From: Eledone cirrhosa
Taxonomy: Eukaryota
Direction: 5' to 3'
NCBI GenBank assembly: GCA_964016885.1
Contig: OZ024744.1
Location: forward strand, 49,042,001-49,106,000
Length of the DNA: 64,000 nucleotides
A program made the translations under genes and the position numbers. Position 1 is the first letter of the stretch, and each line of letters starts with the position of its first letter. Below are positions 1-64,000 of this stretch, piece by piece. The notes beneath the pieces are model-generated. The model saw only the letters and a list, made by a program, of their open reading frames with translations. It did not search any database and was not told where the DNA came from.

Positions 1-1275
1 AGTTAGCAACCTTAGAATTAGAGCCAGACAAAATTGTAGACAGAAAATAATCTGGAAGAGAAAGACATGAAAGCTGAAAGAGTCCTCAGCTAGGGATAAA
101 TTCAAGGAAGATATGTTTGACACTTATTATTCTAAGGAAGATGAAATAGAAACCTACAAAGTAGATAAAAGTAGAGGTTCATGTGGGACAATATACTAAA
201 GGCTACAGAAAGGTCTGTGGCTGGTGTAAGGCCCCAGGATGACAGAAGATAACATTGGTGGTGGAATAGTGAGGTAGATGAAGCAATTAAAGCTAAGAAA
301 CTGGTATGGAAAGACTGGAAATTTGAGGAAAACGGAAGTGGGGAGAGAAACTAGGGACCAGATACATCTAGTTAGAAATGAAGCAGAAAGTAAAAAGTTT
401 GCATATGTTTTATGGTGGGAAGACCAAAACCATGGCGTGTTTTAGATTGCAATGTAGTATGCTAAGGAAAATCATGATTTGGGGGGAAGAAGTGATTTTG
501 AAATAACAGTGGCACACTTTTCCTCACTGATGCTGAAAAGAAAGAAGCATGGAAGTACCATTATGAAAGTCAATTAAATGAGGAGAATGTGTGAAAGGAG
601 GAGAGGCTACCCCAAGTAGAATCAACTGTGTGATAAGTAAGGCAATCAAGGATATTAAGACAGGAAAGGAGCCAGCCCATTGGAGATAGTTGTTGAGATG
701 TTGAAACCATCTGGGATGGTAGGCCACATGTTTGTCAAGCAAATATTAAATCAGGTGCCATACCCAAAGACTAGTGCAGCAGCATCATTGTCAACTGCTA
801 CAAAAGTAAAGGAGGTGCATTAGATAGAGGAAACTATAGAGAAATTAAGTTGTTGGAAAAGTTATAGCACAACTGATTAAAAATAGAATTAACATGGGTG
901 AGATGTGGTTTGGCTTTGTACCACCAATGCTTTCTTCCTTGTAAGAGGTACTTCCATGAGAGGTACTTAGCTAAGAAGCTGCTCTACCTAACATTTGTTG
1001 ACCTAAAGAAAGCTTTGTAATTTGGTAGACTAAAGATACATGAGTAGCTTGTGAGAGCCATACAATCCATGTAAAAAGATACAGTAAGCATAGTTAGAGT
1101 TAACAATGAATATAGCGATGAATTTAGTGAGCAGATGAGGGTTCAACATGACTTAGTTATGAACCTCCTCATGTTTATTATAATCCTGCAGGCCATCACA
1201 GAGGGGTTTAAGACTGGCTGTATATGGGAATTCCTATATGCTTATGGCCATGCTCTGTATGCAGAAAAGGAGTTG
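1..1275 (+). mobile_element. Degenerate RTE-clade LINE fragment (linker + RT)
   Basis: Decayed frames encode WWWNSEVDEAIKAKK, IIVNCYKSKGGALDRGNYR, FVDLKKAF and GCIWEFLYA, homologous to the RTE copies at 36.5-42.2 kb; many stops and frameshifts. Confidence 0.85.
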
Positions 1276-1305
1276 TAGGAAATCTATACTATGTATTAGG
1301 TATAT

Positions 1306-1475
1306 AATTGTTTCTACTTTTGGCACAGGGCCAGCAATTATCCCAGTGCATTACTGGTACTTTATTTTATCGACCCCATAAGGATGAAAGGCAAAGTTAA
1401 CCCCAGACGGTAAAGAGCCGTAACTCTATGCTGCAAAGCATGGCATCTGTCCCTCTACTGATACTACCAATCCAC
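1306..1475 (-). mobile_element. tRNA-derived SINE, family A (internally deleted)
   Basis: Reverse complement carries the A box (TGGTAGTATCAG), the GCCTTTCATCC..GGGGTCGATAAAATAAAGTACCAG core and the AGTAGAAACAATT tail shared with at least 7 other copies in the window. Confidence 0.85.
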
Positions 1476-1807
1476 TGACTTAAATATATCATATGGGTAC
1501 ACAAGACATGTTGTATGATCTCAGACAGGCTAATGAAGAATGTAGACTTGAAATGAGACAGATGCACAGCACAATCATTTGTTTATATATAATTGATGAT
1601 AGCATCAAGGCAGTTTTATGCATAAGAGAGGTGTATATAAAAACATATATAGACATATATTATACGTTTATCTATATACAATAAAAATTACCATTTCGAA
1701 ACAATGGTTTCTATTAACAATATGCAAATGAACATCTCCAGTAAATGATCATCACACAAAATTCTATATAGACTCTAGTCTATTTCTGTGCCAGTAGGGG
1801 TTGAGTA

Positions 1808-1858
1808 AGTGTCACTGATGAAAAATTAACAAATCTTGAAACAGTGCTGTCAGACATT
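1808..1858 (+). ncRNA. Type I hammerhead ribozyme motif (slightly decayed)
   Basis: AGUGUC-A-CUGAUGA-AAAAUU..AAUCUU-GAAAC-AGUGCU-GUC-A-GACAUU: intact core; stems I and III pair; one mismatch each in stems I and II. Confidence 0.65.
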
Positions 1859-2059
1859 CTCAAAATGTACTGGCAAATCTGTGATATTTTCACTGAGGAA
1901 AATGGAAGAAAATAATCTTTTTTCCTTAAGAAAAAATAGTTTTCTTCTATAACAAAGCCACCCATGTGTGCTTATTGCATATAAACATATAATATATGTT
2001 TATATAAGTTTTCATATACACCTTTATTTTGCTTAAACACTGTCTTACTGCTACTGCCA

Positions 2060-2945
<886 letters not shown>

Positions 2946-3743
2946 TGGGTGTTATTCAATAATAACAACATGAAGTCCTAAGTATTTAGGGATAAGGGAC
3001 ACCTTACAAGGTTTCATTTGACAGGGGCTATTTTAAAATGAGTGACAGGTTCTACTTTAAGTTACAACCAGTCACTCTTGGTCCAGGTTTGTTGTCATTG
3101 GAGACAATGCAAGCTGACAAGAGAAATGTGTGGGAGATAGAATAAAATCCTGTGAATATGTGTGGCCAATGTATGGAGGGGGGTGTGGATGTGAGGTGTT
3201 TTGACATTGACATGGTGTAATGGGGAATGCACACGTGTCTGGGGTGTAGGGTGGTATGGTTGTTGTCTGTGTATGTGTATATATATATATGTATATGTGT
3301 ATATATATTTATATATATATACATATATATATGTATATATATATATAGAGAGAGAGAGAGAGCGAGAGAGAGAGAGAGAGAGAGATACATGTGTTTGAGT
3401 GGGTATATCTGTAGGTGCCAGTGTCTTCTATACATGTATATATATGTGTGCGTATGTGTGTGTGTGTTTATCCCAAGGTGCTACGCAGCAGGGAGTTAAT
3501 CCAAAACCTATACATACATATATGTATGTGTGTGTATAGATATTTTATATATATATGTATAACATATATATATAAATTATATACATACATATTATATATA
3601 TATATAACATATATATATATTATATACATACATATTATATATATATGTATAACAGTTGAAGCGGATGTTAAAACGGCATACACATACATACCTATATATA
3701 TATTCACACACATGTATAAATTTATATGAATATATGTGTATAT

Positions 3744-4166
3744 ATCATCATCATCATCATCATCATCCCCGTTTTACGTCCGTTCTTCCACGCTAGCATG
3801 GGTTAGACGGGTTGTCCTGTTGTGGGCAGTGTCCGGTCGGCTGACCATGTCTTGCTCATACGGGAACTGATTCTGGCTTGATTTCTACAGCTGGATGCCC
3901 TTCCTAACACCAACCTCATTTACAGTGAGTGCTGGGTGCTTTTTTTCCGTGGCGCCTACACGTCCACTTTACAGTGTGGGCTGGGTGCTTTTTCTTTTGC
4001 TGTGGCACCTCCACGACCACTTGGAATGATAGGGACCCCAATCCTATCATCTCATTTCTACAGCTGAGTAAACTGGAGCAATGTGAAATAAAGTGTCTTG
4101 CTCAAGGAAACAACAAATCACCTGGTCTTAGAATTGAACCCACAACCTTTCGATTGCAAGCCCTCA
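3744..4166 (-). mobile_element. tRNA-derived CORE-type SINE, family B, with RTE-derived 3' tail
   Basis: Reverse complement of the 6271-6627 element; B box, CCTTGAGCAAGACACTTT core and (GAT)n tail. Confidence 0.85.
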
Positions 4167-4379
4167 ACTAGGAATATCCTAGTTATGGCCTTATTAATAC
4201 TGGATTTGAACATTTGAGGTGTGAAGATGAAGTTAATTTGGTTGTGAATCCTGCCACAGGGTTCATGCCAGACTGTTCTACAAGAGCTTCTGTGGGAACA
4301 GTGCATTGACTAGAGTCAGCTTATGGGTACTAGCAAATTCTAGGAGTCGGAGTCCATGATTCTTAGTTTCTCTGATCCC

Positions 4380-5215
4380 TAATCATTCCATTGTCCCAGT
4401 CCATTGGTCATATGTATCTTGATTTACTTTGGTATTCCAGTCTCCTGAGGCAGCGAGGACATCTTTATTTTAGGAGCTATCCTGATGATTTTCTCCAGGT
4501 TTTCATAAAACTCTTCCATGGCATCATCGTCATATTCAAACTTGGTATATAGTCTTGTATGATGATAATGTTCTGTGATCTTTCAGCCACAAGTATGGTG
4601 ATGAGCCTGCTGGAAACTGATGTACAGCTGATGATTGAGGTTACTCTGGTCTTGTTAACAATGAAGCCCACTCCATATTGATGCTTGGTATCATCGCCAG
4701 TGTACCACAATTTGTGACCATCATTCGTAGTTGTCTCACCGAATTCAGTCCACCTCCCTTCAATCAGCCCTGAGTATCTCATTTGTATCTGGCAAGTTCA
4801 TTTGTAAGTTTTTCATCCTTCCACAAGCATATAGAGTACAGATGTTCCATATAACAAAGACAGTATTTTCTTTGGAAAGGTTGATGGTTGTTGATGTATG
4901 TGTTATTGTTGTTACTGTTGTTGTTCCAGTTGTACATTGATCATCTCCCCCCCAGGAAATAGCAGTGGAGAGTGTAGTTGCTGGTCGTTGAGGTTTCAAT
5001 CAAGCCAAGATGTTATTTTTTTAGTGTGTGTCCATCATAGACAATGCCCATCATGGACAGCGCCCATCACCTCACCAAGTATCCAGTCCCTCACTAAGTT
5101 TAACCTGCCAGTAGAAGCAGTTACCGGGATGTGGCTGAAAAACGTCTCAGAGTTAAAAGTGTGAGTCAGGCGAGAAGCAGTTTACCTGTCCATCCGTAAG
5201 GATGCTAGTGCCCAG
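4380..5215 (-). mobile_element. RTE LINE 5' end (5' UTR + AP endonuclease)
   Basis: ORFs 4760-4999 and 4477-4782 give WNICTLY..G, RWTEFGETTT..GHKLWYTG, GVGFIV and SSRLITI, the APE N-terminus of RTE elements. Confidence 0.8.
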
Positions 5216-5479
5216 ACACCAATATATTCTCTCTATTCAAACACCCTACATGTGTGTTTGTATGTGTGTGTGTGTGTCTATGTGCGTGCGTACGTGTATG
5301 TGTGTGTGTGTACATATGTATGCGTGGATGTGTATGTGTGTGTATTGTATATACAAGACTAACACTAATCATGTTAGTGGGGTGGCTAATCCAGCTATAT
5401 GCGAGAACTCCTTCACTATCATATACCCATTTTCCACACCAGGTACTGAAGGCTACTAATAAAAGATGACTTAATCACC

Positions 5480-5670
5480 ACTGTCAGGTAACAAATCTCA
5501 AAGTTGCCACTTTTAATGTGGGCACAAGGAAAGGTAGATCTGGAGAAATTGTGGAGTTGCTTGAGAAGAGGTGAGTAGATGTGTGCTGTGACCAAGGGGT
5601 GAGATGGAGGGGAACCTCAACTTGACTCCTCACAGGCAAAAAGGTTTGATATAATCTTTTCTGGGTTTTG
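5480..5670 (+). mobile_element. RTE AP-endonuclease fragment
   Basis: Reads LKVATFNVGT..GRSGEIVELLEKR*VDVCC..VRWRG. Confidence 0.7.
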
Positions 5671-5749
5671 CCTCATAATGTAGACAACCTGCAAGCATGG
5701 AAAATAAAATGTTAAATGAGAATGATGATGGTGATATAAATATATATAT

Positions 5750-5809
<60 letters not shown>

Positions 5810-6073
5810 AAAATAGAAGTAATATATCGTAAATTCAGAGAAGATATAATATATTGTGTTAGATGTCTAAAACAAAGCAAAGCATGCTGAATGCCTAAAG
5901 ATGCAATATTAAATATTAAAGTGGAGTTAATATTCAGAGGATAAAAGCAGAAGAAAAGACAGAAATATATGATAGATATTAGTACTGAATAACATGTATA
6001 CATAATTATTAATAAATAGAACTAAACATTATTAATTCTGTGGGACATATTTGTTAAACCCTTCGAATAGTTA

Positions 6074-6241
6074 CTGTATTTCCCGACGTCGAAGACGCTA
6101 CTTTTTTCCTAAAATAAGTCTCAAAAATCTACTATGTGTCCTGGAAGCCAAAGGTTGATTATTATTTTTTTTCAAATTTTTGGTTGTCAAAATTAGGGTG
6201 TGTCCTCGAGGACGAAGCCTCTTCGGCATCGGGAAATACAG
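6074..6241. mobile_element. Tc1/mariner-pogo type MITE
   Basis: TIRs CTGTATTTCCCGACGTCGAAGA / TCTTCGGCATCGGGAAATACAG flanked by TA on both sides; non-coding. Confidence 0.85.
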
Positions 6242-6270
6242 TAACTAGATATAGATATATATATATATAT

Positions 6271-6627
6271 GGAGGCACATGGCTATGGAGGCACATGGCT
6301 TAGTGGTTAGAGCATTGGCCTTGCAATCGAAAGGTTGTGAGTTCAATTCTCAGATCAGGTGATGTGTTGTTTCCTTGAGCAAGACATTTTATTTCACATT
6401 GCTCCAGTTTACTCAGCTGTAGAAATGAGATGATAGGGACTGGGGTCCCTATCATTCCATTGCAAAGTGGTCGTGTAGGTGCTACATCAAAAAGCACCCA
6501 GCACTCACTGTAAATGAGGTTGGTGTTAGGAAGGGCATCCAGCTGTAAAAATCAAGCCAGAATCAGTTCCCGTCCCACCCTTGCAAGCAGGGAAAAAGCG
6601 GATGTAAAATGATGATGATGATGATGA
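6271..6627 (+). mobile_element. Full-length CORE-type SINE, family B
   Basis: A box TGGCTTAGTGG, B box GAGTTCAATTC, MIR-like CORE (TCCTTGAGCAAGACA..CAGTTTACTCAGCTGTAGAAATGAG), RTE-like tail ending (GAT)n; 16-bp duplication at the 5' end. Confidence 0.9.
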
Positions 6628-6950
6628 TACACACACACACACAAACACACATCCATGTACACATATATCTATATCTACATAAACATATATATAAAAAACT
6701 AAATTACATTAAGTGCTTATCTAATACTTAACATCCTAGGACCAAGTCTTGTTACTAAAGCATTGGTCTAATGGGGTAAGGGTGTCTAATAAACTATAGT
6801 CCTAAATTACAATATCAAATATAAACTACAGTAATCGATAGTTGGTGTTGCACGTAATTATTTAGTTATGAGGTAAAAAATGATATCATATAAAAATAGT
6901 CAAAGATTAACATACATTTAGTACAAAAGTCTTGTTCTGTGGACACATAT

Positions 6951-7100
6951 ATCATCATTATCATCATCATCATCATCATTTTTCTGTTTGCAAGGGTGGG
7001 ACGGGTCCTATTCAGCACAGTATCTCTCCACTTGTCACGGTCCTTCGTCATCTCCTCTGTGAGCTACAGTGATCTGAGGTCTGCTCTCTCTCTCCACCCC
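6951..7100 (-). mobile_element. RTE LINE 3' end
   Basis: MTKDRDKWRDTVLNRTRPTLA followed by a (GAT)n tail. Confidence 0.75.
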
Positions 7101-7248
7101 CGCCCATATATACCTCTATATTCTCTACTGCAATTAGGTTTAGTCTAGGCCTCTAAACTTTAGCCTTGAAATTAGATGTTGTAACCTAGTATATAACAGT
7201 GATCTTATCAGAAGATTTATTATAGAAATAAATTGTAGACAGACTACT

Positions 7249-7369
7249 TTCTTCTGAAGAGTCTGAAGGGGTACAATTCTAGGTGGGGGAGGGGGGTATA
7301 TAAATCTTATTTAATTCCTTCCATAAGAATACAAATATTACCCTCAATGATGAAACACTGTGTAAGGAA
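7249..7369 (+). ncRNA. Type I hammerhead ribozyme motif with long stem II
   Basis: UUCUU-CUGAAGA-GUC..GGGGUA...UACCCUC..GAU-GAAAC-ACUGU-GUA-AGGAA; palindromic stem III ACACUGUGU. Confidence 0.7.
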
Positions 7370-7447
7370 TAAGATTTGTTGATAAGAGTCTTATTTTCTC
7401 CATCATATATTTCTGCTTATATATATACACACACACACATATATATA

Positions 7448-7655
7448 TCTATATATATAAAGTTGTATTCCTGTCTGTTTGTTTGTTTGTTTGTTCATGA
7501 ACTCCTCCTATGGTTTTGGAGATAGACCCCCATAACCATAGATATTCTGAAACTACATTGCCCAGGGTACTTGGATAAGTATATTTTAATCAAAGGGATC
7601 CCCAGGGGCACAAAACCCTGCTGAAAATGTTTTCCCTTCGATTTATATGAAATTT
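7448..7655 (+). mobile_element. Probable non-autonomous Helitron 5' end
   Basis: A|TCTATATATATAAAG followed by (GTTT)n, typical of invertebrate Helitron 5' termini; interrupted by a SINE; 3' end not located. Confidence 0.45.
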
Positions 7656-7660
7656 AAACC

Positions 7661-7990
7661 ATTGGTTAGAGCATTGGCCTTGCAATCGAAAGGTTGTGAG
7701 TTCAATTCTCAGACCAGGTGATGTGTTGTTTCCTTGAGCAAGACACTTTATTTCACATTGCTCCAGTTTACTCAGCTGTAGAAATGAAATGATAGGGACT
7801 GAGGTCCCTATCATTCCACTGCAAAGTGGACATGTAGGCACCACGGCAAAAAAAGCACCCAGCACTCACTGTAAATGAGGTTGGTGTTAGGAAGGGCATT
7901 CAGCTGTAGAAATCAAGCCAGAATCAGTTCCCGTCCCACCCTTGCAAGCAGGAAAAAGTGGACGTAAAATGAAATGAAATGAAATGAATG
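7661..7990 (+). mobile_element. SINE family B copy
   Basis: Near-identical to 6300-6610; (GAAAT)n tail. Confidence 0.88.
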
Positions 7991-8091
7991 AATGAGGTAA
8001 ATGATAAGTTATGACGCCTATTCACAAATGTTTTGAATTGATATTTTGAAAAAAATTATTTACAAGAAACAAAATAAGAATAAAATTTAAT

Positions 8092-8265
8092 AATTGTTTC
8101 TACTTTTGGCACAAGGCCAGCAATTATCCAGTACATTACTGGTACTTTATTTTATTGACCCCGTAAGGATGAAAGGCAAAGTTAACCTCGGCGGGATTTG
8201 AACTCAGTCCATAAAGGGCCGTAACTATACTAGAAAGCATGGCATCTGATCCTCTATACTGCCAA
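8092..8265 (-). mobile_element. SINE family A copy
   Basis: B box GAGTTCAAATCC on the minus strand, plus the shared core and tail. Confidence 0.88.
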
Positions 8266-8480
8266 TACAATAAGATTTAATAATGTAATTTTGTTTTGAT
8301 ATATTACAAAAAATAATGTTTTCCAATTTTTCATGCATTACATTTTACATTGAGTAATAAATATTGAAATGCAAAGTTTTTCTCCATAAATTATATCACT
8401 GATTTAAAATCAATCATCATTTTCTTACAAAAAAAATGTGGTAATTTGGCTAGTATATATGTATATATATAAATATATAT

Positions 8481-8860
8481 TCCTCAGGCAGTGACGGTCC
8501 ACAGAATCAAAAGCCTTCCTAAAGTCAATGAAAACCATGACTGCAGGAAGGCACTTTGCTCTAGCTCCCTCTAATAACCTCCTCAGCATCAGAGCTGTAC
8601 GGGAGCCTCCCAAAAGTCAGCTCGAAGTGACACAGAGGAGACTGAGGTTAGCTGGACATGCTCACCGACATCCAGAGTTGGCACTCCTGTGGGAGCCCCT
8701 ACATGGACACACTAGAAGAGGAAGACCAAGGTTAACATATGTTGATGCCCTAAGGACAGACACTGGTCTGTTGGAAATGCAGGACATGGCAGCGATAATG
8801 AGAGACAGAGACCGCTGGAGAGAACTCGTCCATGGATCTCCGGAATTTTACCCACCCTAG
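8481..8860. mobile_element. 5'-inverted RTE-superfamily LINE fragment
   Basis: Minus strand 8481-8610 encodes RT (LRRLLEG..VFIDFRKAFDSVDR); plus strand 8610-8860 encodes the C-terminus (QRRLRLAGHAHRH..RGRPRLTYVD..DRDRWR). Confidence 0.8.
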
Positions 8861-8983
8861 ATATATATATATATTGTGTGTGTATGTGTAAAAGGTAAAC
8901 AGAAATAACAAAAAATAACAAAACAGACAGCACAGTACATGGAAGAAATATATTAGTTTAATGCTTGAAATAGCAGGAAGAGA

Positions 8984-9021
8984 GACTTAACGTTTCAGAC
9001 ACTAGTCCTTCATCAGAAGAC
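8984..9021 (-). ncRNA. Minimal hammerhead ribozyme in a short PLE-derived repeat (family H1, ~8885-9150)
   Basis: GUCUU-CUGAUGA-A-GGAC-UAGU-GUCU-GAAAC-GUU-AAGUC; stem III is only the palindrome ACGU; homologous to 27321-27358 and 36399-36420. Confidence 0.8.
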
Positions 9022-9545
9022 AGAGTTAGAAATAGAAGATAAATAGAAAGTAAAGAGTGGTGAGAGGAAGATAATGAAGAAAATAAGAAAAAAATTGGAG
9101 AAGAAAAAAACACATGCGTATTCAGCCAGCCATCTTGGAGAGTGTGTGATGTGGCTATATATATATATATATATATATAATAAGTAATAGATTGAAATAG
9201 GTTGTTCTAATGTTAGTGCAATCCACTGAAATGATTGAAACCATTAAATTATCTGATTTATTTTAATTTTAATTGTTCATTTGCTCTGTTTATATATGTA
9301 TGTAAAGCTAAAAAATATGTGAAATGTATGTAGTTTAATGAGAATGTATGTGTGTTTATCTTCTTCTTTAGTGCGTGTGTGTACGTGTTCACATAGGAAT
9401 GAAAATGTTTGATGTTATGCGTTTATCACATCAACACACATAGAGTTGGTTGTATATATATACATACATACATATATATATAACCAACTATGTGTGTGGA
9501 TGTGATAAATACATAACACATAGTTGGTTATATATGTATGTATGT

Positions 9546-9577
<32 letters not shown>

Positions 9578-10234
9578 CATACATATATATAGCCAACTAT
9601 GTGTGTGTGGATGTGAAAAATACATAACATAAATTTATATATGTTTGTATGGTGCTGTAATTTCTGGTGGAGTCATAGAGGTACTTTAAACCTGGTGGAG
9701 TCCATCTATCACCACCTCTGAACACAGTCAATTTCTTCCAGAGAAGGGAAGAAAGATTAATAGTGACAAAGTGAGAGATATAGAGAAAGACTCAACTGCA
9801 GAACTGGACTGGTCATTTTTTTAATTTTTTTTATTGTGTTTCATACTTTTGAGGTTGATAAAAAAAAAGTACCAGTCAATTACTGAGGTCAATTCTTCCT
9901 CAATATCTCTTTTTCACACATTCATGCTCTACTATTCCCACTCCCTCTCCCCCCTCTCTATCTCCCTCTCCCTCTCCCTCTCCCTCTCTCTCTCTCAATC
10001 ATGCTCTCTCCCTCCCTCCCCCTCTCTCTATCTATCTATCTATCTCTCCCACTAAGACATTATATTTATCTTATATGTTTCAAGAAAAAAGATAGGAAAA
10101 ACTGAAATGGTGAAAAACCACGCTCAAGCTCCATTATATAAATACATGATATTCATATTAGGAGTGTAAATGAAAACATATGGGAGACTCGTTATATATT
10201 ACGTACATTACATTTTTGAAATAGACCTGATGAT

Positions 10235-10490
10235 GGGCATGTGGTTGGAATGTCTCAGGAAAAAAATTGCTGGAAAGATTTTATGGGCAAAAACCAACCG
10301 GCAGTAGACCCAGGCGTCGACCCCGAGCAAGATGGTTGGATAACATCCATGAGCTTGGCTAGTCTTGCTTGGGGATCTAACCAGATCAGTTGAAGACAGT
10401 TGCTTCTAACAGGACCTGCTGTAAGGATTATTTGAGGACTCTTTCCCCTCGACCTTCTCAGGAATAAATGGGCAAAAAAGAAGAAAAAGA
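10235..10490 (+). mobile_element. 5'-truncated RTE-like LINE 3' end with 12-bp TSD
   Basis: GHVVGM..RPRARWLDNI remnant, A-rich tail, flanked by AGACCTGATGAT at 10223-10234 and 10491-10502. Confidence 0.8.
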
Positions 10491-11413
10491 AGACCTGATG
10501 ATTTAGATGTGTTTTGTTCATGAAATCACTGGTAGCCCTGAAATTGTCAAACATTTAATATATGTATATATATATTTATAAACACACACACACATACACA
10601 TTGCATGATATAGCAGCTATTCAGTACAGGAGACAAACACACAGACACACAGGTACACACACACTGACACACAAACGCTGAGACACAGACATGCACACAT
10701 ACACACACACATGTACACACAGACACACACACCGAGGTGCCTAGATACTGGCAGACACAAGAACCATCTTGTATACATAAAGCAATTAGTTTTTCTTAAT
10801 CCTTAATCCCAGTGTGTGTGTGTGTGTGTATGACTATCTATATATGCATGTGTCTATATAAATATATATATATGTATATTTATATATATATATGCATATA
10901 TATATGTACATATATATATGCATATATATATATATATATACATAAATATATATATATATCTATATATATATATAAACATTTATGTATATCTATATATATA
11001 TATAAACATTTATGTATATCTATATGTTTATATATATATATATATAAACATATATGTGTGTGTATGTGTGTGTGCACCCCCCCCCCCCCCACACACACAC
11101 ACATATATATAAATATAAAATAAACAACCATCAAAGCTGTCTTGTAAATTTTTGCCAATTAATTTTTCTTAATCTCCAATTAATTTGACATTTTTTTATA
11201 TATGTATACATGTATAACTGTATCTATCTATCTATCTATGGATGTAAGCTTGTATGTACTTGTGTATATATGTATATATATATGTGAGTGTATATGGTTG
11301 AGTATGTGTTTGTGGTTGAGTATATGTTTGTAAATTTGTACAACAGTCCATGCATACTTATATATATATATACATATATATATATACATATATATATACA
11401 TATATATATATAC

Positions 11414-11448
<35 letters not shown>

Positions 11449-11559
11449 CATGATGATGATGATGATGATGATGATATAATATATATACATATATACATAT
11501 ATATACATATATATTATATATATACATATATATATATATTATATATATATATACATATA

Positions 11560-11598
<39 letters not shown>

Positions 11599-11649
11599 TA
11601 CACATATATATACATATATATACATATATATATATACATATATATATAT

Positions 11650-11662
11650 AACTGACAAAGAG

Positions 11663-11753
<91 letters not shown>

Positions 11754-11765
11754 TCTTTGTCAGTT
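11650..11765. repeat. Palindrome centred on (TA)n
   Basis: AACTGACAAAGAGAC-(TA)n-GTCTCTTTGTCAGTT. Confidence 0.9.
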
Positions 11766-11840
11766 TATCTCTCTATCTATCTATCTATCTACCAGTCTGT
11801 CTGTCTGTACCTTTTCTAGCAGGGAAAACGACACTAAATA

Positions 11841-12023
11841 ATTATTTCTACTTTAGGCACAAGGCCAGCAATTACCTAGTATATTACTGGTACTTTATTT
11901 TATCGACCCCGAAAGAATGAAAGGCAAAGTTAACCTCGGCGGGATTTGAACTCAGAATGGCAAGGGCCGCAACTCTATGCGTCACAGCATGGCATCCGAC
12001 CCTCTACCGATACTGCCAATCCA
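11841..12023 (-). mobile_element. SINE family A copy
   Basis: Full tRNA head, core and tail on the minus strand. Confidence 0.88.
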
Positions 12024-12267
12024 TTCATAATGATGATAATACTTATACACTGCCACTAAACATATATCTATATAAACCAACCAAACAGTGAGTGTGTTCT
12101 GTTATTAATTCTGGCAATATTATTACACAGATATGACCCTCCCCAAGTATATCTATATATATATATATAGAGAGAGAGACTCACACATCCTTTATTATAT
12201 ACATATATCAACATACACGTAAATAGGCACATCCATTGATACATGCATATAAACATACATACATACA

Positions 12268-12443
12268 TGGTGGCTGCCAACTCGTTTTCAAGTACGGCCA
12301 CTACTTTATATCCATGTAGGAGAACCCCTACCGATGCGCTGAACGAGTGCGACCTTCCAGTCCAGCCAGCGACTTGAAAACTCTGGTACAAACACTACAC
12401 CTGTGACAATCATTGAAACATAGTGCTGGTACCATGTGACGAC
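12268..12443 (-). mobile_element. LINE 3' end with C-terminal C2H2-like zinc finger (RTE/BovB-like)
   Basis: CSVCTRVFKSLAGLEGRTRSAHR* then a short 3' UTR running into (ATGT)n. Confidence 0.6.
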
Positions 12444-12448
12444 ATACA

Positions 12449-12482
<34 letters not shown>

Positions 12483-12648
12483 CATACATGCATATATATA
12501 CATACATACATACATACATACATACATACATTTTATGAGCCTGAGGCTTAAAAACGCCTCTGCCGCTGATACATACATATACATATATTATATATATGTA
12601 TATATGTATATATATGCATGTATGTGTATATATATGTATGTATGTGTG

Positions 12649-12680
<32 letters not shown>

Positions 12681-12954
12681 CACAGTCAACACGAAGCACT
12701 TCTACAGGGTGTATACAGCAACAACTAAAGCAAACTCTCTTTACACATACCATGTTTAAGATTTTAACTAAACTAGGGGCCTGTTCATTTTCAATTAATC
12801 AAGGTTTCTTGTACCATTAAAATAATTTTAACAGCTCCTTTTGCCCTAAGGCAATGCAATATTACTGTTGGGAAAATACTTGCCTGACTATCCATGTGTA
12901 TATATGTGTGTGTGTATATGTTTGTTTTCATGTTTATATATATATATATATATA

Positions 12955-13237
12955 TAAGAGACGTAAAATAAGAAAATTATAAAATTAACTTACTTACTAA
13001 AATATCACTTCCAACTAATTAGTTTCTGGAATGGAGTAAATATATTTTCCGAAGAATAATATAGAGAAGCATTCCGTCATCAGGGAAGTCTATTCTCATG
13101 TAAGTTTCCAGGCAAAGCGAGGACACTGGAAACTTATTAAAAAATAATTCAGTGGATAGGAAATAGCGAAGCGTGGACTGAAAGTGATATTTTAGTAAGT
13201 AAGTTAATTTTATAATTTTCTTATTTTACGTCTCTTA
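12955..13237 (-). mobile_element. Non-autonomous PLE-like element with 58-bp inverted termini and a hammerhead ribozyme
   Basis: Arms 12955-13012 and 13180-13237 are inverted copies (1 mismatch), both abutting TA repeats. Confidence 0.85.
13007..13089 (-). ncRNA. Type I hammerhead ribozyme (intact core)
   Basis: ACUUCC-CUGAUGA-CGGAAUG...CAUUCCA-GAAAC-UAAUUA-GUU|GGAAGU; perfect 6-bp stem I and palindromic stem III ACUAAUUAGU. Confidence 0.9.
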
Positions 13238-13354
13238 TATTATTGTTCTGCAACCCCATGCATTGAACCACACTGTTATTAAGACAAAACCTGTATATTT
13301 GCTAGCATTGATATGCATCTGTATGTATATATATGTTACTAGATATGTATTCTT

Positions 13355-13424
<70 letters not shown>

Positions 13425-13529
13425 ATAATAATAAATTTGAAGACTAAAATCCAAAGAGGGCTTGATAAGGATAAATATAAATCAAATATATAAATCAAAT
13501 ATATAAGAACCGTAGAGCAAATATTTATT

Positions 13530-13646
13530 AAAATAACAGATTAAAGTTTAAGCAAAGAATCGCTGCTTTCACAGATTGATTTTTTTTAGTTTCAGAAGAT
13601 CCCGTTAAGGGTGAAAGCAGCGATTCTTTGCTTAAACTTTAATCTG

Positions 13647-13653
<7 letters not shown>
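13530..13653. repeat. Perfect 43-bp inverted repeat with 38-bp spacer
   Basis: AAAATAACAG...GCTTTCAC at 13530-13572 and its exact reverse complement at 13611-13653; related unfolded copy at 60700-60790. Confidence 0.92.
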
Positions 13654-13677
<24 letters not shown>

Positions 13678-13924
13678 CATATACATGTAGAAGCTTAGTA
13701 AAATCGAAGCTTTGGCTACAGCCAAGCAAAATCGACCTACAATTAGGAATGAGTAGCAAAGCACTCAATAAGGGTAGGCCCTCAGAGTAATAACATATGT
13801 TTAGATAGCTTGACAAATTGAAAATTGCGGTGTGTGTGTGCGCGTATGTTTCTTTTCATGTGTCTATGTGTATATATATATGTATATATATATGTATATA
13901 TATATGTGGGGGGGGGGGGTCCAA

Positions 13925-14535
13925 TGTGCAGAAAGGGAGACTGAAATAGTATGGAAATGTGATGTGTATGGAGGATGACAGCTGCATAAAGAAGTGAAGG
14001 GTACTCAAAGATGGAAACTATCTATGGAAGGGGACAGCATAGGATGATGTGGTAAAAGCTGACCTGACATAGTCAAACCTCTCAAAGGGGATGATACAGG
14101 ATCAAGGTCTCTTGCGATATATTACACATCAGCAGACCTGCCTTCTCATGTATACTGGATGAAACAAGCATGGAGAGGATGGTAATTTGCACCAATCTCC
14201 TTTGTACACCTTTTTCTCATCTTAATACTCGTCCATTCCCACCACCTTCATTATCTAGGTATCCCACCTAAGTCCACCTCAGCTCACTTCCCCCTCTCTC
14301 CACCTTACATGTCCAACAACTCCTACCCCAGCCGAACCCATACAGATATGTCCCACCTTGTACCAGAACAAAATACTTAATTAAGGTTAGGAAAAGCATC
14401 AGACTGGGCAGACCATACCAAAACAAAAAAAAAGGAATGTATCAACTAGATGTGATTACCTGTCCAACCTAATCTAAACTCGCTGGCCTAGGTGAGCATA
14501 GGTGAAATAGATGTCTAATGATGATGATGATGTAT
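13925..14535 (+). mobile_element. Old RTE LINE 3' fragment
   Basis: YGNVMCMEDDSCIKK remnant; GGAAAAGCATCAG tail motif and (GAT)n at ~14520. Confidence 0.65.
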
Positions 14536-14609
14536 TCGCTTACTCCTTTCACATTCCTGACAAACCCTTTTGCAAGTATGCCTAAAAAGCTGGACATTTA
14601 CAACACCTG

Positions 14610-15060
14610 TTCTCCTTCAGTGCTGGTGACATGAGAAAAAGCACCCAGCCCATCCTATATGGTGGTAGTGGTGGAACCATGATATAAAAGCACCCTGTCC
14701 ACCCTGCTAGTGCCACAATAAAAAGCACCCAGCTCACTCTGCAAAATGGTAGTGCTGGTGATATGAGAAAAAGTACCCTGTCCACCTTGTAAGGTGGTCA
14801 TGTTGATGAAACAACAAAAGCCACCCAGTCCATGTGGAAAAGTGGTTGTATGAGTACCACAACAAAAAAGCACCTAGTCCACTCTGTAAGGTGATAATGT
14901 TGGTATCACAATGATAAAGCACCTAGTTCATGCTGTAATGTGTTAGTGGTTGTTCGGAGAGCATCCAGCCATAGAAAATCAAGTGAAAAAACAGATCCGG
15001 AGCACGTTACTTGAGCAGCCACATGCAAGCATGGAAAATAGATGTTAAATAGTGATGATA
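14610..15060 (+). repeat. RTE 3'-UTR-derived array of ~45-55 bp diverged tandem units
   Basis: About 6-7 copies of AAAAGCACCCAGTCCA..TGTAA..TGG, then the GCATCCAGCCATAGAAAA tail; the same unit occurs 2-3 times in RTE and SINE tails elsewhere. Confidence 0.7.
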
Positions 15061-15422
15061 TATATATCAAATAAGAATAGTTAAGACAGGATTATTTCAC
15101 CATAACTGTTTATTGTATGATATATGTTTCTGTTACATCGGTATGCAATCATAGATGCAATCATAGTATATGCAATCATAGATGCAGTTATGCAATCACT
15201 GGGATATGTTGTTTGCCATTTATAACTATCCTGTTGTGATGGCAGCAGGCATGTGATAAATGAATACTCCGTCACACCTAATCACCAACACTTACCTGGG
15301 ATAAACTACTGACTTGAAGTGCTTTTGGATCGCTAGGACCGGCTTATCCCCAAGAAGTTACAACATAACAACTACATGTAAACAACTTATGTTCAGCAAT
15401 ATATATATATATATATATATAT

Positions 15423-15540
15423 ATAGGAAAATGTATGACCCTGACGGCAGAGCTCAAGCCGTTTCGATGGCTATTTCTGAGTTCAGAAATAGCCGTCGAA
15501 ACGGCTTGAGCTCTGCCGTCGGGGTCATACATTTTCCTAT
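15423..15540. repeat. 118-bp near-perfect palindrome
   Basis: 58-bp arms around a GT centre with two T/G differences; related unfolded copy at 15820-15897. Confidence 0.95.
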
Positions 15541-15960
15541 TACCTACTCTACTACCCTAAGTATTCATTATATATATATATACATTAGTAAAACAGACTC
15601 ACTGTTTGGTTTGGTTTTCGCTTCAGTATATATTTCTATTTCTATAAATAATTTTGTTGGCAATCAATGTTTATCTTTGATTAACCAACAGTTAAAAATA
15701 TAAATATAAATATAGTTTCTCAAAGATAGCAAAAAAGACTCCCATAGAAAGATTTTTTTCTGGCAATATTAGGACAACATGACCCTCCCCAAATATAACA
15801 ATATATATATAAAGAGTTAGGACCCCGACAGCTGAGCTCCGGCTGTTTCGACAGCTAGTTCTGAACTCTGTTACCCCCGCTACTACCCTAAGTATCAAGT
15901 ACTCTGGTGCGTTATGGCCCACCTGGTTCCTTACCACACTTCCTTTGTTATATATATATA

Positions 15961-16972
15961 GATTGCCAAGATGGTTCTATAGAAATAGTGGACACCTTCC
16001 GTTACCTGGGTGACAAAATCAGCAGTGGTGGAGAGTGCTCTGAAAGTACAGTAGCTAGAGTCAGAACGGGATGGAAAAAGTTCAGAGAGCTTATACCACT
16101 ATTGGCCGCTAAAGGTTTCTCTCTAAAAATGAAAGGCAGGCTGTATGATGTCTGCATACGAACAGCAATGTTACATGGCAGTGAGACCTGGGCATTGTGT
16201 GCAGAGGATATACGCAGACTGGAGAGAAACGAAGCTTGCATGCTCCGCTGGATGTGTAATAGTAATATACGTGAACGGCAAAGCATAAATGAACTAAGTG
16301 AGAAATTAGGAATAAGAGGGATCAGATGTTGTTTACTCGAGAGAAGACTACGTTGGTATGGTCACGTGATAAGCATGAAAGACGACAGCTGTATAAAAAA
16401 GTGCAGGGTGATCAAAATTGATGGAAGCTACGGAGTAGGTAGACCCAGAAAAACCTGGGACGATTTGATAAATTCCGACCTTACACACTTACACCTCTCC
16501 AAAACAATGACACTGGACCGAGATGTTTGGCACTACGCAGTAATACAGAAGACCCGCCTTGCCTAAGTACAAAGCGAAACTTACAGTCAGTAGGCGCCTC
16601 TTAACCAAAAATACACCGCCATCCCACTACCCCTACCTCCACCCCCATCTACACCACCCCTTTCTCTGTAGAGTTATGTTGGTACCACAACATCCAATCC
16701 TAAATAAATGAGGTCGTGTAGGTGTCACGACAAAAAAACACACAGTCCACGCTGTAATGTGGCCGTGTAGGTAACACGGTAAAAACCTCCCAGTCCACAC
16801 TGTAAACGTGGTTGGTGTTAGGAAGGGCATCCAGCCATAGAAAACCTGCCAGACAGTCCTATATGAGCAAGAAAACCAATCTTGCCTCAAGTGGGACAAT
16901 TCCTGTCTAAACCCATGCTAGCGTGGAAGATAGACGTTAAACGATGATGATGATGATGATGATGATGATGAT
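15961..16972 (+). mobile_element. RTE LINE 3' portion (RT C-terminus + 3' UTR)
   Basis: ORF 15907-16566 (FRYLGD..GWKKFREL..MLHGSETW..GRPRKTW), (GAT)n tail; close relative of 39110-40075. Confidence 0.92.
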
Positions 16973-17214
16973 ATATATATAGGTTAAATTAATAAATTAA
17001 TAAATTGGAAGTTATGTTAGAAGTGAAGAGAATACGATAGGATATAATGGAAGAGGTGAAATATATTTAGGGAAAGAGAATGAAAGAGAGAAAAGTTAGG
17101 AGGTTATGATGTTGATTCATTGATTAGTTGATTTATTGACAGTTAATAATAATAATGGGTTATTATAATAGACTCAGGTGGTACAGTTTGAATTATGGAA
17201 TTGTTGGGTTGAAT

Positions 17215-19590
17215 CAAGTTGGTTTGAAATTAGCAAATTTAGTCGCTGCTTTATGCCTACAGAAAATTGACCGTTAAATTTTGCTGTTAAGCAGCATTTT
17301 GTCATATTTTAAAATATGGAGCAACTCCATATTACAAAGTCCGCAGTGGCACATTCCATTTTCGTAGGCCTTTGCCCCTGACAATTTTGACCAGCTAATC
17401 CAGTATTCTTGGTTTGTATCCGTAAGTTGCCAGATTTTATTGGCGAGCGTTGTTGTGTTCATTAGTTTACGGCTCTTTATAGACTCTATAATATAGAGTG
17501 TCTGTGGACGTACCATCCTTTTTTGAACTCCCCCGCCGTAGAACCTATGTAGTTCCATGCTAAATTGCCTGAATTTATAGTATTTTATTTGACGCCTGGC
17601 ATCTATTTTGAAGCTTTCCTGTGTGCCTGTTCAACGATGTGTTTTGTATGTTGTTATGTATGGGTTGAGATTTGGGTTTGTTGATGTTTTGTTGTGATGC
17701 GTTTTGACGTGCGTGTGGTTGTGGTGTTGTTATGTGTTTGTGATTTGGTGTTATGGTGTTTTTTGTAGGTTATTTTCATTAGAGATTCTTTTATGGTTAA
17801 TTTTATGTATGTGTGATTCTATGTTGGTTGTAGTAGAGTAAGATAGTTTGATAGTATTTCTATTAAAGATTTTATAGTATTTGTGAAGTTTAGGGAAGTG
17901 CTTATCAATTAATTTAAAGAATGTAGAAGGTAGTTTGGTTTTTATAGAGGAGTTAAATATTGGATTGAACCATAAGTATTTCCTATCTCTGGATCTTCTA
18001 TAGTTCCTAGGAGGTCCTTATATTAGTATTCGGTTCATTTATTTCTGGTGCTCGTTGTCTGTTTCTATATTTAGTCCTATATTTGTTATTTCTATAGGTG
18101 TGGGTGTTGTTATTGCTGTTAAGTGTGTTGTTGTTGTTTGTATCTGGTATGTATTTGACCTCTCTTTGTGGCCTGCCTTAAGTAAAGCTATGTTGTAGTA
18201 GTTCGCGTGTTCATTAAAATCTCTAGGTTAGAAGATAAGCGTGAAATTCTAAGGGATGTACTATGTGCTATGGAGTTAATTATGGAGCGAGGGTGGTTTG
18301 AGTTATAACTAATGTAGGATAGATTTTCGTTATTTTTATGGAAGGGCTCTATTAGTCCTGTGTTTAGGTTGAGTGATACATCCAAGAAGTTAGCTTTTTT
18401 AGAGTTGAGTTCGAAAGTGATGTTTAGGCCCAGTTTATTGAAGGTTCTAATCTTTTTACGTAATCTTTCCAAGTTTTGATTATTTAAGTTTTTAACTAAA
18501 AGTAGTGTGTCGTCTCTATAAATTCCTCCCTGGAGGTTATCAAATTCCTTATGTAAGATATGTGCTATATATATTCCAACCATGTCTGTTACTTGAGCTG
18601 AGTCGTTAGATCCCATAGTGATATGAAAGTTATTCTGTCTGTTTTTTCTTTCCAAGTAACTATTATCGAACCTGATGATAGTTATTCTAGCAGCTAGTAT
18701 TATTCTAATTTCACCAGAGGATAGGTCCAAGTTTTTTTTGTGCAAAAGTTAGTGCCTTATTGAACTGACTGGGGAAATAGAGGAGTAGTAGTCATTGATG
18801 TCAAATTGTATGAAGTCGGATGTTTCCTTATTGTCTAATTTGCTAAACCAATCTATCGCTTCGTTAGTGTTACCCCAGAGCTTGATTATTAGTTTGTCTT
18901 TAATTTGTGGTATTATTCTATCTAGTATATACTTGCTAATTCTACCTATATCCGATTTCGATGGGCATATTAATGTAATAGTAGGGTTAGTTTTGAAGTT
19001 GCATTTATGATCTTTCAGATTAAAAGTGGGTTTACAAGAGGTCAGAGGTTCGGTTCTATCAGATATTTTCAGATTTTTTACTGTGTTAAGTCCTTCCTTA
19101 TTAATGCTATTGAGTGTAGATTCTGTAGTTTTCTTGTATTTTTTGTGTAATTCCCGGCGTATAAAGTTGTTGTATGTATTAAGGCTCATGGTGTATACAT
19201 TTGCTGTTTTGTCTGCTTTTACTATAATACCGTTGGTGTTACGCAATTTTTTTAGTAGTCTATTGATGTCATTTTGCAGTTTGTTGTAATGCGTCCGTTT
19301 TTTAATTTGGTTCCGTTTATCATGTTCATGAGGTCAAGTTCGAAGGCATCAAGTTGGAGGTTGTTCGGTGGGTTTTTGCAGGATTTGAACCCATATTTTT
19401 CACTGGTAAATTCATCATCCCTATCAATAGTATTACTACCACAATTATTACTAGTATGTCCTTTATCGTAATGATATGCTTTCCATCGGATTCGACGGAT
19501 AAAGTCATTAATTCTTTGTATCATACCGAGTGTATATTCCCTGTTTGTAGGAATAGGTAAGTTTTTTTAAGGACATGCTTATGTGGTGTC
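17215..19590 (-). pseudogene. PLE reverse transcriptase + GIY-YIG endonuclease (frameshifted)
   Basis: ORF-track pieces 19252-19524, 18749-19246, 18188-18745 and 17274-17558; the CNC..CP segment is deleted in this copy. Confidence 0.85.
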
Positions 19591-19867
19591 TTTCTATGTT
19601 AGTGCCGTGCGTTAATGTTGTTGCTCAGCCCAGTGGGAGCTTGGTATAAGGGATAACAAGTTATCATTATAGGTAACCCAGTTAGAGGTTGTGAATACTC
19701 CGTATTGTGGATAGTTTTAGCGTACGGCGTTGTTTGACTCAACAAGAAGTTTCATTAGGTAGCGAGTATATAAGTTCTCGGGAGTTCCTATGTAAGTTAA
19801 TCTTGGAGTAATAATAGTGAAAGAGTGAAGAATAACAGAGTCAACAGTACAAAAAGGGTTTTATTTA

Positions 19868-19980
19868 CAGTATTAACAATTGTTTCATTGATTAAGTTGT
19901 CTAAAAATTGTTAATCACTTGAAGTTGTGTCACTCAATTTTAATTACAATGCATGCATAACCAAATCATTAGAAACACTG
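19868..19980 (-). ncRNA. Hammerhead ribozyme of the PLE pLTR (core substitution)
   Basis: CAGUGUUU-CUAAUGA-UUUGGUUA...UAAUCAAU-GAAAC-AAUU-GUU-AAUACUG; CUGAUGA is changed to CUAAUGA. Confidence 0.7.
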
Positions 19981-20286
19981 TTTAAAATTATACACGGCGT
20001 TTGTAATATACTAGGGAAATTCAAATTACAACATCAGTAATAAAGAAAGAAAAAGAAAAAGATAGAGAGAAAACGAAAGAAGAAAAAAGAAAAAAGAAAA
20101 AGAAAGAAAAAAAAGAAGAAAAAAAAAAGAATAAATAATAAATAAATGATTATAAATAAGTTATAATGAAGATGATAAAAATAAATAAAAAAGTTATGTG
20201 TGCGAAGAGAAGTGAACATAATATGATTGTTGAAAATAGTTGTGGTGTTGGTGGTTAAAGTATAAAGATGTGACAGTATAAACATG

Positions 20287-20767
20287 TGTAGCGACGTGGT
20301 TAGTCAGTCTGGTCACTACTTCTGATCAGATCCAAGAATAGCCCTTAAAAGGACTGTTATCGCATACGGTCTGATCGGATCTGAGGGTAGTCCTTAAAAG
20401 GACTGTTGCCTCATACGGTAAGGATGAACAGACGAAAGCACAAGTTGAAAGGACGAGCAAGGCGAGAGATGTAGTTTCGGTCAGCTATTTATTTTCATAC
20501 ATGAAGCGACGATACAGAGGTACAAGGCGTGAGTGAGCGACAAGCGTGGCAGAGGAGAGGAACAACGATACGTTAGCTGACTCTGCCAAAGTCGACTGGC
20601 GAAAGTGTTTGGAATCACTCTATTTATACAAAAATAATCGTTTGATGTTTAGCCGCTGCGTAGGCGTTTTATTTTGATAGCTTTAAGGGTTGTTTGTTTC
20701 ACGGTAAGGTAGCTAGCTAAGTAGATAGAATGTTTATTTCATATATGTTATTTCCGGTGGCTGTACA
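20287..20767 (-). repeat. 3' LTR (481 bp)
   Basis: TGTAGCGACG...GGCTGTACA; contains two ~49-bp tandem units. Confidence 0.95.
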
Positions 20768-21751
20768 TTATCCCCCTGCCAGATCTTTTGTACAACAAAA
20801 GAGCGAAATATCGTATAGTAATGAGCCAGTGGTGCATTTGTCATGACAATAGCCCAAGGAGTGTCCAGCACGTTGTGAAGTTTGGTGATCATCGAGTATA
20901 GGACAGAGTCGATGTAAAGATGATATGGCAAGATGTGTGTGTCAGGAAGAGAAAAACAAACAAACAAAAAAAACTATAAAATGACTTTGACCAAATTTAT
21001 GCAGGCGTGATGAATGAGCCTGTTGCAATTTGAATTGAGCTGCCTGTGAATTGCGTGACAAGAAGTCTAACAGGGCAGTGAAAATAACCGTAATGTGTGA
21101 ACTGAATGGCCGTAAGCATGTTGCCTAAAAGTAACAGTTTGCTCCAAAGCATCTGACTTGAGCGAATGCATGTGGTAAAAAATAGCGAGGAATTCTCGAG
21201 CTATTGAGTGAATGTGTACGTGAAAAAAAGAAGGCCAGTGTTTTGAGGATGCGATTTGTGAAATGCGTGATCAAAGAGAAAACATTTTGTAGTGTAAGAG
21301 TTAGAGGGACATAATATCTATTGCTCAGTGTATGAACCAAAGGTGAAACAAACGGGGTTGTGTAGTGTGCATGAAAAACAGAATATGTACACGCCTTGTA
21401 TGTATATAAAAATTATGGCAATTACACAATTAATGTTGCAGAACAAGAAAAATAAAAATGTTTGCAAAACAAGAGAGAGAAGAAAAAAAATGCTATACAC
21501 AATGCTATACACAATGTTTGTTCTTGAATAGTGTTTGTAATAGATAATGTTCATAATAAATAATGTTCTTCGTGACATGAGCACATGGTCACTAAAAATT
21601 GCAATTGTTCAAGCAGAAAGTTCATTGGATTTGAAACTGGAAATAGTAAACAAGGAAAATGGGAATGTTTTGCAAGAAGAATGATTAAGAAACTCACTTG
21701 AGGTTAACGGTAATTCACATATTGTGCCAACTTGGCGGGCCAATGGACACG

Positions 21752-24700
21752 TCATCCACTTCTCATGACTGGAGATGAAACAGGTGGCTTGCTGGGACAG
21801 CAATCTGTTGGAGTTTCTGGTGTAGAGACTGTAACAGTATCCATGATGGCTTTTTTTAATCTGTCCACGCTGACAGAATTCTGTTTACCATCTAGATCGA
21901 GAATAAAATGTTTCGGATATTTTTTTAGAACACGATAAGGGCCAGAATATGGAGGTCGAAGATGAGCTGAGATGGTGTCGTTTCGAACGAAAACGTGTGT
22001 CCAATCTTTAATGTCTGAAGGTACATGTGTGGCCGTGTTCTGTTGACGGGTGCTTGCAGGAGCAAGGTGAGACATATATTGTCGAAGAGTGTGTACGTAT
22101 GATCCTGGGTCTGGAACGTCCTGAGGAGAAATGGGAGCAACCAAATGACCAGGTAGAACCAGGGTGGTGCTGTACACTAATTCTGCAGGTGTGTGTCCGA
22201 ATTCCTCCTTAACGGTGGATCGAATGCCCAGAAGGATGAGTGGCAGGCATTCAAACCAGTGGGTCTTCTCTGGATATTCTTTTATTGCAGCTTTCAATTG
22301 ACGATACCATTAGCTTGCGGGTGATAAGCTGTCGTGCGATTGTGTTTACATCCTAACAGGCGAGTCAGTTCCCTGAAGAGGTGGGAGTCAAATTGGCGTC
22401 CTCTGTCCATTGTTATCTTCGCTGTGGCGCCATAACGTGATACCTAGTGTAAAACCAAAGTTTTAGCGACTGTTTCCGCTGAGGTATCACTTATGGGAAA
22501 AGCCTCAGGCCAACGAGAAAAACAATCTATGCAGGTGAGCAAGTGTGTGCAGTTCTGTGATGGTGGTAGAGGTCCGACGATGTCGATATGCACATGATGA
22601 AAACGTGCATCAGGTTGCGCGAATGTGCCGAGTGGAGTTTTGATGTGTCTGTGGACTTTGGCTTTCTGGCAGGCAATGCAGCTCCTGGACCAGTCGCGCA
22701 CGTCCTTGTTAATGTTAGTCCACACAAAACCAGCAGAGATGTGTTTCTGTGTAGCTCGGATTCCCGGGTGAGACAAGCAGTGTAAAGCAGAAAAAAACTT
22801 GTCGACGATGCATCTGTGGTACGTACGGTCGTTCATGACCGGTAGAAAGGTCGCACCAAATTTGTCCCGGAGAAGAAGGAATGGGAACTTGCTGAAACTT
22901 GAGGGATGGCGAATCTTGGAGCTTGATAAACTCTTCGTCAGTCTCTTGGTCAGCTGCGATCTGTTGAAGGTCGATGCCTGAATGCACATGTATTGCGTTC
23001 AGCTGGATTCGGGACAGGGCGTCGGCTGCTACGTTGTCTGATCCCTTGATATGCCGAATATCAGTTGAATATTGGGAGACAAAATCCAGGTGGCGGAGTT
23101 CTCTCGGTGAATGTCGATCAGGTTTGGTACGGAACGCATAAACTAGTGGTTTATGGTCCGTGTAGATCACGAAATCCGATCCTTCGAGCATGTGACGAAA
23201 ATGTTTAACCGAAAGGTAGGTTGCCAAGAGTTCGCGGCCAAACGTACTGTATTTGGTGTCTGCAGGTTGCAACCGCTTAGAAAAGAAGGATAAGGGTTGC
23301 CAAACGCCGTCGACATGTTGTAAAACGCCTCCAACCCCCGTGTCTGATGCGTCCACTAGCAGCGAAAGATTAGCGCCAGATCTGGGGAAAACGAGCATGG
23401 AAGCGTTTGCCAACATTTCCTTCAGGCGGTTAAAAGATGTTAATTTTTCCTCGTTCAGAGTAATCTCTTCGTTTTTGCGAGTCCGGTTGCGAAGAAGGTC
23501 CGTGAGGAGTCTGGCTGCGTCAGCACAATGAGGGATGAAACGCTTATAAAAATTCACCAAACCGAGGAATTCACGCAGTTCCGAAGTGATGTAGGTGCGG
23601 GAAAATTGCGGATAGCTTCTACTTTCTCGGGAAGTGGACGAATGCCATCTTTATCAATGATGTGTCCGAGAAAGGACAGTGAAGGAACGCCGAGAAGGCA
23701 CTTGCTGGGGTTGATGATGATACCGTACTCGGCCAAACGTTGGAAAAGAAGATCTAAGTGCTTCTCGTGTTCTTGCTCGGAAGTACTTGCTACTAGCACA
23801 CCGTCGATATACGCGTATACAAAGGGTAGATCACGTAACACGGTGTCAATAAACCGTGGAAAGTTTGTGCAGCGTTGCGCAGACCGAACGGAATTCGCAG
23901 GAATTCAAATAAACCGAAAGGTGTCGTGATTGCGGTCTTCGGAATATCTGCAGGCTCCATAGGTATCTGGTTATATGCACGCACCAAATCTACCTTGGAA
24001 AAGATGCGTGCGCCTTGCAGAGAGGCAGAAAAGTCGTGTAAGTGAGGTACAGGGTAATTATCGGGTACTGTGGAATTGTTAAGTGCACGATAATCCCCAC
24101 ATGGTCTCCAATCATTCTCGGTTTTTTAGGAACAAGGTGTAGGGGTGCAGACCAATTGCTGGAGGAAGGGCGAATGATTCCGAGGTCCAGCATGTGTTGA
24201 AACTCCTGTTTGGCGATTCTCAATCAGTCTGGAGGCAGTCTCCTTGGTCGGGCAGCTGTGGATGGTCTTCTTGTCTCGATGTGATGTGTGACACTATGCC
24301 TAATAGGTCCATCCTTAAATACCGGGCGAGTGATGTCTGGGTATTTCTTGAGAATGCCGTTGTAACGCGAAGGCTCTGACTGGCAAATTACAGGGCTCAC
24401 TGTGGATTTCGTGGTAAATATACCTCTCACAGTGAGGATTGTGGTGGTGTCAATAAGCCTCCAGTTCTTCATGTCTACCAGAAGGTTGAAGTGGTGTAGA
24501 AAATCGGCTCCTAAGATAGGGGTCGGCAGGTCTGCCACGACGAACACCCATTGAATACGACGCCTCAGGCCTAAATTGAGGGTCAGTGATTTCTCCCCGA
24601 AAGTCGGAATTGACGATCGGTTCACTGCCTGCAGAAAGGACGGTGTTGGATGTCTTTTGCCCGAGATTAGTGAAACAGGAATAACACTAACCTGGGCTCC

Positions 24701-25071
24701 TGTATCCACGAGGTAACGGATGCCTGTCGCTTGGTCGTTGATAAAAAAATAGACGACTTTTCTTCTCAGTACCAGGGGTGAACGACGTCGCTAGGCCCTG
24801 GGTGGTATTCTGGAAAGAGCACGGGACCTTGAACTTAGATGCCTGCGCGCCGAATTCTGCGTGATACCAGCAGAAGTTGCCAGACACACGATTTTAACTG
24901 GGACTTCTGGATCTTCGACTGTGAAAAGGCCTGGATCGACTGTTGCTGCGTCGCCGGTGTGTTTGAAAGGTCAGGTTCTCTACTTGATTTGAGAGGGCTT
25001 TAATTTGACCAGCCGCTCTCTGATCATAGCTCGCAGCTCTGAAATCTCGGCCCCTGTCGTTGGTTGTGACA
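21752..25071 (-). pseudogene. gag-pol remnant (Gag C-terminus, protease, RT, RNase H, integrase)
   Basis: CWYHAEFGAQASKFKVPC; DTGAQVS; [11 protein letters not shown]; YIDG (from YIDD); VDASDTGVG..ELLA..TDHKPL; HPG..C..C; HIDIVGPL; GPY motif; multiple frameshifts. Confidence 0.92.
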
Positions 25072-25104
25072 TGTCCATGTTGGTATCTTCTTATGCCTCT
25101 GTCT

Positions 25105-25136
25105 GGTTGCGTGTTCGAATCACGTCGGGGTCACCA
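25105..25136 (-). promoter_or_regulatory. Primer-binding site complementary to tRNA-Trp 3' end (extended)
   Basis: Minus strand reads TGGTGACCCCGACGTGATTCGAACACGCAACC 2 nt inside the 5' LTR; plus strand shows a T arm GCGTG-TTCGAAT-CACGT and CCA. Confidence 0.9.
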
Positions 25137-25138
25137 AT

Positions 25139-25575
25139 TGTAGCGACGTGGTTAGTCAGTCTGGTCACTACTTCTGATCAGATCCGAGAATAGCCCTTAA
25201 AAGGACTGTTGTCTCATACGGTAAGGATGAACAGACGAAAGCACAAGTTGAAAGGACGAGCAAGGCGAGAGATGTAGTTTCGGTCAGCTATTTATTTTCA
25301 TACATGAAGCGACGATACAGAGGTACAAGGCGTGTGTGAGTGACAAGTGTGGCAGAGGAGAGGAACAACGATACGTTAGCTGACTCTGCCAAAGTCGACT
25401 GGCGAAAGTGTTTGGAATCACTCTATTTATACAAAAATAATCGTTTGATGTTTAACCGCTGCGTAGGCGTTTTATTTTGGTAGCTTTAAGGGTTGTTTGT
25501 TTCACGGTGAGGTCGCTAGCTAAGCAGATAAATTGAGCTGTTTATTTCACAGATGTTATTTCCGGTGGCTGTACA
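25139..25575 (-). repeat. 5' LTR (437 bp)
   Basis: Direct repeat of 20287-20767 with only one ~49-bp unit. Confidence 0.95.
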
Positions 25576-25579
25576 CATG

Positions 25580-26561
25580 AAAATACTAAATATATACATA
25601 TATGTATTGGTTAAATTAATAAATTAATAAATTGGAAGTTATGTTAGAAGTGAAGAGAATACGATAGGATATAATGGAAGAGGTGAAATATATTTAGGGA
25701 AAGAGAATGAAAGAGAGAAATGTTAGGAGGTTATGATGTTGATTCATTGATTAGTTGATTTATTGACAGTTAATAATAATAATGGGTTATTATAATAGAC
25801 TCAGGTGGTACAGTTTGAATTATGGAATTGTTGGGTTGAATCAAGTTGGTTTGAAATTAGCGAATTTAGTAGCTGCTTTATGCCTACAGAAAATTGACCG
25901 TTCTATTTTGCTGTTAAGCAGCATTTTGTCATATTTAAAAATATGGAGCAACTCCATATTACAAAGTCCGCAGTGGGACAATCCATCTCTGACATTCCCT
26001 TGACAATTTCGACCAGCTAATCCCGTATTACTGATTTGTATCTTTAAGCTGACAGATTTTATTGGCGAGTGTTGTTGTGTTCATAAGTCTGCGGTTCTTT
26101 ATAGAGTATCTGTGGACGTACCATCTTTTTTTTAACTCCCCGGATGTACTAGAACCTATGTAGTGCCATGCTAAGTTGCCTGAATTTATAGTACACAGGT
26201 ACACTATATTTGACTCCAGGCATCTATTTTGTAGTGGGCACTTATCCGGTAAGTGACAGTTACATTTTGAAGCCTTCCTGTGAGCCGGTTCATCGATGCG
26301 GTTTTGTATGTTGTTATGTATGGGCTGAGATTTGGGTTTGTTGATGTTTCGTGGTGATGTGTTTTGACGTGTGTGTGGTTGTGATGTTGTTATGTGTTTG
26401 TGATTTGGTGTTATGGTGTTTTTTGTAGTTTATTTTCATTAGAGATTCTTTTATAGTTAATTTTATGTATGTGTGATTCTATGTTGGTTGTAGTAGAGTA
26501 AGATAGTTTGATAGTATTTCTATTAAAGATTTTATGGTATTTGTGAAGTTTAGGGAAGTGC
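25580..26561 (-). mobile_element. Upstream partial tandem copy (pLTR) of the Naiad-type PLE
   Basis: Direct repeat of 16982-17901; retains KCNCHLPDKCPLQNRCLESNIVYLC..YIGSST..KKRWYVH (GIY-YIG with CxC..C..C motif). Confidence 0.9.
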
Positions 26562-26810
26562 AACATTAGTAAGAAAGTCTCTAACCTTTCATCCAACAAA
26601 GCCATTTTCGAAAGGGCAGTCCCCTACTATAACACCGCGCTAGCCAACAGCGGTTTCACAGAAAAAAATCTTCTACTCACCTAACTAACACCATAAAACT
26701 ACTAGAAGAAAAAAAACAGAAATAGAGTAATCGTATTGTTTACCTCCTCTTTATCCTTTAATGTTAAGACCAACGGAGGAAAGAAGTTTTTAGCCCTCAT
26801 AGATGAACAT
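26562..26810 (+). mobile_element. Fragment of a different Naiad-type PLE, opposite orientation
   Basis: [49 protein letters not shown]. Confidence 0.7.
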
Positions 26811-26849
26811 TATAGATGAACAGTATAGGCCATGTAAAAGGTGTAATAT

Positions 26850-27235
26850 GTTTATTCATAGTTGTATAAAAAGAAATATAACAATACAATGCCTACAGAA
26901 CAAATTACATGTGAATGTTTAAACCGTGTATAATAACACAATAATATAAAATCATGAACAAAAATGATAAAGGAAAGAAGGAAAAAGAAAAAAGAGGGCT
27001 GGGGGAATTCCCCACCAAGTGTGACAATCGGCAACACCTCACACCTTAAGGGGTTAACTACACTTTCAGACAAGCCAACACGCTCACAGCATTACCACGG
27101 GTGATGCCGAGGCTAAGGTGCTGAAATAACAAGGCACCCTCACGGGCATCACCTGACACCTCAGTAATGCGAGCTGCCAGTGAAGACAAGAAGTTTACTG
27201 TCAGCAGCCCAACTCCACCGAACGTCTCGAACACC
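26850..27235 (-). mobile_element. CRE-clade non-LTR element 3' end
   Basis: Reverse complement of 51008-51340 (FETFGG..FQHLSLGITRGNA, restriction-like endonuclease C-terminus). Confidence 0.8.
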
Positions 27236-27320
27236 ACAGGCTAGAAAAAAAATAATTGTTTGATACGAACACAATCGATACAGTATTTGGAAGGTTAACG
27301 CTTGAAATAGCAGGAAGAGG

Positions 27321-27358
27321 GTCTTAACATTTCGGACGCTAGTCCTTCATCAGAAGAA
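27321..27358 (-). ncRNA. Minimal hammerhead ribozyme, family H1
   Basis: UUCUU-CUGAUGA-A-GGAC-UAGC-GUCC-GAAAU-GUU-AAGAC. Confidence 0.8.
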
Positions 27359-27676
27359 AGAATGAGAAGTTAGAAAGATTGAAGGGACGGGCAGGGTGAA
27401 ATTGGAAAAAATGTCTTTAGATAAAAAAATAACAGGTCCATTCATGTTGCCATCTCTTGGAAAACTGTTGAAGCTAAAGTGGATGATGGAGCGCGTCTAC
27501 TGAAATGGGAAAAAAGCGTTTCGTATATGGAACTATACGTGTGCACGTGTGTATGCGCACGCGCGCGTGTTTGTGTGTGTGTGTGCTTGTAAGTACGAAG
27601 CTGTTAGCAAAAGTGTGTGTAGAGTCGAAGTTAGTGATGCAGCATATGTACAAACTTTATTTACATATTATGACTG

Positions 27677-27755
27677 TTTTGATATTGATCAGCTTAGAGT
27701 ACAATCATGGTGACGCGTCCTGATTGATTGTACCCTGAGCTGATTTATATCGAAA
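27677..27755. repeat. Imperfect ~30-bp-stem hairpin
   Basis: TTTTGATATTGATCAGCTTAGAGTACAATCA...TGATTGTACCCTGAGCTGATTTATATCGAAA; the left arm resembles stem II of the 46615-46699 hammerhead. Confidence 0.65.
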
Positions 27756-27951
27756 TAATTCTAATATGTAAATAAGGTTTGTACATATGGTGCATCACTT
27801 ACTTCGACTCTTTTATATATCTAATTAAATCTATTTACACTTTGCACACTAAACCCGTAGTTCTGGAATACAACCCAAACGAAACGGACTTTCTAACGGC
27901 ATTGAGTGCTTCAAATGGCGCGCCGCCTGTAACTGTTGTTGCCCCCCCCCC

Positions 27952-28002
<51 letters not shown>

Positions 28003-28293
28003 AAAATGGAATAAGGTTATATACAAAACAGGGGTTATAGAGAAAAATAGGAATTGGAAATAGCACGGAAAATATATTTAAAGGTCTGTTTTTCTTTTTT
28101 TTCTTTGATTCGTCAAAGTGACATTATTGAAAAAATGAGGGGAACAATTCTTTTTAAAAAAGTAGTTTTATAATGTATATAGAATATATAAATTATAACC
28201 GGTTTTGATATATCAGTGTGAACCATCTTATCAAATGTTGAATATTACAATTCAAAAGAAGAATAAAAATTTAAAATTTAAAATTAAGTGTTG

Positions 28294-28362
28294 AAAAGGT
28301 CTGTTCATCCTTTTTGTTGTGAAGACCCAGTCTTCACAACAAAAAAGATGAACAGACCTTTT
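28294..28362. repeat. 69-bp near-perfect hairpin
   Basis: 33-bp arms, CCA loop, one mismatch; next to a (TAG)n tract at 28371-28465. Confidence 0.9.
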
Positions 28363-28385
28363 AGCAGTTAATAGTAGTAGTGGTG

Positions 28386-28466
<81 letters not shown>

Positions 28467-28589
28467 AGAGGAAGGGGAGGAGGAGGAGATTTTAGACAAA
28501 CTCTCCCAGTCATTCCAAAAGGCAATAGGATTGATCAAATCTGAGTCTGTTTCAAGAAAATCGACACTTTGGACTTCTATCAAAGTTTT

Positions 28590-29523
28590 GAAGCTCGCTA
28601 CAAACATGAGAGCATATTTTGGTAAAGATGAACAATCAAAGCAGTTTTCCCAGAATATATTAATGCTTGGGGATGGTAAACTTCCTTAGATAGAAAGGCA
28701 GCTGTTGATATAAGTCCCATAGGCACGAAGATGAAATTATTATTTCATCTCATAGAAACAGTGTTCCCTAATCTTGAATATTTGTTCACAAGTCACAGGT
28801 GGCTCAGTGAAAGGGCTATATTGGCTCCTAAAAATGTGACTGTGAAATCAAGAACTGTTAAAAATAATTCCAAAGGTTTCGAAACTCTATCAATCTGTCA
28901 ACACTGTGGTGGAACAGTCGGAAGCTGTCAAATACCTGACAGAGTTCCTCAAATCTTTAGAACCACCAGGAATGGCTCCACATGTATTTCACCTTAAAGA
29001 AGAAGCGTCCATCATGTTATTGAGGAATTTGGACCCACCAAGGCACTCGATTGGTTATGAAAAATATGTATCCACACGTGATTCAAGCCAACATTTCAAC
29101 AGGATGTGGTAGGGGAGAGGATATGTTCTTTCCAAGAATTCCTCTTATCCCCACCGATGTCACATTTCAATTCAAACGACTTCAATTTCCAGTGGGTCTT
29201 AGTTTTGACATGGACATCAACAAATCTCAAGGACAAACATTTTCAATTGCCAGTTTACACCTTGAAGAGCCCTGCTTCACCCGTGATCAGCTGTACATTG
29301 GATGTTCAAGGGTAAGAAGTCAGACAAATCTTTACATCTACGCACCAGATGGAAAAACAACAAACATTCTTTATACCATCATTATAAATTGATCCAAGTA
29401 ATAAAGAAATCCATCCTCATCAAGAAGACTATCCTTCGGGGAAGACATCGGCTGACATAGAATAAAAACATTTGAAATAAAGGCATACTATTATTTCCCG
29501 GCAACGACAGGTTACTCAGTTAG
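28590..29523 (+). mobile_element. Helitron 3' fragment (Pif1 helicase C-terminus)
   Basis: ERAILAPKN, IMLLRNLDPP, FKRLQFPV..INKSQGQT, QLYIGCSRV; decayed hairpin CCCGGCAACGACAGG then TTAG|T. Confidence 0.88.
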
Positions 29524-29620
29524 TATATATATATATATATAGTTCAAGAATAAACAAGACAAAGAGATACAAAAAAAACAAGGACGTATTAGATTCGCGT
29601 TTGGGAATAAGTAAATGAAG

Positions 29621-29658
29621 ATTTCAACGTATCGGAAATATGTCCTTCTTCAGGAAAT
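29621..29658 (-). ncRNA. Minimal hammerhead ribozyme (GAAA>GAUA variant)
   Basis: AUUUC-CUGAAGA-A-GGA-CAUAUU-UCC-GAUAC-GUU-GAAAU; perfect 5-bp stem I. Confidence 0.7.
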
Positions 29659-29814
29659 AACAAGTCGGGTTAGAGAGAGGGCGTGGTTTGGAACAACGGA
29701 GTTTGGAAAAAAGGCTTTTAAGAAGGCTGGTGAGGGTAGGAAAGTAGTCCGGTGTGCAGGAGTGGGGATGGGGTGGTAAATTCAGGTGTATCATAAGTGC
29801 TGTTACGTGCAGAT

Positions 29815-30525
29815 GGAATGTATTTCATGGGTCCTTCCCATTTCTCCATATCAATCTTCAGAGCTTTAAGATTGCCTTTTATAACAGCCAAAACCGCTTC
29901 TTTGGTTTATGCTGTGGTCTTTTTTCTCTGATCAGCTCCCTATAAAATACCTGTTTAGGCAGCCTCCCATCTTCCATCCTGACCACAAAACCATTCCATT
30001 GCATCTGGTTCATAATAATCCTCCTCTCAATACTGGTACTGCCCACTTTCCGAAGTACAGCAGCATCAGGTCTGTAAGAGGACCACTTGATGTTTAGAAT
30101 ACATTAGATACAATGCTGATGAAACCTTACGTTGTCCACGTTTCTCATCCGTACAGCAGGGCAGTAAGAACACAGGCCTCATACACAGAGAGCTTTGTGT
30201 TTCTCATGATACCCCAATTTGACCAGAATTCCCTTGTCAAGCTTCCCGAAGGCAAAACTCACTTTCACAATCCTGTCATCTATTTCAGCATCGAAGGTAC
30301 TATCTCTACTAAGTGTACTTCCGAGATACACAAAGTTATCCACCACCTCAAGTCTTTTTCCTCTCACAAAAATGCCTGGCTCCACATACATTTCCCCAAC
30401 TGGTGGAGTAAACATGACCTTTGTCTTTTTTATACTAATATTTAGTCCAAACACGGTTCATGCATTGGAGAAGGTGTCCAATATCAATTACATGTCCGCT
30501 ACGGTGTCAGGTCACTCCTGAGTGA
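29815..30525 (-). mobile_element. RTE-BovB-type LINE fragment
   Basis: FGLNISIKKTKVM..VVDNFVYLGSTLS..DAEIDDRI..AFGKL. Confidence 0.85.
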
Positions 30526-30682
30526 TGCATGTAACATGTAATCCAGCACAACCAGTCACATGGTTGGGTCGTCGGCGACTAAACCGACAACACCATCAAG
30601 TTTGCTTGGTGAGGAGGTTGATTGGAGACCCTGCTGAATGACAAAGGGCGGAAAAACGCATGAGAATCAACGGCCATCCAAT

Positions 30683-30868
30683 AATTGTTTCTACTTTTGG
30701 TACAAGGCCAGCAATTATCCCAGTGTATTACTGGTACTTTATTTTATCGACCCCGTAAGGATGAAAGGCAAAGTTAACCTTGGCGGGATTTGAACTCAGA
30801 CTATAAAGGGCCGTAACTCTTTGCTGCAAAGCATGGCGTCCGTCTCTCTTCCGATACTGCCAATCCAC
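30683..30868 (-). mobile_element. SINE family A copy
   Basis: Full-length match to the other copies. Confidence 0.88.
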
Positions 30869-31324
30869 CGCGTATATATTGCGTAGGTGATAAATATGTA
30901 TATATGGGTGCGTGCGCATGTGTATTTTTATTTTACTTTTAATTTTTTTTTATTTCATTTCATCTTATTTATCTATTTAGCCTGTTTATTATTTATCTGT
31001 GAAAATCCACGACTGATGCAGCTACCAAATTTTTGTTTGTTTGTTTGAGAGAGAGAGAAGGACACTGAAATACCTGTGGTTGACACAGCTACCGATCATC
31101 TTGCACCTGCTTGTCATCATATTCTGGCTGTCGATACTTAGAGAGACGCATGTGTGTAGCACAAGCACAGGCTACTTTGATATCCTTGTGCAGATATCTC
31201 TTCAAAGTCCTGCGGCGATGGGGAAGCAGTGACGTATACAGACTGAGGGGCTAGGAAGCTGGAAGTGCAGGTGAGGTCTTGCCGGTAGTTAGGAGCCAGT
31301 GACGTCACATCGACGTGAGGACCG

Positions 31325-31374
<50 letters not shown>

Positions 31375-31646
31375 TCCCTCTCCCTCTCTCTCTCTCTCTC
31401 GCTTTCTCTCTCTTTCTCTCTTGGTCCATGTGGTGCAGCAGACTATGAACATCCTGCAATGACTGATGCGAATGAGTGTGTGAGTTTTGTACAGTCTATG
31501 ACCAGACACGAAACAGGCGAGCATCACACAGGGAGATTCAGTCCAAACACGAGTGGAGACGCAAAGAAAGGTTCCTTCTCTTCCTACAACAAGCTATTTC
31601 GGCAGTATTTTTTTTTTATATTTATTTTCTCCGACTCGCAGAAGAT

Positions 31647-33400
31647 ATGGCGACAAAAATAAGAATCAGTGGTGACGCTATTAAAGCCTTCAGCGGCGAG
31701 GGAGATATATTACCTGGAATAGGAAAATATAATTGGTCGCTAAACTACAAGGGATTGAAAATGTCGCAGACCTCGTGACACTGTATCTTGAGAGCCATGC
31801 ACTGGTGTTATATCTCGAAATGGACAAGGCAGACCATCTGAACACGAAGAAGATCGAGCAGCGCTTCAAGGAGGCATTCACTGAGGGATCGTATGCTGCT
31901 TTCGCCAGACTAGGAAAACTGAAGTGGTTGGGAGAGCAGGTAGATACGTTCACGGCGGAGAAAGTTGGCTACACTAGCCAAATTCACAAGAAAAAACTTA
32001 GAAAGGGTCGTTTGGATGGCGTTCGCGAATGATTTCCCCAACGAAATTACAGTGAAGCTCCAACTGCCGAGCAACAACAAAATGGCAATGTGGAGCGGGA
32101 TGAGCAGTGTAAGAACAGTTGACGGCAGGGAGGTAGCGGCAAGGTGGAAATGGCGGTACGAGGAATAAAAATAAAGCTACAAGCGATCGTGATCGACAAC
32201 ATGGATAGAATTGATATGGTAATCGGCATGGATGCGATTGGCCATTTTGGAAGCATCCCAGTGAGTGAGGATGGAGTTACGTTTGGTAGTGCAGGGACAC
32301 TATGCACTATGAGTGTGCAATAGGAAAACGGGGAGAACTATGAAGAAAAATGCGCTGTTCATACCATCTAAGAGAAGGATTTCCGGGCTGTGTTCGGCGG
32401 TTAGTGGTGGATAGTTAAGTGGTACTGGAAAGGAGAGCCCCTGATGTTGAAGAAAAGAATGAGCTGTTATCAACATACCCTGAAAGAGGATGCTCGGAGC
32501 GGGTTTGAGGGAAAATGCAAAGATGGGTGGAGGAGGGCATATTAATTCCTTGGAAGGAGGAGATAAAGAGTAGAGTGTTGCCGTTAATGGCAGTATTACA
32601 GCTAATGAAGATCAAAGTCAAGCCGGTGCTGGACTTTCGTTAACTGAACGAATATGTGTCATGCCACACAGGCGATGAAGTTACAGATGTCTGCGGTGAA
32701 ACCTTGCGAGAGTGGAGACAAATGGCGGGGGCCTTCACGATTGTTGACTTAAAGTTGGCATATCTGCAGCCACATGTAGCCGAGAAACTGTGGCAGTATC
32801 AGCTGGTTAAGTGTAAGGTCTGGACATACTGCTTGAGCAGGTTGAAGTTCGGGTTGAATTTGGCACCAAAGATTATGGCGACATTCTGGGAAGAGTGGAC
32901 AACGTGAAGCGGGCCTCCAGTTCCTACATCGATGATATCTTGTTAGAGGAGACTTTGGTATCAGCAGCAGAGGTATCAATCCATCTAGAAATGTTCGGGT
33001 TAATCGTGAAACCACCAGAGGCAATGGAAAGAGGAGCTACACGGGGATTCAGGCTGCAAAGAGATAAGAAGGGCACGTTGGTGATTCTGAGGGGAAATGA
33101 AGTTCCAGAACTGGGCACCGACATGGATAGATGAGAACTTTTCTTGATGTGTGGTAAATTGGTGGGCCACTATCCAATTGCAGGGTGGCTCCAAACAGCA
33201 TGCAATTATGTCAAAAGATTAGCAGACGGAGTGAGCTGCGAAGACAGAGTGGGAGAGAGGATGATGGCCATGGTGCAGGAAATTGTGGAGAGGGTAAAGG
33301 CGGAGGACCCAGTAAGAAGAAGCTGGTATGTACTCAAATTAGAGAACGAGGGCGTATGATGTGATGTCAGCAGCATAGCATTAGGGAGTCATTTTGGAAC
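31647..33400 (+). mobile_element. Degenerate Gypsy-like LTR retrotransposon internal region
   Basis: Gag-like KAFSGEGD..LVAKLQG..LYLE; RT VDLKLAYLQ..FGLNLAPKIM..YIDD; RNase H start CDVSSIALG; truncated by an R4 element; LTR not delimited. Confidence 0.75.
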
Positions 33401-33419
33401 AGCAAGAACCCTCAACGTT

Positions 33420-34200
33420 CATGAAAAGTCCCTTCATAGTACCGTCTTTAAGAAAACGGAATTCAGAGATCCACAGACATGGAGCTGGTTAAAAAGAGGA
33501 GACCTTTAAAAAGCTACAGAAGGAATGCTAATGGCTGCACAAGAGCAAGCCCTCAGAACGAAGTGGATGAAATACCATATTAACAAGGAGGAGGCTAGCT
33601 CACTGTGTAGGATCTGTGGAGAGAGAGAGGGGAGACTGTGGCTCACATAGTATGCGAGTGTAAACACCTAGCCCAGACTCACTATAAGGGCTGGAGACAT
33701 GATGTGATAGACAGGGTGATCCACTGGCATCTATGCAAAGTAAACAATTTACCACATTCTGAGAAGTGGTATGAGCATAAGCCAGAGTCGGTGATAGAAA
33801 AAGGGTCAAGTGAAAGTGCTATGGGATTTCCGGATACAGACAGATAAGAAATTACAACACAATAGGCCTGATTGGTGGTTTTTGTCAAGGAAAAAAGATC
33901 GTGCCTGATTGTAGATGTAGCCTGCCCATTTGACACGAGAGTGCAAGAGAAGAAGAGGGAGAAAATTAATCGATACCAGGATTTAAAGTGGGAGTTAAAA
34001 AGGATTTGGGACTGTCATGAGATCAAGGTCGTCCCGATTGTCATAGGAGCACTAGGTACTATCTGAAAGAGTTTACAAGGATGGTTAAAGAACATTAGTC
34101 CAGTCCTCTTTTTTGGAACATTTCAAAAGGCATGCTTGCTAGGAACAACAAGAACCCTCCGATACGTCCTGAATATCTGAGGCTGCATATAGCGGCTTGA
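33420..34200 (+). mobile_element. R4/Dong-clade non-LTR element 3' part (CCHC knuckle + REL endonuclease)
   Basis: CRIC..VAHIVCEC..RHD; PD..IVDVACPFD..KINRYQDL..PIVIGALG. Confidence 0.85.
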
Positions 34201-34334
34201 TGGCACAAAGCCAACAATTTTGGAGGAGGGTAGGTCGATTATATCGACTTTTGTGCAGTACTGCTACTTAATTTTATCGACTTCGTAAGGATGAAAGTCC
34301 AACCTAACTTAAAGGGACGTAACTCTATGTCATA

Positions 34335-34630
34335 AAACTTGACATTGTTGTAGTGAACATGAAAGAAAAAATAACATGCCTAATAATTGACATTACATGT
34401 CCTAGTGACAACAGGATAGAAGAAAAAGAAGAAGAAGAAGAAGAAGAAGAAGAAGAAAGTGAACAACTATGATGAATTGAAGTGGGAAATACACAGGTTG
34501 TGGGCAATGATGAAAGTGGATGTGATACCAGTTCTGATTGGTGCACCTGGAAGTATCACAGTACCAAACTACTAACATGGCTTGAAAAGATTGGAACAAA
34601 TGTAAAGATAGAACACTTACAAAAATCATC
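34335..34630 (+). mobile_element. Second R4/Dong REL fragment
   Basis: DIVVVN..CLIIDITCPSD..VDVIPVLIGA, with a (GAA)n expansion. Confidence 0.65.
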
Positions 34631-34991
34631 AGATATACGTATATAAGGTATATAAGACAAAGTTTAGTATTTAGATAATATTAATGTTTCACGATCATTT
34701 CAATGGGTAAAATAAACTAAGATAATATCGATATATTGATGTTTCTGGGGATGAAAGATAGAATTGAAGTATTTTTATCATGGCAATTACTATGGTGTTG
34801 TATAATTGATTATACTCAATATATTGATAATGTAATAGTTTAGTTTGCCCCCGGAAACGATCATAAAAGAGGGATTAAACCTTGTATTATTTCTTTGCGT
34901 TGTGTAACCTTGTAAACACACATATGCACACATAGACACACACACACACACATGTGCGCATGCACACACACACGTACACATACACATACAA

Positions 34992-35044
<53 letters not shown>

Positions 35045-35048
35045 TATA

Positions 35049-35328
35049 CAGTGTGTTCGCTTTTTTACGTGAACGCGGCGCGTAAAGCAAATTCGCGTAA
35101 TTGAATAAACAATTGAACAATTAATAAATAAACAATTGAATAAAAAGGCAACTCTAATATATATCATATTATTATTTCTGATGATTTCCTTTGTCAATTC
35201 TAATGTTATATTATATTTCAGATAAAGTTATAGCGCGTTATTCGCATAAAATGAATATTTAACATTTTTTCAAGAGACCTTAAAGCGAATTCGCGTACTT
35301 CAAGTTCGCGTAAGAAGCGAACAGACTG
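35049..35328. mobile_element. pogo/Tigger-type MITE
   Basis: TA|CAGTGTGTTCGCTT...AAGCGAACAGACTG|TA; subterminal TTCGCGTA repeats. Confidence 0.82.
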
Positions 35329-35416
35329 TATTTATATATGGTCTCAGGAAGAGCATGTAGCTGTAAAACATATCCTGATCAACCAGTCTCAACAGGGTAA
35401 AGTGTATCTAAAAACA

Positions 35417-35449
<33 letters not shown>

Positions 35450-35506
35450 TATTATAGATAGATAGATAGAGTTTCTACTGGATCGACCTTAATAGACAAT
35501 TATTCT

Positions 35507-35694
35507 GTGGATTGGCAGTATTGGTAGAGAGTCGGACGCCATGCTTTGACGCATAGAGTTACGGTCCTTGCTATTCTGAGTTCAAATCCCGCCAAGGTTA
35601 ACTTTGCCTTTCATCCTTACGGGGTCGATAAAATAAAGTACCAGTAATACACTGGGTTATTTGCTGGCCTTGTGCCTAAAGTAGAAACAATTAT
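35507..35694 (+). mobile_element. SINE family A copy
   Basis: A box TGGCAGTATTGG, B box GAGTTCAAATCC; flanked by ACAATTATTCT repeats. Confidence 0.9.
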
Positions 35695-35917
35695 TCTTTA
35701 TTATAGGAGTGAAAATTAGTGACAACTTGTGTTTACTAAGTGGGGTACGTCTTCAATTCACTCAAGCGTATCGATATAAGTACTTATTTTATCGATCTCT
35801 TTTCGGGATTTACTTGACAACTCACATACATAGCCACACACACACACACACAACACACACATGAATAATAAATTTTATACTTTCCTAAGCAGAGTATCAG
35901 GGGAGGCGACTACAAAA

Positions 35918-36150
35918 TTTTATGATCAAAACTAAGAGTTATTTCCCTTATATCATAATTTTTTGCTTAAAAATTTCGAGCTTTATATACATATATTTAT
36001 GATCAAAACTAAGAGTTATTTCCCTTATATCATAATTTTTTTGCTTAAAAATTTCGAGCTTTATATACAAATATTTATGATCAAAACTAAGAGTTATTTC
36101 CCTTATATCATAATTTTTTGCTTAAAAATTTCGAGCTTTATATACATATA
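35918..36150. repeat. Tandem repeat, 3 x ~77 bp
   Basis: TTTATGATCAAAACTAAGAG...TCGAGCTTTATATAC repeated three times almost perfectly. Confidence 0.95.
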
Positions 36151-36278
36151 TATATATATATACATACATACACACACACGTATATATATATATATATATA
36201 CCAAGATATTAATAAATGGAAACTATATTTATAAAAGGGCGACCAAGTCAAGACACCTACACGATCTCGATCTATCTA

Positions 36279-36316
<38 letters not shown>

Positions 36317-36318
<2 letters not shown>

Positions 36319-36420
36319 AAAGATAAATAGAAATAACACAATCGGTACAATATATGGAAGGACTATATTAGGTTAACGCTCGAAATAGCAGGAAGAGAGT
36401 CTTAACGTTTCGGACGCTAA
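36317..36420 (-). mobile_element. Truncated H1 PLE-derived repeat (3' half of hammerhead only)
   Basis: UAGC-GUCC-GAAAC-GUU-AAGAC plus downstream sequence matching 8885-9000 and 27241-27340. Confidence 0.7.
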
Positions 36421-36469
36421 TACATATATTAACGTCCGACAACCATCTAATCAGAGCAGCATTTTAGTG

Positions 36470-39031
36470 AGATAGATTTTTATCTTCATCAAAAGACGTA
36501 ATCGATGGACGGTTGTAAACACAAAAGCCTTCCCTGGTGAGGAATGCACCTCCCAACATAACTTAGTTATCAGCGACCTCACTGTCAAAACTAGACGAAC
36601 TTGGAAACAGAAGGCAACCTGGAGAAGAAAGATCTGGAAGCTGAAAGACCCCTCAGCCAGTAACAGATTTAAAGATATTTTACTTGACGCCTATGACAGT
36701 AAAGAAGAACAGATACAGACATTCAATGTAGAAGAGCACTGGGAGTTCCTAAAAAATAACTTACTAAAGCGACGGACGAGATATGTGGTTGGAGCAAGAC
36801 CACAAGCAGGAGGAGAGTGACTTGGTGGTTGAATAATAAGGTAGATGAGGCAGTTAAGGCTACGTGACAGGCATGGAAAGAACGGGGAAGCAGGATACAT
36901 TACATAGAAACCAGGAGGGAAGCTAGGCGACAAGTATACTTAGCTAGAAGGGAAGCGGAGGATAGAAAATTCAAGCATGTTTTGGAGGTGCTCAAGATTG
37001 TGAGGCAGTGTGTCAGAGAGAATTGTGATGTCATTGGAGAGAAGTGTATCCGGAATGATAATGGTGAGCTTGCTCTCACAAGTGCTGAGAAGAAAGATAT
37101 GTGGAAGAGCCATTATGAAAGATTACTAAATGAGGAGAATGCATGGGAAAAAGAGACCCTACACCAAGTGGACCCTATAGAGGGGCCAGCAGTACAAGTC
37201 AGCAGTGCATAGTAAGTAAGGCAATCAAAGATATGAAAACGAGGAAGGCAACCGGTCCATCGGGTATAGCTGCCGAGATGCTGAAGGCATCTGGGTTGGT
37301 AGGTCACACCATAACCACATGTATTGTTAACCAGGTAATACTAGAGGGTGTCATACCAAAGGATTGGTGCAGCAGCATCATTGTCAACTGCTACAAGGGT
37401 AAAGATAGAGGAAACTATAGAGGTATAAAGCTTATGGACCAGGTCATGAAAGTAACAGAAAGAGTTATAGCACAGTTGATTAAGGACCAGGTGAAACTAG
37501 ATGAGATGCAATTTGGGTTTGTACCAGGAAAAGGCACCACTGATGCCCTCTTCCTTGTGAGGCAGTTACAGGAAAAGTACCTAGCTAAAAGTAAGCCGCT
37601 CAACCTGACAATCGTCGATCTGGAAAAAGCCTTCAACAGAGTCCCCTGTGCTATAATCTGGTGGGCTCTCAGAAAACTAGGCTTGTGAAGGCTGTACAAG
37701 CCATGTATAGAGGAGCAGTCAGCAAAGTTAGGATTAGCAATGACTATAGCGAGGAATTTAGCATACAGGTCGGTGTCCACCAGGGCTCTGTTCTTAGCCC
37801 TCTCCTGTTCATTATAGTTTTGCAGGCAATAACGGGGCAGTTTAAAACCAGATGCCCATGGGAACTCTTATATGCGGATGATCTCACACTTATAGCTGAA
37901 TCTATGGTAGAACTAGAGAAGAAATTCCAAATATGGAAACAGGGACTAGAAAGAAAGGGTCTCAAAGTCAACCTGACAAAGACTAAGGTCCTCGTAAGTA
38001 GATGAGAAAACAGAACCCAGATCCCCTCAGGGAAATGGCCTTGCTCAGTATGTAGGAAAGGTGTAGGTAGGAACTCCATCCTCTGACCCAAATGCAAACA
38101 ATGGGTACACAAGAGATGTAGTGGGATCTCAAACTCTGTAGAAACAGTAGATAGCTACTAGGTGACCGAATTAGCAGCAGAGGTGGGTGTTCAGAAAGTA
38201 CAATAATTAGGGTAAGAACGGGATGGAAGAAGTTCAGGGAACAACTGCCACTGCTAGCTGCAAAAGGCTTCTCCCTCAAAATGAAAAGCAGACTATGATG
38301 CGTGTATCCGAACAGCAATGTTACATGGTAGTGAGACCTGGGCGCTGAAGGTGGAAGACTTACGTAGATTAGAGAGAAACGAAGCCTGCATGCTTCGATG
38401 GATGTGTAATAGTAATATACGTGAACGACAAAGCATAAATGATTTGAGAGAGAGCCTGAGCATAAGAGGAATCAAATGTTGTGTGCAGGAGAGGAGGTTG
38501 TGTTGGTATGGATATGTGATGTGTATGAAGGATGACAGCTGCATAAAAAGGTGCAGAGCACTAGAAGTCGATAGAAGCCACGGAGTGGGGAGACCCAAGA
38601 AGACCTGGGATGAGGTGATAAAAGCCGACCTTACCCAATTGCACCTCTCAAGGGTGATGACACATGACTGTGACCTCTGGCGTCACACAGCAATACAGAA
38701 GACCCGACTCCCCACGGGTACAAGCCAAAGCTGAAGCATATAGACAATATGCCTCCACCCCCTCACACTGAAAAGTGGTCGAGGAGGGGCCTCGCCAAAA
38801 AAGCACCCAGTCCACACTGTAAAGTGGACGTGTAGCCGCCACGGATAAAAAGCACCCATCACTCACTGTAAATGAGGTTGGTGTTAGGAAGGGCATTCAG
38901 CTGTAGAAATCAAGGCAGAATCAATTCCTGTATGAGCAAAGCATGGTCAGCCGACTGGATACTGCCCAGAACAGGACAACTCACCTAACTCATGCTAGTG
39001 TGAAAGAACGGTCGTAAAACAGTGATGATGA

Positions 39032-39035
<4 letters not shown>
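36470..39035 (+). mobile_element. RTE LINE, 5'-truncated, degenerate
   Basis: ORFs 36982-38734: NYRGIKL, QFGF, DLEKAF, GVHQGSVLSPLLF, YADD, internal Cys-rich domain, (GAT)n tail. Confidence 0.93.
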
Positions 39036-39079
<44 letters not shown>

Positions 39080-39109
39080 ATATATATATTTATATATATA
39101 TATATAGAT

Positions 39110-42100
39110 ATCATCATCATCAACATCATCGTTTAATGTCCATCTTCCATGCTAGCATGGGTTTGGACGGGAATTTTCCCACTTGAGGCTAGATTGATTG
39201 TCTTGTTCATATAGGACTATCTGGCCCGTTTTCTACGGCTGGATGCCCTTCTTAACACCAACCACGTTTACAGTGTGGACTGGGAGGTTTTTACCGTGTT
39301 ACCTACACGGCCACATTACAGCGTGAACTGTGTGTTTTTTTGTTGTAACACCTACACGACCTCATTTGTTTCGGACTGGATGTTGTGGTACCAACTTAAC
39401 TTTACATCGTAGTGGGACGGGGGTGTATTTTTGTTAAGAGGTGCCTACTGACTGTAGGTTTCGCTTTGTACTTAGGCAAGGCGGGTCTTCTGTATTACTG
39501 TGAAGCGCCAAAGATCTCAGTTGAGTGACATTGTCTTGGAAAGATGTAAATGTGTGAGGTCGGAATTTATCAAGTCTTCCCAGATTTTAATGGGTCTGCC
39601 TACTCCGTGGCTACCGTCTATTTTTATCGCCCTGCACTTTTTTATACAGCTGTCGTCTTTCATGTGCATCACGTGACCATACCAACGTAGTCTTCTCTCG
39701 AGTAAACAACATCTGATCCCTCTTATTCCTAATTTCTCCCTTAGTTCATTTATGCTTTGCCGTTCCCGTATATTACTATTACACATCCAGCGGAGCATGC
39801 AAGCTTCTTTCCTCTCCAGTCCGTGCAGATCCTCTGCACACAATGCCAAAGTCTCACTGCCATGTAACATCGCTGTTCGTATGCAGGCATCATACAGCCT
39901 GCCTTTCATTTTTAGAGAGAAACCTTTAGCGGCCAATAGTGGTATAAGCTCTCTGAACTTTTTCCATCCCGTTCTGACTCTAGCTACAGTACTTTCAGAG
40001 CACCCTCCACCACTGCTGATTTTGTCACCCAGGTAACAGAAGGTGTCCACTATTTCTATAGAACCATCTGTGAAATGGAATGAGCTAGTATTCTGTGGGC
40101 ACTTGCTGCTACTTATTGCACCTGAGCACCGGCCACATATAAAATCTATATTCTTAGTTAGCTTACCTGTGATCCTACTACATCTTTTATGCAGCCATAC
40201 TTTGCATTTGGGACATAAAATGGAGTTTCTGCCTACTCCTTTCCTACACACTGAGCATGGTCATTTCCCGGAAGGGACCGGTGTCCTATTCTCCTTCCTA
40301 CATATTAGAACTTTAGTCTTAGACAGGTTAATTTTAAGGCCTTTTGATTCTAGGCCATGCTTCCATGTTTGGAATTTCTTCTCTAGTTCAGCCATTGATT
40401 CAGCTATAAGTGTTCGATCATCTGCGTATAGGAGTTCCCATGGGCAGCCGGTCTTGAACTCTTCTGTTATAGCCTGAAGGGCAATAATAAATAGTAGGGG
40501 GCTAAGAACGGAACTCTGATGAACACCAACTTTTACGCTAAACTCTTGACTATATTCGTTGTTAATTCTAACCTTGCTGACTGTTTCTTTATACATGGCA
40601 TGTATAGCTCTCACAAGCCATTCATCAACACCTAGTTTTCTGAGAGCCCACCAGATAATGGAGCGGGGGACTCTGTCAAAGGCTTTCTCCAAGTCAACAA
40701 AAGTTAAGTATAGGGGTTTACTTTTAGCTAGGTACTTCTCCTGTAGTTGTCATACAATGAAAAGAGCGTCTGTGGTACTTTTACCTGACACAAACCCGAA
40801 CTGCATTTCATCTAGATCAATTCGCTCTCTGATTAGTTGCGCTATTACTTTTTCTGTGATCTTCATGACCTGGTCGATTAATTTAATGCCTCTATAGTTT
40901 CCCCTATCTAGGGCATCTCCTTTACCCTTATAGTAGTTAATGATGATGCTGCTATGCCAGTCCTTCGGAACAACCCCATTCTGTATGACTTGGTTTACTA
41001 TCCGGGTGACCATAGTGTGTCCCACCGTTCCAGATGCTTTCAGCATTTCAGCAACTATTTCCGAAGGCCCAGCCGCCTTGCCTGTCTTCATATTTTTGAT
41101 TGCCTTACTTATTATACTACCTTCAACTTGCACTGCTGGTCCCTCTATTGGATCAATGTGGGGAGCACTTTCAAGCTACATTCTTATCAGTGTCAGTGAT
41201 GGCAAGTACACCATCATCATTAAGGACACACTTCTCCCCGACAATATCACGGTTTTCCTTGACACATTGCCTAGCAATCCTGAACACCTCACGTTGTAGA
41301 ACATGCTTGAACTTTCTTTCCTCTGCTTCCCTTCTTGCGAAGTACACTTGATTCCTAGCTTCCCTTCTTGCGAAGTACACTTGTCTCCTAGCTTCCCTCC
41401 TGGCCACTTGATAGTCTTCTCTACTTCCCCCATCACGCCATACTTTCCACGCCTGCTTTTTGGCCTTGATTGACTCCTCCACCTTACTGTTCCACCACCA
41501 AGTTACTCTCTTCCTGCCTATAGGTCTGCTCCAGCCACAGATTTCATCTGTCGCCTTCAGCAAGTTAGCTTTCAGGAATTCCCACTGTTCCTCTATATTG
41601 TACGACTCTAATTGCTCTTCCTTTCTATCAAAAGCATCAAGTAATATGCTTTTAAATTTATTACTGGCTGTAGGGTCCTTTAGCTTCCATATTTTTCTCC
41701 TGAGGATAGTCCTCCTCTGTTGTCGAGTACATCTCATCCTGACTATGAGGTCGCTAATTATGAGTCTATGTTGGGAGGTGCATTCTTCATGGGGGAGGGA
41801 TTTAGTGTTTACAACAGACACTCTGTCACGTCTTCTGGTAAGGATATAATCTATCTGGCTGGTATGTTCCCCGGATCTATAGGTGATCAAGTGATTGTCT
41901 CGTTTTTTGAAGTTAGTGATACAAATAGTTAGGTTATTTGCGTCACAGAATTCCAGGATTCTGGAGCCTTCCTCATTTCTAGTACCAAACCCATAGCCTC
42001 CATGGATTTCGTCATAGCCGTCACAATGTTGTCAAATGTGACCATTTAGGTCGCCAGCGATAATTATGTAGTCACTGTCGGTTATTTGGGAGGTAGTGAG

Positions 42101-42185
42101 CATTAACGACTCATAGAATCTGTCTTTTATAATGCCAGGCAGTTCGGATTGGGGTGCATATGCAGATATTATTGTCACAGTAGTT
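39110..42185 (-). mobile_element. RTE LINE (APE C-terminus to 3' tail), degenerate
   Basis: AGDLNGH, QIDYIL, YADD, Cys-rich CRKGVGRNSILCPKC..H.RC, (GAT)n tail; 33-bp in-frame duplication near 41325-41395. Confidence 0.93.
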
Positions 42186-43141
42186 CTATATATATATATA
42201 TATATATACATATATATATTTCTATAGCTTACTTATACTTTATTCAGTAATGGATAGATAACAATATAATGACACCTTTAATGTATTATAGGAAAATAGC
42301 TTGTATTTAAAATTAAATATAAACAAATAGCATTATATAAAAGGGATTCACTTGTAACACAATATAATGTATATTAGCACAAAGAATTTAACTAATTGGA
42401 GCTGTAAACAACTATACATTTTTCCCATTTTTCTAATTTCTTCTATCATATACAATTTAATCACATTAGCTCCCCTTAATATAGATCTCAAACTCACTTC
42501 TGGAAATTAAACCGTTAGAAGAATCGCTCCACAACAACTCGAACCCCGGATAACAATATAATAGGACCAATATACAATTCATAGCTGCAACTAATTAAAA
42601 ACATTCACTAAAATAAAATATAACCAATGTAATGGAAAAGATAGCAATAACATTGATACTCTCGACACATACACATTTGAACATTACAGAAACAATCATC
42701 ACACTACATCCACCATAAACTCATAATTTTAATACACAAACATCTTTGCCTGCTTGATATGCTTGTAAACCTATGTTATTTTATGTGATACCTTTTCCAT
42801 ACATGCCTAGTACCATTGCTTGTTTCCTTCCTGTATATGCCTAACACATTTGCACTCTTTATACACTTGCATATGTACTGCTAGTGTCCTCGTTTTACGA
42901 GTAACTTTCTACCTTAATGCCTCTTTAATTATTATACTATTCCCTTGTAATCTCTATCGCATGCATTCCACTCTGTGCCTTTTTAATTTTTAATTTTAAT
43001 TATTGTACAATTCTCTTGTAATCTATGTCACATCCATTCCACTCTGTAAATACGAAACTGTTGTTGACAACATTAATATCCATGCATCTATATGGTTGTT
43101 CAGTTGAATAGGAGGTTAATTATATGTCCAAACATTGCTAG

Positions 43142-43188
43142 TGCTCCGATGATTCCAAACGAAAGTTTGGAAGAAACGATTGTCAGCA
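43142..43188 (+). ncRNA. Type I hammerhead ribozyme (U4C variant)
   Basis: UGCU-CCGAUGA-UUCCAAAC-GAAA-GUUUGGAA-GAAAC-GAUU-GUC-AGCA; perfect 8-bp stem II with GNRA loop. Confidence 0.85.
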
Positions 43189-43369
43189 ATAAAATGATTT
43201 GAACATAGTTTTGATTATTGTATAATTTATATATATACTATATATTTTTCCTTCGGTTAAACCCTTCCACAATATTTGTGATATTTGCCTCAAGGCATAT
43301 CTTGTCTCTACTTGTTTTGTTATGTTCCAATGTGCACTGGAATGAATGGTATCGACCTTAATGCAGAGT

Positions 43370-45170
43370 GGTGTGTTTGTCAGTTCTCTCATCTGATGGG
43401 AAGACACTTTTGACAGATAAGTTGGGCGTCTTGAAAATATGGAAACAGCACTTTGAAACTGTTTTGAACTCCACCTGTCATTGATAACAACGCCATAGCA
43501 TCCATTTCCTAACATATTGAAATACCTGAAATGTCTATTGAACCAACACTTCAGGAAGTGAAGAACTCCACCAAGCAAATTTCCCACAGTAAAGCACCTG
43601 GCAAGGATGCTATGCTGGCAAAGATTTATAAGATTGGTGGACAAAAGCTGGTTAGGAAACTGCATGAGTACTTCAAAACAATTTGGAGAGCCGGCACTGT
43701 TCTTCAGGACTACAATGATATGTCCATCAAACATCTCTACAAGAACAAATGGGTTAGGAGTGTTTATGAAGATCATCGTGGGATATCACTTCAGACAATT
43801 GCTGGAAAAATCTTAGCCAGGCTGATACTCAATAAGATCATCAAATATATTGTTGATGACATTTACCCTGAATCACAGTGTGGTTTCTATACTATCTGTG
43901 GCACAATCGACATTATCTTATCTCTTCGTCAGGTAGCTGAGGTCTGTGAGAGAAATATATATATATATAATAGGAGCTATATATGGTGTTCATAGATCTA
44001 ACCAAGGCCTTTGACACTGTAAATTGGTAAGCGCTCTGAAAAGTTCTAAAGAAGCTTGGGATACCTGACAAGTTACTTAACATCATTGTCCCTTCCACTA
44101 GGAGATGAAAGCTGCTGTTTTATCTGAAGGGGAATTGTTGGATTCCTTTGATGTGACAAATGGCATAAAACAAGGCTGTGTCATGGCTTCAGTTCTTTAT
44201 ACACTATTCTTCTCAGTAATGCTGAAATATCCTGGACTCTTCAATCAACAACAATTCAAAGCTAAGACACATCTGCGCACCAGCATTATTCGCAATCGCC
44301 TTTTTGCAAATGACACTTGTAGCAACATCTTTAGATAAATCCCAGGAACTTGTAAACCATTTTTCTGTTGTAAGTAAAGCTTTTATGCTTACCATCTTTA
44401 TGGCCAAACAAATACAGTTCCCAGATAACCTTATAAAGGTCGAAGGAAAGAAGCTCAAGTATGTGAAATTGTTTGCATATCTTGGCAGTAAGGTGAACTC
44501 AAATGTATCTTTTGATGATGAGATAATTCATTGTATAGGGAAATCCATGAGTGTGATTGGCAAGCTCTGTCATAGCCTTTGGAATGAGAGGGCCATAAAA
44601 CTGGACAGTAAGATACAGGTTTATAAAGCTGATGTACTGACCACACTCTTCTATGGATCAAAATATTGGACGCCATGTAGGTCACACATCTACCAACTTT
44701 CATAAAGGTTGTCTTTGGGCAATCTACAGGTACACACTTGAAGTTAAAATATCTAACACTGACCTCTTCAGTAAGTGCAAGATTGGCAACATTGAAACCT
44801 TTCTTTTAAAATCACAGCTATGCTGAGCTGGTCATGTCATCAGAATGAATGACAAAATAATACCAAAAGTCCTCATGTACAGCCAGCTTGATGGTGGATA
44901 TAGAAATGTTGGATAGCCATGGCTTAGCTACAAAGACAATATACCTTATGAGACATTTGAGCAAGTGGCCTTGCAGTAGAAGATCTGGAGATCTATGTGT
45001 CATAATGGGATCTGGAAATTCAAATCCAGTTGTACCCATAGCCTACAAGAAGCAAGATGGAGGAGAAAAGCATTATCAAACATACCAGCAACATTATCCA
45101 GCAAACCTTCTGTGGACCTGCTTGCAAATCCTTGGCAGGCCTAAAATATCATGCCCAACATAAACATCCA
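43370..45170 (+). mobile_element. RTE-BovB-type LINE, degenerate
   Basis: KAPGKD..HRGISL..PESQCGF, FIDLTKAFD, GIKQGCV, LFAND, YLGS. Confidence 0.88.
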
Positions 45171-45202
45171 AATTGAGTGAACTGAATTGGTTGTTTAGAT
45201 CC

Positions 45203-45362
45203 TCATCATCATCATTTTACGTTCGCTTTTCCCTGCTTGCAAGGGTGGGACGGGAACTGATTCTGGCTTGATTTCTACAGCTGGATGCTCTTCCTAACAT
45301 CAACCTCATTTACAGTGTGGGCTGGGTGCTTTTTTGCCGTGGCACCTCCACAACCACTTTGC
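45203..45362 (-). mobile_element. SINE family B 3' part
   Basis: Reverse complement of 6460-6625. Confidence 0.8.
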
Positions 45363-45547
45363 ATGAGAATAAAGCATACAGTCCACCCATGTGTGTGAAC
45401 AAATATAGATATTTTTGTTTGAGTTAAGTGTTTATACAAGTATCAATATATCTATCTTGGTGTCAGGAGGTAAAGATTAATATGTGAGGTCATAGATGTT
45501 TGTATATGAATCAATAAAATGTTATGTTCATACAGCTGTGTATGTAG

Positions 45548-46231
45548 ACTTAAAATCAAGAAGAAAGCAAGAACGGCGGTGGGTGGGTGGGTGAGTTTTC
45601 CTCATCAGTTATTTACTGGGGGTCTCGGATATTTCAATGCTTTAAAGACAATATATCTACCCCCAGCGCGTTCAATAACTAGGTAAGTTATTGGGAAAAC
45701 AGAGGAGAGAGGGAAGGAAAATAGAAGGGAAAAGGGAAGAAAAGAGAAAAACAGCGAAAAAAACAACAAACCAGAGAATGTGCAAGCAACTTCAAGAAAG
45801 AAAATCCAAGTTCACAACGGTGCTGAACGTAAGTTCTAAAGTGTGTGGACGAATGAAAAAAACCTGTCTGATCCCAGCGAGTGTTAGTGATAAAAGGACT
45901 GCTACAGGCTCAGGGTAGGGTAACAATGAGGTGGCTGGCAGAGGTAGTGAGAGAAAATGAGAGGGAGAGGAAGAAAGAGGGGGAAAAGTAGAGCAATGAA
46001 ATAGGTAGATAGGAGAAAGACGGGTCACCTCATTCTCTGGTTTGTTTGTTTTTTTTCTCTTTTCTTCCCTTTTCCTTCCCTCTCTCCTCTGTTTTCCGAA
46101 TAACTTACCTAGTTATCGAACGCACTGGGGGTAGATATATTGTCTTTAAAGCGTTGAAATATCCGAAACCACCTCCAGTAGACAACTGATGAGGAACACC
46201 CCCGCTCTTGCTTTCTTCTTAATTTTAAGCC

Positions 46232-46232
<1 letters not shown>
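45548..46232. mobile_element. Fold-back element with ~200-230 bp inverted arms
   Basis: 45548-45780 is the imperfect reverse complement of 46031-46232; the right end abuts (TA)n. Confidence 0.85.
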
Positions 46233-46262
<30 letters not shown>

Positions 46263-46614
46263 AGTTGTTTTGGAAGACTCAACAATGCAATGCAGATGGG
46301 TAAATCTCCGGGTAACAAAATAAGGTGGTAATGAGAGAGAAATGTAAGAGGAAGTGTAGAAAGAGATGTAGAGAGCGTAAAGGAACATAGGAAAAGTGTG
46401 AAAAATAATAACACGAGATAGAGTTACCTTGGAAGTGTTTCAATAGTCCCTATATTTCGGATTTCGCATCCATCAAGTGGGGGTTTTCCAAGGGGAGAAA
46501 GTTATGTTGCTGTTTACCATGTGCGTACAACTATATATAAATAGTGTGCGTACAAATATATATATATATATAATATAAGGACGATTTGTGAAGCCTTCAT
46601 TACGTTTATTGGTT

Positions 46615-46699
46615 GGTGACGCGCGTTTCGCTATTGATCAGCTCAAGGTTTGATCTGTATCGATCTAGCCCAACTCTGAAATCAAAAACTCGTCAGACC
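46615..46699 (-). ncRNA. Type I hammerhead ribozyme (intact core)
   Basis: GGU-CUGACGA-GUUUUUGAU..CAG...CUGAUCAAUAGC-GAAAC-GCGC-GUC-ACC; palindromic stem III ACGCGCGU. Confidence 0.85.
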
Positions 46700-46740
46700 T
46701 CTGCTGCTGTAAATACAGATCGAACGTTGAGCTGATCAAT

Positions 46741-47340
46741 GTAGAAGTGAGAGTTGGTCAGCTTGAAGAAGGCAGAGGTGATGAGGGAGTGATGGGAGGG
46801 TGAATGGAAGCAGAGAGGTCTAGGAAATAGACAGGTTATGGAGGAGGTAATGTCAAGAGTGAGGTGGAAGGATCAGGAGAAAGGATTGAAGGAGTCAAGC
46901 TATTCGCGGATGAATGAGGTGACAATGACACAGTCGTCGTCAATGTAATGTTTGTATAACTCAGGGGTGGCAGCTAGTGTATTAGACTAAGATTTGGGCT
47001 TTAACATAGCCAATGAATAAGTTAGCATGGTTAGGGTCCATTCTTGTATCTGTTGGTAGATCTCATCCAAGAAGGAAAAATAGTTCAGGGTGGGGCAAGG
47101 TGGGGGAGTGTTGAGAGAAGCAAAGATCAAAGAAGTGTTAGAAGTTCCAGAAGTACCCATCATGGCGGTGGAGAGCAACTTGATGTCAAATGGGGAACAA
47201 TGAGCCAGGTGGGAAAACGAAGTAGAAAAAAAGGTGTGTATAAGAGAGATATGGAGGTGGTGAGGAGGGAAGGTGAATGATGAGTAGTGTACGATATTGT
47301 GTTGGGGAAGGTTTGTGGATGAGAGGTGGGGGTAGCCATA
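46741..47340 (-). mobile_element. Penelope-like RT fragment (Poseidon/Neptune-like)
   Basis: TLNYFSFLDEIYQQ and PELYKHYIDD on the minus strand, directly upstream of the 46615-46699 hammerhead. Confidence 0.7.
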
Positions 47341-47680
47341 TAATCACATAATTAACACATTTCTACAGTCCTCTAGCCTAAACCGCACGCTTCCAATACC
47401 AAAAACATAAACATACATTTCACATGTTTTTTTCCATTCTGAACAAGAGTTACTTCCCTTAGTAAACAAATTGAAAAAATAAATAAATTTCGTCGTTACG
47501 ACAAATGCCTCGACAACAGTTTATGTTCTAACTTTTAACTACGTCTGATAGGAGTCGCATTTTGCACTGCCGTGTACAGTCTGCAGTAGAGGCCATATCT
47601 AGACCTTAAAACCTAAGGTACTGCACTACATATGTGTATGAATATTAATAAATACTAAATACTATGCGTATATTTGTGTA

Positions 47681-47950
47681 TCATCATCACCGTTTAACGT
47701 CCATTTTCCACGCTAGCATGAGTTAGACGAGTTGTCCTGTTGTGAGATAGGCCAGATCAGGTGACCATGTCTTGCTCCTACAGAACTAATTTTGGCTTGG
47801 TTTCTACAACTGGATGCCCTGACTAACACCAACCACATTTACAGTTAGTACTGAGTGCTGTTTGTCGTGTCACCTACACAATCATTTTACAGTGTGGGCT
47901 GGTTGTTGTTTGTCGTGCCGCACGACCACTTTACAGTGTGGACTGGGTAC
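47681..47950 (-). mobile_element. RTE/SINE 3' tail
   Basis: GTCAGGGCATCCAGTTGTAGAAACC motif and (GAT)n tail on the minus strand. Confidence 0.75.
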
Positions 47951-48268
47951 TTTGGCGGGTGAAGTGTATGGGAATTGGAGAGGTGGGTATATGAGTGTGT
48001 GTGAGGCGCGGAATGTTAGGACGTGGGAGGTGATTGGAAGGGGGGTGGAGGTGACGGTGGTGCATACTATATGCATGCTTCAGGTCCCTGCTCACCTTAC
48101 CTTACTGTAAACACAAAGAAGCAGGGAGGTGGTACAACGCTCTGGTCATTTGCCACCACCTGCCAGTAAACTCTTCCATTTCTTGCCAGCATACTCCTGG
48201 TCTCTTTCTTCAAGAAGGAGAAATAAATGTTACATGGCGATGATGATGATGATGACAATAATGATATA

Positions 48269-48740
48269 CTAGCTGACGTACACAGCTTCGCCCGGGTAAA
48301 CAGATGATAAGAGAAAATGACTGTATTGGATGTTTGTCCGGTTTACAGTATGAGGTGAGACCGTGGTGTGTGTGACAATAAATAAATAAATAAATATAAA
48401 ACAGTAAAAAAAATCTACCCCACGCACCAGATTTTTCGTTTTACCTATCGTGCATCGTATATGAAGATTTCTAGATATTCCCACTCGCGAACAACCTACA
48501 TATAACTGTCCATGGGTAAAAAGCGGTTCTCATGTATTCAATTCTTCAACTTTAAAACACTGAGCCTGAGCTTTATTTATGGTCGTCATAGCAAAACTGG
48601 CTCTAGCAGGGAACTGAAGTCTTGAGAATTTGAAAGGCTGCTCGGTAGAGGAAGGGATAAATGGAATCTTGGGAATAAATGCATTTTCTCCTTGATGATT
48701 ACCTCCAGTAATAGTGACTTCCAGGACAGGAGTTAGCAAT
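48269..48740 (-). mobile_element. Helitron 3' end
   Basis: PFKFSRLQFPARASFAMT..NKAQAQ; CCCGGGCGAAGCTGTG hairpin then CTAG|T; a further helicase piece (LLRNVDQLRLCIGT) at ~49570-49680. Confidence 0.85.
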
Positions 48741-48932
48741 CTTTTGGTGTGTGCAGGTCACATAGCTATGCAGTGTCTCGTAGGCGGGCCATGATATCAA
48801 ATAAGTAATAAGAACATATCTAAAAACGATAAAATACCATGGCATTTTTAATAAACTGTGACAAAACCACGCCACCTGGCGGTGTGTTTATATCAGGGTT
48901 GCCATTTGTTCAATGAAAACATTTACTTCTAA

Positions 48933-49116
48933 TAATTGTTTCTACTTTTGGCACAAGGCTAGCAATCCACTAGTATATTACTCGTACTTTATTTTATCGA
49001 CCCCTTAAGGATGAAAGGCAAAGTTAACCTCGGCGGGAATTGAACTCATTCCGCAAAGGGACGTAACTATGTGCTGCAAAGCATGGCGTCCGACCCTCTA
49101 CCGATACTGCCATCCA
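48933..49116 (-). mobile_element. SINE family A copy
   Basis: Full-length match. Confidence 0.88.
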
Positions 49117-49727
49117 CAATAATACTGAACACTTTTAACATAGAAAAGTAAATCAACATTTATTATTATCGAATACAGTCACTTACAGATGTTTTACTAC
49201 CAGACAGCAAACTCAAATGAAACATTTTGAGGGTGAAATGAAATAACTATATGTCAGACACGCTGACTTGTTTTAGGTAAGTCTGGTTCATTCCACATCA
49301 CTGCCATACACATACTATGTATGTACATATATACACTTACACACAGTCCACTTGACCTCGATATATGACTATTCTATCCGTCTGAGATTTATTGCTTGTT
49401 ACTGTCACGCAAACAATTACGTTCAGCTAAGTGAGTCTTGTGGTTAGACGTGTTCTCTAGTCGGTTTTCTAATCAAAAATAAGTCAGAGCACTTTTTCAG
49501 GAATCGCTTAGCCTGAGATTGAAACTTGTTGGCGAGCCGGACAAAAATCCTTCGCGGGCCGAGGTTTACCGACTCCTTCTCTAAGAGATGGTTCATCTTC
49601 CGCCTGACAGTAAAGCATGTGCCAATGCATAGACGCAGCTGGTCCACGTTTCTCAAAAGGATGATGAGAGTTCCAATCTTCTATAGATATAGATAATTAT
49701 ATATAAATACAGATAAAGTTATAGATA

Positions 49728-50150
49728 TAGTGACGTTCGAGACGTTTGATGGAGTTGGGCCGCTGACAGCGAAGTTCTTGTCATCGCTGGTAGCTCGCCT
49801 TACTGAGGTGACAGATGATGCTCGTGAAGGTGTCTAGTTGATTCAGCGCCTTAGCCTCGTCTTCATATGCTGCGATCGTGTTGGCTTGCCTCAAAGCGTT
49901 CCGTTGACTCTTAATGTGTGCTGTGTGGTCGATTGTTGCACTTGGTGGTGAATTGATGGTCGTTCTCGTTTTTTACACCCCCCCCCCCCCTCTATTTTCT
50001 TTTTTTCTCTCTCGCTCTGGTCATGTGTTTTGATGCGTTGTTTTGTGGGATTCCTTGCGATGGTTGGTTGTATTTGTTATATGCGTTTATATTTGTCTTT
50101 ATCAACATTATATTTGTAATGTTATTCTGAAAGAATTATGAACAATTTGT
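49728..50150 (+). mobile_element. CRE-clade 3' end
   Basis: VTFETFDGVG..DAREG..IQRLSL; homologous to 51008-51340. Confidence 0.75.
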
Positions 50151-50173
50151 AATTTAAATTATGTATATATATA

Positions 50174-50695
50174 CTAACTTCGGACACGGCTTCGCCCGGG
50201 CAAACAGATAAGAACAAACAGGTAGAAAACAAAATGACTGTATTGGATGTTTGTCTGGTTTACAGGATGAGGCAAGATCATGATGTGCGTGATTAACAAA
50301 AAAACAGTAAAAAATCCTCCAGATACATCAATTCTTCGTTTTACATAGTATATGAAGATTTCTAGGTGGTTCCACTCGTGAACAACCTTCATATAGCTGT
50401 CCATGGGTAGAAAGTGATTCTCTCATAGTCAATTCCACAACTTTGAGACTTTGTGTCTGAGCTTCATTTATGGTCATAGCAAAATTGGCTCTAACTGGGA
50501 GCTGATGTCTTGAGAATTTGAACGGCAGCTCGATAGAGGAAGGTATAAATGGATTTTCTCTTTGATGACTGACTCCAAGAATAGTGACTTCTAGGAGATG
50601 GTCCCTCAACCGCCAGACTGTAAAATGTGTGCCATTGCTTAGAAGTAGCGGGTGCACGTTACTCAAAACGATGATGGAAGTTCCAATACAATATG
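50174..50695 (-). mobile_element. Helitron 3' end (same family as 48269-48740)
   Basis: LSNGTHF..FAMTINEAQTQ..HGQLYEGCSRV; CCCGGGCGAAGCCGTG hairpin then TTAG|T. Confidence 0.85.
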
Positions 50696-51007
50696 TAGCA
50701 ACAAATATCACTACGGCTCTGGCTAACGCCTCAGCCAGTTGACCGTACCTCCTTAAACTCTTAATTGGTCTATTCACTTCATTATGGCATGCCAGCTAAA
50801 CCTTTGTAATATGTTTGTAAATAAATTATATATTATAAACATTATAAAGTCGTATGATGCTATTTTCCACAACATTGCTTTTAACATCTTCAATGGTGAC
50901 TTTCACATTCTCAACCTTCCTCCAATTTAGATACTATTTCTAAAATAGCATGTGTGCGAGCGCGAGGAGGCGTTGGCCGCGAAACATTTATGTATGGCGT
51001 TCGAGAT

Positions 51008-51340
51008 ATAGTAACATTCGAGACGTTCGGTGGAGTTGGGCTGCTGACAGTAAACCTCTTGTCTTCCCTGGCAGCTCGCATTACTGAGGTGTCAGGTGAT
51101 GCCCGTGAGGGTGCCTTGATATTTCAGCGCCTTAGCTTCGCCCTCACCCAGTGTAATGTTGCGAGCGTATAGGCTTGTCTGAAAGTGTAGTTAACCCCTA
51201 AGGTGTGAGGTGTTGCCGATTGTCACACTTGGTGGGGAATTCCCCCTCCCCCCCTTTTTTTCCTTCTTCTTTCTTTCCTTTTTCATTTTTGTTCATGAAT
51301 TTATATTATTGTGTTATTATACACACACGGTTTAGACATA
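51008..51340 (+). mobile_element. CRE-clade 3' end
   Basis: FETFGGVG..DAREGALIFQRLSFALTQCN plus a 3' UTR shared with 26850-27235. Confidence 0.8.
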
Positions 51341-51392
51341 TTTGTCCTTCTGAACGAATTGCGAGCAATTTTTAGTGTTATTTACGCATTTG

Positions 51393-51941
51393 GGCGATAC
51401 TTGGTTTTAGTGTCCTAAATTATCATCATCGACATTCAATTATTAGCTCCACCCACTACACGACACGTCACGACACGTCATCAGCTTTTGCTCATCTCAT
51501 CCCTTATCGCCTTTCTGTTTGAAATCAGTTAATAAACTGCAGAGAACAAAACGACAGGTAGTTTTCTGGTAAGTAAACAACAGGTGTTTCAATTGTCCCC
51601 AACCAGCCATTACGACATAAAGAGACTCAAAAGCCAAACAAAACAGTAGACATCAAAAGTTGACTGCTGCCTTAATTAAACTCATTTATTTCCTAACATG
51701 AACTCGGACGTTTGTACATGTCATAACCCCCATCCAATGCACACACATTAACATGCGTACATGTATACACACACACTCAATACACTGATCCAATGATGGA
51801 AAGAAAAATGCTTCAAACAGAAAGGCGATAAGGGAAGAGATGGGCCAAATTGATGACGTGTCGTGACGTATCGTGTAGTGGGTGGAGCTAATAATTGAAT
51901 GTCGATGATGATAATTTAGGACACTAAAACCAAATATCGCC
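51393..51941. mobile_element. MITE with ~130-bp TIRs and 8-bp TSD (Merlin-like)
   Basis: CGCATTTG|GGCGATAC...ATATCGCC|CGCATTTG; TIRs 51393-51523 and 51812-51941. Confidence 0.88.
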
Positions 51942-52570
51942 CGCATTTGTTATGTTATCTATGTATATAGTAAAAACATATTTGCAAGTCATTCTACTGT
52001 AAATTTATACAACTACTAGCAGTGGTACCCGGCGTTGCACGGGATAAGGTATTTTGGAACGCGGGCCGCCAACAGACCTAATCGTGGGAAAAACTGCATG
52101 CCTCGACAATATGTAAATAAAATAAACCGAATACTCTGATGGCTGGATAATCTTTAAGATTTTCCTCGATGAAGCAGGAAAAATACAGGTTTTCACCTAA
52201 TGCGGGCCCTAGAGCATCAAGAAAATGAAGTTTTTCACCTAATGCGGGCCCTAGGCCATAAAAAAATTGGATTTTCTTTGCTCACGGTATGAAGAAGAGA
52301 CTAACTAATACATAGTTACAATTTCAAGGAAATCGGTCTGACGTAACGCCTCAAAATACCCTTAAAAAGCTGGAAAAAAACGCAGTTTTTCACCTAGGGG
52401 ATCAAAAAGTTGAATTTTTTATGTGCATAACACTCCCTGAAACATAACGCGGGCCGCCAACAGACCTAATCGTGGAAAAACTGCATGCCTGAACAATATG
52501 TCAAGAAAATAAACCAAATACACTGATGCAATTAGTATTAAGTATGCTTCTCCTTCCACGTAGAGAAATC

Positions 52571-52633
52571 GACATCTGTCCTGCTGACTCATGCCACTTT
52601 AATAAAGTGACATGAGTCAGCAGGAGAGATGTC
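52571..52633. repeat. 63-bp hairpin in the Helitron 3' region
   Basis: GACATCT-G-TCCTGCTGACTCATG-C-CACTTT-AAT-AAAGTG-A-CATGAGTCAGCAGGA-G-AGATGTC. Confidence 0.9.
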
Positions 52634-53459
52634 ACCACTTATGTCAGAGGGAAGTCTGCAATGCTAGAGCAAGGCATGACGTGCAATCGGACAGCATGTG
52701 GAGCCTTCTTGAAGGAGTCCACCCACTGCACCTTAGTAAGTAAACGCAACTGGACAATCTTTACCAAACTGTGGGTATAATTTAACAAATTTAAAGAGGA
52801 ATGGTGCAATAAAATGGGCCCTGAGGCGTGTGCAGCCTTAAACGAAAGGGTCGCCATCAGCTATTTCAAGGGCCGTGTAAGCCGTTCACTGACACCCCAG
52901 TAAGGAGGGGTAACCATCAACAATTTCAAGTGGTGGCTCTAAAAAGGGCCATGTGAGCGTTCACTTGTAGCCCTTAATGGTGACTTTGACTGCGTTCTCT
53001 GACATTTGAAGGAGGGTTTTACGGTTACTTCCACTGGAAGCCTTTAGAATGAATCAGAATGCGCTCGTGGTCCGTTTAACAGCCATACATTGACTCGCCG
53101 AGTGAGAAGTGGAAGGTCCATCTCTGAAAGTAATCACCTGAAGCCGAGGGAAAACGTTTTTCAGGTAATAGGCCGTATGAATGGCAACCAGATTGCCTTA
53201 AGAAATGTTGATAACGAACCTACCTTGTCCTTGTGCAAATGCAAGAAGACTTTCCCAGCTGTCAACTGTAGAGCACCCAACGAACAACGATCTGCTTAAC
53301 GACCTTACATTGCCGCACCAATTGTCAAGGGGAAGGTTTTTAGCTGAAGGGTTCACCTTAAACCGTAGAAAAAACGCATTTCAGTTAGTAGCCCATACGA
53401 ATTGCGACCAGATTGGTTTAAGAAAGGGCAATAATGAACCTACCTTGTCGCTGGTGCAT

Positions 53460-56400
53460 TTATAACACCTCGTTGTAAACAATGTTCCTTGTTTTCCCTC
53501 GTCGTGCAAATGCAAAAAGCCTCTCCCTGCTGCCAACTCTAGTGCACCCAACGTACAATTGTCCGTGGGAGAAACAGGGCTCCTCCAGTAGAAGTCCGGC
53601 AACAGAAAGAATCTGACCCTGGGACTTGTTAATGGACATTGCAAAACTGACCTGAAGCGGGAATTGCAGTCTTCTGAAGGTAAACGGAATTTCGGCTCCC
53701 GAGGGAGTAAGAGAAATTCTCGGAATGAAGACATCATCGCCTTTTCCGCATCCAGAGAGGATAACATGGTCCATCATTTTCTTTACAGCCAGGCGTGTTC
53801 CGTTGCACAGCCTCGGTGGCTCCAAATTCCCCAGCAACATAACAGGAGTCCCTACTTTAAGGCGTAGCATGAGGGGCGGAAGTCCCGGAGGCTGTAAGGA
53901 GTTTAGGAATTCTGGTGGAAAGTTCACCACTTCATTTAGATCGGGCATCATGTCAACAGACTTGTAATTGCGAAGAGCACCAGGAAGGGAATCCAGTAGC
54001 AGGTTGTTGAAATTGTTAACAGTGGCGTTTTTTGGAGCAAGCACTGCTCTTTCACACAACCATGCGTGGTCCTGGAAATGGTGTTGCAAATCCGGAAACA
54101 CTTTTTCTTTGAGCTCTGCCGCAGAATTAACAGAAGTCGCAAATGGCCACACTTCCTGTTCGCCTTCAGCGTCAAGAGGCATGTTGCCGTCGCCAAGCTT
54201 CAGAATGTCCCGTGCAAAGTGGCGGACGTTTGGTCTCCGTACAATTGAGCCCTCATGTTGGTTGTAAGAGTCAGTTTCCTGACATGGCGCCATAGGGGAG
54301 ATGACTTCAGACATGCTTGGACCTCGTCAGATCGTGTACCATTGGGAATTACAGGGAGGGTCTACCTGAAGTCACCTGAAAGCAGAAGCGTAACACCTCC
54401 CATCGGATCCTGACAGCCTCTGATATCCTGGAGGGTTGTGTCAAGAGCTCCTTTGTGCGCATGGTGCACTCATTCCAGACAATGAGTTGACACCGTTTCA
54501 GGACTTGGCCCTGGTCGGAATTCCTGCTGATGCTGCAAGTGGGTGTTTCTAACTTGAGGAACAATTTAAAAGTGGAGTGTGTAGTCCTGCTATTGGGCAG
54601 CAAAGTTGCAGCAATCCCCGAAGAGGCCACAGCAACCGCAATGTCATTGTGCATCCTGACTTTTGCAAGTAGAAGCCTTGTTAAAAATGTTTTGCCCGTC
54701 CCTCCAGGAGCATCCAGAAAGAAAATACCTCCTTTTCTTTGGCGCACATGGTCAGCAACAATGGTGTAAACTCGACGTTGATCCGGAAGAAGTTGTGGTT
54801 CAGTTTCATGAATGCACTTGGCAAGGTCATCGAGGTCGTAGGATGTTTCCCGAAGAAGAGCTGTAGGAAGTATGTTTGACCCGGTACGGAGCGCTTGGGG
54901 TAGACGATATGACGGCAAATAATTTCCACCGAGTGATGCAACTCTGTCCTCAATGTCAATCAAAGCACAATTGAAGACCTCATCGCTGGTTCGTTCCATT
55001 TGAGGGTATTGCAGTTGTGCCCGGCGTTTGTAGTCCTCGGATAAGTCTCCTTTGAACTGTAGCCACAAAGACATAGGATTGCTTAGTTCGCAAGTTTGCA
55101 GCATTACTGCAAATAGAGCTCGTAAACGCATAGACGATTGTGATGCAACGGCTTCGAACAAAGTCGCTTCCCACTGCGCACCGTCTTCCAGCAGGCCATG
55201 CTTGAAGCAAGCTTCTCGGTAAGTGCTGCACACGCAGCCGTCAAAAGTTCGGAGGTCGTGAACAGATTGGGGTCCTCTTACCTCATGCAGCAGAAGGCAA
55301 AGGTAGAAGCACTCGTGCTGGTTTCGGTGCACAGTGTAAACCCTCCCAAGGCAACTGTCAAACTTTATGCCGGGATGTCCTTCAACAGGTTGACCTGCCC
55401 TTCTGACCCATTGTTGCTTATTCCATGTGTAGTAGGACGGCACCTGGGGGTAAAGGAGAGTCTGTGAAAAAGAGTCGGTCCGACACAGTTTCAAAAATCC
55501 AGTGAGGGTTGTTTCTCATGGGTCCTCCACCATTTGCGCAGCATTAGTGTTGGTGAAGTAGACACTTTGACCATTCTGAAGGTGAACCGCAAGCTGTACA
55601 ATAGCAGGGTGCCTTTGGTGTATTGGGAAGCCAAAAATCCGCCAGAAACCCTCGTTGCTACTGATGTAACAGCCAACTTGGTATTGCGAGACCTTATCAT
55701 GGCTGTAGACCGAACATAGCAGCGTCTGAACCCTTATCCACGTAGTTGAAGATCTACTTGATGGACTTGACGGAGCTACAGAATTCCACATTGATGTGGG
55801 CACCGAAGGTCTTCGAAAGAAGTGGGCAGTAGTGCACTATCCATCGGTTGTCGACCTCTTGCTGTCCAACTGTCGCTGTGAAACCACCGTCTCTGGGTTG
55901 CCGTCGTCTGTACATTGGGTATCCGTCCACGCCAGTCTGGGTTTCTTGAAGGAACTTTCGGGGAAACCTTTTGCTGCAGACATTGTTGTTCAGGCAAGGT
56001 GAGCTCAAATTGAAACCACGCCCGCATGGACCATGGACCATGTTTGCTTTCAATATTTCGTAGAGGTCTTTGTCCGCAGACGGATCAGGAAGCTCAGCGG
56101 AGATGACCTTGTCAATGTCGTTTGGAGATATTCTTGCGGACATCCAGATGAAGATATGGGCATGCGGTAGGCCCCTCTTCTGCCATTCAACGGTGTACAT
56201 GTCGCATATAACTGGTCCGAAGACTTGTCCTCTCTTGATGAGCTCCATCAGGTTGATAAGCTTCAGCCGAAAGACTCTGGACAGGAGGTCATGCCTGTCT
56301 TTGGCATGTTGCCGTTGGAACAGTTCTGCAGCAATCTCCTTCCACTTAGGATTGCAAGTAAAAGTGACAAACAGGTCGGGCCTGCCGTAATGCCGAACGT

Positions 56401-57737
56401 AAGTCATGGCATCTTGCGTCCTCTCGTGCATGTAGTGCGGACTTCCGGTGAAAGTGGATGGAAGGATGCAGAGTTTTCCTACGCTGGCTGGTGCTGCATT
56501 ATTGGTGAGGGCATCTCCGAGGTGGATGTAGCTCTCGGACCGCAATTGCCTCTTGTGTGACTGGATGAAGCACAACCTTTCCGATTCCATTTTCGCACAC
56601 ATGTTGATGGTGAATTGCTGAAAGAGGTCTCTTGATTGGTGCAAGTGGTTGAATGAGTTGCGGTGTACCATGAAGGGGTAAGAGTAGAAATTCATGCAGG
56701 AAACAGTTTTATTGGTTGAATGCCTAGGATGTTCGAGATTATCCCGAGGAATACCAAATCAGTAGCCGTCCTCTCCTTTCACAAGCAGCAGTGGATATTG
56801 AAGAGTGTCATAAGACCTGTGCGTTTCGCTTATACATTGGAGGGTGTTGTCTCGTCGCCGTAGAACAATGTCTCGAGGATTGTGCTGATAACTGAAGTTG
56901 CACACAGGTAAATTGTAGCGGCCCGAATGTTCGCCAGAAGGTCTTTTCGAGGCATCAATTACGACATTGAAATTTGATGCAGGAGCTGCTTCCAATGCGT
57001 ACTTGAAGCTGATGACATAGCTGTTGTATGTGTGCAAAATGTCTTGTAGGTTTCTGATAATGTCAAGGTTGGTGCCAGATGAAATAGAGTTCCGCATGGC
57101 AGCCTGTTCATTGACATTTCCGATGAAGCAAATTTGGAGGAACTGGGGATCTTCGTTGGTAGTAAGTTGGAGCGGTCCGATTCTATGATATACCTGCCCT
57201 TGCACTTTAAATGTGGGCATAAATCCACCCTCTCTGACAACATTAGCCCGAAAGATGTCATCTGGAAGGCGCAATTGTACTTCCGGATATTACTGAGAAA
57301 GTGCTTTGAATCGGCAGTTGAGCCTGAAAGGAGGATCTTCAGCGGCTGCGGTGGGTCCTCCAGTGGGTGTAATTTCACCTTCCCGTTTGAGCAGCACATA
57401 CCAGGTGGTTCCCCCGACCACTTTTTGGCATTGCAAAATGAGCACCTTTTTGACATACTTCCAAGTGTCATGTTTGAGTGGCTGTCGTTATCAAAGATGG
57501 GGCTGTCTCGAAAGCTTTGAAGGCCCATTGTGAGCTGCACGGGTTTGAAACACCTTGCCTAAGGGCTCTTCGTTGGACATTACTCTCTAGATGGATATCG
57601 CAGTCTTGCGCCGTCTTGGAAATTCGAGCAGCAGCAGTGTTCGCAGCATCCGTTGCCCGACATCTAATGCGCTGTTCTTCGTTCTCTGCAGCCCGTGAAG
57701 CAGAAGTTGACGCGGCATCAGAGGTTCGGCGACGTTT
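53460..57737 (-). pseudogene. Helitron RepHel (Zn finger, HUH Rep, Pif1 helicase), frameshifted
   Basis: CSFC..CCSNGK; FVTFTCNPKW; VEWQKRGLPHAH; motif 3 SIK*IFNYVDKG (first catalytic Tyr now a stop); DAPGGTGKT; INKSQGQ; HGQLYVGCTRV. Confidence 0.93.
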
Positions 57738-57738
57738 G

Positions 57739-58409
57739 TATAAGTATGTATATGTACATACATATATGTATACGGACGAACAGTAGTATGTATTTATGTA
57801 TACATACATGTACACATATATATATATATATATGTACGTATGGGTTTACCGAACATTTATTATAATGTTCGGTTTGTTTGTAAACAAACAGCCCGAATTA
57901 AGCCGTACAGTGTTCGGCCACCATCGTTGCCCTTTTGTTCAACACTGACATATATGTATGTACGTATACATACTTATATTTAGGTATCAGCCGTACAAAG
58001 AGTGAGAAATGAAATTTCGTTTCATTTTTTTCCATTTATCGTTTTCGGTGCGCCCGGCCGACTAACTCACTTGATATGCAAATTAGGCTGCCCAGTTGTT
58101 AATATGCATAAGGAAAGTATATACTTTCAGACGTTCAATCATATGACAGGAAGGTATACAATGCTGACGATAGCTAATAAGCTTGAAACTAGTACATCGT
58201 TCCTTTGTCAATGTTGAACAAAAGGGCAAAGATGGTTGCCGAATACTGTATAGCTTAATTCGAGCTGTTTGTTTACAAACAAACCGAACATTATAATAAA
58301 TGTTCGGTAAATCCATACGTACATATATATATATGAGCATGTATGTATATATATATACATACTACTGTACGTCTGTATACATCTATGTATGTACGTATAC
58401 ATACTTATA
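57739..58409. mobile_element. Fold-back/MITE-like element with ~210-bp inverted arms, truncating the Helitron
   Basis: 57739-57950 is the imperfect reverse complement of 58206-58409; TA at both ends. Confidence 0.85.
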
Positions 58410-58417
58410 TATAATAT

Positions 58418-58581
58418 AATTGTTTCTGATTTAGGCACAAGTCAGCAATTTTGGGGAGGAGGAAAGTCGATTAAATCGACCCCAGTGCGGGACTGGCACT
58501 TTATTTTATCGACCCCATAAGGATGAAAGGTAAAATTAACCTCAGCGGGATTGGAACTCAGAATGTAAAGGGCCGCAACTC

Positions 58582-58582
<1 letters not shown>
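58418..58582 (-). mobile_element. SINE family A variant (5'-truncated)
   Basis: B box and core present, with an extra GGGGTCGATTTAATCGAC segment. Confidence 0.8.
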
Positions 58583-58648
<66 letters not shown>

Positions 58649-59099
58649 AAATTTGGTGGTTCACCACTGTGTAGAATTGGTCATTTTCCAATGTTAACCA
58701 TGGTGTAATGGTAGGAAAGCACTTGACGTTACACAACTCATCCATCTTTGATTTTGAATCCTGCTGGTGGTGCAGGAACAGAGTTAAATGTATTATAAAG
58801 TAAAATAACAGGAGGCCGGACAGATTGACTTCCCTTAATTATTTATTTCTGCAAACACTATGCACATTTCAGTGGTCAGGCTGCGTATGAACCTGGTGAC
58901 ATCATCAGGTGTATGTTGCATAATAGTTGTATACCAAAGGAATGATGGTAAACACATTCCAAGAGGCTTTAAGAAAAAAACAGAGAAGCAAAAAGGTGTT
59001 TTTGTTTTTGACTCAGAGACGATTGTGGTAGCATGTTGTCATTTTCGCTCATCATCTCTGCATGTGTGAACCACATAAATGCCATTGGTGGTCGTTGGC

Positions 59100-59715
59100 A
59101 AATTCGGCCTGCACCCACTATCTTGCTGCCAGAGTGCGGGCCGGTTCCTCCAACATTCCATTCTCAACGACATATTGAGAAGGAGCCTAGACACTGCTGG
59201 GTTCCAATCACAACTGGAGCCTGCAGGCCTCGAGACACAGAGACGGCAAGAGCCCTGATGGAATTATTCTCTTCTCATTTGAAAGAGATAGATCTGTCAT
59301 CTGGGACGCCACATGTGACACGTTCTCCGCCTCCAATTTAGTCCCTTCGGCCACAATCCCCGGTACTGCAACCTGAAATGTAGAGGAAAGGAAGACAAAC
59401 AAATACCGGAGATTGTCCGGCCGCTTCCTCTTCGCACCAGTCGCTGTCATGACTTCAGGCGTTCTTGGAACCCCTACTGTCGAACTCCTCCACCAGATCA
59501 GGATATTGGTAGCCTGTCAGAGGAATGAGCCCCACGAGGTGGGGTGGCTGTTGCAGCGGGTGTCACTGGCCATCGTCCGTGGGAATGCTTGTGAAGTCTT
59601 GTCCGCAGGGTGCAACCCTAACACCACTGTGCCCTAGCCCAGAGCCCATCACCCTCCCCCTTCCTCCTCTCATTCTTCTGTTACCCTAGAGCCCTTGCTT
59701 TTTTCCGTATTATAT
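59100..59715 (+). mobile_element. CRE-clade element fragment, second subfamily
   Basis: KYRRL..FLFAPVAVMTSG..LLQRVSLAIVRGNA. Confidence 0.75.
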
Positions 59716-59718
59716 ATA

Positions 59719-61160
59719 CTAGCTGGCCCGTCCGGCTGGCGCTCGGGTAGGTATACCTGCATTTTATCTTTTCAGGAATCCCCCCTACACTCCAGTGTAA
59801 AGATACCGCACGCCCTCTCAAGTCAGCGAGATAGGGGTGGGGTGGCGTGGGGGGTTAACGTGCTCTGATGTTGGGTTTGAATATATTTTAGGATTCCCCA
59901 GTTCAGTAGCCAGTATGTTAAAGAAAATTGATAGTTACAACAATAAAAGCTGAACAGAGAACAAATTTTTTAACAAACAATAATTTGTACAACCGTAATG
60001 GAAATTCCAAGTAACAGAAAATATTTAAATTACATTGTTAGAGCCTCAGAGTATACAATAATTTTTGTTCGACCCTCCGGATCAAAGACGAAGAGGTTGT
60101 TTGGCGAGCTCACCCTAGAGCATCCTACATGCAATTGACCATGGGAGAATCACTGATTTCGTAGCTCGTCTCGCGGATAAGCTCTGTCGACGTTGACCTC
60201 TGGACACTCCTGTCAGGAGTAGGAAAGCTGTAGTGACTTAGAGGCCTACCATTAATCTCCAGGACACCGTTTTCAAGACAAATGAGCGCCTCATTGAAAA
60301 TGACATAGTATGTTATGTTTGGATTGTGTCTGCATGTGCGGTGGAGGATGTCTTCAGCTAGACTTTCGCGGTGGTTGTTCCACAGTGCGAGTGGGTCGGC
60401 GAGATCGCAGTTGTGCAGCATAATAGTAAAAAGTTTTCACAGCTGAGAAGGGACTTTAGCAGTTGTTGCTTCTTGCAGGGTGAGGTGCCAATGGCTGTCA
60501 CCGTGTAACATACCACGCATCTGGCAACCCAAACAGTAAGTGGAACATTGATGGCCATTGATGGTTCTCAGATCTTGGAAAGACTGTGGTCCCCTAACCT
60601 CGAACAGTCACAATGACGATAAGCCGTCTGTGCTTTCATGAAATAAATAGGTTTTTATTTTTGTGTTTGCAAAAATATCTGTACACGAATATATATATTA
60701 AAATAACAGATTAAAGTTTAAACAAAGAATCGCTGCTTTCACCCTTAACGAGATCTTCTGCAACTAAAAAAATCCGTCTGTCAACGCAGAAGTAAATATT
60801 TCGAAAAACGTTATCAAATGCAGACAGCCAGACATACAGAGACATATTATAAGGGTGCTCCGTTATAGCTATGTATCTATCTAAAAAGACAGACTAAGAA
60901 AAAGAGGGGAATGTTGTGCGATGTCATAAGAAAAAGTGAGGAATGACGTATAACTGGAAGTGTTGACATTTGAAATTTTAAAGAAGTGAATATTTAAATA
61001 ATGTCTTTAATCTTTTAACAAAATTGAGGAGACAAAAATACCCTCACTTTTTTACTTGGAAAAAGTTACATCTATGGTGAAAATTTGGTGCTGTTTGGTC
61101 CAGCCGTTTGGTGGAAAGTTTGTTACCTACATACGGCCGTCAGCTTTATAGTATATATAT
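59719..61160 (-). mobile_element. Internally deleted Helitron with both termini
   Basis: 3' CCCGAGCGCCAGCCGG hairpin + CTAG|T at 59719; FSHGQLHVGCSRV fused to ELIRETSY linker remnants; 5' (TA)n-CTATAAAGCTGA..AAACGGCTGGACC near 61160. Confidence 0.8.
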
Positions 61161-61169
61161 TTATATATA

Positions 61170-61560
61170 AACTGTACCACCTGAGTCTATTATAATAACC
61201 CATTATTGTTGGTGGATTGGCAGTATCGGTAGAGAGTCGGACGCCATGCTTTCCAGCATAGTTACGTCCCTTTACGGTCTGAGTTCAAATCCCGCCGAGG
61301 TTGACTTTGCCTTTCATCCTTACGGGGTCGATAAAATAAAGTACCAGTAATGCACTGGATAATTGCTCGCCTTGTGCCTAAAGTAGAAACAATTATTGTT
61401 ATTAACTGTCAATAAATCAACTAATCACTGAATCAACAATATAACCTCCTAACCTTTCTTTCTTTAACTCTCCCTCCCTAAAACTATTTCACCTCTTCCA
61501 TTATATCCTATCATGTTCTCTTCACTTCTAACATAACTTCCAATTTATTAATTTATCCTT
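61170..61560 (+). mobile_element. Third copy of the Naiad-type PLE 3' UTR, split by a SINE
   Basis: Reverse complement of 16990-17187. Confidence 0.85.
61211..61392 (+). mobile_element. SINE family A copy with ATTATTGTT TSD
   Basis: A and B boxes, core; 9-bp flanking direct repeat. Confidence 0.9.
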
Positions 61561-61649
61561 TATTTACATATATACTTTATATATATATATATATATATCC
61601 TTTATATATATATATATATTATATACATATATCTATATATCTATATACT

Positions 61650-64000
61650 AACACCCCATGGAAACCGTGCGGCCTGATCCCCGGGAGACGAAGAGGTGAG
61701 TGTTTTCTTCTCCTCTTTTAACTTTTCAGAACCAACATGGCCAATATAAGAGTTGGGTGTGTGAATGTACGCGGCCTGGGGATGCCCTGGAAACAGGGCA
61801 AACTCTTAAACGACCTCAGGTCGCACAGTATGGATGTAGTAGCCATTTGCGAGTCCAGGATCCACAGCGAGCAACAGCTGGCCCCCATCTTCGATGACTT
61901 TGAGATCTACGCATCTCTCTGTCAGCTGGGGGTGGGTGTGGGGGCGGGGTTGCCGTTTTGCTGCGGAAACACCTGGGCCTCGTAACACAAACGGTACATC
62001 TGGACCCGGAGGGTCGACTGGTGGTCCTAGACGTTGACGGTAGTGAAGGTGGAGCCGTCAGGCTGGTGGCCGCATATGCCCCATCCGGGACACCGCGGCC
62101 AGACTTCTTCAAACGTCTAGAGACTTTTCTGGGAATGACCCGCTCCTTGCTTTTAGTGGGGGACTGGAATGGAATCCTAGATGCACGTTGGGACTATGTG
62201 GGAGCATGTCCCGATAAGGGGGGGGTGTAACATCCTCAAACAGTTAATCGGTCGATTTGACCTGGCCGATAGATATCGAATAGATTTTCCGACTGTGCCA
62301 CTGTGGACGTGGACTAATCTCAGCGGAACATCTAGATCGTACCTAGATAGGGTTCTAGTTAGAAATAAGGATAGGGACATGTTAAGCTGTCCACAAATGT
62401 TCATGGTTGACTATTCAGATCACAAACTAGTGACCTGCATGGTCAACCTTGATAGAACCCATAGACAAGGACCCGGCTACTGGAGGCTGAACTTGTCGTT
62501 ACCGACAGTGCTAATCCGTCTACTGTAGTAGACGAATTAGCACTTTAGTTAAACAGCACAGGGGCCATTGTCAACAACAGATGGTGGTACTCTCTCAAGA
62601 GGGCAGTTAGATTAGACTCGTTATTTTTTAGTAAAGAATTAGCGTTAGATAGAAATAGAACCGAGAAGGAACTGGTAGATAAAGTAGAAGAGGCAATTAG
62701 AAGTAGCAACGTAGCCAGCGTGCTAGCAACAAGAACGGCCTTGGACCAGTTCTTCGACGCAAAGCATGAGCGCTGCGTTGTCAGAAGCAAAATACGTGCT
62801 CTTGGAAATGAGGGAGCCAAAGCTGTTAGCTGGGCCCGAGTGATGGAGGCAAAAAGTGGCAACAAGTCCATGATTCGGCCTTTGAAGGATCAAAACGGAC
62901 GCGTGATACGTGAGCCAAAGCAGATGTGTGCGGCCTTTCAGCGGCACTTTGCCCAGCTATTCGGGCAGGGCGGCGCGCCGGGAGGAGCTATGAAATTCGG
63001 TCCATACCTCGATGGACTACCGTGACTCTCGGACGGCGAGGCAAAGTTCTGCGAAAAGCTGATTTCAGCCGCTGAGATAGGGGACGCGCTGAGCCAATGC
63101 GGCAAACGAAAATCTCCAGGTCTCGACGGTCTATCCTACGAATTTTACGTAACAATGCCGGACTTATTCTCCGGTCTGCTGGAAGCGGTCTACTGCAACT
63201 GGCGACAGAACAGGAGCATTCCCAGTTCTGTAACCGGGGGCGTAGTCACACTAATCAGGAAGGACGAGAATACGGGGGATGACATAGGCAACTTCCGGCC
63301 CATAACTCTGCTAAACACAGAGTTACAGATTTTGGCCAAGGTGTTGGCAATGAGGCTGGCGCTTGTCGTCGAGAACCTGGTGGGAAAAGCGAAGACATGC
63401 GCAATCCCAACCAGGTCCATACAACCTCCACCTCATGCGATACATCATAGAGAGGGTAGGGTGTAAACCCGGCTTCGGTGGGGCCCTGATCAACTTGGAT
63501 CAGTCTAAGGCTTTCGATAGGGTTGACCATCGTTACCTGGATGCGGTGCTCGAGGCGGCAGGCTTCGGACCCGTGTTCAGGGGCTGGATTGCTGCAATGC
63601 ATAACAGCAACATCTGCTCAAGGGTTAAGATGAACGGCTACCTCTTGGAGCCGTTCCATATCACGCGATCCATTCGACAGGGATGCCCTCTCTCCTCGCT
63701 TCTGTACGTATTGACTCTCGAGCCACTACTGTAGAAGTTGGAGCTATTGCAGGGCATCCCTCTCAAACCAGGACTGCGGAAAGCGGCGTCGGCTTACGCC
63801 GACAATGTGACAGTAATGGTGTCGAGCGCCTCGCAAATCGAGGAAGTCGGCACCTTACTGAAGGAATGCGGGACAAGTCCATCGGTTTGCAACTCGGATT
63901 GTGGAGAGGCAAACTGATGCCTTCCGATGGCATCGTCGGATGCTGGACGGAAGGACCAGTAAAGCTGCTTGGGGTCTGGTTTGGTCCGGACCTCCAGGTG
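61650..64000 (+). mobile_element. L1/Tx1-clade LINE ORF2 (APE + RT), frameshifted, runs off the window
   Basis: VNVRGL, ICES, VGDWN, SRSYLDRV, SDHK, GPGYWRLN, KSPGLDG, FRPITLLN, LDQSKAFDRV, RQGCPLS, AYADN. Confidence 0.92.

What the first reader, a model, noticed from the sequence alone, without database searches (positions are those of the whole stretch)
12955..13237. 283-bp ribozyme mini-element whose inverted repeat starts exactly at the predicted self-cleavage site
Seen: an intact minus-strand hammerhead (13007-13089) predicted to cut GUU|GGAAGUGAUAUUUU. The 58 nt downstream of the cut (13012 to 12955) are duplicated in inverted orientation at 13180-13237, starting at that nucleotide, and both arms end in TA repeats. 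Known: PLEs carry hammerheads in pLTRs and form inverted, truncated structures. Inference: this looks like a MITE but is probably a retro-product in which the cleavage-defined RNA end was copied onto the other flank, i.e. a non-coding ribozyme-processed element mobilised by a PLE RT/GIY-YIG into (TA)n.
Basis: partly seen in the sequence, partly recalled or inferred. Interest (0 to 1): 0.75.

Follow-up and report, generated by a model that had tools for sequence, protein, structure and literature searches.

The report
Two-armed Penelope-type hammerhead retrozyme copy
This is one shortened copy of a 523-base non-coding repeat with a predicted self-cutting RNA motif, pasted many hundreds of times into TA microsatellites as back-to-back arms that end at two fixed sites, likely by a Penelope-type retrotransposon enzyme; that this copy's inverted arm starts near the predicted cut site is a coincidence, since the family's arms do not favour that spot.

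Summary
The hammerhead and the inverted repeat are real; the boundaries and the central inference are not. The insertion spans 12955-13360 (406 bp): the right arm runs on through a 123-nt 'tail' before reaching (TA)n. It is a truncated copy of a 523-nt ORF-less tandem unit (1,540 exact hits of a 29-mer). The inverted arm matches exactly from 2-3 nt past the predicted cut, and the family shows no pile-up there: 7 arms start at the cut genome-wide versus 7 and 9 at control positions; 81 of 88 sampled arms read through it. What holds: a covarying type I hammerhead with palindromic helix III; 277 of 289 arm ends in TA runs; and 92 of 93 two-armed insertions pair one end at site A with one at site B, 120-123 nt further on. 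Best reading: a non-autonomous Penelope-like element (animal retrozyme) copied from both nicked target strands, one reverse transcriptase starting at each site, on a longer-than-unit or circular RNA. Inverted arm, one-sided tail, two start sites and retrozymes are published; the helper was not found. This scan reported the same pattern for other families, one in this genome.

The parts
12935..12954 (.). left (TA)n tract, target site (target duplication not discernible)
12955..13182 (-). long arm: unit positions 296-523, 3' end at site A (12955), 5'-truncated at 13182; 98.7% identical to natural copy L026
13007..13089 (-). type I hammerhead ribozyme motif with palindromic helix III (CUAAUUAG), extra unpaired C and A flanking the G10.1-C11.1 pair, long helix II
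   Evidence: activity untested
13012..13013 (-). predicted self-cleavage site GUU|GGAAG (unit 465/466)
   Evidence: predicted from the hammerhead consensus
13182..13183 (.). head-to-head junction of the two 5'-truncated arms, 1-nt microhomology (A)
13183..13360 (+). inverted arm: unit 469-523 plus 1-123, 3' end at site B (about 13360)
13238..13360 (+).
13361..13421 (.). right (TA)n tract

Best explanation
This is a 5'-truncated, two-armed copy of a 523-nt non-coding tandem repeat carrying a conserved hammerhead motif, likely a non-autonomous Penelope-like element (animal non-LTR retrozyme) inserted by a borrowed PLE reverse transcriptase/GIY-YIG endonuclease. Shown: unit, copy number, (TA)n targeting, scattered 5' ends, arms longer than one unit, and two fixed 3' ends (A at unit 521-523, B at 120-123) that are paired one-and-one in two-armed insertions. 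Inferred: the enzyme nicks both strands of (TA)n; each nick primes reverse transcription on the element RNA, one at A and one at B; both cDNAs run back along an uncleaved multimeric or circular RNA, stop at variable points and are joined head-to-head, often at a short microhomology. The hammerhead would act earlier, probably as a dimer through its palindromic helix III, to cut unit-length RNA from read-through transcripts (possibly then circularised); it does not set the arm boundary. A Hydra-clade PLE is the likeliest helper, but none was linked by sequence.
For: Unit 523 nt in head-to-tail copies, window copy = arms of 228 and 178 nt; no ORF (longest Met-started frame 28 aa); 1,540 exact 29-mer hits, reversed control 0. 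Two-armed insertions with both ends assignable: 92 A+B, 1 B+B, 0 A+A of 93 (P 2e-26 against independent choice); same ends in subfamilies 69-99% identical. 277 of 289 A/B ends abut a TA run of 8 nt or more. 34 of 82 arms in the position-ordered sample exceed one unit, longest 2,546 nt; 81 of 88 read through the cut. Both arms come from one source: 56 of 56 testable insertions have arms closer to each other than to the median other copy (mean 2.4% vs 8.0%), equal to the 2.4% between tandem passes. 25 of 84 simple two-armed insertions have arms that each hold sequence absent from the other; the window copy is of this kind, so neither arm was copied from the other. Hammerhead covariation: helix II second pair GC 98/AU 44/UA 12/CG 8 of 169. 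Literature: a purified PLE protein nicks and extends both target strands, starts at two internal RNA sites whose interval is the tail, and uses uncleaved RNA (PMC11167929); inverted 5'-truncated copy with a tail on one end is the PLE hallmark (PMC8557442; PMC3846280). The genome holds PLE ORFs with GIY-YIG domains and a Hydra-type family with similar geometry (cut-to-A about 61 nt, tail about 163 nt).
Against: No autonomous element shares sequence with the unit: none among 50 GIY-YIG loci of 6 families, none in 29 loci of one Hydra family, and patterns for the same helix III in another context found only unit relatives or chance-level hits. The tail (120-123 nt) is far longer than the published 30-40 bp. 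PMC11167929 reports no strand difference in start site in bulk, which neither shows nor excludes per-molecule pairing. 59 of 84 two-armed insertions are also compatible with fold-back of one cDNA. 25 of 118 two-armed insertions had at least one end that could not be assigned to A or B. The monomer's predicted ground state is not the active hammerhead fold (-15.9 vs -12.1 kcal/mol); cleavage and circular RNA are untested. PMC3846280 proposes a different route (self-priming on an antisense template).
Confidence: 0.8

Rival explanations
1. One reading: the hammerhead-cleaved RNA 5' end defines where the inverted arm stops, giving a fixed 283-bp mini-element.
For: In this copy the B arm (178 nt) is within 2-3 nt of the 181 nt expected from run-off on a cleaved linear monomer; one fold-back insertion (L111) may have both arms ending at 466/467 if a subfamily variant is allowed.
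Against: 7 arms start at the cut genome-wide versus 7 at unit 462 and 9 at 470 (the last pattern's reversed control was 16, so it is noisy); 0 of 96 mapped ends on the cut base; 2 of 89 within 2 nt in the ordered sample; 81 of 88 arms cross the site; only 7 of the 41 top rows share the 283-bp layout and their short arms vary from 43 to 78 nt.
Confidence: 0.04
2. One cDNA is made from the RNA and the inverted arm arises by fold-back or self-priming (including the antisense-template model of PMC3846280), the tail being left by endonuclease resolution.
For: 59 of 84 simple two-armed insertions have one arm contained in the other; some junctions are near-perfect hairpins; would also give one tailed and one untailed end.
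Against: 25 of 84 have mutually non-contained arms, as does the window copy; either arm can be the longer one; 45 of the 59 compatible cases may reflect my selection for short arms in one sample.
Confidence: 0.1
3. The unit is the pseudo-LTR of an autonomous PLE that I failed to find, and copies are just its truncated 3' ends.
For: The genome has thousands of GIY-YIG candidates (10,595 first-look, 150 scored); only a few families were inspected.
Against: Arms run through up to four or more perfect 523-nt units without any ORF; no shared upstream sequence in the 58 ordered loci; 4 of 30 loci of diverged relatives had a PLE protein hit, to unrelated families away from the unit; the one in-frame-looking neighbour (L245) is an independent Hydra end.
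Confidence: 0.05
4. MITE or other DNA transposon with 58-62-bp terminal inverted repeats.
For: Terminal inverted repeat in TA context in this one copy.
Against: Arm lengths vary continuously, one end carries a tail, many copies are one-armed or tandem, 5' ends are truncated.
Confidence: 0.01

Closest known systems
Metazoan non-LTR retrozymes (Cervera & de la Pena 2020, PMC7229834, passages seen; Li, Clavereau & Pollet, bioRxiv 10.64898/2026.07.22.740005, part 1 of 5 and passages seen)
   Same: Non-coding tandem unit with one type I hammerhead, low GC, unit length within the reported 51-972 bp, co-occurring with PLEs that are proposed to mobilise them.
   Different: Here insertions are dispersed, 5'-truncated, mostly two-armed head-to-head with fixed A/B ends in (TA)n; the word 'inverted' occurs 0 times in the main text of the first paper and once (a reference title) in the second. 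Circular RNA and cleavage were shown for those families, not here; no pLTR homology to a helper was found here.
Insertion units of endonuclease-positive Penelope-like elements (Craig et al. 2021, PMC8557442, passages, section 11, supplement search; Arkhipova et al. 2013, PMC3846280, passages)
   Same: Partial tandems, adjacent inverted 5'-truncated copy, tail on one end, hammerhead in the terminal repeat, (TA)n targeting (Hydra and Naiad clades).
   Different: No ORF; tail 120-123 nt instead of 30-40 bp; the one-tail rule is nearly absolute here (92 of 93) where the papers say 'often' or 'optionally'.
Poseidon element of Anolis (PAc) in vitro (Frangieh et al. 2024, PMC11167929, main text read, parts 1-2 of 4)
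   Same: Two internal reverse-transcription start sites that bound the tail; both target strands nicked and extended; hammerhead cleavage not needed for insertion and no RNA ends at the cut.
   Different: PAc is autonomous, its start sites lie close together inside the ORF, and pairing of sites within single insertions was not reported in the text I read.
PLE minimal hammerheads (Cervera & de la Pena 2014, PMC4209133, parts 1-2 of 4 read)
   Same: Type I, extra nucleotide 5' of helix II, conserved G10.1-C11.1, palindromic helix III suited to dimer cleavage, long helix II.
   Different: A second extra nucleotide (A) sits between C11.1 and G12 in the family (C/A opposition in 158 of 169 copies).
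Twin priming of L1 (recalled, not read here)
   Same: Two target-strand primers on element RNA give an inverted insertion joined at microhomology.
   Different: In L1 the two segments do not overlap; here both arms start at fixed neighbouring sites and overlap fully, and can exceed one unit.

Membership tests
Metazoan non-LTR retrozyme | Non-coding unit occurring in head-to-tail tandem copies | tested here: met
   523-nt unit, tandems up to 2,546 nt, longest Met-started frame 28 aa
Metazoan non-LTR retrozyme | Type I hammerhead in each unit, structurally conserved | tested here: met
   Core near-invariant, compensatory pairs in helices I and II in 169 distinct copies; Rfam models miss it
Metazoan non-LTR retrozyme | Self-cleavage of the RNA | not testable with these tools
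   Needs in vitro assay; predicted dimer-dependent (palindrome duplex -11.4 kcal/mol)
Metazoan non-LTR retrozyme | Expressed as linear and circular unit-length RNA | not testable with these tools
   No RNA run was available to test it (see Tried and rejected)
Non-autonomous PLE derivative | PLE insertion anatomy: 5' truncation, partial tandem, inverted copy, tail on one end | tested here: met
Non-autonomous PLE derivative | Microsatellite/AT-rich targeting | tested here: met
   277 of 289 3' ends abut TA runs
Non-autonomous PLE derivative | Sequence homology to the pLTR of an autonomous PLE in the same genome | tested here: inconclusive
   None found in 6 GIY-YIG families and one Hydra family or by helix III patterns; search not exhaustive
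Autonomous PLE | ORF with RT and GIY-YIG endonuclease | tested here: not met
   No ORF in the unit
MITE | Fixed terminal inverted repeats and uniform length | tested here: not met
   Arm lengths scattered, tail on one side, one-armed and tandem copies

The most novel reading that the evidence does not exclude
A dimeric Penelope-type RT/endonuclease holds one 523-nt hammerhead-made RNA circle and primes it from both strands of a nicked (TA)n at two dedicated sites 120 nt apart, one subunit per site, so that each insertion is a pair of rolling-circle cDNAs joined head-to-head; the 92-of-93 A+B rule is the genomic footprint of that obligate asymmetry and explains the long-puzzling one-sided PLE tail.
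Probability: 0.4. Interest if true: 0.7.

Novelty: new member of a known kind. Interest (0 to 1): 0.4.

Why it matters
The striking claim (a ribozyme cut fixing the inverted repeat) fails, so as filed the finding is ordinary PLE-type debris. The family is still a clean natural read-out of PLE mechanism: no ORF, a long tail that makes the two start sites easy to tell apart, more than a thousand young copies, and a near-absolute rule that one arm ends at each site. That turns two open questions (how PLE inverted arms and one-sided tails arise; whether retrozymes are copied from RNA circles) into direct tests with the published in vitro system. It also warns that such copies are easily mis-annotated as MITEs.

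Tried and rejected
Rfam: nothing at gathering score in the window, no hammerhead at E<=10 around the element. RNA evidence: no RNA holder listed; laying contigs of runs X1, X2 and X4 showed the family in X1 and X2 (1,597 and 1,485 records) and 2 records in X4, no piece spanning the insertion, so nothing on expression or on this junction. Helper search: Pfam accession PF26215 (recalled) is not in the library; PF01541 gave 150 scored of 10,595 candidates, 50 loci examined, 47 with a GIY-YIG frame in 6 families (five with a CX2-5CxxC linker, Neptune-like; one without), none similar to the unit; unit-like matches in L207 and L228 are separate insertions; an 11-nt match of family F6 to the A end is not that family's end (tail about 36 nt); an apparent in-frame fusion of a Hydra endonuclease to the hammerhead in L245 is an independent insertion behind a deleted Hydra copy. 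Short hidden second arms in one-armed copies: only 5 of 63, always of the opposite type. A cluster of 5' ends at unit 422-429 (8 of 89) may be an alignment artefact of a subfamily indel at 419-421 and was not pursued. Junction overlap of 1 nt or more in 54 of 84 insertions has no null model and is inflated by BLAST extension. Literature: 'Penelope' with 'twin priming', 'inverted', 'tail' gave 1 paper, a human TE review seen as listing only; other searches. The paper on dimeric PLE hammerhead variants (Lunse et al. 2017) is recalled only; it was not in the listing. Supplements of the bioRxiv preprint were not seen and might describe inverted retrozyme copies.

Full report
Observation. The minus strand at 13007-13089 carries all parts of a type I hammerhead: helix I ACUUCC/GGAAGU, CUGAUGA, helix II GGAAUG/CAUUCC, GAAA, a palindromic CUAAUUAG in place of helix III, and GUU with the predicted cut between 13013 and 13012. 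An inverted repeat joins 12952-13013 and 13179-13240 (62 nt, 98%). Rfam does not report the motif and the free fold pairs the core away (z -1.35; -15.9 kcal/mol against -12.1 for the constrained active form), as expected for minimal hammerheads that work as dimers (PMC4209133, parts 1-2 read); the helix III palindrome forms a -11.4 kcal/mol duplex with itself. Across 169 distinct copies the helices covary (helix II second pair GC 98, AU 44, UA 12, CG 8; fifth pair UA 127, GC 25; helix I fourth pair UA 114, CG 31), G10.1-C11.1 holds in 161, and a C/A opposition flanks it in 158. The motif is therefore under structural selection; its activity is untested.

The element is larger than reported. 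A search of the window's genome (3.0 Gb) gave 2,878 first-look candidates, 40 scored; 7 top rows share the 283-bp layout and 34 match only its first 228-229 bases. These continue into a 523-nt unit repeated head-to-tail (natural copy L026:1501-2023). On that unit the window insertion is a 228-nt arm (12955-13182, minus strand, unit 296-523) joined head-to-head to a 178-nt arm (13183-13360, plus strand, unit 469-523 plus 1-123), with (TA)n outside both. The unit has no ORF (longest Met-started frame 28 aa). A 29-mer just 3' of the cut has 1,540 exact hits (reversed control 0); related subfamilies reach down to about 69% identity with the same unit length and ends.

The arm does not start at the cut. 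The window reads GGACTGAA-AGTG, the unit's own continuation is GGACTGAA-TTCC and the arm's source is TTGG-AAGTG: the exact match begins 2-3 nt past the cut. Three tests ask whether the family prefers the cut. (a) Position-ordered sample: 98 of the first 100 places listed were fetched; of 89 arm 5' ends, 2 lie within 2 nt of the cut, and 81 of 88 arms read through it. (b) A pattern that selects arms truncated within unit 446-481 found 488; the 100 listed were fetched and mapped; 4 were substitutions or indels rather than truncations; of 96 ends 0 fall on 466, 8 on 464-468, 6 on 459-463, 8 on 454-458 and 29 on 469-473 (the excess at 473-475 lies in an AT-rich self-complementary run where chance matches to TA shift the call). 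One fold-back insertion (L111) could end at 466/467 under a subfamily variant. (c) Genome-wide counts with two forced mismatches upstream: 7 arms start at 466, 7 at 462 and 9 at 470 (the third pattern is short and its reversed control gave 16). There is no pile-up. For this one copy run-off from a cleaved RNA end cannot be excluded, but the family rate at the cut is the background rate.

What is fixed are the outer ends. Among 216 distinct insertions from five samples, 118 are two-armed and head-to-head; in 93 both 3' ends could be assigned: 92 pair an end at site A (unit 521-523) with an end at site B (120-123), 1 is B+B, none A+A; 25 had at least one unassigned end, mostly near the expected partner (P 2e-26 against independent choice). 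One-armed copies in the ordered sample end at A and B equally (11 and 11). 277 of 289 assigned ends abut a TA run of 8 nt or more. 34 of 82 arms exceed one unit, the longest 2,546 nt. In all 56 of the 84 simple two-armed insertions that had enough overlap, the arms are closer to each other (mean 2.4%) than to the median other copy (8.0%), the same as between tandem passes of one arm (2.4%), so both arms were made together from one source. In 25 of 84 each arm holds sequence that the other lacks; the window copy is such a case (long arm without tail, tailed arm shorter than the long arm). Fold-back of a single cDNA cannot make these; the other 59 are compatible with either route.

Mechanism. 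Published PLE anatomy is a partial tandem with an adjacent inverted 5'-truncated copy and a 30-40-bp tail often on one end only (PMC8557442, passages; PMC3846280, passages). A purified PLE protein nicks and extends both target strands, is predicted to be a dimer, starts reverse transcription at two internal RNA sites whose interval is the tail, and does not need hammerhead cleavage (PMC11167929, main text). I infer that a PLE enzyme nicks both strands of (TA)n and primes one cDNA at A and one at B on an uncleaved multimeric or circular RNA, and that the two cDNAs are joined at their growing ends. The hammerhead would only mature the RNA. A circle is suggested, not shown, by multi-unit arms, the absence of a 5' pile-up at the cut and the persistence of a lineage whose every copy is truncated; circles are shown for other animal retrozymes (PMC7229834, passages).

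Helper. The genome holds many PLEs: 47 of 50 GIY-YIG loci fall into 6 families, with frames up to 1,096 aa, inserting into TA runs with tails of about 36-45 nt where measurable. None resembles the unit. One such family (2,015 first-look candidates) has a hammerhead with a palindromic helix III, about 61 nt from cut to A and a tail of about 163 nt, close to the unit's 58 and 120-123 nt, and Hydra elements are described as TA-targeting with hammerheads (PMC8557442 section 11). That makes a Hydra-clade helper the best guess, without sequence proof.

Comparison and novelty. It works like a PLE insertion and meets the sequence criteria of an animal non-LTR retrozyme (PMC7229834; bioRxiv 10.64898/2026.07.22.740005, part 1 of 5 and passages); cleavage, circular RNA and helper homology are untested or inconclusive. 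It is not a MITE and not an autonomous PLE. I did not find the strict A+B pairing or a twin-priming account of PLE arms in the papers read or in searches; supplements of the preprint were not seen. Earlier notes of this scan describe the same two-armed pattern for a 310-nt family in this genome and for families in other genomes; this sequence itself had no look-alike among them. Those notes are unchecked and were consulted after my counts were made.

Verdict. Real hammerhead, real young family, wrong boundaries and wrong central inference. New member of a known kind with a useful mechanistic footprint: interest 0.4.

Noticed in passing
window 13432-13652: A second, unrelated head-to-head insertion next door in (TA)n: inverted arms plus a one-sided extension of about 89 nt; 2,335 first-look candidates, copies 83-90% identical with variable arm lengths.
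   Followed up: partly
window 12040-12150: Resembles by eye the 3' end of a GIY-YIG PLE family seen in L105 and L036, ending in (TA)n.
   Followed up: no
window 26031-26429 (-): Fragment of a Hydra-type PLE endonuclease (CxCx5C linker, YIG motif).
   Followed up: partly
window 53460-57558 (-): Broken Helitron: Helitron_like_N, PIF1 and Pif1 2B domains.
   Followed up: no
window 21752-24790 (-): Fragments of a Gypsy-like pol (protease, RNase H, integrase).
   Followed up: no
window 39517-42031 (-) and 37134-37688 (+): LINE-like fragments: PHD finger, endonuclease, RT.
   Followed up: no
L200:25, L229, L238:2358, L221:6700 and 7159, L230:7568 and 8079: Other hammerhead families whose helix II is also flanked by a 1x1 mismatch (A/A or U/U); the paired copies in L221 and L230 are 459 and 511 nt apart, possibly further retrozyme units.
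   Followed up: no
L220 (ORF 6622-3809, -) and L332:2340-2385: Autonomous Neptune-like and Hydra-like families carry hammerheads with altered cores (UUGAAAA, UUGAGAA), the U3-A8 type of variant.
   Followed up: partly
L137 (G000:C1:278477626-278477685): A 3-nt duplication (GTT) exactly at the predicted cut in one copy, which could mark an imprecise ligation; single case.
   Followed up: no
unit 422-429 (window about 13050-13057): 8 of 89 arm 5' ends cluster at the cUUCGg hairpin in loop II; may be RT pausing or an alignment artefact.
   Followed up: no
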